A model generated the notes under the pieces. That model worked only from the letters and a program-made list of their open reading frames with translations. It did no database searches and had not been told where the DNA came from. A stretch of 52,600 bases of DNA from an uncultured Candidatus Saccharibacteria bacterium (GTDB lineage Bacteria > Patescibacteriota > Minisyncoccia > Minisyncoccales > JAGGXC01). Both the position numbers and the translations under genes were made by a program. Positions 1 through 52,600 of the stretch are shown here, piece after piece. The number at the start of each line of letters is the position of its first letter. Position 1 is the stretch's first letter. The stretch lies in the NCBI GenBank assembly GCA_964470765.1, contig CAYYDV010000001.1, positions 1 to 52,600 of the forward strand, written 5' to 3'.

Positions 1-170
1 GGTTCAGGTTCAGGTTCAGGTTCAGGTTCAGGTTCGGGTTCAGGTTCAGGTTCTGGTTCAGGCTCTGGCTCAGGTTCAGGTTCAGGCTCAGGTTCAGGCT
101 CTGGTTCGGGTTCTGGTTCTGGTTCTGGTTCGGGTTCTGGTCCAGGCTCTGGTTGAGGTTCAGGCTCAGG
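1..170 (-). repeat. Hexanucleotide microsatellite-like tract (GGTTCA/GGCTCT/GGTTCT)n encoding (EP)n
   Basis: Direct reading shows ggttca/ggttct/ggctct units repeated about 28 times from base 1. Confidence 0.8.
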
Positions 171-1214
171 CTGAGGTTGTTGAGTTTCTCCTTCATCTAG
201 AATCCAATAGTCAAATCTTAAGTCTTGAGGAGCTGGGTCTTTCAGGGAGATAGTAAAAGAATGGTCCGGTACTTTCTCTGAAATCCACCAGCCGTTTTCT
301 GGATTATCAAGAAAACTGATGAAAACTAAACTTTCTTCCCTAATTAATTGATTAAAGATTCTTACTGAAGTTTCTCCTTTTCTAAAGATTAATCTTTCAA
401 CCTTCTGTTTGTTATAAATCTTTTCTCCTAATGGACCAACTGATGGAACTTCTGGAGGAGCTAAACCTTTATCTACTACTGAAACTTGATAAAGAGTATT
501 AATTTTACTTTCCATACTTCCTAAAGATGAAATTATTCCATCTAATTTTGCTAATATCTCGTTAATTTTCTCTCCTATCTCAAGGAGCTTTTCATCAATG
601 AAGCTTATTAAACTCTTAAGAGCATTGAGTAACTGAAAATTAAAATCAGCATTTTCTCCAGCTCCTCCTTCCTCAATTTCTTCTAAATCAAATAGAACAA
701 CTAAATTAGGTTGTTCCCCGTATCTTTCTTCAATAAGCTGGAAAATATTTTCCCATTCCTCCTGACTTAATCCTTCTTCTTTTAAAAGCTCGGAGAGGCT
801 AATTATTTTTTTCCGAGGCTCCATTCCTATATCCCAAACAACTCCTTCTTCTGTTTCTGTTCCAATTGTAACTCCGAGCCAAAATGGTCCTTGGTCAAGA
901 TTAATAGAAGTCATCCTTCCTAGAATTATTCTGAATTGGCCGTTTGTGATAAGAACAGCATTATAAAAAGTATGTTCTTCTTGCCAAAGAATATTCCCTT
1001 CGGTCTCAGTATCATAAATTGCGAATCTCATATTGTATCTGCTATCTTCAACTGGATTTCCTTCTGAATCAGATAAATTTCCTCGATATAAAATTCTCAA
1101 ATCGTTGGTTCCTTCTTGAGCTTCAACTGATTTTGAGGAATAAAAAACCCCTCCTAATAAACTTATTATGAGAAAAAAACTGATAATTAATTTTAGGGAT
1201 TTTTTATAATCCAT
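1..1214 (-). CDS. Secreted hypothetical protein, 3' end cut by the window edge, with a Glu-Pro/Gln-Pro repeat tail
   Basis: Not in the ORF track because it runs off the window. My translation from the ATG at 1214-1212 gives [35 protein letters not shown] (signal-peptide-like) ... [31 protein letters not shown] checked the frame at 150-221 and at 3-8 (ttc=E, agg=P on the minus strand). Confidence 0.6.
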
Positions 1215-1218
1215 AATT

Positions 1219-2193
1219 TTAATTCTTCATTGGCACCATTATGTAAAGATATTCTTGTCCTTCTCTTTCTCTGAAAATTGGGATAATAATTCCCGAAGTT
1301 TCATCCTTTGGTTCTACTCTTACCTCATCAGAAAAAGCTTCTTTTATCTTTCTCTTCATTTCTTCATCTTCTTCAGTAGAAGGAACTACTACCATTCCTT
1401 CTTCGGTTGTTTCTAATATTTCTGGTTCCTCTGGAGGAGAAACAACAAGTTGATAAACTTTAATAAAGGGGCGAGTGATTATTTGATATCCTTGAACAAG
1501 TTTTTTCTTTACAAAATCATCAGTGGCAAAATAACCAGTTTTGATTTTAGGAATTTGAGACTTAAGCCACAGACCATAGTCTTTAAAAGTATCCATTGTA
1601 GAAGTCCGAACTTCTTTTGACCCCATAACCACAATAATCATGGCCGTGTCTTCAAAAGATATCTCGGGTTGGACCTGCCAAAAGAGAAAAATTCCGCCAA
1701 TTAGTAAAACAGAGATTAAGGCTACAGCAAACCCAAAACGAATTTTAGGTATTGGTTGCTTAATTGATAATTTTATTGTTGACGTCTCAACTGGTAAATT
1801 TTCTGGCGGTCCAACTATCTTTGGTTCAGTAATTCTTTCAACTTTTTTCTCACCAAAAATGCCCAAATATTCTTCCATCCATTCTTTTTTAGTTACCCAG
1901 TTTCTACCAAGCTTTACTGCTTTTAACTTTCTTTGCCGAGCTCTTAATGATAGATACTCCTGGGAATAATTGCAGTATTTGGTTGCTTCCTGTAGAGAAA
2001 TATAGTTGGCTTCCTCATCTACGCTTCTCAAATACTCTTTCAGCCATTCCTTTTTAGTCAGCCAGTTCCTACCAATCTTCACTGCTTTTAATTTCCCTTG
2101 TCGAGCCCGCAATGACAAATATTCCTGTGAGTAATCACAATATTTCGTTGCCTCTTGTAAAGAAATGTAGTTGGCTTTGTTATTTTTATTCAT
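1219..2193 (-). CDS. Membrane-anchored protein with two tandem excisionase/MerR-type helix-turn-helix modules
   Basis: The module [13 protein letters not shown](D/N)[12 protein letters not shown](G/R)KLKAVK(I/L)GRNW(L/V)TKKEW occurs twice back to back. One hydrophobic span follows ([19 protein letters not shown]). ATG start with AGGAGG 7 nt upstream. Confidence 0.7.
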
Positions 2194-2210
2194 AATAACT
2201 CCTCCTAATA

Positions 2211-2254
2211 CCGATATTGGTATCGGATATCAAGAATATTGTCTATCTGATAGA
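2211..2254. promoter_or_regulatory. Two perfect palindromes (CCGATA-ttgg-TATCGG and TCTATC-t-GATAGA) between a TATAAT box and the dual-HTH gene
   Basis: Read directly at 2211-2226 and 2242-2254. The minus-strand TATAAT is at 2264-2269. Candidate operators. Confidence 0.35.
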
Positions 2255-2272
2255 TATTTATACATTATACAA

Positions 2273-2297
2273 GTAAAAAAGGACCCATAAAAGGGTC
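2273..2297 (-). terminator. Intrinsic terminator, second of two downstream of the SEDS gene
   Basis: Minus strand reads GACCC-ttttat-GGGTC followed by CTTTTTT. Confidence 0.6.
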
Positions 2298-2310
2298 AGT
2301 TGTGGATAAT

Positions 2311-2330
2311 AAAAACCGCTTCTCAAGCGT
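2311..2330 (-). terminator. Intrinsic terminator downstream of the SEDS gene
   Basis: Minus strand reads CGCTT-gag-AAGCG followed by GTTTTT. Confidence 0.5.
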
Positions 2331-2358
2331 TAATTATTAGATGTTAAATGTCAACCGA

Positions 2359-3447
2359 TTAACTCCTGATTTTTATACTTTGTAAAATGCCTAAACCTAT
2401 AAAAATGGCAATTAAACCTGATCCTCCATAGCTTATCAGAGGTAAGGGAATTCCAATAATCGGTAAAATCCCTAAATTCATTCCAATATGAATAAAAAAT
2501 TGAGAAATTAAAAGAGTAGCCATACCTGAAGCAAAAAGTCGAGAAAAATTGGTTTTTGAGAAAACAGCAATTTTAATTATCCGCCAAATAAAAACAGAGA
2601 ATAAAAATAATAAAACCAAAACTCCTAACATTCCTGTTTCTTCAGCTAAACTTGAAAAAATAAAATCAGTTTGAGGTTCAGGCAAAAAACCATACTGGGT
2701 CTGGGAACCTCGGCCTAATCCTTTTCCTAAAATTCCTCCCGACCCTATAGCAATTCTCGCTTGCTCCTGCGACCAACTAATTCCTAAGGGTTCAAGTTGA
2801 GGGTTAATAAAACCTAAGATTCTCTGCTTTTGATAATCTTTTAATAAAAAAGACCAAGCCAAAATTGAGATTAAAAACATAACCAAACAAAGAATCAGAA
2901 AGTGCCGAACTTTGATTCCGGAAATAATCAAGACAACAACCCACAGAGAAATTAAAATTAGGACTGAGCCTAAATCCGGTTGGAAAAAAATTAAGAGACA
3001 AGGAATTAGAATATAAATTCCGGAAAGAATAATATGTCTTAATCTATACATCTCAACGTGTCTCATTGAGAAGTACTTAGCCAATAAAATTATTAAAACG
3101 ATTTTGGTAAACTCTATCGGGTCAATAGAAATAGGTCCTAATTTATACCAGCTTTTCACTCCCCTAATTTCAGGGACGAAAAAGAGACCGGCTAAACCCA
3201 AAAGGCACAGAAAATAAAGAATCAAGATCAAATAGGAATTATCTTTCAAAATTCTTAAATCAAAAAAGCTGATTAAAAACATTAAAAAGAAACCTACTCC
3301 CAAAAAAACAATTTGCTTTCTGAAATTAAAAAAATTCCCTCTATCAAGGGAACTACTGTAAATCGACAGAAGACCTATGCTCACTAACAAGATGGCAGTA
3401 ATAATAAGAATCCAGTCAAATTTTTTCAAACGACTTAAAAACAGCAT
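2359..3447 (-). CDS. SEDS-family peptidoglycan polymerase (FtsW/RodA)
   Basis: 362 aa and polytopic. Contains the motif GSQTQYGFLPEPQTDFIFSSLAEETG and a C-terminal PLPLISYGGS, both typical of FtsW/RodA/SpoVE. Confidence 0.9.
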   Translation of the reverse strand: MLFLSRLKKFDWILIITAILLVSIGLLSIYSSSLDRGNFFNFRKQIVFLGVGFFLMFLISFFDLRILKDNSYLILILYFLCLLGLAGLFFVPEIRGVKSWYKLGPISIDPIEFTKIVLIILLAKYFSMRHVEMYRLRHIILSGIYILIPCLLIFFQPDLGSVLILISLWVVVLIISGIKVRHFLILCLVMFLISILAWSFLLKDYQKQRILGFINPQLEPLGISWSQEQARIAIGSGGILGKGLGRGSQTQYGFLPEPQTDFIFSSLAEETGMLGVLVLLFLFSVFIWRIIKIAVFSKTNFSRLFASGMATLLISQFFIHIGMNLGILPIIGIPLPLISYGGSGLIAIFIGLGILQSIKIRS

Positions 3448-3524
3448 GAAAAACTTTAGAACAATTAAAAATAATAAAAGTTATGGAGTAAGGTTATTTT
3501 CAAAAATCCCGCAAAAACCCAAAC

Positions 3525-3578
3525 GTTTAAAATCCGGCTTTAAACACATTGCCAACTGTTTAAAACCCGGCTTTAAAC
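3525..3578 (+). repeat. Two tandem copies of the 21-bp near-palindromic element (GTTTAAAATCCGGCTTTAAAC and GTTTAAAACCCGGCTTTAAAC)
   Basis: Copies at 3525-3545 and 3558-3578, just downstream of the ligA stop. They create the spurious ORF 3377..3598 (LKSGFKH...LKPGFKH). Confidence 0.85.
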
Positions 3579-3583
3579 ATTCT

Positions 3584-5671
3584 TTATGGTTTCATTAATT
3601 TAAGAAATTCTGGTTCTTTTATTATTTTCACTCCTAGTTTTTGGGCTTTCTCGAATTTTGAACCCGGTTTCTCGCCAGCTACCAAAAAATCAGTCTCTTT
3701 GGAAACTGAGGTAGCCGGATCTCCTCCCAGGAGCCTTATTCTTTTCTCAGCTTCGGCCCGAGTCGAAGTTCGCAAGGTACCAGTTAAGACAAAGATTTTT
3801 CCGGTTAGTTTCTGGCCAAATTTTTCCGGCGCCAAAATTTTAATTCCGGCTTTAAAAAGGTTCTCAATCAGGCCAAGATTCTTTTTTGACTGAAACCATT
3901 TATAGATACTTGCCGAAACTTGGGGTCCAATATCAGGAATTGCTTCTAATTCTTCTTGAGAGGCTTTTTTAAGTTTATCAATTGTTCCGAAATATTGAGC
4001 TAAATCAATAGCGGTCTCTTCTCCTGTATGACGAATCCCTAAGCTATAGATAAATTGAGCTAAGGGTATTTTTTTACTTTTCTCAATGGTTGATACTAAG
4101 TTTTGGGCTGATTTTTCAGCAAATCTTTCTAAAGGAATTAAATCTCCCTCAGTTAGAGTAAATACATCGGATGGCCGGGATATCAAATTTTCATCAATTA
4201 ATTGATTAATAATTCTGGGTCCTAATCCTTCAATATCAAAAGCTTTTTTGGAAACAAAATAACGTAGAAATTCCCTTTTCCGGGCCGGGCAGTTGTTATT
4301 AGGACAACGCCGAACTGCTTCTCCTTCAGGTCTTAATAATTTTGTTCCACAGACTGAACAGGTTCTAGGTATTTCAAATTTTTTCTCTTTTCCTGTTCTT
4401 AATTCCGGTAAAACTTTAACTACTGCCGGAATTACATCTCCAGCCCTTTCAATGATTACCGTGTCGCCAATTTTCACTCCTAATCTTTTTATCTGATCTT
4501 CATTATGTAAAGTAGCTCGAGTAATAGTAGTTCCCCCTACCTGGACTGGCTTTAAAAAAGCTATAGGAGTTATGGCGCCGGTTCTCCCGACCTGAACTTT
4601 AATATCTAAAATTCTAGTTGTAGCCTGCTGGGGAGAAAATTTTAAAGCTCTGACTGCCCGGGGACTTTTTCCGGCTACTCCTAATTTTTCAAAAAGAAAA
4701 TTATCATCTACTCTGGCTACTATTCCATCAATCTGGAAAGGAAAGGTATCTCTTTCTTTAGCAATCTTCCGCCAGAAATCTCCTATTTCTTTTAAATCTT
4801 GACACTCTTTACCCTTATCTGTTTTGAAACCTAAAGCTGGTAATAGCTGGTGCTCTTGATAATGCCTGGTTTGGCCAACATCAGTAATAAAATCGTAAGC
4901 TAAAAATTTCAAGGGCCGGGAAGCAGCTAGTTTTGAATCCAACTGTCTGATAGAACCAGCCGCTAAATTCCTGGGGTTAGCATAAGGAGTTTCTCCTTTT
5001 TTCTTTCTTTCTTTATTAAACCTCTCAAAAGCCTTTTTCTCCATATAGACCTCTCCCCGAATCTCAACTCTTCCTTTCTTAATTAGTTTCTTTAAGCTTT
5101 CTTCAATATGTTTAAAGCCGGGTTTTAAACGTTTGTGGAAATGAAGTCTTAAGGGAATACTTTCAATAGTTTTTAAATTCTGAGTAACCTCCTCCCCCAC
5201 TCTTCCATTTCCTCTGGTAGCGCCTTGAATAAAAAGACCATTTTCATAAACTAAAGTGATAGCAAAACCGTCAATTTTTAATTCGCAAAAGTAAGAATCT
5301 GCCTTTGGCAGAACCTTGATTCCTCGCTTTGCTCGAAAATAATTAATTTTTGCTGAAGGAGCTAATCTTTTTAAATAATCCTCCCAATTCTGAAGCTCTT
5401 CTTCAGAAAAAATGTCTTCAATAGAAAGCATAGGAATTCTATGTTCTACTTTCTTAAATTCCTTTAAAGGTTTACCTTCTACTCTTTGGGTCGGAGAATC
5501 GGGAGTAATAAATTCCGGATGCTTTTGTTCCAGCTGATAAAGTTCGTGTTTTAAAGAATCTAAAGCTCCCGGAGAAATCTCCTCTTTATCTAAAACATGA
5601 TATAAATAACGGTGATATCTAATCACCTTTTTTAATTTTTCAATCCGTCGTTTGACTTCTTTTTTGCCCAT
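3584..5671 (-). CDS. ligA: NAD-dependent DNA ligase
   Basis: 695 aa. Has the adenylation motif CELKIDG, the Zn finger CSVCGTKLLRPEGEAVRRCPNNNC, HhH repeats and a C-terminal BRCT-like GKIFVLTGTL. Confidence 0.97.
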   Translation of the reverse strand: MGKKEVKRRIEKLKKVIRYHRYLYHVLDKEEISPGALDSLKHELYQLEQKHPEFITPDSPTQRVEGKPLKEFKKVEHRIPMLSIEDIFSEEELQNWEDYLKRLAPSAKINYFRAKRGIKVLPKADSYFCELKIDGFAITLVYENGLFIQGATRGNGRVGEEVTQNLKTIESIPLRLHFHKRLKPGFKHIEESLKKLIKKGRVEIRGEVYMEKKAFERFNKERKKKGETPYANPRNLAAGSIRQLDSKLAASRPLKFLAYDFITDVGQTRHYQEHQLLPALGFKTDKGKECQDLKEIGDFWRKIAKERDTFPFQIDGIVARVDDNFLFEKLGVAGKSPRAVRALKFSPQQATTRILDIKVQVGRTGAITPIAFLKPVQVGGTTITRATLHNEDQIKRLGVKIGDTVIIERAGDVIPAVVKVLPELRTGKEKKFEIPRTCSVCGTKLLRPEGEAVRRCPNNNCPARKREFLRYFVSKKAFDIEGLGPRIINQLIDENLISRPSDVFTLTEGDLIPLERFAEKSAQNLVSTIEKSKKIPLAQFIYSLGIRHTGEETAIDLAQYFGTIDKLKKASQEELEAIPDIGPQVSASIYKWFQSKKNLGLIENLFKAGIKILAPEKFGQKLTGKIFVLTGTLRTSTRAEAEKRIRLLGGDPATSVSKETDFLVAGEKPGSKFEKAQKLGVKIIKEPEFLKLMKP
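5110..5130 (-). repeat. Copy of the 21-bp near-palindromic element inside ligA, encoding LKPGFKH
   Basis: The plus strand reads GTTTAAAGCCGGGTTTTAAAC. The ligA mRNA reads aaa cgt tta aaa ccc ggc ttt aaa cat = KRLKPGFKH. Confidence 0.85.
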
Positions 5672-5686
5672 ATTAGAGAAAGATAA

Positions 5687-6400
5687 TCAAGGGCCCATTG
5701 CTACCGCAGCAGACGACGTGCAGTTACAGTAGGTCCACCGGCTCCGGTTTCCTTCACAATCCTGAAAGTTAGGAAAAGGAGGAACAGGATCCATGGTTAT
5801 ATCATCGCATAAATCTCCTAGGTAAACATCTCTACATCCTTCAGTTTCATCCCATTCTCGAACATTTAGATTACTTGCCATATCGGCGTCAGTTCCATAG
5901 TTATAACACTCACAATCATAATCACCACAAACATCACTACAATTTCTCCCTGGGACTACATCTCCGGCTTGGTTAAGGTATACCCCGGCGAGAGAATATC
6001 CAAAATTAATCTCAAATGCTCTTTTCACTTCTTTATAACTACCTGTTGACTTTATAGTAATCAGACCACAATTCCGGGAAAAAGTTACCTCATAGTCAGC
6101 TCTATTACTTAGATTACCAGAAAGATTATAACCTGATTTAACGCCTGAGCAATCTCCCTTACAGATCCCTAAATCACAACTTGGACTTTCATCAATACAT
6201 TTTCTATCTAAATAAAGTATTTCTTCAACTCCAGTATCAGCAGCACCTACAGCAATTACTGAGTAATCAATCCCTCTAATCATCTTCTTCTGACTTACTA
6301 AAATTACGCTTAATCCTAATCCCATAGCCAAAAAGATAGTCATTATTACTAAAGCTAAAAAAAGTGATACTCCTTTTTGATTTTTAATCTTATTCAACAT
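5687..6400 (-). CDS. PilX-like minor pilin / pseudopilin with a Cys-rich C-terminal domain
   Basis: N-terminus QKGVSLFLALVIMTIFLAMGLGLSVIL is a hydrophobic pilin-like helix without Glu5. It is last in a run of pilin genes and overlaps the upstream gene by 11 nt. Confidence 0.55.
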   Translation of the reverse strand: MLNKIKNQKGVSLFLALVIMTIFLAMGLGLSVILVSQKKMIRGIDYSVIAVGAADTGVEEILYLDRKCIDESPSCDLGICKGDCSGVKSGYNLSGNLSNRADYEVTFSRNCGLITIKSTGSYKEVKRAFEINFGYSLAGVYLNQAGDVVPGRNCSDVCGDYDCECYNYGTDADMASNLNVREWDETEGCRDVYLGDLCDDITMDPVPPFPNFQDCEGNRSRWTYCNCTSSAAVAMGP

Positions 6401-6941
6401 CGAGGCTTCTTTGAGAAATAGTGTTTTGAATCTTTATTACCGGCTGTTCTTCGGCCTTTTCACCTTTTCCTTTTATTTTCAAGAATAAAGTTACCCGGGG
6501 CTGTCCAGAATCATCAAGATTGACATTAAATTCTTCTACTTTTAAATCATCCGAAGTTAGAAATGACCCTGGATCTGCTGATGAACATATCGTCGTCTTC
6601 CGTTTCAATCTTTCATTCACGAGGAAAATCTCCCAACAGCAAGGATCACTTTCATTGCCAATAAACTTTATAGCATCTTGGTAAGGTATCTCATAATATG
6701 CATCAGCAGTAATACAGGATGGAAGATAAATACTTTCTTGAGCCATTCTCAAGTGACGACTCATATATTCCATAACATAACTCGTCTGAGCTAAAAGTTC
6801 TTGAGAAGCTAGAGACCTTCTTTGAGTTTTTAGAGCTAAGGTAAACAAACCAGAAATCATACCAAAAACTAAACTAAAAATAATCATGGTGACCATAATT
6901 TCAATCAAGGTATAGCCTTCATTTGACATTTTTTGTTTCAT
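6390..6941 (-). CDS. Type IV minor pilin (prepilin-type N-terminal cleavage/methylation domain)
   Basis: Contains SNEG|YTLIEIMVTMIIFSLVFG, the class III signal motif with Glu5. Confidence 0.75.
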   Translation of the reverse strand: MKQKMSNEGYTLIEIMVTMIIFSLVFGMISGLFTLALKTQRRSLASQELLAQTSYVMEYMSRHLRMAQESIYLPSCITADAYYEIPYQDAIKFIGNESDPCCWEIFLVNERLKRKTTICSSADPGSFLTSDDLKVEEFNVNLDDSGQPRVTLFLKIKGKGEKAEEQPVIKIQNTISQRSLDVE

Positions 6942-6943
6942 TT

Positions 6944-7438
6944 TTATCCTCCTGGATTATACCAGTTATATAAATTTTCCTGAACAGTAATTGAATGAGC
7001 TCCTCCAAGTTCTTTCCATTCAACTTGAACGGTAACCTCCATCTTATCAGCTTCTGGCTTGACAACAGTAATCGTTCTTTTAAATTTACCATCACTAGGT
7101 GGATTGCAGATATAAAATCCTAAACTTTCATCAAACTTTAGGTAGTCTCCAACGCAAGCACTGTCAGGAAAAGCAGAGCTTTGATAATCTAAATAATTAG
7201 AAGAATCTACATTAATATTATCATCCCAAGAGGGCGTGACAAAAACCCAATTAGTATCTCTTATATTCCTAATAATCTCAACCCCTTCTTGAGCTAAATA
7301 AGAAGCTGTTAATCTAGAAGAAGAAAGAGTAGTAGAAACAATAACTTTTTGGAGAACACTAAAAGCTCCTACTGTTCCAACAGCAATTATAAAAACAGCT
7401 ATGACAAGTTCAATTAAAGTAAGACCTTTGTTTTTCAT
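6944..7438 (-). CDS. Type IV minor pilin (PilV-like)
   Basis: Contains MKNKG|LTLIELVIAVFIIAVG. Confidence 0.8.
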   Translation of the reverse strand: MKNKGLTLIELVIAVFIIAVGTVGAFSVLQKVIVSTTLSSSRLTASYLAQEGVEIIRNIRDTNWVFVTPSWDDNINVDSSNYLDYQSSAFPDSACVGDYLKFDESLGFYICNPPSDGKFKRTITVVKPEADKMEVTVQVEWKELGGAHSITVQENLYNWYNPGG

Positions 7439-7466
7439 ACAATAAATTATAAATTATTATATAGTT

Positions 7467-7997
7467 TTACTGGATTTCAATTAGACCAATACTATTTACA
7501 GCAATCGCAGCTGACTGAGTTTTCCCGGTCAAAATAATGGTAACAGAACCACCTGGAGTTTGATTGACTACAACAACGGGATCAGGAGGAACAAAATTAA
7601 TAGTTAAGAAAGTAGGAGAGGTAATTTCAATACTTTCTTCCAATTCTATTTCTTCTATCCTTTCACTCACCCCACCGTAAGAATTGCTTCCATCGCAATC
7701 AGCAAATAGAATATAAGAGGTAGAAGCACTTGAATTAAAATAAATTCCGTATCCTCCATCAGGAACAGCAGAAGGACCGCAGCCATCAAATTCTTTAGCC
7801 GACATAGCCATTTCTTCAGCCCTTCTTAAATCCTGAGCTAATTTATGAGCAGACCTCTGAAGAGTAAATTGATAACCTCCTCGTTCGTAATTAGCCAAAA
7901 CTATAATTGATAAAACAATAACGATAGAAGCTACTATCAACATTTCTAACAAAGTAAAGGCAGAGTATTTAGAGTGTTGGTTTAAAAAAGGCCCCAT
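7467..7997 (-). CDS. Type IV minor pilin (FimT/GspH-like)
   Basis: Contains KYS|AFTLLEMLIVASIVIVLS, a prepilin motif. Confidence 0.75.
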   Translation of the reverse strand: MGPFLNQHSKYSAFTLLEMLIVASIVIVLSIIVLANYERGGYQFTLQRSAHKLAQDLRRAEEMAMSAKEFDGCGPSAVPDGGYGIYFNSSASTSYILFADCDGSNSYGGVSERIEEIELEESIEITSPTFLTINFVPPDPVVVVNQTPGGSVTIILTGKTQSAAIAVNSIGLIEIQ

Positions 7998-8057
7998 TTT
8001 CTTTATTATACTATAAAATAAATGCTTCCTCCATCGCCTTCTTTACTTTAAATTTTA

Positions 8058-10592
8058 TTAAGGTAAAACTTCTCTCCAAATAGGAACAGAAGGTTTGCCT
8101 CCAATAGCATGACTTACAGAAGCGGTCCTTCCTCCATCATAACCATGAGGATTGTTATCTCTAATCGTAAGCTCAATTGTAGCCGGGAAATTCTTTAAAG
8201 TAGTAGAAGCTTCAGAACTGTCTTCTTTGAAGACAACGTCGTCCAGCTTCCAGATCCTTGAATTAATAGTGTTCTCGCAGCAAGACGGATAAGAGCTATC
8301 ATTAGGATAAATGCCATAGGCCGGATCTTGCCAAAGGTTATCTTTAAAATACATTGCGGTTCCCGGTTCTACTGTAAAGTCTTCGCAAACCGTGTCCCAG
8401 TTTGAACCATCTAAAGAACATCTAAAACCAGCGTAGGCTCCTCTCCTGTGTTCATAACTTAGAATTGGAGAAGTATCTGTAGCCTCACCATCAGTAACTT
8501 CCAGTATTATATTATATGCTTTCTTGCTCTCATAGTCAGGAACAGAAATATCCGGATATTGGGGGGTAAAATTACAAGAACTTGGTTCGCCGGTACAAGA
8601 ATCTTTTATTTCGCTATCTGCATACCAAGTTGAGGTAAGAATATCTCCGGGATCGGTATCAGTAGAATTATTTTCCATCACGCAATTACATTGGTCATGG
8701 CTAGGAGTATTAGCATAACCAATACAGTTATCATTATAGCAAAGTGAAGAATTACAATTAAAAGCAGCATCTGGTGCTGTATTACCAGCAACAAAAGTAA
8801 TAGTGGTTGTTACTTGGTAATCTGAAGTTAAACAATCTCCGCTTTCTGGGTTGTCACAATTAAAACTAATCCAGCCAATTACGGCTGTTGACGATGCATC
8901 ATCTCCTCCCCAGGCCCAATTATAGAACTCAGAATAGCCATCAACGGTTGAAGCATAAACTCCGTAAGAATTAGGAATAGCATCATTTCTTAAATGTATC
9001 CAGCCATCCCACTCACCTCGGTTTGGATCCAAACTCCCGCTGCAAGTATCAGGATCTAAAAAAACAGCACAGGCCCTTGCCCAACCAGAGACAGTGCCAT
9101 CTCCAACCCCATCACAAGCTTCTATGTCTACCCCTGGTAAATCTAAACAAGCTGAATAATCATCAGAGAACGTGTCAGGATATGGGCCTGCTGGGGCAAA
9201 ATCTATCCACCCAATGCCACCCGGATCATCATCAGTACCCCTTGACCAGGCATAACCAGAAAAATTACCATTAACTTCATCAATGTCTACTCCGTAATCT
9301 GTCCCATCTCCAATATTATTGGTATTTTCGCAAGAAAAACTAATCCAGCCAATGTTTTCTGACCAGGCCCAACCCTGAACATTATGGTCTCCACAGCCTG
9401 AAGGCGGCAATTCCTCAGAACCAAAACCCAAAAAGGCAGAGGGGTCGTCTTGATTATTATAAACAGTAGTTAACCACTCCTCTGATCTTCCGTCTCCCTT
9501 AATAAACCATATTTCATCAAGTCCTCCCTTCCAGGCTTCAGCAGGTGCCGCCTGGTGAGAACCAATAACGAACTTACCGTTAGTTTCATCTGTCTGGTCA
9601 ATATCACCATAATTAGCTCCAATGTCCGTTGTCCACCAATTAGTAATATCAACTGAACACCTTAATTGGTCATTTGATGCAGGATAGTCATTCTTCCTTG
9701 ATATTGAAAGCAGATGCCAAGCTCCATCATTAACAGCTGTCAGTTCCTGTATCATCTTATCTCCATGAACATCATCATCAATGGTCACTTCAAAATAATA
9801 ACTACCTAACTTCTCTCTATATGATCTCATGTGGTACATATGCATACCCGCTCCTCCTGTTCCTTTTATCACAGAGCTTCTGTTTCCAGTAGTTCCACCG
9901 TCAAGGTTTGCCCACATCAAAATCATCCACTCGCCATCATCAACCTCAAAATCAGCTGCTAAAGCTGCTGATATAACGTAATAGTCATTTGTTCCATCGA
10001 GATCAACAGCATGACCAATCTTACCCGTTCTATCCGCTGGAGTCCCCATTTCAAGGAGAGTATTCGAATTCGCAGTGCTGTCGGTGAGATCAGTATTAGT
10101 ACCGTCGTTACAATGCCAGACCCCACTATAGCCATCGTCCCAAACACTGGTAGCATTCTCCTGATTAGCAGCACCAGAATTTCCATAGTACATATATAGT
10201 ACTGTATCAGCAGATTCAGAAAGATCGGTCTGGACCCAAGCTACTAATTCCCCTGTTGAAGAATCATATTTTTCTATTTCATGATTTATCTTAGTTACTT
10301 CATCTGCTTTAGTAAAAAGAATATCATCTCCGTCAGTCTGGGCTTTATCTCTCAAGTCAGTATCAATAGTGCTGATAAGAACTGGGAAATCTGTTAGGTC
10401 ACTATCGACCTTAGTACTATCTATGGTTATTCTTTTGCGATAGAGCCACGGGTCTTCACCCGGGTCATCATACCAGCCTGGCGAAGCAGAAGCTTCCTCA
10501 ACAGGAACAGGAAAAGGAGAAAAACTGCTTAAAAAAGCAATTAATAAAATAACTATTATTGAAACAATGGAAGCTTTTTTTATCTTTTTCAT
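8058..10592 (-). CDS. Large secreted pilus-associated protein (DUF2341-like N-domain, LamG/ConA-like domain, repeated GW..GWI.F motifs, Cys-rich C-terminus)
   Basis: 844 aa with an N-terminal signal/TM. From memory, WLYRKRITIDSTKVDSDLTDFPVLI...DGDDILFT...LYMYYGN matches DUF2341, and GVWHCNDG...GKIGHAVDLDGTNDYY looks LamG-like. Also carries GWAWSENIGWISF, GGIGWIDF, DGWIHL and VIGWISFNC. Confidence 0.65.
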   Translation of the reverse strand: MKKIKKASIVSIIVILLIAFLSSFSPFPVPVEEASASPGWYDDPGEDPWLYRKRITIDSTKVDSDLTDFPVLISTIDTDLRDKAQTDGDDILFTKADEVTKINHEIEKYDSSTGELVAWVQTDLSESADTVLYMYYGNSGAANQENATSVWDDGYSGVWHCNDGTNTDLTDSTANSNTLLEMGTPADRTGKIGHAVDLDGTNDYYVISAALAADFEVDDGEWMILMWANLDGGTTGNRSSVIKGTGGAGMHMYHMRSYREKLGSYYFEVTIDDDVHGDKMIQELTAVNDGAWHLLSISRKNDYPASNDQLRCSVDITNWWTTDIGANYGDIDQTDETNGKFVIGSHQAAPAEAWKGGLDEIWFIKGDGRSEEWLTTVYNNQDDPSAFLGFGSEELPPSGCGDHNVQGWAWSENIGWISFSCENTNNIGDGTDYGVDIDEVNGNFSGYAWSRGTDDDPGGIGWIDFAPAGPYPDTFSDDYSACLDLPGVDIEACDGVGDGTVSGWARACAVFLDPDTCSGSLDPNRGEWDGWIHLRNDAIPNSYGVYASTVDGYSEFYNWAWGGDDASSTAVIGWISFNCDNPESGDCLTSDYQVTTTITFVAGNTAPDAAFNCNSSLCYNDNCIGYANTPSHDQCNCVMENNSTDTDPGDILTSTWYADSEIKDSCTGEPSSCNFTPQYPDISVPDYESKKAYNIILEVTDGEATDTSPILSYEHRRGAYAGFRCSLDGSNWDTVCEDFTVEPGTAMYFKDNLWQDPAYGIYPNDSSYPSCCENTINSRIWKLDDVVFKEDSSEASTTLKNFPATIELTIRDNNPHGYDGGRTASVSHAIGGKPSVPIWREVLP

Positions 10593-10641
10593 AATGACTT
10601 TTGGAATTTAACAAAGAATGGGTCTCTGTGGAACTGGTGCT

Positions 10642-10662
10642 GTTTAAAACCCGGCTTTAAAC
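10642..10662 (+). repeat. Intergenic copy of the 21-bp near-palindromic element
   Basis: GTTTAAAACCCGGCTTTAAAC, flanked by the direct repeats GGGTCTCTGT at 10620-10629 and 10685-10694. Confidence 0.85.
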
Positions 10663-10701
10663 ACTTTTCAATATCGTAGAGAACGGGTCTCTGTTAAATT
10701 T

Positions 10702-11274
10702 TTAATCAAGCGCGACCTTTCCTAAAATATTACTTTTATCAATTAGACCAAAGCGGGTACTATCTAAAGAGCCAGAAACAAGATTGCCTAAGATTAAGAA
10801 AGCATTCTCAGGAATTACTCCTTTATAATCTCTTTCATATAAAGCCAGCATTTTAGATTTCTTTTCACTTAAAATATAAGGTTTATCCTGGGAATTCTTG
10901 ACAATCTCGCCATTGATTAAAATGTTCCATCCCCTACTGTTTTTTTCTAAATGAAATTTGTCTTTAGGTAATCCTTTAACGATTTTAATAATTGGATTGG
11001 AGCATCCAGAATAATCATAGGCAATAATGTCGTTTCTTTTAATCTCATTACAATTGTAATAATCAAAAAGAATTTTTTCTGTCTCCCCCGTTTCAACAAG
11101 AGGACTTAAAGAACTTCCCCGAACAATTCTTTCTTCTATCTTAGCAGAGCATTCTTCTGCTTCTGAATTAACTGGCTGGAAAGCTTTTTCTAAGTCTCTT
11201 GAAAAGATTAAAACCCCTATCCCAACTAAAACCAGAAAAGCTAAATAAACTAATTTTCTCTTCGGAGATATCAT
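10702..11274 (-). CDS. Signal peptidase I (S26 family)
   Basis: RGSSLSPL matches the GxSMxP Ser box, IIKIVKGLPKD the KR.iGlPGD Lys box, and GNLVSGSLDSTRFGLI the GDN..S.DSR box. Has an N-terminal TM. Confidence 0.75.
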   Translation of the reverse strand: MISPKRKLVYLAFLVLVGIGVLIFSRDLEKAFQPVNSEAEECSAKIEERIVRGSSLSPLVETGETEKILFDYYNCNEIKRNDIIAYDYSGCSNPIIKIVKGLPKDKFHLEKNSRGWNILINGEIVKNSQDKPYILSEKKSKMLALYERDYKGVIPENAFLILGNLVSGSLDSTRFGLIDKSNILGKVALD

Positions 11275-11330
11275 TTTAAAATCTGTAATTTTCCTTAACT
11301 AAAATCGTCCCGTTTTTTCTTTCCCCTAAA

Positions 11331-12122
11331 TTATCTGCAGCAAGGCAAAGGCCAGGATTGGTCACATGTGACAGCCGAGACCGTTCCCTCCATGGTTGTC
11401 CTAGGTCCATAATTGGCTCCGTCGGCGGATCTCCATTGCTGGCATGTTGCGGCTTGGGGAGTCCTCGCAACAGATTTTGCTCCAGCTCCTCCGTATATCG
11501 TCTCGCTACCAACAGCTCCAACAACAGCATCTCTTACCCATACTCTATCATTCCAGTTAAACTGCGCTCCTACTCTCGCTATCTCATCCATACTACACCA
11601 GTGACTACCCTCTTCGGGAAAAGCGGTTTCGCACTTACTATTTGCTCCAGCGAGACCAAGTAAATTGCCAGTGTAGTGGGGTGTCAGTCCAACAAGCTCT
11701 ACACCACAACCACCATTTGCCGCATCCACATAACCTTTAGTGGCTACATCAGAATTAACAGTTGGGTTAGCAACGTTTATAATTCTAAAATCAGCAGAAC
11801 CTCCAAGCTTGATATCACCAGCTACCTCTAATTTAGAGTCAGGGTTAAGTACTCCAATGCCAACTTTACCACTTCCATTGCCAAGAGCTCCATCAATAAT
11901 TAAGCCGAAATCGTTATAGCCAGTATTTAACATCAAACCACCGATTTTTGTTTGGGAAGAGGTTCCTACATTTAAAGGAGTATCAACATTGTCTCCAGGA
12001 GGATCCTGAGAAGGTTCCTCCCAGGCTAAAGCCCAGAAACCCAAAGCAAAGCAAAGAATTAATACCCCGAAAACAAGAGAAACAACTTTGGAAGAAATTT
12101 TTTGATGAGTTTTAAAAAACAT
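11331..12122 (-). CDS. Secreted protein with N-terminal anchor, tail-fibre-like Gly-rich region and a GC-rich, Cys-rich C-terminal domain
   Basis: 263 aa. TM segment VVSLVFGVLILCFALGFWALA, then KVGIGVLNPDSKLEVAGDIKLGG. The C-terminus carries YTGNLLGLAGANSKC...WPLPCCR. Confidence 0.6.
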   Translation of the reverse strand: MFFKTHQKISSKVVSLVFGVLILCFALGFWALAWEEPSQDPPGDNVDTPLNVGTSSQTKIGGLMLNTGYNDFGLIIDGALGNGSGKVGIGVLNPDSKLEVAGDIKLGGSADFRIINVANPTVNSDVATKGYVDAANGGCGVELVGLTPHYTGNLLGLAGANSKCETAFPEEGSHWCSMDEIARVGAQFNWNDRVWVRDAVVGAVGSETIYGGAGAKSVARTPQAATCQQWRSADGANYGPRTTMEGTVSAVTCDQSWPLPCCR

Positions 12123-12219
12123 AGGTTTTAATACTAATAACCGTCCATCGACCTTTAATTAAATTAATTACTTTAGAGTTTTAAGTAGTCTAAAACATTT
12201 CTTACAATCACAAGATTTG

Positions 12220-12537
12220 TTATTGAGAGCCTAATTTCTTTAGAGCTTCTTCATAGGCCTGCTTTTCTTCTTCTGATAATGGTCTTGGTTCTTTTCCGCC
12301 TAATTTCTTTAGAGCTTCTTCATAGGCCTGCTTTTCTTCTTCGGTTAATGGTCTTGCTTCTTTTCCACCTAATTTCTTTAAAGCTTCCTCATATGCTTCT
12401 TCGCTTGAGGGAGCTGGCAGCTCAGGCTCTTCCCCTTCCTTTCCTTGAAAAACCAAGTAAGCTATTCCAACAATTAGGAAAGTAATTATTACAGTAATTA
12501 CCAGAAAAACTTCCTTTTCTTTAATATTCTTAATCAT
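12220..12537 (-). CDS. Small membrane-anchored protein with 23-aa tandem repeats
   Basis: An N-terminal TM is followed by about 2.5 copies of GGKE(A/P)RPL(T/S)EEEKQAYEEALKKL. Confidence 0.55.
   Translation of the reverse strand: MIKNIKEKEVFLVITVIITFLIVGIAYLVFQGKEGEEPELPAPSSEEAYEEALKKLGGKEARPLTEEEKQAYEEALKKLGGKEPRPLSEEEKQAYEEALKKLGSQ
12230..12402 (-). repeat. 69-bp tandem repeat, about 2.5 copies
   Basis: The unit starts (cctaatttc) are at 12230, 12299 and 12368. The first two copies are nearly identical. Confidence 0.85.
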
Positions 12538-12564
12538 ATCTCTATTATATAATATTTAACTAGA

Positions 12565-13356
12565 TTAATAAATAATAAAAGCAAGGTACCAATCCATAAA
12601 CTTCTCCCCCCAGAATAAAGCAATGAAAGTACCTATTACCAGAAAAGGAGCAAAAGGGACGGCTGATTTTAAGGTTTTTTGTCCAAAAATAATCAATCCT
12701 GTTCCTATCAGAGCCCCAATAAAAAAAGCTGAAAATAAAGCAACTAGGATATTGGGCCAGCTCAGCAAAAGACCTAAGAAAAAAACTAACTTAACATCGC
12801 CAAAACCTAACCAGCGACACAGAGATATTAAAAATATTATAAGGAAAAAAGCACTAGCTAAGAAAGCAGCCAGCAAAGGATAAAACAAACTTCCTGAATC
12901 TAATTTCCAAGTTTTAAAATCTAAAGCCATAAATAATTGATATAGGAAGCTAATAGCAATAGCCGGGTAAATTACTTTATCAGGAATAAGGAAGTGTTTG
13001 AAATCATAAACAAAGATAACAATCAAAAAACAAGAAGCAATTAATAGAAAACCAGAATAAGTAATTGAAAATGATTGGCTAGCTATTAAAACAAATAATC
13101 CTCCAGTAGTTACTTCTACTAAAGGATATTGCCAAGATATCTTTTTAGAACAATAATGACACTTACCTTTCAAAATTAAAAAACTAAAAACTAGAATTAA
13201 ATACAACCAAGATAAATTCTGCCGGCAATGAGGACAAAAAGAGCGACCTCGTAAAAAACCTTCTACGGTCTTAAGCCTATAAATCACACAATTCAAAAAA
13301 GAACCAACTGCTAATCCAATAAAAAAAACAGGAAAATAAAGAAATAAATTTAACAT
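12565..13356 (-). CDS. pilD: Prepilin peptidase (A24 family)
   Basis: Cys pairs CPHCRQ...CHYCSKKISWQYPLVE. Aspartyl motifs GFGDVKL and PFAPFL. Polytopic. Confidence 0.9.
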   Translation of the reverse strand: MLNLFLYFPVFFIGLAVGSFLNCVIYRLKTVEGFLRGRSFCPHCRQNLSWLYLILVFSFLILKGKCHYCSKKISWQYPLVEVTTGGLFVLIASQSFSITYSGFLLIASCFLIVIFVYDFKHFLIPDKVIYPAIAISFLYQLFMALDFKTWKLDSGSLFYPLLAAFLASAFFLIIFLISLCRWLGFGDVKLVFFLGLLLSWPNILVALFSAFFIGALIGTGLIIFGQKTLKSAVPFAPFLVIGTFIALFWGEKFMDWYLAFIIY

Positions 13357-13390
13357 TATCTTATTATATCATTATTTCCATTTTATTCTA

Positions 13391-13464
13391 ATAAGAACCT
13401 TTCGCTTCGCTCGAATTAAGAACCTCCTCGAGAACCTTGATTCTCGCTTCGCTCAAGAATTAAG
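13391..13464 (+). repeat. AGAACC-rich dispersed intergenic repeat, locus 1
   Basis: Sequence ataAGAACCtttcgcttcgctcgaattaAGAACCtcctcgAGAACCttgattctcgcttcgctcaagaatt. Related sequences occur at 14351, 19701 (reverse) and 27663. Confidence 0.75.
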
Positions 13465-13470
13465 ATTTAA

Positions 13471-13628
13471 GGGTAATTGGCGAAAGTGACACTTCGCAGC
13501 CGAGTCTTTGAATAAGCTCTGAGTTTTCCTTCTAAGAGAATAAATGCTCGGCGAGAAATAGCCGCAGCTTGAGATAACCTTGGCCTTGTTGCCTTAAGCT
13601 GACGGCGTGTCACTTAAGGTAATTGCCC
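13471..13628. other. GC-rich 158-nt element with nested helices (candidate structured RNA or MITE)
   Basis: Pairings read by eye are GGGTAATT 13471-78 with AATTGCCC 13621-28, AAGTGACAC 13484-92 with GTGTCACTT 13607-15, GCCGAG 13499-504 with CTCGGC 13547-52, and GCCGCAGCTT 13561-70 with AAGCTG-a-CGGC 13596-606. Confidence 0.3.
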
Positions 13629-13663
13629 TCAAAGTTTCCAGTGCGGGGCTTGAATGCTCCGCA

Positions 13664-13698
13664 ATTTAGAAAAGTCTCGCATTTAGAAAATGCGAGAC
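13664..13698 (-). terminator. Intrinsic terminator after the major pilin gene
   Basis: Perfect 9-bp stem GTCTCGCAT/ATGCGAGAC (13674-82/13690-98) followed on the minus strand by TTTTCT. Confidence 0.7.
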
Positions 13699-13753
13699 AA
13701 ACCTAAAGTCTTTAGTAAGGTTTAAAACTTCTTTTTTTCTCAAGACAAAAGTC

Positions 13754-14224
13754 TTACCAACAACACTCAACAGCAGTCTCTGGCTCGGTGTCCATTTGCC
13801 TGGTTCCTCTATGGCTGGCAGCAAAATATGTAACTGGAGTTGTTTCTAACGTTGCGTAAGTGCAGTACCATTGACCTACAGCGACGTCTGTCAATGGACA
13901 CCCAACAGTCGCAGCGGTATTAGCTTCCCAATCATAAAGAATGGGGGTAGCAGCAGTAGACTGAGGATCTTCAGGAACCGGACTTAAATAATCGCCAATA
14001 TCGGTAAGCATGGTAGCGCTAGTAAGATAAGCCTGGTCCTCATCGTACTGCATTTCCATAGCCAGACTAATTTGCCTCATATCAGACTGCCTCCGGGCAT
14101 TTCTCGCTTTTGCTCTGGCTCCTCCTAAGGAAACCAAGACAATAGAAGCTAAGATTCCAATAATAGCAATAACTACTAATAATTCAATTAAGGTAAAACC
14201 TTGATGTTTTTTAGTTTTTAACAT
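13754..14224 (-). CDS. Major type IV pilin
   Basis: MLKTKKHQG|FTLIELLVVIAIIGILASIVLVSLGGARAKARNA. The C-terminus has Cys pairs. The gene has its own promoter-like box and terminator. Confidence 0.85.
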   Translation of the reverse strand: MLKTKKHQGFTLIELLVVIAIIGILASIVLVSLGGARAKARNARRQSDMRQISLAMEMQYDEDQAYLTSATMLTDIGDYLSPVPEDPQSTAATPILYDWEANTAATVGCPLTDVAVGQWYCTYATLETTPVTYFAASHRGTRQMDTEPETAVECCW

Positions 14225-14303
14225 AGGAATCTTTCAATTAATTTTCAATCTAAAATTCGACCTTTGTTTTTTTTAATTAAACTCTAAAGATTTTATATAT
14301 ATT

Positions 14304-14312
14304 ATTATAGCA
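14304..14312 (-). promoter_or_regulatory. Extended -10 box (TGcTATAAT) upstream of the major pilin gene
   Basis: The minus strand reads agtgcTATAATaat about 80 nt upstream of the ATG. Confidence 0.4.
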
Positions 14313-14350
14313 CTTCTGAAAGAATAACGCTGTGGAAAACTTTAACCAGT

Positions 14351-14412
14351 CAAGAATAAGAACCTCCCTCACTTCACTCGGCAGAACCTTGATTCTCGCT
14401 TTGCTCGAATTA
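14351..14412 (+). repeat. AGAACC-rich dispersed intergenic repeat, locus 2
   Basis: Sequence caagaatAAGAACCtccctcacttcactcggcAGAACCttgattctcgctttgctcgaatt. Confidence 0.7.
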
Positions 14413-14424
14413 AAATTAAAGATT

Positions 14425-15633
14425 TTAAATTGCGGTTATTGATGAGTAAAGAGGTAATAAAATTGAAGCTATCAGTATCCCTACCCCGCCACCAAGAATC
14501 ATAATCAAGAGCGGCTCCAGAATCCTTAAAAAACTCTCAAGACCTCGGTCTACCTCGGCTTGATAAAAAGTTACTACATTAATCAAAGTAGTATCCAAGG
14601 TTCCGGTTTTCTCTCCAACCAGAACCATGGTTGTGAACATAGGAGGGAAAAGTCCAGGATATTTTTTAAAACCATCGGAAATCTTCTCTCCTTTTTTAAC
14701 ATTCTCACTGGTTTCTAAGATAGCCTCTTGGTAAGGGGCACTCCCAACCACTGCTCCGCTAATCTCCAAAGCCCTAGCAATTGGCAAGCCTCCGGAGATT
14801 AAAGTTGATAGATTTTCAGCAAACCGAGCCGTATAAACCATTTTGGAAAAGGAGCTAATCACGGGTATTTTCAACATAATCCTATCCAACTTACCTTTTC
14901 CCTCTTTAGTCTTGGAAAATCTGAAAAAGGCAAAGAATAAGCCCCCGAATACGACAATCAGGACTATTCCTCCCCAACCCCTAATAAAATTAGTTATGGT
15001 TATCATCAATCTAGTAATCATCGGAAGCTCCTGAGCAGTTTCTTCCAGCATTGCAGTCAGCTGGGGAAGAACATAAAAAGACATTAAGAAAATGATAGCC
15101 ACCATCATCACCAAAATCATAATCGGATACATCATTGCTCCTTTAATCTTGGAACGAAAATTATAATCTCTTTCTAAGTGGTCGGCTAGATAATTCAAAG
15201 CATCGGCAAGCTTACCCGAAGCCTCCCCTGACCTGGTCATGTTGACGTAAAAAGCATCAAATAATTTAGGATAAGCAGCTAAGGCCTGGGAAAAAGAAGT
15301 TCCTCCTTCTATTTTTTCAGAGATCTTCAAAATTTTTTCTTTTAAACTGCTTTTGCCAGATTGCTCGGCTAAAGTCCTTAAAGATTCAACTAAAGGAACT
15401 TTGGATTTAAACATTATTGAAAGCTGACGAGAAAATACTACTAAATCTTTTTTTGAAATTATGGAGAGCTCTAATCTTCTAGCATAAATAGGCATTGCCT
15501 CGGCTTTTTCTAAGCTAGTAATATATAGGCCGTGCCTCTGCAAGAGAATTAAAGCCCCTTCTTGAGAAGCAGCTTCTACTGTCCCTACTTGAATTTCTCC
15601 AGTTTTAGTTCTGGCTTGATAGTTGAATTTCAT
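14425..15633 (-). CDS. pilC: Type IV pilus platform protein (GspF/PilC family)
   Basis: 402 aa with two GspF-type repeats and three TM blocks. Sits between pilT and the pilin gene. Confidence 0.93.
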   Translation of the reverse strand: MKFNYQARTKTGEIQVGTVEAASQEGALILLQRHGLYITSLEKAEAMPIYARRLELSIISKKDLVVFSRQLSIMFKSKVPLVESLRTLAEQSGKSSLKEKILKISEKIEGGTSFSQALAAYPKLFDAFYVNMTRSGEASGKLADALNYLADHLERDYNFRSKIKGAMMYPIMILVMMVAIIFLMSFYVLPQLTAMLEETAQELPMITRLMITITNFIRGWGGIVLIVVFGGLFFAFFRFSKTKEGKGKLDRIMLKIPVISSFSKMVYTARFAENLSTLISGGLPIARALEISGAVVGSAPYQEAILETSENVKKGEKISDGFKKYPGLFPPMFTTMVLVGEKTGTLDTTLINVVTFYQAEVDRGLESFLRILEPLLIMILGGGVGILIASILLPLYSSITAI

Positions 15634-15660
15634 GTTGCTTTATTCCTCCTAATAATGTCA

Positions 15661-16731
15661 TTACCTAATCAAACTTTTTAGTTCAGTAGGAATTAAGGAA
15701 TAGCTCAAAGCGCTTTTAATAGAAATCTCTCCTTTTTTAACTAAATCAGCTAGATATCTATTTAAGGAAATCATTCCTTTTCCAGCTGAAGTTTCAATAA
15801 CCAAGGGTAGCTCATGGATTTTATTCTCTCTGATTAGGCTGGCTACAGCCGGAGTAGCAATCATTATTTCACAGGCTGGAATCAACCCTCCTTTTAGCCG
15901 GGGGATTAATCTTTGAGAAACTACTCCCAACAAAGAGCCAGAGAGCTGAGCCCTAACCTGACTCTGCTGATTAGGAGGAAAAGTGTCGACAATTCGATGA
16001 ATAGTCTGAGAAGCCGAATTGGTATGCAAGGTAGCAAAGACTAGATGACCAGTTTCGGCAGCAGTGATAGCCGTGGAAACGGTTTCGGGGTCTCTCATCT
16101 CTCCAACCATAATTACGTTTGGGTCTTGTCTAAAAGTAGCTCTCAAAGCTTGGGCAAAGCTTAAGGTATCCTGATAAACCTCCCGCTGGTCAATAATACA
16201 TTTATCATCCTCAAAAACATACTCAATCGGGTCTTCAATAGTGATTATATGGTCAGTTCGAGTATGATTTATTTCATCAATTAAAGCGGCTAAGGTAGTT
16301 GATTTTCCGTGACTACTGGGTCCGGTTATTAAGATAAAACCCTGGGCTGGCTGAGTAAATTGGCTTAAGACAAAAGGAAGATTTAATTCTTTGAGAGTAG
16401 GAATTTTACTCGGGACTAATCGTAAAGCAACACTAACTCCCCGGTTTTGAAAAAAGATATTAACCCTAAATCTAGCTTTATTTTCGAAATTGTAAGAAAA
16501 ATCAATGTCCTTCTTCTTCAAAAACCTTTCTTTCTGGGAAGCTGTCATTAAAGCAAAAGCCAGTCCTTGGGTATCATTCGAGGTTAACTTCTTCTCCTTA
16601 ACTAAGGGCGAAAGTTGACCAGCTATTCTCAATACTGGAGGATGACCAACAGAAATATGAAGGTCTGAAGCCTGACCTTTAATAGTTAAAGCCAGTAAAT
16701 CTTTAAGTAGCTCTTGATGACTTAATCTCAT
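15661..16731 (-). CDS. pilT: Twitching-motility retraction ATPase
   Basis: 356 aa. Walker A GPSSHGKSTT, then ITIEDPIEY, MVGEMRD and ATLHTNSA. Confidence 0.92.
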   Translation of the reverse strand: MRLSHQELLKDLLALTIKGQASDLHISVGHPPVLRIAGQLSPLVKEKKLTSNDTQGLAFALMTASQKERFLKKKDIDFSYNFENKARFRVNIFFQNRGVSVALRLVPSKIPTLKELNLPFVLSQFTQPAQGFILITGPSSHGKSTTLAALIDEINHTRTDHIITIEDPIEYVFEDDKCIIDQREVYQDTLSFAQALRATFRQDPNVIMVGEMRDPETVSTAITAAETGHLVFATLHTNSASQTIHRIVDTFPPNQQSQVRAQLSGSLLGVVSQRLIPRLKGGLIPACEIMIATPAVASLIRENKIHELPLVIETSAGKGMISLNRYLADLVKKGEISIKSALSYSLIPTELKSLIR

Positions 16732-16737
16732 ATAAAT

Positions 16738-17103
16738 TTATTTTAATATTTCTTTTATTTCCTCAACTATCTCGCTGGGCTTGTAATGAGCTTTAATCAA
16801 ATATTTAGTTGCTCCTAAATCCAATCCTTTTTTTACTTCTTGTTTTTGGCCCAAATTGGAAAGAATAATTATTAACAAATCTTTAAATTTTTCCTGTTTT
16901 CTAATTTTTCCCAGAATTTCCCAGCCATCAATATGAGGCAAAACTATATCTAAAACTAAAAGTTCATATTTCTTTTGATTCAAGAACTTCAAGGCCCTAT
17001 GACCGTCTTTAGCTACTTCAACCTCAAAACCAACTTCTTTTAATTTAGTTGTATAAATATCTATTAAGAAAGGGTCGTCTTCAACAAGAAGAATATTTTT
17101 CAT
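16738..17103 (-). CDS. Receiver-only response regulator (CheY/PilH-like)
   Basis: 121 aa. Has LLVEDDP, the phospho-acceptor context LLVLDIVLPHIDG and the conserved Lys region KYLIKA. Confidence 0.9.
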   Translation of the reverse strand: MKNILLVEDDPFLIDIYTTKLKEVGFEVEVAKDGHRALKFLNQKKYELLVLDIVLPHIDGWEILGKIRKQEKFKDLLIIILSNLGQKQEVKKGLDLGATKYLIKAHYKPSEIVEEIKEILK

Positions 17104-17123
17104 GGTTAAATAAAGATTTTAAA

Positions 17124-18851
17124 TTAAACCTCAGCGGCCACTCTTAAGACTTCTTCTATTGAAGTAACGCCAGCTAGAACTTTAAGAATCCCATCCTGTC
17201 TCATTTTAATCATTCCTTGACGATCAGCTTCTTCAGCAATCCGAACTTCGGAAGGTTCTTTCAGAATTACTTCGCCCAACTCATCGGTCATCTTTAGAAC
17301 CTCAACTACAGCTATTCTCCCTACATAACCTTTTCCTCTACATTTTTTACAACCCTCAGGTTTGAAAATAAAAAAGGGGGGCTTAATTTTAAACTTCTTT
17401 TTAACATTTTCTGGTAACGCCTCGATTTCTTTTAAAATCAATTTTTGGGTTTCTCCTTTTGCTTCTACTTTCTTTTTGCAATGGACGCAAAGTTTTCTAA
17501 CTAATCTCTGAGCTATAGCCAAACTCAGGGTAGGCGGAATTAAATAAGCCTGAATTCCTAAATCAACAAGTCTAGGAATAACTCCGATGGCATTGTTGGT
17601 ATGAATAGTTGAAAGAACAATATGGCCGGTTAAAGCAGCGTGGGTAGCTAAGGAAGCTGTTTCTGGGTCCCGAACCTCTCCAACCATAATAATATCAGGG
17701 TCTTGCCTAACAACAGTTCTTAGACCAGCCGCAAAATTATAGCCAATTTCCGGTCTAACCTGGGATTGATTAACTCCTCCAATATAATATTCTATCGGGT
17801 CTTCTAAGGTTATAATATTTACTTCTTCTTTATTCAAAATTCGCAAAACTGCATATAAAGTAGTGGTTTTTCCGCAGCCAGTAGGACCGGTAGCTAAAAT
17901 TAATCCATAAGGTTTAACAACTGCTTCATTTATGGCTTCCAAATTACGTTCTTGAAGTCCTAATTCTTCAAAAGTTTTCATTCCCTTCTCGGGATCCAAA
18001 ACTCGAATAGCAGCTTTTTCCCCAACACTAGTAGGAAAAGTAGAAACTCGGAAATCAATTATGCTATCTCCAACTTGAGTAGAAAACCTTCCATCCTGAG
18101 GAACTCTACTTTCATCAAGTTTTAACCTGGCAAGAATTTTAACCCTGGCTATAACTGCCGGATGAACTCTTAGAGGTAAGAAAATTGAAGAATGTAAAAC
18201 TCCATCTAACCTAAACCTCACTCTTAAATTTTCTCGGGTGGGCTCAATATGAACATCAGAAGCTCCACCGTCCACAGCATGCCTCATAAGAACAGCTACT
18301 ATTTTGGCAATAGGAGCTTCTTCTACTAATCTTTTTAACTCAGCCTCGGCTACTCCAACCTTGACCTCTTCTGGTTTCAGCTCAACTTCTAATTCCTCTA
18401 AGGCTCGGCCAACTTCTCTTCTCAAAGTTCTATATTTTTTCAATACTTCTCGGTGAAAACTAGGAGTAATTAAAAAAATCTTATAGGAAATTTTCTGTCT
18501 CCGAGCCAGGAATTTCAAGGCTTCTCGAGATTTCAAATCTTCCGGATAAATCATCCCCACTTCTAAAACCTTGTCTTTCTTAGCCAAAGGTAGCATTTTA
18601 TAGAACCTGGCTGAATCTTCAGGAATTAGTTTTAAAAGACTTACCGAGATTTCATCTAAGGAGGGTTCTTTCAGAGGTATCTTTAAACTTTCACTTTTTA
18701 AATTAAACAAAACCTTTTCTGGAACAATTTTTTTCTTCAAAATTACTTCCTCTTCTTTTTGGCCGGAAGTCTTAATTTCATATTCTAAAGAAGTAGCCTT
18801 TTCATTACCTAAAATTCCTTTTTTGGCTAACTGTTGAATTAAAGTAGGCAT
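17124..18851 (-). CDS. pilB: Type IV pilus assembly ATPase (GspE/PilB family)
   Basis: 575 aa. Walker A GPTGCGKTTT, then IMVGEVRD and STIHTNNA. Tetra-Cys CVHC...CKKC. Confidence 0.95.
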   Translation of the reverse strand: MPTLIQQLAKKGILGNEKATSLEYEIKTSGQKEEEVILKKKIVPEKVLFNLKSESLKIPLKEPSLDEISVSLLKLIPEDSARFYKMLPLAKKDKVLEVGMIYPEDLKSREALKFLARRQKISYKIFLITPSFHREVLKKYRTLRREVGRALEELEVELKPEEVKVGVAEAELKRLVEEAPIAKIVAVLMRHAVDGGASDVHIEPTRENLRVRFRLDGVLHSSIFLPLRVHPAVIARVKILARLKLDESRVPQDGRFSTQVGDSIIDFRVSTFPTSVGEKAAIRVLDPEKGMKTFEELGLQERNLEAINEAVVKPYGLILATGPTGCGKTTTLYAVLRILNKEEVNIITLEDPIEYYIGGVNQSQVRPEIGYNFAAGLRTVVRQDPDIIMVGEVRDPETASLATHAALTGHIVLSTIHTNNAIGVIPRLVDLGIQAYLIPPTLSLAIAQRLVRKLCVHCKKKVEAKGETQKLILKEIEALPENVKKKFKIKPPFFIFKPEGCKKCRGKGYVGRIAVVEVLKMTDELGEVILKEPSEVRIAEEADRQGMIKMRQDGILKVLAGVTSIEEVLRVAAEV

Positions 18852-18865
18852 AGATTAGTAAAAGC

Positions 18866-19174
18866 TCATTCCCCAGAGATCATTCCTTCATAAGGAAGAA
18901 AAGGGTTCTCCCGGCCGACTTTCCCTATAGGAAGGGCTAAAGGTAAATCAGGAAAGGGCTCAGATAGTTTCTGAAGAATAGGATTTTCTAGAACCTGGAA
19001 ATCAATCTTTATTGGAGAAAGATGTTTAGAAACAATGGGTTCACTAATGAAAATCTCTTTCCCCTCTTGGAAATAATCAGAGAAAAAAACAAAAGCAATG
19101 ATTAAAATCAATGCTCCAAAAATTAAGATTAAATACTTTTGAGTCTTTTTTTGTTGAACAAAAGTGATTGCCAT
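18866..19174 (-). CDS. Small membrane protein, PilP-like
   Basis: One N-terminal TM and a C-terminal GRENPFLP motif. Position follows the pilO-like gene. Confidence 0.45.
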   Translation of the reverse strand: MAITFVQQKKTQKYLILIFGALILIIAFVFFSDYFQEGKEIFISEPIVSKHLSPIKIDFQVLENPILQKLSEPFPDLPLALPIGKVGRENPFLPYEGMISGE

Positions 19175-19185
19175 ATGTTTCTTTT

Positions 19186-19698
19186 TTAATAAGAATAGGT
19201 TTTTAAATTTAGACTGGCCGAAAAGGGTTCGTCTTCTTGGCTAGAACCAAGACTTACACTCTCTATACTGAAAAACCGAACTGAGTCTTGTAAGTAATTA
19301 AGAAAATTTATGAAAGAGGAATAGCTACCGGAAACACTTAAAGAAATAGGGATTTCTTGGATTCTTGACTCCTCAGAAGGATTAGAAGTATAACTCATTT
19401 CTTGACAAAGCAAGCCTTGGCGAGAACATATCTCGGGAAAGAAATTATAGAATTGGAGTAAATAGACTTTCTTAGGAAGAGCCGAATCAAGAATAGAAAG
19501 CTGATCCTGATACTGCTCCATTTTTTCAGAAAGGCTTCTTAACCCAGCATAATACTCTTCTCCTTCTTGGATACTAACTTTAATTTCTCCAATCTCTAAC
19601 TCCATGCTTGATATTTCCTGATAAGCCGGAAAAACCAAAAAATACCCTATGGACCCAGTGATTAAAAAGAAGATAATGATGAAATAGAAACGAGACAT
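19186..19698 (-). CDS. PilO-like pilus assembly protein
   Basis: 170 aa with an N-terminal TM followed by a coiled-coil. Called by position in the pilM-N-O order. Confidence 0.55.
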   Translation of the reverse strand: MSRFYFIIIFFLITGSIGYFLVFPAYQEISSMELEIGEIKVSIQEGEEYYAGLRSLSEKMEQYQDQLSILDSALPKKVYLLQFYNFFPEICSRQGLLCQEMSYTSNPSEESRIQEIPISLSVSGSYSSFINFLNYLQDSVRFFSIESVSLGSSQEDEPFSASLNLKTYSY

Positions 19699-19700
19699 AT

Positions 19701-19750
19701 TAGAATACGCTTCGCGTTCAAGGTTCTTGAGCGAAGCGAAAGGTTCTTAT
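19701..19750 (-). repeat. AGAACC-rich dispersed intergenic repeat, locus 3 (reverse orientation)
   Basis: The reverse complement reads aaatAAGAACCtttcgcttcgctcAAGAACCttgaacgcgaagcgtattcta. Confidence 0.7.
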
Positions 19751-20274
19751 TTAAATAATTCGGGAGCTAAAGAAAAGACTACGCTAAAAGCAACTTCTTC
19801 TTCATCTCCCACAGAGAAACTAGATAATTCAAAATCACCAATCTTAGACTCCCCTTCAAAAATATAAATTTGTTGAATTAAAGTTGTAACACTATCAGCC
19901 TGACCAGAAAGTGATACTGTTTCTTCTAGAAGATCTAACTCTAGGCTAGACCACATAACTTTAGGATGGGTAATAGTTCCTATAAATTCAAAGAATTTTG
20001 TTGGTTCCCGGTAAGAATCAAGTAAAAAAGAAAGGTCTCCAATTTCTTCCTCATGCTTCATAAGATCCCTTTTTAAGTTCCTTAGCTCAACTGTTTCTTG
20101 AACAGCTAAACGAGTTCTTAAATCTTCTAACCCCTGGTCTTTTTTATCTTTAACAGAATACAAACCAAAATAAGCAGCTATGGTTAAGATTAAAAGAATC
20201 AAAGAAAAATAGAATAAAAAGGTAGTGATTTTCTTGGGTTTAGCTTTAGGTCTGGGAACAATTTCAACTACCAT
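19747..20274 (-). CDS. PilN-like pilus assembly protein
   Basis: 175 aa with a single TM after a basic N-terminus. Lies immediately downstream of pilM. Confidence 0.55.
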   Translation of the reverse strand: MVVEIVPRPKAKPKKITTFLFYFSLILLILTIAAYFGLYSVKDKKDQGLEDLRTRLAVQETVELRNLKRDLMKHEEEIGDLSFLLDSYREPTKFFEFIGTITHPKVMWSSLELDLLEETVSLSGQADSVTTLIQQIYIFEGESKIGDFELSSFSVGDEEEVAFSVVFSLAPELFK

Positions 20275-20275
20275 A

Positions 20276-21334
20276 TTACATCAGACCTCTTAAGGCGGCT
20301 CCGACAGCGACCGAAAAAGAAGGTCCGGTTTTCTTTAATTTTTTTTCTAAAATCGGCGGGTAGCTAAAGCCAAAAAATGGATTAGCTAACACTGTTTCTT
20401 TTTTAAAGTAAGAAGAGAGATATTGATTTAATCCTGGAAGGAAAGATGATCCGCCAGCCATTATTATTTTTTTAACTATCTTCCCTTGAGCTTCAAAATC
20501 TTTTAAAATTCTCTCTATTTCTATTATAATCAAATTGATTAAGGGAAGCAAGGTATCTTTAATTTCTTCGGATTTTAGACCTTGCTCTCTTTTCAAGGTT
20601 TCAGCTTTTTCAGAATCAATGGATAAAGATTTAACTAGGGCATGGGTTAGGTCATTTCCCGAAACATCGGAACTATAACTCAACTTTAAAATTCCTTCAT
20701 CAACGATATTAATAATCGTGCTTTGAGCCCCAATATCTAAAAGACAAACTAGTTCTTTTTTGTCTTTAACCAAAGCTCGAGCTAAACTAAAAGCTTCGGC
20801 CTCTAAATATTTGAGCTCAAGGCGAGAAGCTTTAGCAATAGCTTGATATCTCTCAACGACTTCCTTGGGAACAGCAACTAAGAGCATGTCAAGCTTCGTC
20901 CCTCTTTTACCAGTTTTACCTCCGGTTAAAAACCAGTCAAGGATAACATCCGATACGGGAACCGGGATGTGGCGACGAGCTTCAAAATTGACTGCCTCGG
21001 GAATTTCTTCTTCGGACATTGGTGGTAATTCAAAGGTAGTAAAAAAAGTAGAAAAATCAGGAATAGCAAAAGTAGCCTCTTTGGTCTTAATCCCAGCTTC
21101 TTTTAGAATCGCCCTAATAACCTTAGAAACATCGGGAGAAGAAAGCATGAAATTTCCTTCTTCCCCAAAAGTCTGGTAGGGTTTCTGATAAAGGGAAGAG
21201 GCGGCAACCCGCCCATAGTTCTTCAATTCTATCTTTCCTCCCCAACGTGAAATCTCAACCATTTTTATCATAGTTACCCCGATGTCTATTCCTAAAAAAT
21301 TTTTTCGGATTACTTTAAACCGTTCGAGAATCAT
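20276..21334 (-). CDS. pilM: Type IV pilus assembly protein PilM (actin-like ATPase fold)
   Basis: 352 aa. Contains FLGIDIG, LLDIGAQST and IIMAGGSSFLPGL. Confidence 0.85.
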   Translation of the reverse strand: MILERFKVIRKNFLGIDIGVTMIKMVEISRWGGKIELKNYGRVAASSLYQKPYQTFGEEGNFMLSSPDVSKVIRAILKEAGIKTKEATFAIPDFSTFFTTFELPPMSEEEIPEAVNFEARRHIPVPVSDVILDWFLTGGKTGKRGTKLDMLLVAVPKEVVERYQAIAKASRLELKYLEAEAFSLARALVKDKKELVCLLDIGAQSTIINIVDEGILKLSYSSDVSGNDLTHALVKSLSIDSEKAETLKREQGLKSEEIKDTLLPLINLIIIEIERILKDFEAQGKIVKKIIMAGGSSFLPGLNQYLSSYFKKETVLANPFFGFSYPPILEKKLKKTGPSFSVAVGAALRGLM

Positions 21335-21362
21335 TAAACTTATTATACTATTTTAATTAAGA

Positions 21363-22082
21363 ATGAAAAATTTTAATCAAATAAAAAATTTTTTATTAAA
21401 TGTTCTCTTCCCTAAATTTTGTTTAGGCTGTGGCCAAGAAGGAACCTATTTCTGTGAAGATTGCCAGGCTTGTCTGGAAATTTCCGAAGAGAACTTCTGT
21501 CTCTGCGAAAATCCTAAAAGGCTGATTGAAGCTGGGAAATGTAGAAATTGCCAACCTAAGAAACTCGATAGTTTATATTTTGCCGGAGCTTATCAGAATA
21601 AACTGATTAAAAAATTAATTCATCAATTTAAATACGAGCCTTTTATAAAAGAATTAGCCGAACCTCTGACTGATTTAATTATAACCCATTTTCTTTTATT
21701 AAAGAAGAGTGAAGAAGTTTGGAAAGGAAAAATTTTAATTCCTATTCCTTTATTTAAGAGAAAACTTAAAAGAAGAGGTTTCAACCAAGCCGAGGAAATA
21801 ACCAAAAACTTAGCTAAAATTTTAGAAATTCCTTCCTCTAATTGTTTGGTCAAAATAAAAGAAACTCCTTCTCAGACCGAACTTTCTGGAAGAGAAAGAG
21901 AAAAAAATATAAAGGGTGCCTTTTCAGTAAAAAATAAAGAATTGATTAAAAATAGAAAGATTATTTTAGTTGATGATATTTATACTACCGGAGCGACGAT
22001 GAATGAGGCGGCTAAAATCCTAAAAGAAGCCGGGGCCAAAGAAGTCCAAGGAGTAGTGGTAGCCCGAGGTTTAATTGACTAA
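21363..22082 (+). CDS. comFC: ComF-family phosphoribosyltransferase-like competence protein
   Basis: N-terminal Cys cluster CLGCGQ...CEDCQ and PRT motif IILVDDIYTTGATM. Confidence 0.85.
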   Translation: MKNFNQIKNFLLNVLFPKFCLGCGQEGTYFCEDCQACLEISEENFCLCENPKRLIEAGKCRNCQPKKLDSLYFAGAYQNKLIKKLIHQFKYEPFIKELAEPLTDLIITHFLLLKKSEEVWKGKILIPIPLFKRKLKRRGFNQAEEITKNLAKILEIPSSNCLVKIKETPSQTELSGREREKNIKGAFSVKNKELIKNRKIILVDDIYTTGATMNEAAKILKEAGAKEVQGVVVARGLID

Positions 22083-22120
22083 AGAAGGAAAAGTTGATAT
22101 CCTAATAATTGAACCATTCA

Positions 22121-22208
22121 GGAGGAGTCGGATAATGGCTATTCCAATGGATTGCTAATCCATCTCGGTGTAAAAAGCCGATTGTGGGTTCGAGTCCCAC
22201 CTCCTCCG
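22121..22208 (+). tRNA. tRNA-Ser (anticodon GCU)
   Basis: Acceptor ggaggag/ctcctcc. Anticodon arm atgga-ttGCTaa-tccat. Long variable arm. T-loop ttcgagt. Confidence 0.9.
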
Positions 22209-22255
22209 CCTTCGCCCGCCATAGCGGGCTTCGGCGGACACGGTCCGCCAACACA

Positions 22256-22285
22256 AAAATCGCCTTTGTCTGGGCGATTTTTGTT
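22256..22285 (+). terminator. Intrinsic terminator after tRNA-Ser(GCU)
   Basis: AAAATCGCC-tttgtctg-GGCGATTTT, with a T-run. Confidence 0.7.
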
Positions 22286-22333
22286 GCACGCCAGGTTAAA
22301 ATATGATAATCTACAGAAGAATTAAACCTAAAA

Positions 22334-22418
22334 GGTGGGTTGCGCCGAATGGTAAGGCACTAGTCTTGAAAACTAGCGCCCCGCAAGGGGCTTGCAGGTT
22401 CGAGTCCTGCACCCACCG
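22334..22418 (+). tRNA. tRNA-Ser (anticodon UGA)
   Basis: Acceptor ggtgggt/acccacc. Anticodon arm ctagt-ctTGAaa-actag. Long variable arm. There is one extra nucleotide (tgc instead of two) between the acceptor and D stems. Confidence 0.75.
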
Positions 22419-22420
22419 CT

Positions 22421-22492
22421 GCCCTTGTAGTTCAATGGATAGAACAGAGGCCCGCGGAGCCTCAAATAGAGGTTCAAATCCTCTCGAGGGCA
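22421..22492 (+). tRNA. tRNA-Arg (anticodon GCG, with C at position 33)
   Basis: Acceptor gcccttg/cgagggc. D-loop aatggata. Anticodon arm gaggc-ccGCGga-gcctc. T-arm agagg-ttcaaat-cctct. Confidence 0.7.
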
Positions 22493-22498
22493 CAAGCC

Positions 22499-22522
22499 AA
22501 ACCCGTTAACTCGGGTTTTATT
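22499..22522 (+). terminator. Intrinsic terminator after the tRNA-Ser/Arg pair
   Basis: AACCCG-ttaact-CGGGTT followed by TTATT. Confidence 0.65.
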
Positions 22523-22555
22523 GATTATTAATCTAGATAATCTAATATAGAAATA

Positions 22556-24697
22556 ATGAACTTAACTACTTCTCTTAAAGAAATCCCTCGGATTGGACTA
22601 ATTTACCAACAGAAGTTAAGAAGATTAGGAATTAAAAATCTCCGAGATCTTCTTTTCCATTTCCCCTACCGCTATGACGATTTCTCTAAAATATCCTCTA
22701 TCTCCAAAGTAAAGATTGGAGAAACTTGTTGTGTCCAGGGAAAAATCCTAAAAATCAAAATCAACCGAACTTGGAAAAAGAGAATGTTTCTAACTACAGC
22801 TATTGTTGAAGATAAAACAGGAGCTATAAAAGTAGTTTGGTTCAATCAACCTTACTTAATAAACACTTTCAAAGAAGGAGATAAAGTTTGCCTAGCCGGT
22901 AAAGTAGTTCCCGGAGACGATGGCATGTATTTAACTAATCCTACTTATGAAAAATTATCTTCAACTGATAACTTAACTCATACTGGTCGTTTAGTTCCAG
23001 TTTATCCTGAAACCCAAGGTTTATCTTCAAGATGGCTAAGATTCATCTTAAGACCCTTATTAATCAAGATAAAAGGTGAGCTTGAAGATCCAATCCCAGA
23101 AGATATAAGGAACGAGCATAAACTTTTACCAATAAATAAAGCTTTATGGCAAATTCATTTTCCTGATTCCCTAGCTTTAGCTAAAAAAGCTCAAAATAGA
23201 TTCTCTTTTGAAGAGCTCTTTTTCATTCAACTCTCGGTTTTAAAAGAAAGGATAAAAATAGCTAACCAAAAAGGAGTAGCTATTCCTTTAAATATTGAAT
23301 TAATGAAAAAATTCGTTAATTCCTTACCTTTCAAATTAACTGATGCTCAAAAGAAATCTAGCTGGCAAATTCTCAAAGATTTAGAAAAACCCAGACCAAT
23401 GAATAGATTGTTGGAGGGAGACGTTGGCTCGGGTAAAACTGTTGTTGCCGCTATGGCGGCTCTAAACACGGCTAAAGCTGGCTTCCAGGTTGCTTTTATG
23501 GCTCCAACTGAAATCTTAGCTAAACAACATTTTATAGAAATAACCAAGCTTTTAGGAGATTTCAAATTAAACATTGGCCTTTTAACCGGAAAAACAGATA
23601 GGTTTGTTTCTAAAAAGTTAAAAGATTCTATTGAAATTTCCAGGAATAAACTCTTAGAAAAAACCATTAAAGGAGATATTGATATTCTAATTGGAACTCA
23701 TGCTTTAATCCAAGATAAAGTAAAATTCAAAAACTTAGCTTTGGTAGCTCTAGATGAACAACATCGTTTTGGGGTAGAACAAAGAGCAAAACTCCTAGCT
23801 AATCAGAAACAGAAAGCTATCCCCCATCTTCTCTCAATGACCGCTACCCCTATTCCAAGAACCCTGGCTCTAACTATTTATGGTGATTTAGATTTATCTT
23901 TAATTGATGAAATGCCCAAAGGCAGGAAGAAGATAGTTACCAAGGTAATTAGCCCAGCTAACAGAGATAAAGCTTATCAATTTATTAAAAAGCAAGTCAA
24001 AGATGGAAGGCAGGTTTTTGTTATCTGTCCAAGAATTGAACCCCAGAAAGAAGAAACAAAAACCACCAAATCAACAATCAAAAAGAAAAGAGCTCTTTTA
24101 AGTTGGGCTGATGTTAAAGCAGTTAAAGAAGAATATGAAAAATTAGCTAAGGAAATCTTTCCTGATTTAAAGGTAGGATTACTCCATGGAAAAATGAGCT
24201 CCAAAGAAAAAGAAAAAGCAATGCTGGATTTTAAAAAGAAAAAGATAGATATTCTAACTTCTACTTCAGTTGTAGAAGTGGGAGTAGATGTTCCTGAAGC
24301 AACAGTAATGATGATTGAAGGAGCAGAAAGATTTGGTCTAGCCCAACTCCATCAATTCCGAGGAAGGGTAGGAAGATCTAAACACCAATCTTTTTGTTTT
24401 CTTTTTACTGATTCCCCAGCCAGAAGAACTCATCAAAGATTAAAAGCTTTAATAGATTCTGATAATGGTTTTGTTTTATCAGAAAAGGATTTAGAAATTA
24501 GAGGCCCAGGCAATCTTTTAGGAACCAGACAATGGGGAATTCCTGATTTAGCTATGTCTGCTTTAAAAGATATCTTCCTAGTTGAGAAAACTAGGAAAAC
24601 AGCTAAGGAAATTCTAGATAATGACCCTGATTTAAAAAAATATCCCCTTCTTAGAAAAAAGTTGGGGGAATTTCAGCAAAGAATCCATTTTGAATAA
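22556..24697 (+). CDS. recG: ATP-dependent DNA helicase RecG
   Basis: 713 aa. N-terminal OB wedge, then helicase motifs DVGSGKT and DEQHRFG, and RGRVGR. Confidence 0.95.
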   Translation: MNLTTSLKEIPRIGLIYQQKLRRLGIKNLRDLLFHFPYRYDDFSKISSISKVKIGETCCVQGKILKIKINRTWKKRMFLTTAIVEDKTGAIKVVWFNQPYLINTFKEGDKVCLAGKVVPGDDGMYLTNPTYEKLSSTDNLTHTGRLVPVYPETQGLSSRWLRFILRPLLIKIKGELEDPIPEDIRNEHKLLPINKALWQIHFPDSLALAKKAQNRFSFEELFFIQLSVLKERIKIANQKGVAIPLNIELMKKFVNSLPFKLTDAQKKSSWQILKDLEKPRPMNRLLEGDVGSGKTVVAAMAALNTAKAGFQVAFMAPTEILAKQHFIEITKLLGDFKLNIGLLTGKTDRFVSKKLKDSIEISRNKLLEKTIKGDIDILIGTHALIQDKVKFKNLALVALDEQHRFGVEQRAKLLANQKQKAIPHLLSMTATPIPRTLALTIYGDLDLSLIDEMPKGRKKIVTKVISPANRDKAYQFIKKQVKDGRQVFVICPRIEPQKEETKTTKSTIKKKRALLSWADVKAVKEEYEKLAKEIFPDLKVGLLHGKMSSKEKEKAMLDFKKKKIDILTSTSVVEVGVDVPEATVMMIEGAERFGLAQLHQFRGRVGRSKHQSFCFLFTDSPARRTHQRLKALIDSDNGFVLSEKDLEIRGPGNLLGTRQWGIPDLAMSALKDIFLVEKTRKTAKEILDNDPDLKKYPLLRKKLGEFQQRIHFE

Positions 24698-24702
24698 TCA
24701 CT

Positions 24703-26241
24703 TCATTTTCTGACTTTCTCAGTAGGATAAAAACCCAGATATTTTCCTAACATTAATCTAGTTTGAGCTTCTACGGCCGGTAAAGGAGTAAAGATAATCA
24801 TTACTAAGGGAACAATTAACCATTCTAAAGCTAAGGCTAAATATTTAAACCTTCCATAACTGGGAGGTTTTGGCGGTAATAAAACTATACTAAAGTAAGC
24901 CGAACTAATTAAACCAATCATAGCTAAACTCATAATATTCCTTAGCATCCGAGGTAGATTATAGGAAAAGAGAGTTTCGCTAAAAGCTGGCCCTCCTAAA
25001 ACCAAAGGCAACCAACCTAAAAAGAAGATGATGAAGCTAGCTGTTGCCCAGGACCAATGACCTTCGATAGCAGTAAAACCAAAACGAAGCTTCTTTTTAA
25101 AAGAAATCTTCTTATTCTTCAAAAATCCATACAAAAGATAAGGAATCTCCGCTACTCCATAAGCCCATCTTCTTTGCTGCTTATAGACATTGACCATGGT
25201 TTTAAAATAGGTTTTAGAAACCACCGCATCCATGGAAATTGGATAAAAAAGAGGTTGAACCTGGTAATCACCATTGAATTTCAAAAAGCACTGCCAGAAA
25301 ATCCGAGAATCATCACTAACCACATTAGTTTGTCTGAAATCAACCTCAATTAAAGCTTTGAAACTCATTGAATGAGAAGAAAAAGTAACTAGATTTTCTA
25401 GACTAGCCTGATTCATGGTATTCCAAAAAGTAGAAGAAAAAGAAAAAATCCGAGAAAGAACCGGAGCCTGCCAGATATTGTTTATGAAAAGAGGAATTGG
25501 CTGGAAACTAGTTCGGGTTGGTTTTTCAGAAGTTAGATAATGGAAAGTTAAACAACTAAAATATTTAGGAGCAACAGCTGTATCAGCATCTAAAGAAGAG
25601 AAGATAATTTTCTCATAAGGAATCTTCAAGGGGTCAATGATTTCTTCTTTAGCTCTTTTAGCCCCCCAGGTTTCATTTGAACCTTTCCCAGCTATCTCTC
25701 CAGGTATATTTGAAGGATGCCAAGTAATTAAAAGTTTAAAGAAGGTATTACCAAATTCCTTCTTAATTATCTCTATTGTCTCTCGAGCTTGAGCTCTTGC
25801 TCTTTCCTCAGCTGCTAGCACTATAATCATCCTATCTTTAGGATAATCAGTATTCTTTAAAGCTGAGAAGGTTCCTCTTATAATTTCCAAGGGTTCTTTA
25901 TACATTGGTAAAACCACTAAATGGTAGTAATCCCGCCAATTCTTCGATTCTAGATTCTTAATTCTCCCTAACCAATCAATCCTTTCATATTCTCTCATCC
26001 TATTGTACCCACTCTTAAGTAAGAAAGAACGGTAAATTATCCTCATCAGCCAAAATAAATCAAAGATAATAGCAAAAACAGCAATCCAAAGAGGACGCTG
26101 CCAACATAAAAGGAAAAGAATTATTAAGGTAAACCAAGAAAGAGCTCCAGGAAATATTTCTAAAACTCGGTAAATTCTTCTCTCCTTAGGATTTTTAATC
26201 TCTGAAGCTTTTCCAATTTTAAGGTATTCTTCTTTTTCCAT
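24703..26241 (-). CDS. Membrane glycosyltransferase family 2 (processive, QxxRW type)
   Basis: 512 aa. Has the DAD motif SSLDADT and QQRRWAYG, with multiple TM segments at both ends. Confidence 0.8.
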   Translation of the reverse strand: MEKEEYLKIGKASEIKNPKERRIYRVLEIFPGALSWFTLIILFLLCWQRPLWIAVFAIIFDLFWLMRIIYRSFLLKSGYNRMREYERIDWLGRIKNLESKNWRDYYHLVVLPMYKEPLEIIRGTFSALKNTDYPKDRMIIVLAAEERARAQARETIEIIKKEFGNTFFKLLITWHPSNIPGEIAGKGSNETWGAKRAKEEIIDPLKIPYEKIIFSSLDADTAVAPKYFSCLTFHYLTSEKPTRTSFQPIPLFINNIWQAPVLSRIFSFSSTFWNTMNQASLENLVTFSSHSMSFKALIEVDFRQTNVVSDDSRIFWQCFLKFNGDYQVQPLFYPISMDAVVSKTYFKTMVNVYKQQRRWAYGVAEIPYLLYGFLKNKKISFKKKLRFGFTAIEGHWSWATASFIIFFLGWLPLVLGGPAFSETLFSYNLPRMLRNIMSLAMIGLISSAYFSIVLLPPKPPSYGRFKYLALALEWLIVPLVMIIFTPLPAVEAQTRLMLGKYLGFYPTEKVRK

Positions 26242-26296
26242 TTAAGTTATCTTAACAAAAAAAAGTAAGATTTGAAATCTCACTTCAAGATACAAG

Positions 26297-26368
26297 CGAC
26301 GCTACCGGGAATCGAACCCGGATTGCTTGGTTGAAAACCAAGCGTCCTAACCGTTAGACGATAGCGTC
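26297..26368 (-). tRNA. tRNA-Glu (anticodon UUC)
   Basis: Minus strand reads gacgcta tc gtct aacggtta ggac g cttgg-ttTTCaa-ccaag caat ccggg-ttcgatt-cccgg tagcgtc g. Confidence 0.9.
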
Positions 26369-26482
26369 TAATTGCTTAATTTTAACTTAAAAATTGAAAA
26401 AAATCAATATTTCACATAACATAGAGTATAGGACACATAACAAAAATTTTAATAATGTTTCAGGTTATGTGTTTCATGTTTT

Positions 26483-27664
26483 ATGACTATCCTGGCTATT
26501 GAAACTTCTTGCGATGATACCTGTATTGCTTTAGTCAAAGCTCAAGGAAAGAAGCGAGTTTCTTTTGATGTTTTATCGAACATTGTCTCTTCTCAAGTCG
26601 AAATCCATAAAAAATGGGGAGGGGTCTACCCTACCCTGGCTAAAAGAGAACACCAGAAGAACTTAATTCCTGTTTTAAAAAAATCTCTAAAAAAAGCTGA
26701 AGAATTTAAGGCTTCAAATAGTAAATGTCAAATTTCAAATTTACAATCTAAAATCCTGAAAAAAATATTAGAAAGAGAACCTGAATTATTAAATAATTTC
26801 TTAAAAGTTATTCCTAAAATTAAAAAACCGAAAATTGATGCTATTACTATAACTGTTGGACCAGGCCTGGAGCCCTGTTTATGGGTAGGAATAAATTTTG
26901 CTAAAGCTTTAGCTTATTTCTGGAACTTATCTTTAATCCCCATTAATCATATTGAAGCCCATATTTATGCCAACTGTTTAAAACCCGACTTTAAACAGTT
27001 TAGTTTTCCAGCAATTTGTCTAATTGTTTCTGGCGGCCATACTCAGCTTATTTTAATGAAAAATCATGGCCAATATAAAGTCGTTGGCGAAACCAGAGAT
27101 GATGCTGCCGGTGAATGCTTAGACAAAATTGCCCGAATCTTAGGATTAGGATATCCCGGTGGACCGGCCATTGCCAGACGAGCTTGGCAATGGAAATCCC
27201 AAGCCCCAATAGTCAATTACCAAATTAAGTTGCCACGACCAATGATTTATAATAAAGATTATGATTTCAGTTTCTCCGGATTAAAAACAGCTGTTCTCTA
27301 TGATTTTAAAAAACGGAGTTCTAAAGTTAAAAAGAACAAAAACTACATTAGTCAAATGTGCTTTGAAAGCCAGCAAGCTATTATCGATGTCTCAATTTAT
27401 AAGACTCTTAAAACAGCTAAAACTTGGCAAGCAAAAACTATTATTTTAGGCGGAGGAGTAACAGCCAATCAAGAATTAAGAAAACAAATAAGTAGAAAAA
27501 TCCAAAAATCTTTACCTAATACTTTTTTCTTAATCCCCCGACTTCAATACTGTACTGATAATGCAGCTATGGTAGCTGTAGCTTCTTACTTTCATTATTT
27601 AAAAGGAGAAATAAGAAAATGGCAAGAAGTCAAAGCCGAAGCTAATCTGAAATTAGGTAAATAA
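26483..27664 (+). CDS. tsaD: tRNA N6-adenosine threonylcarbamoyltransferase
   Basis: Contains ILAIETSCDDT, HIEAH, SGGHTQL and GGGVTAN. At 393 aa it is longer than usual and has inserted segments. Confidence 0.93.
   Translation: MTILAIETSCDDTCIALVKAQGKKRVSFDVLSNIVSSQVEIHKKWGGVYPTLAKREHQKNLIPVLKKSLKKAEEFKASNSKCQISNLQSKILKKILEREPELLNNFLKVIPKIKKPKIDAITITVGPGLEPCLWVGINFAKALAYFWNLSLIPINHIEAHIYANCLKPDFKQFSFPAICLIVSGGHTQLILMKNHGQYKVVGETRDDAAGECLDKIARILGLGYPGGPAIARRAWQWKSQAPIVNYQIKLPRPMIYNKDYDFSFSGLKTAVLYDFKKRSSKVKKNKNYISQMCFESQQAIIDVSIYKTLKTAKTWQAKTIILGGGVTANQELRKQISRKIQKSLPNTFFLIPRLQYCTDNAAMVAVASYFHYLKGEIRKWQEVKAEANLKLGK
26976..26996 (+). repeat. Copy of the 21-bp near-palindromic element inside tsaD, encoding LKPDFKQ
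   Basis: GTTTAAAACCCGACTTTAAAC. It shares the left flank tgccaactg with the 3558 copy. Confidence 0.8.
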
Positions 27665-27761
27665 TAAGAACCTGCCTTTGGCAGAACCTTGAATGCCTTC
27701 GGCATATTCTAAGAACCTTTCGCTTCGCTCAAGAACCTTGATTCTCCTCTTGCTCGAAATA
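27663..27761 (+). repeat. AGAACC-rich dispersed intergenic repeat, locus 4 (four AGAACC words plus mini-hairpins)
   Basis: AGAACC starts at 27667, 27683, 27712 and 27732. Includes the mini-hairpins tgcc-ttt-ggca and atgcc-ttcg... gcat. Confidence 0.75.
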
Positions 27762-27787
27762 GAGTATAATAAATATATTAAATCCTT

Positions 27788-28498
27788 ATGCTTTATTCTC
27801 TTTATTTAGTTTTTGGAGTTCTGCCTAGTATAATTTGGCTTCTCTTTTTTTTACGAGAAGATGCCCATCCGGAATCAAATCGGATGATTTTAAAAGTCTT
27901 CTTTTATGGAATAATAGCTGCTTTTATAGCGGTCATTTTTGAATTTGGGTTCTTAGAGTTTAGCTTAAGAATTTCTCCAGCTCCAATAGTTATCTTAATT
28001 TTAAATATCTTCATTGGAGTAGCTTTAGTTGAAGAGTTTTCAAAGTATATAGTAGTTAAAAAAATAGCTATTGCTGACCCCGAGCTTGATGAACCTTTAG
28101 ATGTAATGCTTTATATGGTTATTGCTGGTTTAGGTTTTGCTGCCTTAGAGAATATTTTTGTCCTTCTAGATTTAGGATTACCTTTCAATATTTCAGATAC
28201 TATATCTTTAACCCTCCTTCGGTTCTTAGGAGCAACCTTCCTGCATGCCTTATGCTCAGGGACAATAGGATTTTTTCTGGCTTTATCTCTTTTTAAAGCC
28301 AAAAATAAATTTAAATTAATAATTTCAGGATTAGTTATAGCTACCTTCTTGCACGGTCTCTTCAACTTCTCTATAATAAGATTTGAAGGAGGTCTTAAGA
28401 TTGTAGTTCCGGGAATTATTCTCGGAGGGCTAGGAATCTTTGTCCTCCTAGCTTTCCGAAAACTTAAAACTTTAGCTAGTGTTTGTAAAATCAAATAA
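27788..28498 (+). CDS. PrsW-family intramembrane protease
   Basis: Polytopic, 236 aa. Contains VEEFSKY, GFAALEN and FLHALCSG. Confidence 0.8.
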   Translation: MLYSLYLVFGVLPSIIWLLFFLREDAHPESNRMILKVFFYGIIAAFIAVIFEFGFLEFSLRISPAPIVILILNIFIGVALVEEFSKYIVVKKIAIADPELDEPLDVMLYMVIAGLGFAALENIFVLLDLGLPFNISDTISLTLLRFLGATFLHALCSGTIGFFLALSLFKAKNKFKLIISGLVIATFLHGLFNFSIIRFEGGLKIVVPGIILGGLGIFVLLAFRKLKTLASVCKIK

Positions 28499-28552
28499 AA
28501 ATCTAAATTCCAAAATCCAAATGCCAAATCAAGCTCAAAATCCAAAATCCAA

Positions 28553-28586
28553 ATATTTGACATTTGAGCTTTGATATTTGACATTT
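28553..28586 (+). promoter_or_regulatory. Two perfect 13-bp direct repeats ATATTTGACATTT spaced 21 bp apart, immediately upstream of hsp20
   Basis: Copies at 28553-28565 and 28574-28586. The ATG is at 28594. There is also the inverted repeat AAGCTCAAA 28531-39 / TTTGAGCTT 28563-71. Confidence 0.4.
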
Positions 28587-28593
28587 TACTATT

Positions 28594-29031
28594 ATGGTTT
28601 CTCTAAAAAGAATAAAAATAAAGTCTAAAGCTAAAGCTCCAGAAAAAGAAATAACCGACTCCGGAGAGAAAAAATGGTTTCAAACAGAAGGAAAATTAAC
28701 TATTGATGTCTATGAAACTAGCTCTAATATTGTAATTCAAACTGCTATTGCCGGAGTAAAGCCTGAAGACTTTGATATTTCTATTGAAAATGACATGTTA
28801 GAAATACGGGGAGTTCGAAAAAACCCTGAAGAAGCTAAAAGTAAAAGAAATTATTTCTTCCAGGAATGCTATTGGGGACCTTTCTCCCGAAAAATCATTC
28901 TCCCCAAAGAAGTAGACAATTCTCGGACTCAAGCTTCAATAAAAGAAGGAATCTTAACCATTAAGATGTCCAAACTGGAAAGAGAGAGAAAAAGAAAGAT
29001 AAGATTAAGAACAAAGAAAAAAGGAAAATAA
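28594..29031 (+). CDS. Small heat-shock protein (Hsp20/alpha-crystallin family)
   Basis: Alpha-crystallin core LTIDVYETSSNIVIQTAIAGVKPEDFDISIENDMLEIRG...GILTIKM. Confidence 0.88.
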   Translation: MVSLKRIKIKSKAKAPEKEITDSGEKKWFQTEGKLTIDVYETSSNIVIQTAIAGVKPEDFDISIENDMLEIRGVRKNPEEAKSKRNYFFQECYWGPFSRKIILPKEVDNSRTQASIKEGILTIKMSKLERERKRKIRLRTKKKGK

Positions 29032-29052
29032 TAAAATTTAGAAAACTAACCA

Positions 29053-29078
29053 AAAATCCCGACCTAGATCGGGATTTT
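29053..29078. terminator. Bidirectional intrinsic terminator between hsp20 and tRNA-Leu
   Basis: AAAATCCCGA-cctaga-TCGGGATTTT. Confidence 0.75.
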
Positions 29079-29084
29079 AATTAG

Positions 29085-29166
29085 TGCCGAGAGTGGGATT
29101 CGAACCCACAAGGCTCACGCCATATGGTCCTAAACCATACGTGTATTCCAGTTCCACCACCTCGGC
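29085..29166 (-). tRNA. tRNA-Leu (anticodon UAG)
   Basis: Acceptor gccgagg/tctcggc. Anticodon arm tatgg-ttTAGga-ccata. Long variable arm. T-loop ttcgaat. Confidence 0.9.
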
Positions 29167-29265
29167 GCAAAAGTGAGGAATATTTTTCAATTCCCCACTA
29201 AAGTAATCCAAAATCAACTACTTAAGAATTTAAGGTAGCTAAACCTTAATTTTCTTAATTCAGAT

Positions 29266-29691
29266 CTATATTCCCATTATTGATCTTATAAGATAAGGAA
29301 GAGCTCTAGCTAATAGAGCAACGGCTACACCAACTAAGGCGAAAACAATGTAGTTTCTTCCTTTCTTTACTCCTTCTTCTGAACCACTAGCAGTAATCAG
29401 AGTAAAAGCCCCTAACAATATCAGAATCACCACGATAATCATGATAGCCATAAACAACCAATTAACAACATTTAGAATCGTACTAAAAAGACAACATTGG
29501 GCACCATTTACACCTCCGTAAGTAGCATCGTAATTAGTGGCGCCATCTATACAGGCTGCTCCTGCGCCAGATAAAACATTATTAACATCAGACGCATTTC
29601 TAACAGTACAGCTCTGAGGAGCTTGAGCTAAAGCTAACATTGGAACAATCAAAATACCAATTAAAGCTAAAACTAATAAGGTCTTCTTCAT
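29266..29691 (-). CDS. Small secreted/membrane protein, TrbC/VirB2-like (T4SS-pilin-like) C-terminal two-TM module
   Basis: Signal peptide and a Cys-rich segment, then NWLFMAIMIIVVILILLGAFTLITASGSEEGVKKGRNYIVFALVGVAVALLA. It is a paralogue of the next gene. Confidence 0.5.
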   Translation of the reverse strand: MKKTLLVLALIGILIVPMLALAQAPQSCTVRNASDVNNVLSGAGAACIDGATNYDATYGGVNGAQCCLFSTILNVVNWLFMAIMIIVVILILLGAFTLITASGSEEGVKKGRNYIVFALVGVAVALLARALPYLIRSIMGI

Positions 29692-29743
29692 TTTTTTATT
29701 ATTTATTTTTATTCAAGCTTATTTTATTCGACCTTTTATTTTT

Positions 29744-30355
29744 TTATTGTCCTAATAAATCAGCTAAGACATAAACTAATCCTCGAGAAAACAAAATAAT
29801 TGCATAACCAACTACAGTATAGGTAATTATTCTTTTAGCCGTATTGACTTTCTCAATATCGCCAGCGGAAGTCATGAACATGAATCCACCAACAAGTATT
29901 AATATCGGAGTTATAGCAGTAGCAAACCAAAAAACGTAATTAATAACACTATCTAATAAGTCTTCAAAGGTTGTAGATCCTGTTGGAGGGCAAAGGCAAA
30001 CTTTTCCCGTAGGAGAATCATAGCCGGTTGGATTAGTATCGGGATCGCAGGGATCAGCACAATAATCTTCACAAAGACCGCTAGGAGGTGGGTTTGAACC
30101 ATCACAAGCAGTAGGTGGTGGAGGTGGTGGAGGTGGTGGAGGTGGTATTAGTGATCCACAGCATAAAGGGAGAGGAGCGACACAAGCAGGAACACAGCAA
30201 TTTTGGGGGATTGGACCAGGAGGAACAGGACAAGGACCAAGTGGGGCGCAGTAAGAGCTAGGCGGACAACCCTGAGCCGAAACAGAATTTACTCCCAAGA
30301 ATAGGAATCCTAAAATTCCAATAAGGCAGATCAAAATAAGTAATTTTTTTTCCAT
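29744..30355 (-). CDS. TrbC/VirB2-like (T4SS-pilin-like) protein with a Cys/Pro-rich ectodomain and a poly-Pro run
   Basis: Signal peptide, CCVPACVAPLPLCCGSLIPPPPPPPPPPPTAC, then FWFATAITPILILVGGFMFMTSAGDIEKVNTAKRIITYTVVGYAIILF. Confidence 0.5.
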   Translation of the reverse strand: MEKKLLILICLIGILGFLFLGVNSVSAQGCPPSSYCAPLGPCPVPPGPIPQNCCVPACVAPLPLCCGSLIPPPPPPPPPPPTACDGSNPPPSGLCEDYCADPCDPDTNPTGYDSPTGKVCLCPPTGSTTFEDLLDSVINYVFWFATAITPILILVGGFMFMTSAGDIEKVNTAKRIITYTVVGYAIILFSRGLVYVLADLLGQ

Positions 30356-30377
30356 ATTTTATTATAATAAATGAAAT

Positions 30378-30908
30378 TTAAGGTTTAGTAAATACCAAAC
30401 CAAAATGATAATCCCCAGCCTCAAATTCTTTTTTTAATTCCAAACCAGCATCTTTAGCCAGCTTTTTCACTTCTTCGGAAGAAACCCTCCCCTCTTGAGG
30501 GCCAAAGGAACTCTCTTCCTTCCAATCAACCACCAAGATTTCTCCTCCTTTCTTTAAAATCCTTTTTCCTTCTTTAAAAACCTGCTTTTTATCTTTTAGC
30601 TGAAACAAAAGGTTGGTCATTAAAATCAGGTCAGCGAAATTATCCCTTAATTTTAATCCTTTAATTTCTTCTAAATCACAAAGTATGGTTTTAATATTAA
30701 AAACTCTTTCTAAGTTAGCCCGGCCTTCCAGAGCGGAAAGCATCTCTTCCTGAACATCGAGAGCGTAAACCTTGCCTTTTCTTAACTTTTTAGCCAAAGG
30801 AATAACCCAGCCTCCGGCTCCGGAGCCAAAATCGCAAGCTATCATGTTTTTTCTTATTTCAAGCTCGCTTAAGATTTTTTGGGGTTCTAAAAACTCTAGT
30901 TCAGACAT
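30378..30908 (-). CDS. Class I SAM-dependent methyltransferase
   Basis: Motif I is DFGSGAGGW. The ORF track starts at a GTG at 30941, which overlaps gyrA by 32 nt. An ATG at 30908 lies 1 nt after the gyrA stop and is my preferred start. Confidence 0.75.
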   Translation of the reverse strand: MSELEFLEPQKILSELEIRKNMIACDFGSGAGGWVIPLAKKLRKGKVYALDVQEEMLSALEGRANLERVFNIKTILCDLEEIKGLKLRDNFADLILMTNLLFQLKDKKQVFKEGKRILKKGGEILVVDWKEESSFGPQEGRVSSEEVKKLAKDAGLELKKEFEAGDYHFGLVFTKP

Positions 30909-30909
30909 T

Positions 30910-33360
30910 TTAGACAAAAGTTGCAGAAGCAACTTTATCACCTTCTTCTAATCTCATAATTCTTATTCCTTGAGTTGCTCTGCTTAATTTTGAGATTGAA
31001 GAAATTTTAGTTCTTATAACCTGACCTTTTTGAGATATGACAATCAAGTCTTCTTCAGTAGTTAGGATTTTTGAGCCTACTAAATCCCCAGTTTTTTTAG
31101 TTGGTTGAGCAGTTTTAATGCCAGTTCCTCCTCTCTTTTGTAAACGATATTCTTTGGAATCTGTTCTCTTTCCGTAGCCATTCTCAGTAACAACTAATAA
31201 ATAGCTTTTTTGCTTAGGGTCTATTACGTCCATACCAACTACCTCATCTCCTTTCTTCAATCTAATCCCTCTTATTCCTGAAGCCGGTCTTCCCATTGGT
31301 CTAATATCTTTTTCTTTGAATCTGATGGATTGCCCTTTCTTAGTTACTAAAATTAATTGGTCATCTTCTCTAATTCTAGAAACCTTTCTTAAAAGGTCTC
31401 CTTTTTTCAGTCCTATAGCAATTAATCCTGACCTCCGAACGTTCTTAAAATCTTCAAGAAGAGTCTTCTTTATTATACCATCTTTGGTAACCATTACTAA
31501 ATATTTAAACTGGGCTTCTTTTTCTTTCTTCCAAGAAATGATGGATAGAACTTTTTCTTCAGGAGAAACTTCTAAGAAATTAGCTAAACCCCGGCCCTTA
31601 GCTACTCGGCTTTCTTTGGGAATTTCATAAACTGGAGTCTGAAAGGCCTTTCCAGAATCAGTAAAGAAAAGTAGGGAATCATGAGTGTTGCACAAAAGGA
31701 AGTTTTCAACAATGTCTTCTTCTAAAGTCTTCATTCCTAAAATCCCTTTACCTCCCCTTCTCTGAATTTTATAGGCCTGAGGACTGGTTCTTTTAATATA
31801 GCCGCCTTTTGTTAAGGTAACTATAGTTGGCTCTTGAGGAATGAGGTCTTTTTCGGGAATCTCTCCTATTTTCTGAACAAAAACCTTAGTCCTTCTTTCG
31901 TCACCATATTTTTCCTTTAACTCCAGAAGTTCTTTTTTAACAACTCCTATTATTCTTTTAGGACTCTTTAAAATAGCTGAAAGCTCTTTAATTTCTTTTT
32001 TCTTCTGGGCCAGCTCTTGAGTAATCTTTTCTCTTTCTAATCTAGCTAAAGCTGAGAGCTTTGTTTCTAAAATAGCTTCAGCTTGAAGGACAGTTAATTT
32101 GAATTTACTAATAAGGTTCTTCTGAGCCATTTCCCGAGTTTTAGAAGCCTTAATTGTTTTAATAACCTGGTCAATTTTAGATAAACATTTATCTAATCCT
32201 TCTAAAATATGGGCTCGGGCTTTAGCTTTTTCCAAGTCAAACCTGGTTCTTCTTTTGATTACTTCTTTCCGGTGAACCAGGAAATAATTGAGAATATCAG
32301 CCAGAGATAAAACCCGGGGCTGAATTCCATCCACCAAGGAAACCATATTTAAATAAAAGGTTTTCTGAAGGTCAGTAAATTTGTAGAGCCGGTTTAAGAT
32401 TTTCTGGGAAAAAGCTCCTCGCTGGAGATCAATGACAATTCTCAAACCTTCTCTGTCTGATTCATCTCTGATATCTTTTATCTTCTCAATCTTTTTCTGT
32501 TGAACCAAATTAGCTAAATGTTCTACTAGAGTAGATTTCTGGACCTGAAAAGGAATTTCAGTAATCAAAATCTGAGTTCTTTCTTTTTGCCGAACTACCT
32601 CTGTTTTTCCTCTCATCACTATTGGCCCTTTGCCTTGAGAATAAGTAGTGATTATCTCCTTTTGATTATAGATTTCGCCTCGAGTTGGAAAATCTGGCCC
32701 TTTAATAAATTTGAAAAGGTCCTCGGTGTCAGCCTTAGGATTGTCCAACAGGTGAATTGAAGCATCTATTACTTCGGAAAGATTATGAGGAGGAATGTTA
32801 GTAGCCATTCCTACGGCAATTCCTAAAGAGCCATTTAATAAAAGTTGGGGCAATGGCGAAGGTAAAACAGTAGGTTCTTTTCGAGTTCCATCATAGTTAT
32901 CAATAAAATCAACGGTCTCTTTTTCAATATCTCTTAGTGATTCTTCGCCAATTCTTGAAAGCTTGGCCTCACTATATCTCATCGCACTCGCGGAATCCCC
33001 GTCAATTGAGCCAAAGTTCCCTTGACCTTTAATCAAAGGATATCTTAAAGAAAAATCTTGAGCCATCCGGACCAAAGAATCATAGACAGCTTGATCGCCG
33101 TGGGGATGATATTTTCCAAGGCACTCCCCAACGACTGTTGCTGATTTTCTAAACTTTGCCTCAGGTCTTAGCCCCATCTGGTGCATGGCATAAAGAATTC
33201 GGCGATGGACAGGCTTGAGACCATCTCGAACATCAGGTAATGCCCGGGCAACAATCACTGACATAGCATAATCAATGTAGCTTTCCTTCATCTCCTCAGT
33301 AATCTCTCGAGTTTTGAAATATCCTGTTTCCTTATTTGGTTTTTGAGAATCTTTAGCCAT
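30910..33360 (-). CDS. gyrA: DNA gyrase subunit A
   Basis: 816 aa. Contains [12 protein letters not shown], the active-site region [10 protein letters not shown] and C-terminal beta-pinwheel repeats. Confidence 0.97.
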
Positions 33361-33368
33361 TTTTATAT

Positions 33369-33617
33369 TTACTCGGTTTCGAGCCCAGGAAGACCTTCAG
33401 GAACTTCTAATTTAGGAAGGTCTTCTTTCAACCTTTCTCTTAAAGAAGGTATTTTAAATTCTTCCATCAGTTTTTCTCCTTGAAAACCTTTGAATCCTTT
33501 ACTGAAACTCTTAGCCCAAACCCAAACTAGGACTATTCCTATAATAATAACTATTGCAAACAAAATAATTTTTTTTATTCTTAAAGGAAGCTTTTGGATT
33601 TTTTTTAAAAAACCCAT
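33369..33617 (-). CDS. Small single-TM hypothetical protein
   Basis: 82 aa with [21 protein letters not shown]. Tightly packed between gyrA and the MBL gene. Confidence 0.4.
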
Positions 33618-33618
33618 C

Positions 33619-34275
33619 TTATTGAGGTTTCAAAACCATTACTTTTGTCTTCTCTTCGGAGATGTCTCTCTTTTTAATTGATAATTTATTCAAATGTTCT
33701 GGATTCTTTATCCCCATTACTTTTAGGAATTTATCCAATCCTTCAAATTTATATTTAAGCTTAGGAATCTGATAATGCATAGGAATAATAATCTGAGGCT
33801 CAATTTGATTGATAATCCTGGAAGCTTCTTTGGAACCAATAGTATAAACTCCTCCTACGGGAATCATTAAAACATTGACTTCGCCAATTTCTTCCAGTTG
33901 TTGTTCGGTCAATTCTGCCTGACCAAAGTCAGAAAGATGACAAATCTTAATTTCCTCAGCCTCAATAGTAAAAATAGTAACCTTACCTCGTTCTTTACCC
34001 AGAGAATTATCATGAAAAGCGGGAATTCCTTTAATATATATTCCCTTAACTTCATACTCGCCTGGGCCTTCAATTAAAAAGGGGCTTCCTGAAACAGCCT
34101 TAACATTAGAATGATCGTGATGGTTATGACTTACTAATAAAATATTGGCTTCTAATTTAGGAACCCTAAGACCCAAACTCTCATCAAAAGGATCAATGAT
34201 GATTTTTATTTCATTGTTTTGTTTAGGTTTGGCAATTATTTCAAATAAAGATTGACCGTGCCAAATGATTTTCAC
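33619..34275 (-). CDS. MBL-fold metallo-hydrolase
   Basis: Metal motif SHNHHDH. 218 aa with a GTG start. Confidence 0.85.
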   Translation of the reverse strand: MKIIWHGQSLFEIIAKPKQNNEIKIIIDPFDESLGLRVPKLEANILLVSHNHHDHSNVKAVSGSPFLIEGPGEYEVKGIYIKGIPAFHDNSLGKERGKVTIFTIEAEEIKICHLSDFGQAELTEQQLEEIGEVNVLMIPVGGVYTIGSKEASRIINQIEPQIIIPMHYQIPKLKYKFEGLDKFLKVMGIKNPEHLNKLSIKKRDISEEKTKVMVLKPQ

Positions 34276-34511
34276 CCTGTTAGAAGTCGTCGTTATATAA
34301 CCAAATAGGTTATTTCGGACAACTTTTGTTTTTGATTATACCCCGTTGTCAGCAAGCAGAAAAAATTATTTATTTTTTCTGCCTTAGACTTCTAACGGGG
34401 TTCATAGTTTATAAAACAAAAAATATTCTCTACTTAAATTTATCATAGCTGAAGGTTTTTTTCAACTAAGAGGGGTTGATTAAATTAAATTTTTAATATA
34501 TCATTGGAATT

Positions 34512-35570
34512 ATGAAAAACTTTATCCAAGCCAAAAAAGATTTAATTCAACCGCCTCGAGCAGGAGAAGTAGTTGAAGGCAAAGTAATAGGGATAGGAAA
34601 ATCAGCCCTTTATTTAGACTTGGGCTCTTTTGGGACAGGGATAATTTATGGAAAAGAATTTAAAGAAGCTAAAGATATATTGAAAGATTTAAATATCGGA
34701 GACAAAGTTTCAGCTAAGGTAATAAGCTTGGAAACCGAAGAAGGGTTTGTTGAGCTTTCTTTAAGAAAGGCTGATCAGGAAATGGCTTGGGAAAAAGTCA
34801 AAGAAAAGAAAGAAAAAGGCGAATCTCTTAAAGTAAATATTTTAGGGGCTAATAAAGGAGGCTTGCTAACTGAGCTTTTTGATATCCCGGCCTTCTTGCC
34901 AGTTTCTCAACTATCTCCAGCCAACTACCCTCGGGTTGAAGACGGAGACCCAGGGAAAATTTTAAAGGAACTTCAGAAATTCGTAAGCCAAGAAATAGAA
35001 GTGAAGATTTTAGATTTTTCTCCAAAAGAAAATAAATTAATTCTATCGGAAAAAGCTAAAACAGCCGAAAAAGTAAAAGATATTTTGGAGAAATATAAAG
35101 CTGGAGATGTGGTCAAAGGAGAAGTTACCGGAATCTCAAATTTTGGCGTTTTTATTAAATTCGGGGAAAATAAAGATAATTTGGAAGGACTTATTCATAT
35201 TTCCGAGCTAGACTGGAAATTAATCGAAGACCCCTCGGAAATAGTAAAAGTCGGTCAGAAAGTTAAAGCCGAGATTATTAATATTAAAAAAAATAGAGTC
35301 TTTCTATCTCTCAAAGCTCTTAAAAAAGACCCCTGGGAAGATATTGAGAAAAAATACAAGAAAGGAGATATAATTAAAGCTAAGACCGTTAAATTTAAGC
35401 CCTTTGGCGCTTTGATCCAAGTCACCTCCAATATTCAGGGATTAATCCATATCTCTGAATTTGGTTCCCAAGGAAAAATGGAAGAAACCTTGAAAATTGG
35501 AGAAAAATATGATTTCAAGATTTCCTTAATTGACCCAGCCGAACATAAAATAGTTCTAAAACTAGCCTAA
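34512..35570 (+). CDS. rpsA: 30S ribosomal protein S1 (four S1 domains)
   Basis: Repeated G.VV.G.V...... GvFV..G....GLIHISE-type S1 motifs, four times in 352 aa. Confidence 0.88.
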   Translation: MKNFIQAKKDLIQPPRAGEVVEGKVIGIGKSALYLDLGSFGTGIIYGKEFKEAKDILKDLNIGDKVSAKVISLETEEGFVELSLRKADQEMAWEKVKEKKEKGESLKVNILGANKGGLLTELFDIPAFLPVSQLSPANYPRVEDGDPGKILKELQKFVSQEIEVKILDFSPKENKLILSEKAKTAEKVKDILEKYKAGDVVKGEVTGISNFGVFIKFGENKDNLEGLIHISELDWKLIEDPSEIVKVGQKVKAEIINIKKNRVFLSLKALKKDPWEDIEKKYKKGDIIKAKTVKFKPFGALIQVTSNIQGLIHISEFGSQGKMEETLKIGEKYDFKISLIDPAEHKIVLKLA

Positions 35571-35571
35571 A

Positions 35572-37440
35572 ATGAAAAATCTAATTAAAAATTTCATAAT
35601 CATCATTATTATCTTCCTGATAATCTCTGGTATTTTTGCCTTAGTTTCTGAACCTTTTGAAAAAGTGGAAGAAATTTCTTTAACTCAGCTAGTTGAAGAA
35701 GTCAATCAAGAGAAAATTAAAAAGATTGTTGTTTCCGGCAGTGAACTCCAGATAACTTACCAAGATGATTCTCAGGTTTTTTCAAGAAAAGAACAGGAAC
35801 TAGCTCTAACTGAATCTCTACTAAACTATGGAGTAACAATCGAAAGTCTAAATAAGGTAGATATCGAACATTTAGAAGAAACAGATTTAATTACTTGGCT
35901 AGGACCAATTTTGTTAATTTTACCTTTAATCTTATTTGCTTTTGTCTTCTGGATGATTTTCCGCCGGGCCAAAGCCGGAGCCATGGAGGCCCTTAGTTTC
36001 ACCAAAGCTCATCCTCGTTTATTCGGAGCTGGCTCTCAAAAAGAAAAAATTACCTTTGATGATGTTGGGGGTCTTAAAGAAGCAAAAGAAGAATTAAAAG
36101 AGGTAATTGAATTCTTAAAAACTCCTAAAAAATTCTTAAAAATGGGAGCTAAGATTCCTAAAGGAATTCTCTTAATCGGTCCCCCCGGAACAGGAAAGAC
36201 TCTTTTAGCTAGAGCAGTAGCCAATGAAGCTAACGTTCCTTTCTTCTCTATCTCAGGTTCAGAATTCATTGAACTCTTTGTTGGAGTTGGCGCTGGCAGA
36301 GTAAGAAATCTTTTTGCTACCGCCAAAAAGAATCAACCAAGTATTCTCTTTATTGATGAGTTAGATGCTATTGGCCGAGTCAGAGGAGCTGGAGTTGGTG
36401 GCGGCCATGACGAAAGAGAGCAAACTTTGAATCAGATTTTAGTAGAACTAGACGGTTTTGAAAAAGAAGCTACCTCTATAGTTATATCAGCAACTAATCG
36501 CCCAGACGTTCTTGACCCCGCTCTTCTGCGACCAGGAAGATTTGACCGAAGAGTTATCCTAGACTTGCCTGACATAAAAGGAAGAGATAAAATTTTAAAA
36601 ATTCATTGTAAGGGAAAGCCCTTGGCTTCTGATACTAATCTAAGAGAAGTTGCTGAAAGAACGCCTGGTTTCTCCGGAGCTGATCTGGCTAATGTTGTCA
36701 ATGAAGCAGCTATCTTAGCGGCTCGAAGAAATAAACATCAAGTCTATCAAACCGAACTTTTAGAATCAATTGAAAAAGTATTGTTAGGACCGGAAAGAAA
36801 AAGCCATATCTTAACCAAGAAAGAAAAAGAAATTGCTGCTTACCATGAAGCTGGTCATGCTTTAACCTCAGCTCTCTTTCCCGAGACCGAGCCAGTTAGG
36901 AAAGTTTCTATTGTGGCCAGAGGATTAGCCGCTGGCTATACCTTAAAAACACCAAGAGAAGATAGAAGACTTAAAACTAAATCTGAATTCTTATCAGAAA
37001 TGGCTGTTCTGTTAGGTGGTTATACAGCTGAAAAAATTAAATTCAAAGAAATTACTACTGGAGCTTCTAACGATTTAGAAAGAGCCTCTGATTTAGCCAG
37101 AAGATTAGTCAAAGAATACGGTATGTCTTCTTTGGGACCAATTTCTTTTGGTAAAAAAGAAGAGTTAGTTTTCTTGGGTAAAGAAATTTCGGAACAGAGA
37201 AACTACTCTGAAGAAGTAGCTACTCAAATTGATAAAGAAGTTGCTAAATTCGTCAAAAATGCTGAAAGGAAAGCTAAGAAACTTTTAAGCAAAAACAGAA
37301 GATTATTAGAAAAATTAGCTAAAACTTTAATTGAAAAAGAAACTATTGAGAAAGGAGAGTTTGAAAAAATTACCGGAAGAAAGAAGAAAACAAAAAGATT
37401 TTCAACTAAAAATAAAATCAGGAAAAAGAAGAAGAAATAA
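35572..37440 (+). CDS. ftsH: ATP-dependent zinc metalloprotease FtsH
   Basis: Contains [13 protein letters not shown] and the Zn motif HEAGHA. Lys-rich tail. Confidence 0.97.
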
Positions 37441-37460
37441 ACATTGCTAAAAATTATAAA

Positions 37461-37486
37461 AAAGCCGCCATTAAGGCGGTATTTTA
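37461..37486. terminator. Bidirectional terminator between the convergent ftsH and purC
   Basis: AAAAA-GCCGCC-attaa-GGCGGT-ATTTT. Confidence 0.7.
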
Positions 37487-37490
37487 ATTA

Positions 37491-38297
37491 TTAGAGATTC
37501 TTGAAAGCATTTGTTGCTTCAGATACAATCTCGTAATGATTTTTTACAGTTTCAAGATCTAATCCTTGGCGATAGCCTTCTTTGCTCAGTTCAACTCCAT
37601 TTGCATCCTCGATTCTCCAACTGTCATTGTCAATTACATCAGCCACAATCAGTCGTCCATACGAATCCTTGCCAAACTCAATCTTTAGATCCTTGAGAGT
37701 AATTGGTGCCTTCGTTAAATCTTTAAGCTCTTCTGGTATCTTTACGTTTTTGAAAGCTGATTCTATAGCTAAGAATACTTCTCTGGCTGTCTCTTCCACA
37801 AACTGAGCTTCTTCTTCGGTACAAAGTTCTTCAATCTCGTCTATGTAATTTTCATAGACTATTGGCTTTTTAGGATGATAACGTTCCCAGTACGGTGATT
37901 TTCTCCAAATATAAGGATCATGCAGTTCATCATCTTTGTGGAAAAATTCCACTTTTACTTCGTCAAAAACTGTACCATCTTCAACTTCAGGATTTCTCTT
38001 TAGATAGCTACCTGTTGCTATTCTTCTTTCCACTACCTCAACAGGAATCATCTTGCATAACTTTGCTATAAACGAATTCACGCTGTGTCTTTTTATAAAA
38101 TGAGTTGATATCCCTCTACGATTTAGTAACTCAAAACAATTGCAGGTCGTATTGTTAGCTAATACGTCTTTTCCTTTAATTACGTCTCTTTTTTCTCCGT
38201 CTTCAGCCGTAATATCAGGTTTACTTAATATTTCTACTTCGTTATTCTCCAGCCTATAAATTATTTTGGTTTTTCCTTTATCGATTTCTTCTTTCAT
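37491..38297 (-). CDS. purC: SAICAR synthetase-like (phosphoribosylaminoimidazole-succinocarboxamide synthase)
   Basis: Contains GKTKIIY, DITAEDG, GISTHF, MIPVEVVERRIATGS and LKIEFG...IVADVIDNDSWRI. At 268 aa it is longer than typical. Confidence 0.75.
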   Translation of the reverse strand: MKEEIDKGKTKIIYRLENNEVEILSKPDITAEDGEKRDVIKGKDVLANNTTCNCFELLNRRGISTHFIKRHSVNSFIAKLCKMIPVEVVERRIATGSYLKRNPEVEDGTVFDEVKVEFFHKDDELHDPYIWRKSPYWERYHPKKPIVYENYIDEIEELCTEEEAQFVEETAREVFLAIESAFKNVKIPEELKDLTKAPITLKDLKIEFGKDSYGRLIVADVIDNDSWRIEDANGVELSKEGYRQGLDLETVKNHYEIVSEATNAFKNL

Positions 38298-38309
38298 TCT
38301 TTTTCCTCC

Positions 38310-39617
38310 TTAGATACCAAACCTCTCATAAATAGCATCTACATTCTCCAAGTGTTTTTCCCAGTCAAAGCAATCATGGAATTTCAATCTTGTTTTTGCG
38401 TTCACAAACCAGGGACCTGTTTCTTTATCGGCAAGAAGAAGTGGCTCCAGCTGTGTTCTTTTGCTAACCGCCTGGAAAGACAATCTTTGAACTGCTCGGT
38501 AAGCTTTTTGGGAATCCATTCCTTCATTAGTAAGTAGAATGGTAATATCTTGAGAAGCTATCGTGCCGTAGGTTCTTTCTATATTCTCTTCCATTCTATC
38601 TGGGGAAACTTCCAGTCCTTTGATTACCCAAATCATTTTATCAAGTATATAGTCCAATAACTGAAAACTGTCAGCGAAAATTATCCTCTCGGTACTAGAC
38701 TGCGTTATGTCTCTTTCCAGCCAGGTATTAATATTCTCTATAACAGGATAGACATATCCTCTGATAATCCTAGCCAAGCCGCAAATTCGTTCACAAATAA
38801 CCGGATTCTTTTTGTGGGCTCTAGCCGATGAACCCATTTGTTTCTTTTTGAAAGGTTCTCTCACCTCTCCTATTTCTGGAATTCCTAGAAAACGGATGTC
38901 TTCGGCCATCTTCTCTAAATTAGCAGCCGTTATTGCTAATACCGCTATCACAAAGGCATGCCTGTTTCTAGATATAATCTGAGTAGAAATATCAGCTGGC
39001 TTAATTCCTAACTTCTCACAGGCAAGTTTTTCAACTTGAGGATCAACTGTACTGTAGGTACCTATCATTCCTGAAATTTTACCGTAATTTATGGTATCAG
39101 TTGCCAAATGCAAATACTGCAAATCTTGTTTTAGATCATAATAGTAATTCAAGAATTTCAAGGCCAAGGTGGTTATCCCAGATGGCTGGCCATGGGTTCT
39201 GCCAAGCATTTTTGTATCTTTGTGCTCTCTAGCTCTTTTCTTTAAAGCTCTCATTAAGTCCAGTACTCCTTTTTCTATGAGGTCAATGGATTCCGTCATT
39301 CTTAAAGCCGTTTCTGGCTCTTCTGCGTCATAAGAAGTCAAACCTTGATGGAATAATCCTGCATATTTTGGGTCAAGTCTTTCTCGAACTGCTCTCAGAA
39401 AGGCGTTCAAATCGTGTTCGATTTCTTTATCAATCTCATTGATTCGTTTCAAAGTAAAACCAGCATTTTTTCTGATATGGGCCGCCCCTTCTTTTGGTAT
39501 CAGTCCTAATTCAGCTTTTGCGTCCAGAACTACTAATTCTGTTCTAAGCCTCTGTTGCCATTTATTTTCATCACTCCAAATCTCCCTCATTTTTTTTCTT
39601 GTATATCTTTCTATCAT
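38310..39617 (-). CDS. purB: Adenylosuccinate lyase
   Basis: 435 aa of the fumarase/lyase class II family. The signature-like MGSSARAHKKNP diverges from SSxMPxKxN. Confidence 0.88.
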   Translation of the reverse strand: MIERYTRKKMREIWSDENKWQQRLRTELVVLDAKAELGLIPKEGAAHIRKNAGFTLKRINEIDKEIEHDLNAFLRAVRERLDPKYAGLFHQGLTSYDAEEPETALRMTESIDLIEKGVLDLMRALKKRAREHKDTKMLGRTHGQPSGITTLALKFLNYYYDLKQDLQYLHLATDTINYGKISGMIGTYSTVDPQVEKLACEKLGIKPADISTQIISRNRHAFVIAVLAITAANLEKMAEDIRFLGIPEIGEVREPFKKKQMGSSARAHKKNPVICERICGLARIIRGYVYPVIENINTWLERDITQSSTERIIFADSFQLLDYILDKMIWVIKGLEVSPDRMEENIERTYGTIASQDITILLTNEGMDSQKAYRAVQRLSFQAVSKRTQLEPLLLADKETGPWFVNAKTRLKFHDCFDWEKHLENVDAIYERFGI

Positions 39618-39694
39618 TCATTTCACTCCATATATTCTTTTCAAAGAGCAAAAGTTTAACCAAAAAAGGTCAACTTTATTGCCCTCCGAAATAA

Positions 39695-39723
39695 ATACTA
39701 TATATAATAGGTAGCTATGTCAA
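39695..39723 (-). promoter_or_regulatory. Sigma70-like promoter for purB (TTGACA-17-TAGTAT)
   Basis: The minus strand reads cTTGACAtagctacctattatataTAGTAT. Confidence 0.4.
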
Positions 39724-39729
39724 GTTCCG

Positions 39730-39758
39730 TTGACTTAGCAAATAAAATCAGATACACT
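39730..39758 (+). promoter_or_regulatory. Sigma70-like promoter for the tRNA-Ile/Val/rluA unit (TTGACT-17-TACACT)
   Basis: Read directly. The -10 box ends about 14 nt before the tRNA-Ile 5' end. Confidence 0.35.
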
Positions 39759-39772
39759 ATATAATGTTTAAA

Positions 39773-39850
39773 GGGCATGTAGCTCAGTTGGTTTAGAGCT
39801 CTAAGCTTATACCTTAGCGGTCCCAGGTTCGAGTCCTGGCATGCCCACCA
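39773..39850 (+). tRNA. tRNA-Ile (anticodon UAU), CCA encoded
   Basis: Acceptor gggcatg/catgccc. Anticodon arm ctaag-ctTATac-cttag. T-arm ccagg-ttcgagt-cctgg. Discriminator a followed by cca. Confidence 0.85.
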
Positions 39851-39873
39851 AAGCAAGAATTGGATTTGAAAGA

Positions 39874-39947
39874 GGGCGGTTAGCTCAGTTGGTTAGAGTG
39901 TCTCGGTGACATCGAGAAGGTCACTGGTTCGAATCCAGTACCGCCCA
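39874..39947 (+). tRNA. tRNA-Val (anticodon GAC)
   Basis: Acceptor gggcggt/accgccc. Anticodon arm tctcg-gtGACat-cgaga. T-loop ttcgaat. Confidence 0.9.
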
Positions 39948-39948
39948 C

Positions 39949-40659
39949 ATGAAATTGAAAATTATCTATGAGGATGAAAATGTTTTAGTAATTGATAAAC
40001 CGCCGGGAATTGTAGTTTTTCCTGAAGGAAAAGCCAAAGAAAAAACTTTAATTAATTACCTCGTTGAGCAATTTCCAAAATTAAAAAATACCGGGAAGCC
40101 TTCCCGGTATGGAATAGTCCATCGTTTAGATAAAGATACTTCAGGAATTCTCTTAGTAGCTAAAAACAATAAAACATTAAAACTCCTTCAAAATCAATTT
40201 GAAGAAAGGAAAGTAATTAAGAAATATTTAGCCTTGGCAATAGGTGAAATCAAAGAAAATCAAGGAAAAATTGAAACCTTAATTGGGAGAAGTCCTCAAG
40301 ATCGAAGAAAACAAAAAGTTTATTTAGAAAGCGAACCGGACTCTAAAGGAAAAAGAGAAGCAAAGACCTACTATAAAATCACAGAAAGATTTAAGAATTA
40401 TACATTGCTGGAAGTAGAGCCTAAAACCGGCCGAAAACATCAAATTAGATGTCATCTCAATTGGCTCCATCATCCAATTGCTGGAGATAAATTGTATGGA
40501 TTCAAAAATCAACCTCTTCCTAAGAATCTTACCAGACAATTCTTACACGCCAGCTACCTAAAAATTAATCTTCTAAACAAGGAAGAAGAATTTAAATCAA
40601 ACTTGCCTGAAGATTTAAAAAAAGTAATTATAACAATAAAAAATGACAACAAAAGCTGA
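39949..40659 (+). CDS. RluA-family pseudouridine synthase
   Basis: Contains IIYEDENVLVIDKPPG and the catalytic motif HRLDKDTSGILL. The ATG begins 1 nt after the tRNA-Val discriminator. Confidence 0.9.
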   Translation: MKLKIIYEDENVLVIDKPPGIVVFPEGKAKEKTLINYLVEQFPKLKNTGKPSRYGIVHRLDKDTSGILLVAKNNKTLKLLQNQFEERKVIKKYLALAIGEIKENQGKIETLIGRSPQDRRKQKVYLESEPDSKGKREAKTYYKITERFKNYTLLEVEPKTGRKHQIRCHLNWLHHPIAGDKLYGFKNQPLPKNLTRQFLHASYLKINLLNKEEEFKSNLPEDLKKVIITIKNDNKS

Positions 40660-41074
40660 AAGTTTTTTACAAACTTCTTTAAAGAAAGATTTACCGGACG
40701 TTCGTCCTGGTGATACGGTAAAGATTTACCAAAAAATTAAGATAGGGAAACAAGAAAGAACCCAAGTTTTTGAGGGCCTGGTTTTAGCTAGAAAGCACGG
40801 CAAAGGTATTTCTTCAACTATTACTGTCAGAAAAGTAATCTCTGGAATTGGAGTAGAAAAAATCTTTCCTCTTCACTCCCCTATTATTAAAAAGATAGAA
40901 ATAGTCAAAAGAGGAAAAGTCAAAAGAGCTAAACTATATTATCTAAGGGAAGCTAAAGGAAAGAAGGCTAGATTAAAGAGAGTAGAATTTGAAAATAAAG
41001 TTATAGAGAAACCAAAAGAGAAAAAAGAAGAAGTTAAGGAATCTGAAAAAACTGAAGAAACTGAAGAAAAATAA
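40643..41074 (+). CDS. rplS: 50S ribosomal protein L19 with a Lys/Glu-rich C-terminal extension
   Basis: Contains LPDVRPGDTVKIYQKI..GKQERTQVFEGLVLARKHG...FPLHSP.I..IEIV. Confidence 0.95.
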   Translation: MTTKAESFLQTSLKKDLPDVRPGDTVKIYQKIKIGKQERTQVFEGLVLARKHGKGISSTITVRKVISGIGVEKIFPLHSPIIKKIEIVKRGKVKRAKLYYLREAKGKKARLKRVEFENKVIEKPKEKKEEVKESEKTEETEEK

Positions 41075-41157
41075 GCCCAGGTGGCGGAATTGGTATACGC
41101 GGTAGGTTGAGGGCCTATGCCGGTAACGGCGTGTGGGTTCAAGTCCCACCCTGGGCA
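41075..41157 (+). tRNA. tRNA-Leu (anticodon GAG)
   Basis: Starts at the base after the rplS TAA. Acceptor gcccagg/cctgggc. Anticodon arm gtagg-ttGAGgg-cctat. Long variable arm. Confidence 0.88.
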
Positions 41158-41163
41158 CCTGAA

Positions 41164-41236
41164 GGGCGGTTAGCTCAGTTGGTAGAGCGTTTCGTTTACA
41201 CCGAAAAGGTCGTAGGTCCGAATCCTGCACCGCCCA
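41164..41236 (+). tRNA. tRNA-Val (anticodon UAC)
   Basis: Acceptor gggcggt/accgccc. Anticodon arm tttcg-ttTACac-cgaaa. The T-loop is tccgaat (C at position 55). Confidence 0.85.
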
Positions 41237-41253
41237 CAGATACTACCTAAAAA

Positions 41254-41340
41254 GGAGGGGTGCTGGAGCGGTTTAACAGGATGGTTTCGAAAACCATTGT
41301 GGAAGGAATTCTACCGTGAGTTCGAATCTCACCCCCTCCG
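41254..41340 (+). tRNA. tRNA-Ser (anticodon CGA)
   Basis: Acceptor ggagggg/cccctcc. Anticodon arm atggt-ttCGAaa-accat. Long variable arm. Confidence 0.9.
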
Positions 41341-41349
41341 CTACTAATT

Positions 41350-41715
41350 ATGTTCAAGATTTTTAAGAAAAATAATAAAGAACCAAAGAATTTCAAAGAA
41401 CTTCTAAGTTGCTTCAAACTCTTAGAAGAAGATTTGGAAAAGATCTCTAATGAATTAAATGGCCTGAAAAGAGAAAACAAATTCTCGGTTCAAAAGATTG
41501 GTTTAGTTAGATTTAACCCTTTCAAAGAAGTAGGAAGCAATCAAAGCTTCTCCATGGCTCTATTAAACGGGAAAGATAACGGTATTGTAATTACCAGCCT
41601 ATATAACCAGGGAGGAAACAGAGTTTATGGAAAGCCAATCAAGAATGGTAAATCTCCTTATTCTTTATCTAAAGAAGAGCAAACAGCTATTGAGAAAGCT
41701 AAAGAACCTAAATAA
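41350..41715 (+). CDS. DUF4446-like small protein
   Basis: From memory, GLVRFNPFKEVGSNQSFSMALLNGKDNGIVITSLYNQGGNRVYGKPI matches DUF4446. The ATG is 9 nt after tRNA-Ser. Confidence 0.55.
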   Translation: MFKIFKKNNKEPKNFKELLSCFKLLEEDLEKISNELNGLKRENKFSVQKIGLVRFNPFKEVGSNQSFSMALLNGKDNGIVITSLYNQGGNRVYGKPIKNGKSPYSLSKEEQTAIEKAKEPK

Positions 41716-41762
41716 TTAGGAAGTAAATAATTATTTGTTTCTTCTAAATCTTTTTTTTATTT

Positions 41763-43232
41763 ATGGAAGCTTCCAAAAAGAAAAATTTAACAACTCGGTC
41801 GCCAGTAGTAGTGGTCTTAGGCCATGTTGACCATGGTAAATCAAGCTTGCTCTGCGCCATTAAGGATTTCAAGATTACCGAGAAAGAATCAGGCGGAATT
41901 ACTCAGCATATTGGCGCTTATGAAATTGAACATCAAGGAAAGAAAATTACTTTTATTGATACTCCTGGCCATGAAGCTTTTTCAGCTATGAGATCCCGGG
42001 GAGCCAAAGTAGCTGATATTGCTATTCTAGTCATAGCGGCTGAAGAAGGAGTAAAACCTCAAACCAAAGAAGTCATTTCTCATATCAAGAAATTCTCAAT
42101 TCCAGTAATTGTCGCTATCAATAAAATAGATAAGTCTCAGGCTGACCCTCCAAGAGTCAAAAGAGAACTAGCCCAAAATGATATTCTGGTTGAGTCCGAA
42201 GGGGGTGAGATTCCTAGTGTTGAGGTTTCAGCTCAAACCGGTCAAGGAATTACTGACCTCTTAGATTTGATTTTGTTGGTAGCTGAAATGGAAGAATTTA
42301 AAGCGGATTTATCTCAATCTCCCCAAGGAGTAATAATTGAATCTTATCTAGACAACCAGAGAGGACCAACCGCTACCCTGCTGCTGAAACAAGGGGTTTT
42401 AAAAGTAGGAAATGTTGTCGGAACTAGCTCCACTTCTGGGAAAGTTAAAATTATGGAGGATTTCCAGGGTAAACCAATTAAAGAAGCTTTACCTTCAACA
42501 CCAGCTATTGTTTTAGGCCTGGAAAAAGTTCCTCAAATTGGTGAAAAATTTGAAGTTTTTCCAAATCTCGAATCTGCCCAGAAAAATATTCAACCAGAAG
42601 AAGAAAAGGCAGAAATGCCTCCTATTGAGCCCGGAGAAAAAGTTATTAATTTAATTCTAAAAGCCGATGTTCTAGGTTCTTTAGAGGCAATTGAGGAAGT
42701 CCTAATGAATCTTCCTCAAGAAGAAGGCAAGTTGAGAATTCTAAAATCGGGAGTAGGAGAAATTACTGAAGGAGATGTAAAATTAGCTCAATCATCTAAA
42801 GCTAAAATCCTGGGATTTAGAGTAAAAACAAATCCTCAAGTTTCCCGATTAAGTCAGTTGCAGAAGATTAAAATAATGACCTTTGAAGTAATCTATGATT
42901 TAGTAGAAGCAGTTAGGAATCTAATGGAAAAAGAATTCAAGTCAAAGGAAGAACTAAAAGAAATTGGAAAAGTTGAAATTTTAGCTATTTTCCGGACTGA
43001 AAAAAATCGCCAGATTGTTGGTGGTAAAGTCATAGAAGGAGAAGTAGCTAAAGGAGCCAAAATTGAGGTCTTAAGTAACGAAGAAAAGACAGGCGAAGGA
43101 AGAATGATTAGTCTCCGGCAGAATAAAAAAGAGATTGAAAAAGTAAATAAAGGAGAAGAGTGCGGAATTTTATTTGAAGGAAACGTCAGAATTAAAGAAG
43201 GAGATATTTTAGTTATAAAGACCTATGGTTAA
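41763..43232 (+). CDS. infB: Translation initiation factor IF-2 (short form lacking the N-terminal domains)
   Basis: G-domain motifs [17 protein letters not shown] and NKID. 489 aa. Confidence 0.93.
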
Positions 43233-43566
43233 AAACCGTATCCCCCAGGTGAATGAACTCATAAAGCGAGAATTAAGCAAAACCATCCTTAAAGAAGTTG
43301 AATTCCCAAAAGACACCTTAGTAACAATTACTAGGGTTCAAACTTCATCTAATTTAATTCAGGCCAAAGTTTATGTTAGTGTAATGCCTGAAAATCAAAC
43401 CTCAAAAGTTCTTCAAATTTTAAATCAGCAAATTTTCAATCTTCAGCAAATTATAAACAAGCGTCTCAAAATGAGACCTATTCCTAAAATAAAGTTTGTG
43501 GAAGAAAAAGAAACCAGGAAGGCGGAAAAAATTGAAAAGCTTTTGGAAAAAATTACAAATAATTGA
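43225..43566 (+). CDS. rbfA: Ribosome-binding factor A
   Basis: 113 aa immediately after infB with an 8-nt overlap. Contains R...V.ELIKRELS....KE and ITRVQ.S.....AKVYVS. Confidence 0.85.
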   Translation: MVKNRIPQVNELIKRELSKTILKEVEFPKDTLVTITRVQTSSNLIQAKVYVSVMPENQTSKVLQILNQQIFNLQQIINKRLKMRPIPKIKFVEEKETRKAEKIEKLLEKITNN

Positions 43567-43599
43567 AAAAAGCTAAAAAATGAAGTAAGATTAGCTAGT

Positions 43600-43674
43600 G
43601 GCGCCGTAGCGAAGAAGTTTACGCGACGGTCTGCAAAACCGTTTACGCCGGTGCAATTCCGGCCGGCGCCTCCA
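43600..43674 (+). tRNA. tRNA-Cys (anticodon GCA), CCA encoded
   Basis: Acceptor ggcgccg/cggcgcc. Discriminator t. Anticodon arm acggt-ctGCAaa-accgt. The T-loop is tgcaatt (G at 55) and the D-loop lacks GG. Confidence 0.8.
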
Positions 43675-43761
43675 GCCGGGGTGACGGAATCGGTTTACGT
43701 GCGTGACTTAAAATCACGTGGGAGAAATCCCATGAGGGTTCGAGTCCCTCCCCCGGCACCA
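43675..43761 (+). tRNA. tRNA-Leu (anticodon UAA), CCA encoded
   Basis: Starts directly after the CCA of tRNA-Cys. Acceptor gccgggg/ccccggc. Anticodon arm cgtga-ctTAAaa-tcacg. Long variable arm. Confidence 0.9.
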
Positions 43762-43766
43762 ATACC

Positions 43767-43800
43767 AAAACCCCGTCTTTCGACAAGGTTTTTATTTTTA
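43767..43800 (+). terminator. Imperfect intrinsic terminator after tRNA-Leu(UAA)
   Basis: AACC-cc-GTC-tttc-GAC-aa-GGTT followed by TTTATTTTT. Confidence 0.5.
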
Positions 43801-43823
43801 AATAAAATAGTTTTTATAGATTA

Positions 43824-44318
43824 TTACCCTTCTAAAACCTCAATGTAAGTTCTCTTTGCTCCGAAGATCTTAGCTTCGTCTTTTGAAGGAAACCAGATAT
43901 CTACATGGTAATAGCCTTTTTTCCGATGCATCCGGTCTTCAATTACAAAGATTTCATCTCCGTAGATCTCCGGAATTCTAATTTCTGTTCCAAAAGGATA
44001 CTTATTATTAGCTACGATTCCTTCTCTCACTTGAGCTCCACTAGCAGTAATTAAAGGACTTTCATCGGTCTCTTCAGGCGAAGAGGAATAACCAGTAATT
44101 ATTACTTTTATTTCTTTAACTACTATTTTATTCCTAACCGGGACCAAACTGTTATCTTGAATAGTAATTAAATTATCTTCTAAATTTTTCATTGTAAAAT
44201 CAACGGATTCTTCAATCATATCTGCTTCCATCTGTTGAACTCCCAGCCAAAAACAAAGAGTAATGGCAATTATTCCTCCCCAGAAAAAAATAATTAAATT
44301 TTCTGAATTTCTAAGCAT
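43824..44318 (-). CDS. 3D-domain (MltA/RlpA-like DPBB) cell-wall protein
   Basis: N-terminal TM, then ITGYSSSPEETDESPLITASGAQVREGIVANNKYPFGTEIRIPE...FVIEDRM. Confidence 0.75.
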   Translation of the reverse strand: MLRNSENLIIFFWGGIIAITLCFWLGVQQMEADMIEESVDFTMKNLEDNLITIQDNSLVPVRNKIVVKEIKVIITGYSSSPEETDESPLITASGAQVREGIVANNKYPFGTEIRIPEIYGDEIFVIEDRMHRKKGYYHVDIWFPSKDEAKIFGAKRTYIEVLEG

Positions 44319-44324
44319 TGTCCT

Positions 44325-44353
44325 AAGTTAACTTATCTAAAATTGGTTGTCAA
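44325..44353 (-). promoter_or_regulatory. Sigma70-like promoter TTGACA-17-TAACTT, positioned to give a leaderless transcript of the 3D-domain gene
   Basis: The minus strand reads ggTTGACAaccaattttagataagtTAACTTaggacaATG. Only 6 nt separate the -10 box from the ATG. Confidence 0.4.
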
Positions 44354-44360
44354 CCCCCTA

Positions 44361-44391
44361 ATAAAAAAGGGGTTATTTATATAAATAACCC
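44361..44391 (-). terminator. Intrinsic terminator after the TFB-like gene
   Basis: The minus strand reads GGGTTATTTA-ta-TAAATAACCC followed by CTTTTTTAT. Confidence 0.7.
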
Positions 44392-44416
44392 TAAAATATG
44401 TCCAGCCTGTGGCTTT

Positions 44417-45343
44417 TTACAAAGCGATGTCGATGCTTAGTTCCTCAGCTAATTTCTTGTATCTGTTACGGACAGTAACTTCTGTAACTCCAGCCACATC
44501 AGCTACTTCTCTCTGGGTTCTTTTTTCTCCGCAAAGTATGCTGGCAATATAGACCGAAGCAGCGACAGTTCCTGTTGGGCCTTTCCCAGTAGACAACTCC
44601 TTTTTAGCAGATTCCTCTAATATTTCTATTGCTTTACTACGTACTCCTCCGTTTAGCTTTAATTGACTACAGAATCTTGAGACGTAGTCTATAGGTGAGG
44701 TTGGCATAAGTTTTAGACCAAGCTCTCGAGATAGAAGTCTGTAAGTTCTTCCGATTTTTTTTCTGGGAATTCCGGAGACACTGGCTATCTCATCTAAAGT
44801 TCTTGGTACGCCGCATTGTCTACAAGCAGCATATAAAGCAGCAGCAGTTTCTTTTATAGCTCTTCCTCTGGTCAAACCTTTCATTGTCGCCTTTCTATAA
44901 ATTACACTTGCTGTTTCTCTGATGTCTCTTGAAAGCACTGCAACAGAACTCATTCTGGCTATTTCTGATAAGGCAGTAGATAAGTTGGCTTCTCTTGAAC
45001 CCTGCATCGCGAGTCTTTCTTGCCATTTCCTTAAACGATACATTTTATATCGGGTTTTCGCAGAAAGGGACTTTCCGTAAGAATCTCTACCTTTTCCTAT
45101 TACAGTGCTTAGATCTCTATCATATTGAGTAGGAGTTGTTGGTGGTCCAACTCGTTCTCGTTTGTCTCGCTGTTCTTTATCAAATGCCCTCCATTCAGGA
45201 CCATAATCAATTAAATCCCAATCAAGAACAAATCCACAATTCTCACAAACAATTTCGGCACGTGCTCTATCTCTTTCAAAATTAGTACCGCCACATTCTG
45301 GACACTTAGTTGTTTCTTCTATTTCTTTTCTCTCTTTTTTCAT
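44417..45343 (-). CDS. Transcription initiation factor IIB / archaeal TFB homologue, full length
   Basis: Zn ribbon CPECGG..(13)..CENCG. B-reader/linker [25 protein letters not shown]...DRDLSTVIG. Two cyclin-like repeats ([28 protein letters not shown]...[16 protein letters not shown] and [12 protein letters not shown]...AIEILEE...[16 protein letters not shown]). C-terminal [23 protein letters not shown]. Confidence 0.88.
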
Positions 45344-45432
45344 TATTGTATCCAGCTCCTATTTATTTTTAAAATTGTTAAGCTTCTAATTATTGATTGT
45401 CATATTACACTCTAAATGTCAATGGTTTAACT

Positions 45433-45456
45433 GAAAAACCCCGATATAGTCGGGGC
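45433..45456 (-). terminator. Intrinsic terminator ending the tRNA-Arg/Ala/nudix/Phe/Gly unit
   Basis: The minus strand reads CCCCGA-ctata-TCGGGG followed by TTTTT. Confidence 0.7.
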
Positions 45457-45464
45457 TTTCCCTG

Positions 45465-45536
45465 AGCGGGAGACGGGGGTTGAACCCGCGATCTTCTCGT
45501 TGGCAACGAGACGTTCTACCACTGAACTACTCCCGC
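45465..45536 (-). tRNA. tRNA-Gly (anticodon GCC)
   Basis: Acceptor gcgggag/ctcccgc. Anticodon arm tctcg-ttGCCaa-cgaga. T-loop ttcaacc. Confidence 0.9.
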
Positions 45537-45543
45537 TTAATTG

Positions 45544-45616
45544 TGCCGCGGGCCGGACTTGCACCGGCTACCTCGAATTTTTCAGATTCGCGCTCTACTA
45601 CATGAGCTACCGCGGC
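45544..45616 (-). tRNA. tRNA-Phe (anticodon GAA)
   Basis: Acceptor gccgcgg/ccgcggc. D-loop atgtagta with no GG. Anticodon arm cgaat-ctGAAaa-attcg. The T-loop is tgcaagt (G at 55). Confidence 0.8.
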
Positions 45617-46017
45617 AAATATTTTCCTTTTACAAAATTTTTAAGACATAAAAACAAAGGTTGGGGTAAATTTTTCCAGGAAAACCAGCCAATTTCTGAC
45701 ATTTCCCGATTACAAACTTTAGCTTCTCCGGACTTCCAATCAGATTCAACCCATATTGTAATATAATGCTTTTTTTCCTTTTTGAAAAGGTCCTCGGTAA
45801 AGCCAATTACCTTTAAGTTTTTAATCTCAACTCCCACTTCTTCTTTGGTTTCCCGTTTGGCGCATTTTAAAATATCCTCTTCAAAATCAAGGTGTCCGCC
45901 GGGTGGGGCCCAAGTCCCATTACCATGAGAACCCTTTCTCTTAATCAAGAGGGTTTTATTATTTTTCTTCACTAAAGCTGATACTCCAACTTTAACTGAT
46001 TTATTTCTATAATCCAT
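45607..46017 (-). CDS. NUDIX hydrolase
   Basis: Nudix box GGHLDFEEDILKCAKRETKEEVGVE. The stop TAG (45607-09) lies inside tRNA-Phe positions 8-10. Confidence 0.88.
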   Translation of the reverse strand: MDYRNKSVKVGVSALVKKNNKTLLIKRKGSHGNGTWAPPGGHLDFEEDILKCAKRETKEEVGVEIKNLKVIGFTEDLFKKEKKHYITIWVESDWKSGEAKVCNREMSEIGWFSWKNLPQPLFLCLKNFVKGKYLPR

Positions 46018-46024
46018 TTTAGGG

Positions 46025-46095
46025 TGGACCCAGAGGGAGTCGAACCCTCGACTCTTCCATGCCGAGGAAGTATTTTACCGCTAGACTATGGGCCC
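46025..46095 (-). tRNA. tRNA-Ala (anticodon GGC, G3:U70, C at position 33)
   Basis: Acceptor gggccca/tgggtcc, which gives a G3:U70 pair. Anticodon arm cttcc-tcGGCat-ggaag. T-arm gaggg-ttcgact-ccctc. The D-stem is weak. Confidence 0.65.
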
Positions 46096-46112
46096 GAATT
46101 GTAATATTTCTG

Positions 46113-46184
46113 TACCCCCGAAAGGAATTGAACCTTTATCTAGAGTTTAGGAAACTCTTATTCTATCCGTTGAACTACGGGGGC
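46113..46184 (-). tRNA. tRNA-Arg (anticodon CCU)
   Basis: Acceptor gcccccg/cgggggt (G1:U72). D-loop aacggata. Anticodon arm agagt-ttCCTaa-actct. T-loop ttcaatt. Confidence 0.85.
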
Positions 46185-46217
46185 AATTCAGAGACAGTAT
46201 AGCAAAATTCTTTCTGG

Positions 46218-46243
46218 TTGACAATGTGATTTTATGTTAAAAT
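46218..46243 (+). promoter_or_regulatory. Promoter with TTGACA and an extended -10 (TGtTAAAAT), 7 nt before the htrA ATG
   Basis: Sequence ggTTGACAatgtgattttaTGtTAAAATtacttatATG. Confidence 0.4.
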
Positions 46244-46250
46244 TACTTAT

Positions 46251-47276
46251 ATGACAGAAGAATCTCAAGTTATTAAAACAATCAAGAAAGTCTTACCGGC
46301 AGTAGTCAGTATTACTATCTCCAAGTATCTGACTGTTTTTGAAAATCCATTTAAGCCAAACCCCTTTGGCTTTGAAGATTTCTTTGCTGTCCCTAAGGGC
46401 AAAAAGAAAGTAAAAGTTGGCGGTGGCTCAGGATTTATAGCAGATAAATCAGGAATAATTTTGACTAACCGTCATGTAGTCATTGATCCTCAAGCTGAAT
46501 ATGTAGTAGTTCTAAATGACAAAAGAAAGTTTAAAGCCAAAGTCATAGCTCGAGATCAGATTAATGATATTGCCATAATTAAAATTGACGAAAAGAATCT
46601 TCCAATACTGGAACTGGGTGATTCTTCTAATCTTGAACTAGGCCAAACGGTTATTGCTATTGGTAATACCTTAGGAAACTTTGCAAATACAGTTTCCGCA
46701 GGAGTAGTTTCCGGCTTAAGCCGACAGATAAAAGCAGTTGATGTCCTAGAGCAAAAAGTTCAGAGTTTAAAAGGGCTAATCCAAACTGATGCTGCTATCA
46801 ACCCAGGAAATTCCGGGGGTCCTCTAGTAAGCACTCAAGGAAAGATAATTGGTATTAACGCAGCTATGGTTCTTGGAGCTGAAAATGTTGGTTTTGCTAT
46901 TCCTGTCAATGCAGCTAAAAAGGATTTAGCTGACCTCAAGAGATATGGAAAAATCCGCCAGCCCTTTCTAGGCTTAAGATATATTCCCATAAGTAAAAAA
47001 TCGCAAGAGGATTACAATCTTCCAGTAAATTACGGAGCTCTGGTTATTTCCGAGGAAATTCCGGGTGGCGAAGCCGTAGTCCCCGGTGGTCCGGCTGAAA
47101 AAGCTGGGATTAAAGAAGCCGATATAATTTTAGAAATCCAAAGTAAAAAAATTACTCTCAAAAATCCCCTCCAAGACATTTTACAAGAATTTAAAGTCGG
47201 TGATGAAATTAAATTAAAAGTTCTGAGAAAAACTGAAGAAAATTTATTTAAAGCAATCTTAGCTGATAAGAAATAA
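46251..47276 (+). CDS. HtrA/DegP-family serine protease with one PDZ domain
   Basis: Catalytic triad contexts TNRHVV, NDIAIIK and GNSGGPL. C-terminal PDZ-like segment. Confidence 0.92.
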   Translation: MTEESQVIKTIKKVLPAVVSITISKYLTVFENPFKPNPFGFEDFFAVPKGKKKVKVGGGSGFIADKSGIILTNRHVVIDPQAEYVVVLNDKRKFKAKVIARDQINDIAIIKIDEKNLPILELGDSSNLELGQTVIAIGNTLGNFANTVSAGVVSGLSRQIKAVDVLEQKVQSLKGLIQTDAAINPGNSGGPLVSTQGKIIGINAAMVLGAENVGFAIPVNAAKKDLADLKRYGKIRQPFLGLRYIPISKKSQEDYNLPVNYGALVISEEIPGGEAVVPGGPAEKAGIKEADIILEIQSKKITLKNPLQDILQEFKVGDEIKLKVLRKTEENLFKAILADKK

Positions 47277-47290
47277 AGATTTTAAAATAA

Positions 47291-47316
47291 AAAAACAGCT
47301 TCTAAGAGCTGTTTTT
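47291..47316. terminator. Bidirectional intrinsic terminator
   Basis: AAACAGCT-tctaag-AGCTGTTT, flanked by A and T runs. Confidence 0.7.
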
Positions 47317-47330
47317 AATTTGGCAAATAA

Positions 47331-47759
47331 TTAGAAATGGTCTTTTGGTTTAAACTTAGAATAGATTTCATTAAATCTTTCTTCATCAAGATAAGTATTG
47401 TATTTTGTATGGTTTTTAATGTTTTTTACAATCAAATAAAAATCTCTTAGTTTATTAAATTTATCATTATCTTTGTATTTATCTAAAACTTCCTTATCAT
47501 TTCTATCTATAGCTAAAAGAAATTCATCTAAGCTAATGGTTGGTTCTATAATCCTGATTCTTTTTTCTAATGATTCTAAAGCTATTTTTTCAGGATATAG
47601 ATAGCCAATAAAATATAATATAGCTCTGGCTTCATTTAATTCCTCCCAAGATGGTTCCTTATTACCAAGTATTCTCTGGTATCTTTTCCAAAGATCTTCA
47701 AGGCTTTCTTCAATTTTCTTTGTGTCTAGTAAATAAGTATATTTTAATAAATCCTTCAT
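47331..47759 (-). CDS. Hypothetical all-helical protein, translationally coupled to the swivel-domain gene
   Basis: 142 aa with no motif I recognise. Its start overlaps the upstream stop by 4 nt. Confidence 0.5.
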   Translation of the reverse strand: MKDLLKYTYLLDTKKIEESLEDLWKRYQRILGNKEPSWEELNEARAILYFIGYLYPEKIALESLEKRIRIIEPTISLDEFLLAIDRNDKEVLDKYKDNDKFNKLRDFYLIVKNIKNHTKYNTYLDEERFNEIYSKFKPKDHF

Positions 47760-48046
47760 ATTGTTTTAATAATCTTACTATCAAAATCAATCATTACTTC
47801 GTCACCAGTCCTAAATTTCTTAGTTGCTTCATTAACCCCCATTAGAAGGGGTTTATTAAATTCCCTGGCAATGATAGCAGCATGACAGAGCTTGTTATCA
47901 ATTTCAGTAACAATTGCCTCTATATTATTGATAACAACAACTAAATCAGGAGTTGTATTTTTAGCAACTAAAATTACCTTATCTTTTATCCTATAGTAAT
48001 CCTCCTTATCATTTATTACTATAACTTTACCTTTAATAATGCTCAT
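47756..48046 (-). CDS. Stand-alone PEP-utilizer mobile (phosphohistidine swivel) domain protein
   Basis: The 96-aa sequence KGKVIVIND...KVILVAKNTTPDLVVVINNIEAIVTEIDNKLCHAAIIAREFNKPLLMGVNEATKKFRTGDEVMIDFDSKII matches the G.v.v....ILV...t.P.......aivt..G...sHaAIvARE...P...G pattern. Confidence 0.7.
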   Translation of the reverse strand: MSIIKGKVIVINDKEDYYRIKDKVILVAKNTTPDLVVVINNIEAIVTEIDNKLCHAAIIAREFNKPLLMGVNEATKKFRTGDEVMIDFDSKIIKTI

Positions 48047-48060
48047 AATTTCATCCTATC

Positions 48061-48120
48061 AAAAAACCGCCTCCTTGTCGCTGACGCTCTAAAGCTTTAG
48101 CGACGGAGCGGCGATTTTTT
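48061..48120. terminator. Long GC-rich hairpin flanked by A6 and T6, lying between tRNA-His and the swivel-domain gene
   Basis: AAAAAA-CCGCCTCC-tt-GTCGCT...AGCGAC-GGAGCGGCG-ATTTTTT. It ends 14 nt upstream of the ATG at 48046. Confidence 0.55.
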
Positions 48121-48124
48121 CGTG

Positions 48125-48201
48125 GGTGGTCGACCGGGATCGAACCGGCAAACCTTCCGGGCCACATCCGGATGCTCTAAACCAATTGAGCTACGACCAC
48201 C
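48125..48201 (-). tRNA. tRNA-His (anticodon GUG) with genome-encoded G-1
   Basis: Minus strand reads g-gtggtcg ... tccgg-atGTGgc-ccgga ... gccgg-ttcgatc-ccggt cgaccac c. G-1 pairs with C73, which is the bacterial type. Confidence 0.85.
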
Positions 48202-48212
48202 ATATCGTTTTT

Positions 48213-48662
48213 TTATTTCAAATCTAATATTAATCGTCTCGCGTAACCCCAGTCAATCCCTAATTTTTTACCAATTTTTCGATAGCTCCAACCCTTCTCT
48301 CTTAATAATTTCGCTCTAGATTTTCTCTTTCTATATGTTTCTTTTTTTCGCTTCATTTCTAGTAAATCTCTTCTTAGCTGGAGTATTGCTCTACAAGCCA
48401 TCTTTCTTTTAAGAATAAGACAAGGAACTACTTTCTTTAAAAACTTATAGATGTCTTCCTTGCGAGCAATGTAATAGAGCCAAGCATCCTTCCAATGTGC
48501 TTTTCTTTTTTTCAGTTTTATTACATGACCATAACCTGTAAAATTACAAATCTTATTAAGAATCTCCTCATTTGTCTGGGGAATTGTGATCCTAAACCCT
48601 TTTCCATTGGGAGAAATAGAGCCCTCACCATCAAAAAATCCTGCAATATATTTCCATGTCAT
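48213..48662 (-). CDS. Free-standing LAGLIDADG homing-endonuclease-like protein with a C-terminal helix-turn-helix
   Basis: Single LAGLIDADG motif YIAGFFDGEGS. A basic linker precedes GWSYRKIGKKLGIDWGYARRLI. Confidence 0.75.
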   Translation of the reverse strand: MTWKYIAGFFDGEGSISPNGKGFRITIPQTNEEILNKICNFTGYGHVIKLKKRKAHWKDAWLYYIARKEDIYKFLKKVVPCLILKRKMACRAILQLRRDLLEMKRKKETYRKRKSRAKLLREKGWSYRKIGKKLGIDWGYARRLILDLK

Positions 48663-48670
48663 ACACCTCT

Positions 48671-48699
48671 ATTCTATCATATTGTGGTTTTCCTAGCAA
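48671..48699 (-). promoter_or_regulatory. Sigma70-like promoter TTGCTA-17-TAGAAT, 8 nt before the LAGLIDADG ATG
   Basis: The minus strand reads aTTGCTAggaaaaccacaatatgaTAGAATagaggtgtATG. Confidence 0.45.
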
Positions 48700-48742
48700 T
48701 GGCTAACACCTATCTTATCCACAAGTGAATCTAGTCACCATA

Positions 48743-48814
48743 TGCCCTCAAGAGGAGTCGAACCTCTATCACCGGCTTAGAAGGCCAGTGTTCTATCCAT
48801 TGAACTATGAGGGC
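48743..48814 (-). tRNA. tRNA-Arg (anticodon UCU)
   Basis: Acceptor gccctca/tgagggc. D-loop aatggata. Anticodon arm ctggc-ctTCTaa-gccgg. T-loop ttcgact. Confidence 0.9.
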
Positions 48815-48844
48815 ATTCAATCTTTATACTTTACCCAAATTAAT

Positions 48845-49429
48845 CTACTCAGTCAATTCCTCCTTGAGTTTTTCCAGGAGAATCATATTCTGATATTTTG
48901 ACCCCTTATATTCATCTTCAAGACCTAAGCCTTTCTCTTGCCACATCTTTGCTCTTTGCCAGAGAAAAGGCATTCTCTCCCCCTTTATCATATAAAATTG
49001 AGTAAGATTAGATGCCGTTAATAATTCTTCAATATTTGAAGGCAGACTAGGTTCTTCAGGAAGTAGTTCTTCTGGAGGCAACTCCTCTGGAGTTGAAGTA
49101 GCTTCTTCAGGTAGAACTGGAGGAGAAATCCCTCCTCTCGTCATTTGGAAGGGATTAATATATTGTTTGGAATTAATATTTTCTAAGCTCTCTTCCCTTT
49201 GTTGCCATTGATTTATAACCTCCTGATAGGTTTCTTGTTTAAATTTTAAAAGCTCCCTAGCAGTCTCAATCTCCAGTTTTTCGGCTAAGATACTATATCG
49301 GTAAAAAACAAAGCCGCCTAAAATTAAGGCTATAGATAAAAGACCCCAGAAAGATAAAAAGGGATGGAGAGCTAAAGTTTTAGGTAGTTTTTTAAAAAGA
49401 TTTTTTATTCTTTCAATTTTTATCTTCAT
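48845..49429 (-). CDS. Membrane-anchored hypothetical protein, PilP-like position in the second pilMNO set
   Basis: One TM (FLSFWGLLSIALILGGFVF), the motif YINPFQM and a Pro/Glu-rich linker. Confidence 0.45.
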   Translation of the reverse strand: MKIKIERIKNLFKKLPKTLALHPFLSFWGLLSIALILGGFVFYRYSILAEKLEIETARELLKFKQETYQEVINQWQQREESLENINSKQYINPFQMTRGGISPPVLPEEATSTPEELPPEELLPEEPSLPSNIEELLTASNLTQFYMIKGERMPFLWQRAKMWQEKGLGLEDEYKGSKYQNMILLEKLKEELTE

Positions 49430-49470
49430 GCTTCAGTAGAATTCAGCATGACCCTGAGAAATTCAAAGGG

Positions 49471-50037
49471 TCATTTTGTGAAAACTTTTAATGAAAAGCT
49501 AGCTGTAATATCTCTCGCTGAAAACTTAGCTAACTCTTTAGTTCCAAGACCGCCTTCAGCCAGTCTTTTTAGATTTAACTCATAAATTTCAATTAAATAA
49601 GAGCTATTTTCCAATTTTTCAATAAATCTGGAAAAATCAGAAAAAGAGCCAAGGGCTTGTAAACGAAAATCTAGAAAAGGCCAAGGGCTTTCTTTGGTCC
49701 TCTCTGAAACAACTGAAGAAATTTCTATCAGAACATTTGAGTTAGAAGCAGTTTTCTCTAAAAAGTTAATAAATTCAACCGGAGATTCTGAAGTAATGAA
49801 TAAATCCTCTATTTTTTCTAGATCAGGTTTAATTTCTTGATAAACCGTTTTAAAATTTTGGAAATTCTTTATTTCCTCAGAAAAAGTAAGACGAGCTTCT
49901 TCTTCTAAAAGCAACTGCTGGGAACTTTCTTTTATTTCTTCAATCAAAGGAAGAATTACAAATAAAATTAGAATAAGGGAAATTCCTATAAATAGAATCA
50001 AAGATATATAATTTTTTTTATCAAGCTTTAATTTCAT
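49471..50037 (-). CDS. PilO-like protein, second copy
   Basis: 188 aa with an N-terminal TM followed by a coiled-coil. Follows the pilN-like gene with a 4-nt overlap. Confidence 0.5.
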   Translation of the reverse strand: MKLKLDKKNYISLILFIGISLILILFVILPLIEEIKESSQQLLLEEEARLTFSEEIKNFQNFKTVYQEIKPDLEKIEDLFITSESPVEFINFLEKTASNSNVLIEISSVVSERTKESPWPFLDFRLQALGSFSDFSRFIEKLENSSYLIEIYELNLKRLAEGGLGTKELAKFSARDITASFSLKVFTK

Positions 50038-50573
50038 TTTTTGATTTTGATTTTAAACCTTGAATTGAAATCTATGTCAATAGGCTTAATCCAGCAAGAA
50101 GGAGGAAAGTAAATCTCCTCAAAATTTTCTTTCTGTTCAAGATTTTCTTTAAATTCTAATAAAGCTTCTCTACTTTTAGAAAAACTAGAAAGGCTAACTT
50201 GGGAAGTGTTTTTCTGATAAGAAAAGTTATTTAAGTATATTTCCTCGGGTAGAGTTTTTGAAACTTCTTCTAAAATCTCAGTCAATTTAACCTGATTTTG
50301 ATAAAAAGAATTTAAATTGGAAAAAGTTTCATTGGCTAATTCAATTTTTTCCGAAAAGTTTTTGATTTCGGAAACCTCAAATTCTCCCTGTTCTTGCTCA
50401 AGAATAATCCTGGCCGCCTCAGCCCGACCTAAGATATAGATTCTCATTGAAGCCAAAATTAAAACTAAATACAGAAGAAAAATAAAGCCAAGAATTTCTA
50501 AAATTGAAACTATTTTTTTTCTCTCTTCGGTCTGAAGAATTTCTTTCTCTTTGGAAGGTAAGATATTAATCAT
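50034..50573 (-). CDS. PilN-like protein, second copy
   Basis: 179 aa with a single TM. Overlaps the pilM2 stop by 8 nt. Confidence 0.5.
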   Translation of the reverse strand: MINILPSKEKEILQTEERKKIVSILEILGFIFLLYLVLILASMRIYILGRAEAARIILEQEQGEFEVSEIKNFSEKIELANETFSNLNSFYQNQVKLTEILEEVSKTLPEEIYLNNFSYQKNTSQVSLSSFSKSREALLEFKENLEQKENFEEIYFPPSCWIKPIDIDFNSRFKIKIKK

Positions 50574-51666
50574 GTCTTTCTCTGGCCCCTCTTAAAGCTA
50601 ACCCTAAAGCAACGGTATATTTAAGAGATTCTTTATAAGATAATTGAGCTGTTTCTTTTTGAGGTTCTGGCAAAATATTTACCCAGGGATTACCTAACTC
50701 CACTGGAATTTTAAGCTGGCTACTTAGAAAATCAGTTAATCCTTCAAGGTTAGCTCCTCCTCCACACAAAAAAATCTTTTGGACTCCTTTATGGCCGGGA
50801 GGTAAGTGTTCATGAGAGTTATGAGTCCGGTAGAAATTTAAACGTTTTTTAATCTGCTCGACCAGCTCAGTTAAAACAGAAGAAAGGGCCTCGGACACTT
50901 TCTTGGCTTGAGGTCCTTTACCTCTGAGACCGTATTTTAATTTTAATCTTTCAGCTTCTTCCAAGTCAATCTTTAAATTTCTAGCAATAGCTTCAGTAAA
51001 TTTCTGAGAAAAAACAGAAATAGCACTAGTAAACCTTAATGAATAGCCGGAAAAAATAATGAAACTACTTTCAATTGCTCCCAAGTCAATTAGAAGTAAA
51101 CTATAAGGAGCAACTTCTTTTTTGACTAAAGCTCGAGCAACAGCTAAAGACTCAAGCTCTAAAACCTTGGGTTGAAGTCCGGCTTTTTTAAGGCAGGAAA
51201 TATAGGAGTCAACAACTTTCCTGGGAAAAGCAACAATTAAAACATCGGCGTGATCTAAATGATTATAGACGGGAGGAATAATTTGAGAATCGAGATAAAC
51301 TTCATCTATCGGCAAAGGAATATAATTTTCGGCCTCATATTGAACGGCTTTTTTTAAATCTTCTTTTTTAATCTTGGGCATTTGGATTACTTGTAAAAAG
51401 CTTTTTTCTTCTGGCAAAGAGCAAATTACATATTTAGTCCCCAATTTTTCTCCTTTTACTTCAGAAATCCCTTCTTTAATAATTCCGGCTAAAGCTTCTT
51501 CATCTTTAACTTCTCCGCCTTCAATTACCCCTGGTTTAATTCTTTGCTCATTAAAAGAAGCTAAAACAAAATTCTTTCTCCTTTTCTTGAGTTTTACAAT
51601 CTTCAAAGATGAATTAGAGATATCTAATCCAAATATTTCCGGTTTTAAAGTTAAAACTTTCAACAT
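50566..51666 (-). CDS. pilM: PilM-family actin-like pilus assembly protein, second copy
   Basis: 366 aa. Contains FGLDISNSS, LLIDLGAIES and FLCGGGANLEGL. Confidence 0.85.
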   Translation of the reverse strand: MLKVLTLKPEIFGLDISNSSLKIVKLKKRRKNFVLASFNEQRIKPGVIEGGEVKDEEALAGIIKEGISEVKGEKLGTKYVICSLPEEKSFLQVIQMPKIKKEDLKKAVQYEAENYIPLPIDEVYLDSQIIPPVYNHLDHADVLIVAFPRKVVDSYISCLKKAGLQPKVLELESLAVARALVKKEVAPYSLLLIDLGAIESSFIIFSGYSLRFTSAISVFSQKFTEAIARNLKIDLEEAERLKLKYGLRGKGPQAKKVSEALSSVLTELVEQIKKRLNFYRTHNSHEHLPPGHKGVQKIFLCGGGANLEGLTDFLSSQLKIPVELGNPWVNILPEPQKETAQLSYKESLKYTVALGLALRGARERHD

Positions 51667-51749
51667 ACAATTTTATTATATCATTAAACTTTATAAAATA
51701 AAAAAAACAGGATTATAATCCTGCACGCTGGTTAGTAGTTAATGACTGG

Positions 51750-52600
51750 TTATTCTATCTCTTCCCAATCCAAGATTTCAAACTCAGGACTAGCATAGGG
51801 AACAAAGGGAGAAGGACTATAAACTAAATTAGGATCAAAATAATTCTCTCTTTTTAAATACCCAGAGATGCCACCACTCCATCTAGTTCCCACTCGGCCG
51901 TTGCTAACTATTGAACCAGTTATCTCTAGTTTACTCCTTACGCAATGAGGTGAGTATTTGCTGCAGGGATAATGATTCCTTCCAAAATGGCCAGTCTGGG
52001 CAAGGAAAATTCCTTTTAGCTCCATTGCATCAGGAGAATACAAACCAATTAGATTATTGTGCTGAGCAAGAATAGCCAACCCATCGGAGCCATCTCCAAC
52101 ACTATAAGTAATATCTCCTTGTAGCCAAACATCGGTTTCCTTGCCGGGGTCTATTAAATCAGCTGAGACAACAGTAACTTTCCCCTTTATCTTACCTTCT
52201 AAATCTTCCCTCCCCACCCAAAGGTCGTCTTCAAAGAAAACAACGCTACAATCTCCAGGAATAAGATAATTATCAATAAAACTCTCGCTTTCTATGACCG
52301 GGTCTTCTACTACACATTTCCCACTTTCGCATTGAGGGCATTCTGGCTCACAAGGACCATCATCGCAGATCACTTTGGCACCGACGGTCGTACAAACATC
52401 GTCAAGCATTTGAACGCTATTCACCTCCCAAATATCGATACTTCCATCTTCTTCAAACATAATATGATATCCTTCCTGGCCTGAAGGACCAAAATAGAGT
52501 CCTTGTCCTCCCTGAGTTAAGCTTTTCATTTGAGCCAAATCAACTGTAATTCCATCAAAATCAAAAGGAGGAACAGGAAAGTCAAATAAATCTGGGTTTG
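51750..52600 (-). CDS. C-terminal part of a larger secreted Cys-rich protein (5' end outside the window)
   Basis: The ORF-track start at 52538 is a TTG. The frame stays open upstream to the window edge (...NPDLFDFPVPPFDFDGITVDLAQMKS...). Lies immediately upstream of pilM2. Confidence 0.55.
   Translation of the reverse strand, partial: NPDLFDFPVPPFDFDGITVDLAQMKSLTQGGQGLYFGPSGQEGYHIMFEEDGSIDIWEVNSVQMLDDVCTTVGAKVICDDGPCEPECPQCESGKCVVEDPVIESESFIDNYLIPGDCSVVFFEDDLWVGREDLEGKIKGKVTVVSADLIDPGKETDVWLQGDITYSVGDGSDGLAILAQHNNLIGLYSPDAMELKGIFLAQTGHFGRNHYPCSKYSPHCVRSKLEITGSIVSNGRVGTRWSGGISGYLKRENYFDPNLVYSPSPFVPYASPEFEILDWEEIE

Follow-up and report, generated by a model that had tools for sequence, protein, structure and literature searches.

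Dispersed 21-bp hairpin repeats in a Patescibacteria genome and their probable link to REP-type copying by Y1 transposases

Hairpin repeats of the REP type typically occur in more than 100 copies. RAYT transposase genes are flanked by inverted REPs (PMC2817692), and REPs sit downstream of open reading frames (ORFs), with some inside replication and repair genes (PMC3733652). REPtrons are deletable, and numerous strains of E. coli have lost the transposase unit (PMC3733652). REP-RAYT systems are known chiefly from Proteobacteria, and GTAG-type REPs are on record from that phylum, Cyanobacteria, Chloroflexi and the PVC group (PMC3733652). A REP that lies within 15 nt of a stop codon in E. coli reportedly causes ribosome stalling and reduced expression of the gene before it (Liang et al. 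2015, as cited in PMC12306157). A full-text literature search returned no paper linking RAYT or REPIN with Patescibacteria, in line with the remark of an initial annotation of this DNA that it was aware of no such family for this kind of genome, and Patescibacteria are unmentioned in the paper on a REP survey tool. Here we report a small family of hairpin repeats in a draft genome (G000; 712,611 bases in 86 contigs, 86.7% complete, with ~13% unassembled) that adjoins Candidatus Nealsonbacteria (Patescibacteria/CPR) by its LigA, TsaD and MurD homologues. The window, meaning the whole stretch of 52,600 nucleotides that was analysed, is contig C1 of this assembly. With a probability of about three in four, we read the element as a REP-type hairpin repeat copied by a hairpin-specific Y1 HUH transposase (RAYT-like, IS200/IS605 superfamily).

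All five 21-bp copies that the initial annotation had listed are present in the window: a tandem pair at 3525-3545 and 3558-3578 (12 nt apart), an inverted copy at 5110-5130, and single copies at 10642-10662 and 26976-26996. Searching the window with that annotation's own pattern at up to 2 mismatches gave 10 strand-matches, equal to five sites, far above the 0.03 expected by chance, and none of 100 shuffled sequences equalled the observed count. The family is also more than a local duplication, the other outcome that annotation had considered: the pattern search found four copies on other contigs (C15:8454, C15:11313, C24:8176 and C65:1515), for a genome-wide total of nine copies on four contigs, with no match to the reversed-pattern control. 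When a fuzzy search of the genome tolerated up to 4 errors, the sole addition was a dubious match with an indel on C51, and the family is therefore discrete and not a graded motif. Seven of the nine copies are identical 21-mers, and five of the nine lie inside 24 kb; the window, with these five, makes up 7% of the genome. An A follows every copy and a T precedes seven of them, giving a 23-nt palindrome, TGTTTAAAGCCGGGTTTTAAACA. The unit thus measures 21-23 nt, with an A/T-rich stem of 7-8 bp, (T)GTTTAAA...TTTAAAC(A), around a conserved asymmetric heptamer, ACCCG(A/G)C. On the plus strand, 3558..3578 reads as the consensus, GTTTAAAACCCGGCTTTAAAC, 3525..3545 has the variant ATCCGGC, and 26976..26996 has the variant CCCGAC; 10642..10662 is likewise on the plus strand and 5110..5130 on the minus strand. 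The sub-families of shared flanks described in the initial annotation also hold, with 30 nt shared at 96.7% by the 3558 and 26976 copies (including TGCCAACT) and 32 nt at 93.8% by the 3525 and 5110 copies; the 10642 and C15:8454 copies have 47 nt in common at 97.9%. No copy matches Rfam. The exact motif gave one unrelated match in a collection of species-representative genomes, none in viral contigs, and 12 in metagenome contigs, among which only L005, L006 and L011 look CPR-like.

Three of the nine copies lie inside genes, all in frame, and six are intergenic. The inverted copy occupies codons 181-188 (RLKPGFKH, the sole open frame) of ligA, which encodes an NAD-dependent DNA ligase (3584..5671, minus strand) and lies upstream of the tandem pair. 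The 26976 copy occupies codons 165-172 (CLKPDFKQ) of tsaD (26483..27664, plus strand), and the C65 copy occupies codons 254-261 of murD. All three are read as xGT TTA AAA CCC GGC TTT AAA CAx, or (C/R)LKP(G/D)FK(Q/H), which is the only TAA-free frame in either orientation; every in-gene copy uses this single stop-free frame, including six in other genomes of the order and four more in metagenomic tsaD genes. Among the intergenic copies, four of six lie 1-9 nt past a clear stop codon: the tandem pair starts 5 nt past the ligA stop, in the gap between ligA and an ftsW/rodA-family gene (2359..3447, minus strand), C15:11313 is 1 nt past the rpsI stop, and C24:8176 is 9 nt past the stop of the gene gap and is followed by a separate classical terminator. 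C15:8454 is 5 nt past the stop of an unsupported ORF, and the 10642 copy, between an S26 signal peptidase gene and an 844-aa DUF2341 gene, is 39 nt past the signal-peptidase stop.

Other hairpins were also seen. A second, more abundant hairpin-repeat family, TTCGAGC(R)AAGCGAG-AATCAAGGTTCTGCC(R)AAGGCAGGTTCTTA, occurs at 5282-5329 (inside ligA), 14380-14409 and 27665-27692, the last beginning directly past the tsaD stop, and at more than 25 places on other contigs. Its copy in ligA is a genuine in-frame 48-nt insertion, FRAKRGIKVLPKADSY, that is missing from all 16 aligned homologues. Hairpins of the form ACAGAG(R)CCCGT(Y)CTCTGT (ACAGAGACCCGTTCTCT) flank the 10642 copy at 10616-10632 and 10681-10697, recur beside the C15:8454 copy (C15:8487), and are also found at C23:4496; a third small repeat is one possible reading of them, a terminator-like unit another.

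The two arms of the element differ at a single position (A versus G), as first annotated, and the predicted RNA hairpin has -6.4 kcal/mol in the G-U orientation and -3.2 kcal/mol in the A-C orientation. The tandem pair indeed stands directly after the ligA stop in the G-U orientation for the minus-strand transcript, and five of the six intergenic copies have the better-folding orientation. The argument from orientation that had been built on this asymmetry holds as an energy difference in G000 but does not generalise, orientation relative to transcription being mixed across genomes; the variant of genome G028 barely folds (-1.7 to -2.6 kcal/mol). On the minus-strand RNA the two tandem copies are predicted to pair with each other (-24.3 kcal/mol, z = -4.0, with 0 of 200 shuffles as stable), and a U-rich run, GUUUGGGUUUUUG, comes after the fold. 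This mutual pairing together with the U-rich run makes it plausible that the pair forms a long 3' stem-loop on the ligA mRNA. A terminator scan found no terminator at 3525-3578.

To place the family, 301 genomes of the order were searched at up to 2 mismatches to GTTTAAAACCCGRCWTTAAAC, with the frame GTTTAA-N-(A/G)CCCG(A/G)C-N-TTAAAC. The motif was found in 18 of these genomes (the reversed-pattern control gave 4 single matches), at 1-9 copies per genome, and in none of the six genomes of G000's own family. Variants are uniform inside one genome and different between genomes, and several genomes have a repeated dominant variant; there are five identical copies of GTTTAACACCCGACGTTAAAC in G175, seven sites of GTTTAAAGCCCGGC(T/G)TTAAAC in G232, six copies each in G153 and G028, and three in G162. 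Copies do not sit at orthologous places in different genomes. An alignment of 25 distinct variants, compared with 500 shuffles, has changes on both sides in three of the seven stem pairs (A-T, C-G and G-C). The covariation score, the percentage of cells paired and the double-change cells were each reached by 0-1 of the 500 shuffles, and the count of pairs with double changes by 24 of 500; the innermost stem pair is mismatched in many variants. In the loop, C10 and G12 are invariant, and C9, C11 and C14 nearly so.

Copies in the other genomes, where gene calls are simple ORF calls, are found at tight junctions within operons, pointing with or against transcription, 1-7 nt past a stop, overlapping the stop, or 0-18 nt before a start. 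The overlapping arrangement belongs to G028, where the upstream gene ends on a stop codon supplied by the motif and the next start codon lies 2-7 nt farther on. At one such locus (L016, contig C12 of G028), ORFs 2-1519 and 1529-1978 carry the same Ig_Rha78A_N domain with only the motif between them, its TAA ending the first ORF, and the motif may have split a single gene there.

The link to a transposase comes from relatives. In G175, copies at 977(+) and 1752(-) of contig C16 bracket a 245-aa ORF, with a third copy at 838, and ligA directly follows this unit. These inverted copies around a Y1 transposase gene form a REP-RAYT arrangement, which favours the reading as a miniature repeat of the REP/RPE type proposed in the initial annotation. 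The 245-aa product matches Pfam Y1_Tnp (IS200-like transposase) at 23.7 bits and its G232 homologue at 28.2 bits, against a cut-off of 23. The sole NCBIfam match of the two proteins is NF047646, REP-associated tyrosine transposase, at 17.5 and 23.3 bits; the homologues (17-23 bits) stay far from the RAYT equivalog cut-off of 80 bits. The alignment of eight homologues (50-60% identity) shows no variation at the two His of the HUH motif or at the Tyr in RY(I/V)...N.LD. Searched against solved structures, the profile of these eight proteins had its best match, a weak one (E = 0.04), in ISDra2 TnpA, with the HUH and Tyr motifs aligned; phmmer against the PDB gave no match for the transposase, and its AlphaFold model was unusable (pLDDT 45).

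Homologues of this transposase were detected in 156 of the 301 genomes of the order, with at least 9 matches listed for one genome. Each close homologue is flanked by matching palindromes of its own, several of them in the GTTTAA..TTAAAC frame: GTTTAAACTTCCACTTTAAAC in G110, and GTTTAAGGT(T/A)(C/G)AACCTTAAAC in G032 and G019. Upstream of the G232 transposase gene stands GTTTGAAGCCGGGCTTCAAAC, which matches the dispersed copies of that genome at 19 of 21 positions and differs in one compensatory pair; the downstream flank is a more diverged copy. The palindrome in G075 has different arms around the same ACCCGAC centre, and some distant paralogues have the same layout with unrelated palindromes. 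G028, G153, G048 and G199 contain the motif, and their distant transposase homologues are not flanked by it.

No transposase was found in G000 itself. A six-frame Pfam search gave no Y1_Tnp match, tblastn with the G175 protein gave none, and the unfiltered eight-homologue profile gave none across the full set of 5,384 open frames with 40 or more residues (best E = 0.25). Homologues were also missing from six family relatives of G000. Orphan copies do occur, since G162, a single 661-kb contig at 95% completeness, has its three copies and no transposase homologue. The copies in G000 are thus either orphans, or their transposase gene sits in the unassembled ~13%.

Individual copies differ in apparent age. 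The ligA loop has the same length in G000 and in 16 LigA homologues (69-82% identity), and the copy there adds no residues. At this site the sister contig L021, whose LigA is ~80% identical, carries AGTTTAAAACCCGGCTTTAAGCAT, a 20/21 match with one synonymous change; the match and the unchanged loop length indicate that the ligA copy is old and added no peptide. L021 has no copy in its ligA-ftsW gap or elsewhere in its 18 kb. The tsaD copy, both as the peptide CLKPDFKQ and as the DNA motif, also occurs in two metagenomic relatives, L030 (20/21) and L037 (33 identical nt), and is missing from the sister contig L031 and several close relatives, which have YLDS-KE instead and are two residues shorter. 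The tsaD gene of L037 has a second, inverted copy in another loop with the same CCAACT flank, and that of L035 holds the second-loop copy while its first has decayed. To judge from these alignments, the ligA and tsaD copies are older, inherited and shared with sister lineages, and not recent insertions; with little or no change in protein length, they do not look like simple insertions. The murD copy brings six residues that are missing from all 43 aligned homologues (~62-75% identical) and is thus a true +18-nt insertion unique to G000. A ligA segment as progenitor of all copies was ruled out, G028 having the motif and a LigA with a short loop that lacks it.

The flanks of the tandem pair are informative about its sources. 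The 3525 copy bears the ligA flank specific to G000 (AAAC before the motif, versus AAAA in the sister), and the 3558 copy bears TGCCAACT, the native Ala-Asn codons of tsaD, which are conserved as GCC AAC in TsaD proteins without the motif. With coding flanks from ligA and tsaD, these two look like recent copies of the coding ones, taken along with 5-8 nt of flank. G000 and L037 agree in 11 of 11 codons at the tsaD copy, compared with a codon identity of 0.69 in the background (p ~0.02), which is weak evidence for a nucleotide-level constraint on this copy. The same tsaD loop in G162 contains a copy that matches the main G000 variant 21/21, with TsaD proteins only 52% identical. Inheritance alone hardly accounts for such a match, which suggests either that the motif inserted more than once at a preferred site or that it is maintained as nucleotide sequence. 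The LigA loop that bears the motif in G000 is occupied in G019 by a different in-frame palindrome, TAGTGGAGGACAGGCCTCCACTA (L026, contig C12, ~31534-31556), with a second copy elsewhere in G019 that has compensatory changes; hairpin repeats seem to land in this LigA loop repeatedly.

The adjacency of ligA and ftsW is conserved in every relative that has both genes inside the fetched locus. In relatives without the repeats the gap measures 4-105 nt; it measures 137 nt in G000 (ligA-REP-REP-ftsW), 844 nt in G032 (ligA-REP-RAYT-REP-ftsW, with the transposase gene on the opposite strand) and 975 nt in G019 (ligA-REP,REP-RAYT-REP-ftsW). The tandem pair in G000 thus occupies the site where two other families keep a transposase unit, and may be a remnant left after loss of the transposase gene. 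The chance of this is no better than even, since the two copies are direct and not inverted and their flanks point to tsaD and ligA as sources. In a metagenomic relative (L033, 12164-12700), the same gap is occupied by an ORF of 178 aa that lies between AT-rich tandem repeats (ATTAGAAATTAGATAAA...) and has PaaX_M and weak Cas2-like matches. Elsewhere, L030, which shares the tsaD copy, has at 2621-3256 a 211-aa ORF with a faint LAGLIDADG_3 match between its hsp20 and pilin genes; neither the window nor the sister contig has this ORF there.

Under the preferred reading as a REP-type repeat, a Y1 HUH transposase would act on the hairpin in single-stranded DNA and copy the palindrome. The copies in G000 would be products of such an enzyme, whose gene has since disappeared or sits in the unassembled ~13%, or which acted in trans, and new copies would have taken 5-8 nt of flank from their sources in tsaD and ligA. 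Selection would then have left only copies in the stop-free frame within surface loops, or in short gaps just past stops. Any present function would be secondary: the tandem pair probably forms a long 3' stem-loop on the ligA mRNA, and copies within 15 nt past a stop, a spacing clearly seen in four of the six intergenic ones, might, by analogy with the REPs of E. coli, which are far stronger hairpins than the G000 motif, dampen translation of the gene before them. A rather unlikely extension is that the order keeps a vertically inherited, domesticated REP-RAYT system with its home in the ligA-ftsW gap, whose hairpins serve the host at the nucleotide level even after loss of the transposase. 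In this extension the hairpins take up the same surface loops of essential genes again and again: the tsaD loop is occupied in at least two families, and the ligA loop holds different palindromes in different families; if the system is domesticated, its hairpins might tune expression of genome-maintenance genes or mark DNA.

Spread without any transposase, through template switching or short-patch gene conversion carrying patches of ~30 nt from the ligA and tsaD copies into nearby gaps, would account for the native ligA and tsaD coding sequence beside the 3525 and 3558 copies, for the clustering of five of the nine copies inside 24 kb in a genome where no transposase was found, and for the ligA replacement without length change, which conversion fits better than insertion. 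We hold it to be unlikely, because it leaves unexplained a near-identical 21-mer at unrelated sites in distant families, where it brackets transposase genes, and because 21 nt of identity is at best about what RecA-dependent conversion usually requires. It is quite unlikely that the motif is chiefly an RNA element under selection, working as a 3'-end stabiliser, as a terminator or as a hairpin for processing, and that its association with transposases is incidental. The position of four of the six intergenic copies 1-9 nt past a clear stop, and of a fifth 5 nt past the stop of the unsupported ORF, agrees with such a role, as do similar stop spacing in other genomes, the stable fold of the tandem pair with its U-rich run, and the better-folding orientation of five of the six; however, one copy alone makes a weak hairpin (-6.4 kcal/mol), the fold of the G028 variant is marginal, copies in different genomes point either way relative to transcription, the C24 copy is followed by a separate classical terminator, the terminator scan found none at the pair, and both the in-gene copies and the conserved loop sequence are ill-suited to a simple terminator.

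A binding site for a dimeric DNA-binding protein, whether a parS-like centromere or organising site, a recombinase core or a regulon operator, would match the 7-7-7 architecture with inverted arms and the few, clustered, highly conserved copies, some of them in genes as for parS, but we consider it very improbable. G000 has no ParB N-terminal domain (PF02195), dnaA lies on another contig (C8), positions are not orthologous between genomes, and the neighbouring genes have no functional theme; the uniform variant of each genome fits copying rather than co-evolving sites, and recombination between sites in essential genes would be lethal. The absence of PF02195 and the location of dnaA led us to reject a parS or chromosome-organising site. 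Readings as a CRISPR array, a dif/Xer or lox-like core, a transcription factor operator or a -1 frameshift site (U UUA AAA) were set aside from sequence on account of spacing, copy number, positions in essential genes, or an immediate -1 stop.

If the preferred reading as a REP-type repeat is right, a REP-RAYT architecture occurs in about half of the genomes of a Patescibacteria order, which is unexpected for genomes of ~0.5-1 Mb that are believed to shed repeats. The known range of REP-RAYT systems, studied as long-lived and possibly beneficial mobile DNA, would be extended to palindromes that are tiny, untagged and A/T-rich, that sit at a conserved locus, and that recur inside essential genes. 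The system would offer a minimal biochemical version, a 21-nt hairpin with a predicted transposase of 245 aa. Annotation of these genomes is affected too: stop codons come from the motif, genes are split or made longer by it, and assemblies probably break at it.

Several described repeat classes resemble the element in part. Mycobacterial MIRU intercistronic repeats occupy tight operon junctions like the G028 motif, which supplies the upstream stop, but they are tandem units of 46-101 bp that are not known to be hairpins or to be linked to a transposase. Rickettsia palindromic elements (RPEs) are in-frame palindromes tolerated in housekeeping genes, where they add surface peptide, as the murD copy does with its six residues. 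RPEs are, however, ~100-150 bp long and CGTC-tagged, with no dedicated transposase known, and unlike them two of the three in-gene copies in G000 add little or no length (two residues in tsaD relative to its nearest relatives and none in ligA). With the IS200/IS605 elements IS608 and ISDra2, the system would share the transposase superfamily (HUH and Tyr) and recognition of a hairpin in single-stranded DNA; those elements have unlike left-end and right-end hairpins, a TnpA of ~140 aa and often TnpB, and move whole, whereas in the motif family the same palindrome flanks the transposase gene and also stands alone. From the REP/REPIN-RAYT systems of E. coli (REP-yafM), Pseudomonas and Stenotrophomonas (PMC2817692, PMC3116915, PMC3733652) the family differs in having no GT(A/G)G or CGTC head (no GTAG lies beside any of the nine G000 copies, whose flanks are T...A), an A/T-rich stem, only 1-9 copies per genome and an ultra-small Patescibacteria host; its homologues of ~245 aa are distant from curated RAYTs, reach at least 9 paralogues in a genome and have no member in G000. 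It is like them in being a short imperfect palindrome with a non-complementary middle that forms an above-chance dispersed family, mostly extragenic just past ORFs and sometimes inside genes, among them genes for replication and repair. Its variants are uniform within genomes and its stems compensated, some genomes have repeats without a transposase, and in related genomes inverted copies enclose the gene of a predicted Y1-family transposase with HUH and catalytic Tyr motifs, as in described REP-RAYT systems.

Follow-up and report, generated by a model that had tools for sequence, protein, structure and literature searches.

An archaeal-type transcription factor B gene kept at a conserved chromosomal slot in a subclade of CPR/Patescibacteria

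Gene Content and Features of the Locus

The window, i.e., the whole 52.6-kb stretch of DNA that was analyzed, carries a gene for transcription factor B (TFB), with tRNA clusters on both sides and a conserved gene for a 164-aa protein as its downstream neighbor (Table 1). Apart from TFB, the contig is bacterial and belongs to the CPR/Patescibacteria. Pfam annotation of nearly all open reading frames (ORFs) identified NAD-dependent LigA, FtsW/RodA, RecG, TsaD, GyrA, S1, FtsH, PurB, PurC, L19, IF2, RbfA, and an HtrA-like protease, as well as a type IV pilus set (two T2SSE-family ATPases, a PilC-like T2SSF protein, PilM/N/O, and a prepilin peptidase). The named relatives of the IF2 are listed as 'Patescibacteria group bacterium'. 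These annotations bear out the bacterial chromosome context that a preliminary description had read from the DNA letters. Among the ORFs of the window, no Pfam match was found for TBP or archaeal RNA polymerase (RNAP) subunits. A search with the P. woesei TBP as the query, validated against 1PCZ, found no TBP gene in the window and the other CPR loci searched, which together span 578 kb, and likewise none in 1.1 Mb of archaeal flanks.

Table 1. Positions of the TFB gene and neighboring features in the window.
Feature	Position	Strand	Basis
TFB coding sequence, 308 aa	44417..45343	-	Pfam, NCBIfam, PDB match, alignment, model
Shine-Dalgarno AGGAG, 12 nt before ATG	45356..45360	-	Sequence; ribosome-binding role inferred
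Putative bacterial promoter	45394..45422	-	Consensus and conservation; function inferred
Hairpin and T-run (GCCCCGActataTCGGGGTTTTT) directly 3' of tRNA-Gly	45434..45458	-	Read from sequence; missed by scan
Intrinsic terminator after TFB (GGGTTATTTATATAAATAACCC + CTTTTTTATT)	44360..44391	-	Stem 44391-44370, then T-run
tRNA-Gly(GCC) and tRNA-Phe(GAA)	45464..45616	-	tRNA annotation
Conserved CPR 164-aa gene, no Pfam family, downstream slot anchor	43824..44318	-	

The signals around the TFB gene are of predicted bacterial type. The putative promoter combines TTGACA (45417-45422), an N14 spacer, and a TGn element with a weak -10 (CAATCA), and a UTR of about 50 nt separates this -10 from the AGGAG/ATG. 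A consensus scan of the same region lists only weaker overlapping candidates. The TTGACA-N14-TGn pattern upstream of TFB recurs in the related CPR loci L093 and L096 described below, and the L101 sequence is cut at the -10. At the Shine-Dalgarno position, L101, L093, and L096 have GGAGG or GAGGTGA, and a strong Shine-Dalgarno is present in all copies. The hairpin directly 3' of tRNA-Gly is likely the terminator of the tRNA transcript and would lie upstream of the TFB promoter. On the other side, the terminator after TFB corresponds by homology to the one found behind tRNA-Gly in relatives that lack TFB, and the whole stretch from the TFB stop to the 164-aa gene is homologous to the tRNA-Gly/164-aa spacer of those relatives. 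This homology suggests that the insert consists of promoter, UTR, and ORF, about 1.05 kb in total. The 164-aa gene has a putative promoter of its own (TTGACA-N16-TTAACT at 44326-44353). The spacer of the TFB-less locus L094 was considered as a scar of TFB loss and was set aside as ambiguous, because it resembles a duplicated 164-aa gene promoter. Taken together, these patterns strongly support a predicted bacterial-type promoter, Shine-Dalgarno, and terminator for the TFB copies. The AGGAG motif and the strong terminator that had been noted earlier are thus both found, and the proposed integration landscape between tRNA clusters proved right in detail, as the insert lies immediately 3' of tRNA-Gly(GCC). 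The cassette has this position in every TFB-bearing locus for which the flank is available.

The GC content of the TFB gene is 40.5%, compared with an ORF mean of 35.2 +/- 3.8%, and the excess is found at codon position 2. Its GC3 (25.9%) is close to that of the host ORFs (27.5 +/- 4.1%), and its codon usage falls inside the host range (z = -1.6). The mild GC excess described previously is therefore real, but its cause is the amino-acid composition and not a foreign codon usage, since GC3 is host-like; GC was accordingly rejected as a sign of foreignness. Because the nearest archaeal TFBs are also low in GC, amelioration is weak evidence for the age of the gene.

Identity and Modules of the TFB Product

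The TFB ORF starts with ATG, and its reading frame is unbroken in the ORF list, in agreement with the earlier claim that it has no frame disruptions. Pfam assigns two TFIIB repeats (PF00382; 4.9e-42) and a Zn_Ribbon_TF domain (PF08271; residues 13-54, 1.4e-17). The NCBIfam model NF001658 'transcription initiation factor IIB' covers residues 2-307 of 308 with 427.6 bits (cut-off 384). The top PDB sequence match is the core of the P. woesei TFB (1d3u_B/1ais_B; 2e-56). In an AlphaFold model, pLDDT averages 72 and reaches 80-90 in the core, and the predicted core superposes on 1d3u_B with a target TM of 0.91 and an rmsd of 1.9 Å. The product is thus a full-length archaeal TFB that belongs to the TFB family by sequence and fold. 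The intact archaeal TFB recognized in the preliminary description is in this way confirmed by profile searches for both the Zn ribbon and the cyclin repeat (the latter found twice), by the PDB match and alignment, and by a predicted structure whose core fits the archaeal one.

The Zn ribbon follows the C-x2-C-x15-C-x2-C pattern with C14, C17, C33, and C36, which are invariant in the alignments. The alignment also places a B-reader helix (GPEWRAFD) and the B-linker motifs DLSTVIG and YRLRKW in the window TFB, and a C-terminal BRE-reading HTH (family pattern TEVT[VI]RNRYKEL) is recognizable in its sequence. Judged by these motifs, the window TFB has been shown to retain the ribbon, the linker, and the cyclin/HTH part, which in archaeal TFBs contact the RNAP dock, the clamp, and promoter DNA, respectively. 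However, the B-reader loop departs from GAPMTYTIHDKG, and the conserved Trp that follows IG is missing. The previous statement that all modules are present in the correct order therefore holds, but not in a pristine state, as the B-reader loop, the linker, and scattered core positions have drifted. In addition, residues 272-297, in the HTH, score above the Pfam cut-off for Sigma70_r4 (27.2 vs. 24.1 bits). This sigma-70 match is local and limited to region 4, and neither Pfam nor NCBIfam finds a sigma-70 region 2 in the protein. Membership in the sigma-70 family was ruled out because regions 2 and 4 are not both in the polypeptide.

Occurrence of the Same Arrangement in Other CPR Loci

Six further contigs, each from a different sample, encode an identical TFB protein; three of these are JGI metagenome contigs, and the other three belong to Logan assemblies of SRA runs. 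These contigs are 99.87-100% identical to the window at the DNA level, have the same junctions, and share the gene order NUDIX, tRNAs, TFB, 164-aa gene, rbfA, and IF2. Two of the TFB-carrying runs are from Baltic Sea sediments of the Bornholm Basin or Aarhus Bay, sampled 0.75-3 m below the sea floor (PMC9301287).

More diverged CPR loci carry TFB in the same slot. The context of one of the closest IF2 relatives (L093; IF2 75% identical, 106-kb contig) has the order 169-aa gene, TFB, tRNA-Gly(GCC), and tRNA-Phe. A metagenome scan with the 164-aa family provided 80 loci, in which TFB was sought by tblastn upstream of the 164-aa gene. TFB copies were located directly upstream of this gene in L101 and L096 (68 and 56% identical to the window TFB, respectively), and L096 repeats the full arrangement of the window from tRNA-His to rbfA. 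A further copy, in L174/P0245, is an 86% relative of the L093 copy and adjoins tRNA-Gly; its ORF stops early, at 258 aa, near the contig end. The distance from tRNA-Gly to the 164-aa gene measures 1145 nt in the window, 1142 nt in L093, and 1132 nt in L096, whereas roughly 55 related CPR loci without TFB have just 50-180 nt at this place.

When a tree is built from the 164-aa protein, the loci with TFB all group within a single CPR subclade, and no TFB was found outside that subclade among at least 50 loci. TFB-less loci (L087, L089, L091, L094, L098, and L099) are mixed into the same subclade. This patchy distribution means either several losses or a spread within the clade by recombination via the conserved flanks. 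Judging from these gene contents, TFB is dispensable, having been lost in several sister lineages.

Selective Constraint on the CPR TFB Genes

The dN/dS of TFB is 0.21 between the window and L101 and 0.28 between L093 and L174 (dS 0.26, unsaturated). For the same two pairs, pN/pS is 0.31-0.34, and it rises to 0.40-0.53 in more diverged CPR pairs. Archaeal TFB pairs (93-95% amino acid identity, with synonymous sites saturated) have a pN/pS of only 0.04-0.08. Within the same bacterial neighborhood, the values are 0.30-0.42 for the 164-aa gene and 0.13-0.20 for IF2. By pN/pS, the CPR TFBs lack the strong purifying selection that is typical of an essential general factor. These comparisons strongly support the view that purifying selection on CPR TFBs is 4-5 times weaker than that on archaeal TFBs, indicating that TFB is now an accessory gene with changed constraints and no longer an essential general factor.

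A similar pattern is observed at the 101 positions that are at least 98% conserved in archaeal TFBs. The window TFB keeps 92 of these, L101 and L096 keep 89 each, and L093 keeps 63, whereas the archaeal 5th percentile is 99. The Zn ribbon keeps 9/9 of its archaeal-conserved positions, and the drift is spread across the other modules. The motifs LSTxIG, YRLRK, and TEVTVR (the last in the HTH) are invariant in the window, the L101 type (P0022), and L093; the linker motif of L096 reads RMRK. The B-reader helix GPEWRAFD is intact in three CPR TFB lineages, and L093 has lost both this helix and the one that comes next to the HTH on its C-terminal side. The drift is slightly elevated in the B-reader loop and linker of the window, L101, and L093 copies, and in L096 it is highest in cyclin 2. 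Region-specific relaxation was considered and not built on, given the spread of drift over all modules and the L096 peak in cyclin 2. The occurrence in five CPR lineages at the same slot, the purifying selection, and the predicted bacterial expression signals agree with the earlier characterization of this gene as domesticated rather than decaying.

Origin and Retention of the CPR TFB Genes

The nearest archaeal TFBs of all four CPR TFBs compared are those of the Thermoplasmata metagenome-assembled genomes (MAGs) L007, L022, and L008, and this result is unchanged after the addition of 98 diverse representatives. The CPR TFBs are 47-67% identical to these Thermoplasmata TFBs, with 66-67% for the window. 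Four residue states (I128, S146, K254, and K274) are common to the CPR TFBs, whereas at least 93% of the near relatives (n = 224) have L, A, R, and R, respectively. An exhaustive search of representatives located the same states in distant TFBs. Accordingly, the claim that they are unique to CPR was dropped, and on the available alignment they are shared differences from the nearest relatives.

In neighbor-joining (NJ) trees of TFB, the window and L101 are sisters with 97.5% bootstrap support, as they are in the flank tree, and their dS is similar for TFB (1.05) and the neighboring gene (1.09). The monophyly of all CPR TFBs receives 69.5% bootstrap support with near relatives and 4% with 133 taxa; thus, the broadly sampled phylogeny against archaeal TFBs does not recover it. 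Similarity to distant TFBs is lower for the CPR copies (0.41, and 0.32 for L093) than for their archaeal neighbors (0.45), and for this reason the failure is read as a long-branch problem. Because of this collapse in NJ support, the case for a single origin rests mainly on synteny, shared flanks, and shared nearest relatives. A viral vector as the source was considered and set aside, as only two distant viral TFBs were found (IMG/VR L175 and L176).

Several explanations may be proposed for an archaeal gene at this position. The same appearance would result if the contig were chimeric, or if it were archaeal and had been mis-binned as bacterial, and a scan of GTDB genome contigs with the TFB does return, besides archaeal TFBs, TFB in three genomes labeled as Firmicutes or Actinobacteria (Anaerovoracaceae, Bifidobacteriaceae, and Lachnospiraceae). 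The one checked among these three (L026) sits on an archaeal contig, where TFB is flanked by genes for a tRNA-splicing endonuclease and CDC48, and this bin is mislabeled because the flanks are archaeal. For the window, however, six independent assemblies from different samples, of both JGI and Logan origin, reproduce the two TFB junctions, bacterial genes and tRNAs flank TFB on either side within 100-130 nt, and diverged CPR relatives have the same arrangement. These observations exclude the chimera or mis-binning that the preliminary description had kept in view, and the artifact explanation, with a probability close to nil, is effectively refuted. Independent captures, in which the tRNA-Gly slot served as an insertion hot spot and at least two CPR lineages took up related archaeal TFBs, could account for the failure of the broad NJ trees to unite all CPR TFBs. 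They would also fit the L093 TFB, which shares 43% identity with its counterpart in the window and marginally more (47-50%) with archaeal TFBs, and the other inserts gathered by the tRNA array (NUDIX in the window and a recombinase element in L089). Nevertheless, such captures are improbable. The inserts of 1132-1145 nt are nearly identical in size, orientation, and position; the non-coding DNA upstream of TFB is homologous between the window and L093 (z = 4.9) as well as between the window and L101 (z = 13); and all copies have the same nearest archaeal relatives and the four residue states in common. Moreover, no integrase or repeats were found flanking the cassette, and repeated uptake of one non-mobile housekeeping gene is unlikely. 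TFB was thus probably acquired once and then inherited in the CPR subclade.

A single acquisition could still have left a functionless passenger, i.e., a gene that was transferred by chance, is decaying slowly, and is intact only by an accident of time. The relaxation of constraint relative to archaeal TFBs, the losses in several sister lineages, and the L174/P0245 copy that ends at 258 aa (near a contig end) would all be compatible with such a history. It is nonetheless quite improbable, as four full-length ORFs survive at a synonymous divergence of at least 1, dN/dS is 0.2-0.3 even when the unsaturated L093-L174 pair is included, and the predicted promoter and Shine-Dalgarno are conserved. 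CPR genomes are also small and streamlined, which argues against the long persistence of a passenger. The best reading of these patterns is one ancient transfer, after which TFB was kept as an accessory gene. According to this reading, the ancestor of one CPR/Patescibacteria subclade of anoxic marine sediments would have acquired TFB from a Thermoplasmata-like archaeon. The cassette of about 1.05 kb (promoter, 5' UTR, and ORF) most likely landed 3' of tRNA-Gly(GCC), before the terminator and the promoter that precede the conserved 164-aa gene, and has since been passed on together with its flanking DNA in five or more lineages, with loss in several others. The joint claim of a bacterial TFB gene with a Thermoplasmata-like source, landing in this slot, inheritance and loss, bacterial signals, and weaker purifying selection is very probable.

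Possible Function of TFB in the Bacterium

Bacteria have none of the known partners of TFB, and the CPR protein therefore probably has another role now. The retained motifs suggest that it may still use the Zn ribbon and B-linker, which are the RNAP-binding parts, together with the DNA-binding cyclin/HTH core and its sigma-region-4-like HTH. With these, TFB may act inside the bacterium as a co-opted regulator that binds DNA and/or RNAP without TBP. This proposal is tentative, at somewhat less than an even chance, and is favored because of the ordinary genomic setting, the lack of a link to secretion, and the general relaxation of constraints. No secretion-related neighbor of TFB was found by Pfam among the ORFs of the window, and the HTH scores above the Sigma70_r4 cut-off; both observations count for an intracellular role. 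Relaxation across all modules counts in the same direction, as it is expected if the constraints imposed by multiple partners were lifted. On the other hand, we know of no bacterial partner or DNA target for TFB, and the TFB core alone binds DNA weakly. The persistence of GPEWRAFD and the BRE-reading HTH in three lineages also counts against an intracellular role, since the B-reader helix and this HTH are, to our knowledge, able to work only with archaeal or eukaryotic RNAP and promoters.

Alternatively, the same history may have led to a protein directed at an archaeon. A CPR bacterium that lives on or with an archaeon, for example a sediment Thermoplasmata of the donor type, could alter the pre-initiation complex of its partner, although we regard this as rather unlikely. 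One possible but doubtful form is a decoy that binds TBP-BRE DNA and the RNAP dock and is poor at initiation. The gene would then be a cross-domain weapon or lever, and it is conceivable, but on balance not expected, that the captured TFB enters the archaeon and competes for TBP-promoter complexes and the RNAP dock with the TFB of the host; host transcription would be shut down or redirected as a result. Such a target would fit the complete set of archaeal-conserved positions in the Zn ribbon, the invariance of LSTxIG, YRLRK, and TEVTVR (with RMRK in L096), and the intact B-reader helix of three lineages. It would also fit the drift in the window, L101, and L093, which is strongest in the B-reader loop and linker that are needed for productive initiation. 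Quick evolution and patchy loss suit a host-interaction gene, and the donor-like Thermoplasmata and this bacterium are both from marine sediments. Furthermore, CPR bacteria that parasitize methanogenic archaea have been documented (PMC9600506, PMC10936435, and PMC12281837), but these papers make no mention of TFB. An archaeal host of the present CPR clade is an assumption, and we know of no route by which the protein would cross two envelopes. The neighbors of TFB in the window are tRNAs and housekeeping genes with no secretion-system linkage, and in the alignment its N-terminus is that of an ordinary TFB, with no sign of a signal peptide. A decoy fitted to conserved archaeal surfaces should also drift less in the cyclin core than is seen. 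In another possible form, TFB would instead dock on the RNAP of the bacterium itself and act in place of or against sigma.

Significance and Comparison With Known Systems

TFB is a signature of archaeal and eukaryotic transcription start, and according to textbooks it is absent from bacteria. Informational genes that are hubs of multi-protein machines are also those least expected to survive an inter-domain transfer. No published report of TFB in CPR or any other bacterium was found in the literature. New aspects of the present locus are the host domain of TFB, its long residence there, a predicted set of expression signals of bacterial type, and an altered selection regime. A bacterial TFB that has been kept for long is a natural experiment on the TFB scaffold without TBP and archaeal RNAP. 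The CPR TFBs are concrete proteins for testing contact between TFB and bacterial RNAP, which bears on the debate on TFB-sigma homology, as well as for testing the manipulation of archaeal partners by CPR bacteria. If docking on bacterial RNAP is true, it would make the proposed relationship between TFB and sigma directly accessible to experiment. The combination of identical junctions in independent assemblies and the same arrangement in diverged relatives also provides a test that separates a real cross-domain gene from a mis-binned contig.

The closest known system is the archaeal TFB itself (NF001658; PF08271 and 2x PF00382), with the nearest examples in uncultured marine-sediment Thermoplasmata (L007 B8_G13, L022 AUK221, and L008). 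The CPR protein resembles it in length, module order, sequence (66-67% identity), and core fold (1D3U/1AIS). It differs in being encoded on a bacterial chromosome behind predicted bacterial-type signals with no TBP nearby, in a protein evolution that appears 4-5 times faster with drift in the B-reader loop and linker, and in its dispensability in sister lineages. The viral homologs L175 and L176 are likewise TFB genes outside cellular archaeal chromosomes, but they are 42 and 33% identical, respectively, and are not the source of the CPR copies. Within archaea, extra TFB paralogs act as regulators, such as the multiple TFBs of haloarchaea and Tfb3 of Sulfolobus. These paralogs indicate that cells can retain a TFB scaffold in the form of a factor that is non-essential, condition-specific, or partly degenerate. 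However, they work with their own TBP and archaeal RNAP, whereas the RNAP of the CPR host is sigma-dependent.

Intracellular bacteria such as Legionella have host-derived 'eukaryote-like' effectors known as nucleomodulins. The likeness is one of analogy only, in that a symbiont keeps a gene of the partner domain that is meaningful only against the machinery of the partner. For nucleomodulins, the secretion systems and signals are known, and for the CPR bacterium the partner would be an archaeon. Finally, transfers from archaea to CPR have already been described for form II/III RuBisCO (PMC6389311) and for archaeal-type TyrRS and TrpRS (PMC5370408). These cases share with TFB a move across domains into CPR followed by retention. 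Unlike TFB, they concern enzymes that work alone or with universal substrates, whereas TFB is the hub of a machine that bacteria lack.

Insertions in the tRNA array

The tRNA array that holds the TFB gene is a hot spot where mobile elements integrate. In the window, a NUDIX gene is a second small insertion in this array; its 3' end shares 10 nt with tRNA-Phe. In three related CPR loci that lack TFB in this slot (L087, L091, and L094), tRNA-Phe and tRNA-Ala are direct neighbors. In addition, another TFB-less relative (L089) has genes of mobile-element type immediately beside its tRNA-Phe/tRNA-Gly. The 169-nt spacer of L094, a close relative, could have arisen by promoter duplication, encode a small RNA, or be the scar left by a lost insert.

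The family of the 164-aa protein encoded downstream of TFB is kept beside tRNA-Gly(GCC) across many CPR genomes. The N-terminus of the protein is hydrophobic, whereas conservation is high in the C-terminal half (including EDRMH and YYHIDIWF). Pfam yielded zero matches, even at E<=1. Because the promoter is very near the ATG, the mRNA leader of this gene may be very short.

Features identified in the window and in comparison loci
Feature	Sequence	Position	Strand	Remarks
Two separate PilM/N/O-like sets	window	19186-21334 and 49471-51666		
203-aa ORF	window	29744-30355	-	T4SS pilin family (PF18895) match, 3.3e-06
164-aa protein gene	window	43824-44318	-	downstream of TFB; family in loci L087-L173
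NUDIX gene, 136 aa	window	45607-46017	-	between tRNA-Phe and tRNA-Ala
96-aa ORF	window	47756-48046	-	PEP-utilizers mobile domain and nothing else
LAGLIDADG endonuclease-like ORF	window	48213-48662	-	free-standing; adjoins tRNA-His
Serine recombinase, TPR protein, Peptidase_M78 protein, HTH_3 regulator	L089 (and L090)	10827-13919		beside tRNA-Phe/tRNA-Gly
Spacer, 169 nt	L094	882-1060		two TTGACA promoters with hairpin and T-run between them
TFB of L093-like lineage	L174	1173-1949		ends at 258 aa
TFB homolog	L175 (IMG/VR viral contig)	6001-6903		42% identity to window TFB
TFB homolog	L176 (IMG/VR viral contig)	6001-6852		33% identity to window TFB

Among the other genes of the window, the LAGLIDADG-like and PEP-utilizers ORFs are also found in the comparison loci L001 and L002. 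Pilus-related genes include a pilin-like ORF as well as the PilM/N/O-like sets.

TFB homologs in other genomes and viruses

The short TFB of L174, a CPR locus with TFB in the same slot, has a divergent tail (KLKPQKLKE), and the contig ends 26 nt beyond the stop codon. Either a frameshift has made this copy a pseudogene, or the contig end was misassembled.

Three GTDB genomes labeled as bacterial (Anaerovoracaceae, Bifidobacteriaceae, and Lachnospiraceae 'cleanbin'; L026, L029, and L032) have Methanomethylophilaceae-like TFBs on long contigs. The TFB of L026 is flanked by archaeal genes, namely those for a tRNA-splicing endonuclease and CDC48; therefore, at least this contig is archaeal, and either the genome is mislabeled or the contig was placed in the wrong bin. 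Finally, the two viral contigs with TFB homologs are presumably archaeal viruses or proviruses.
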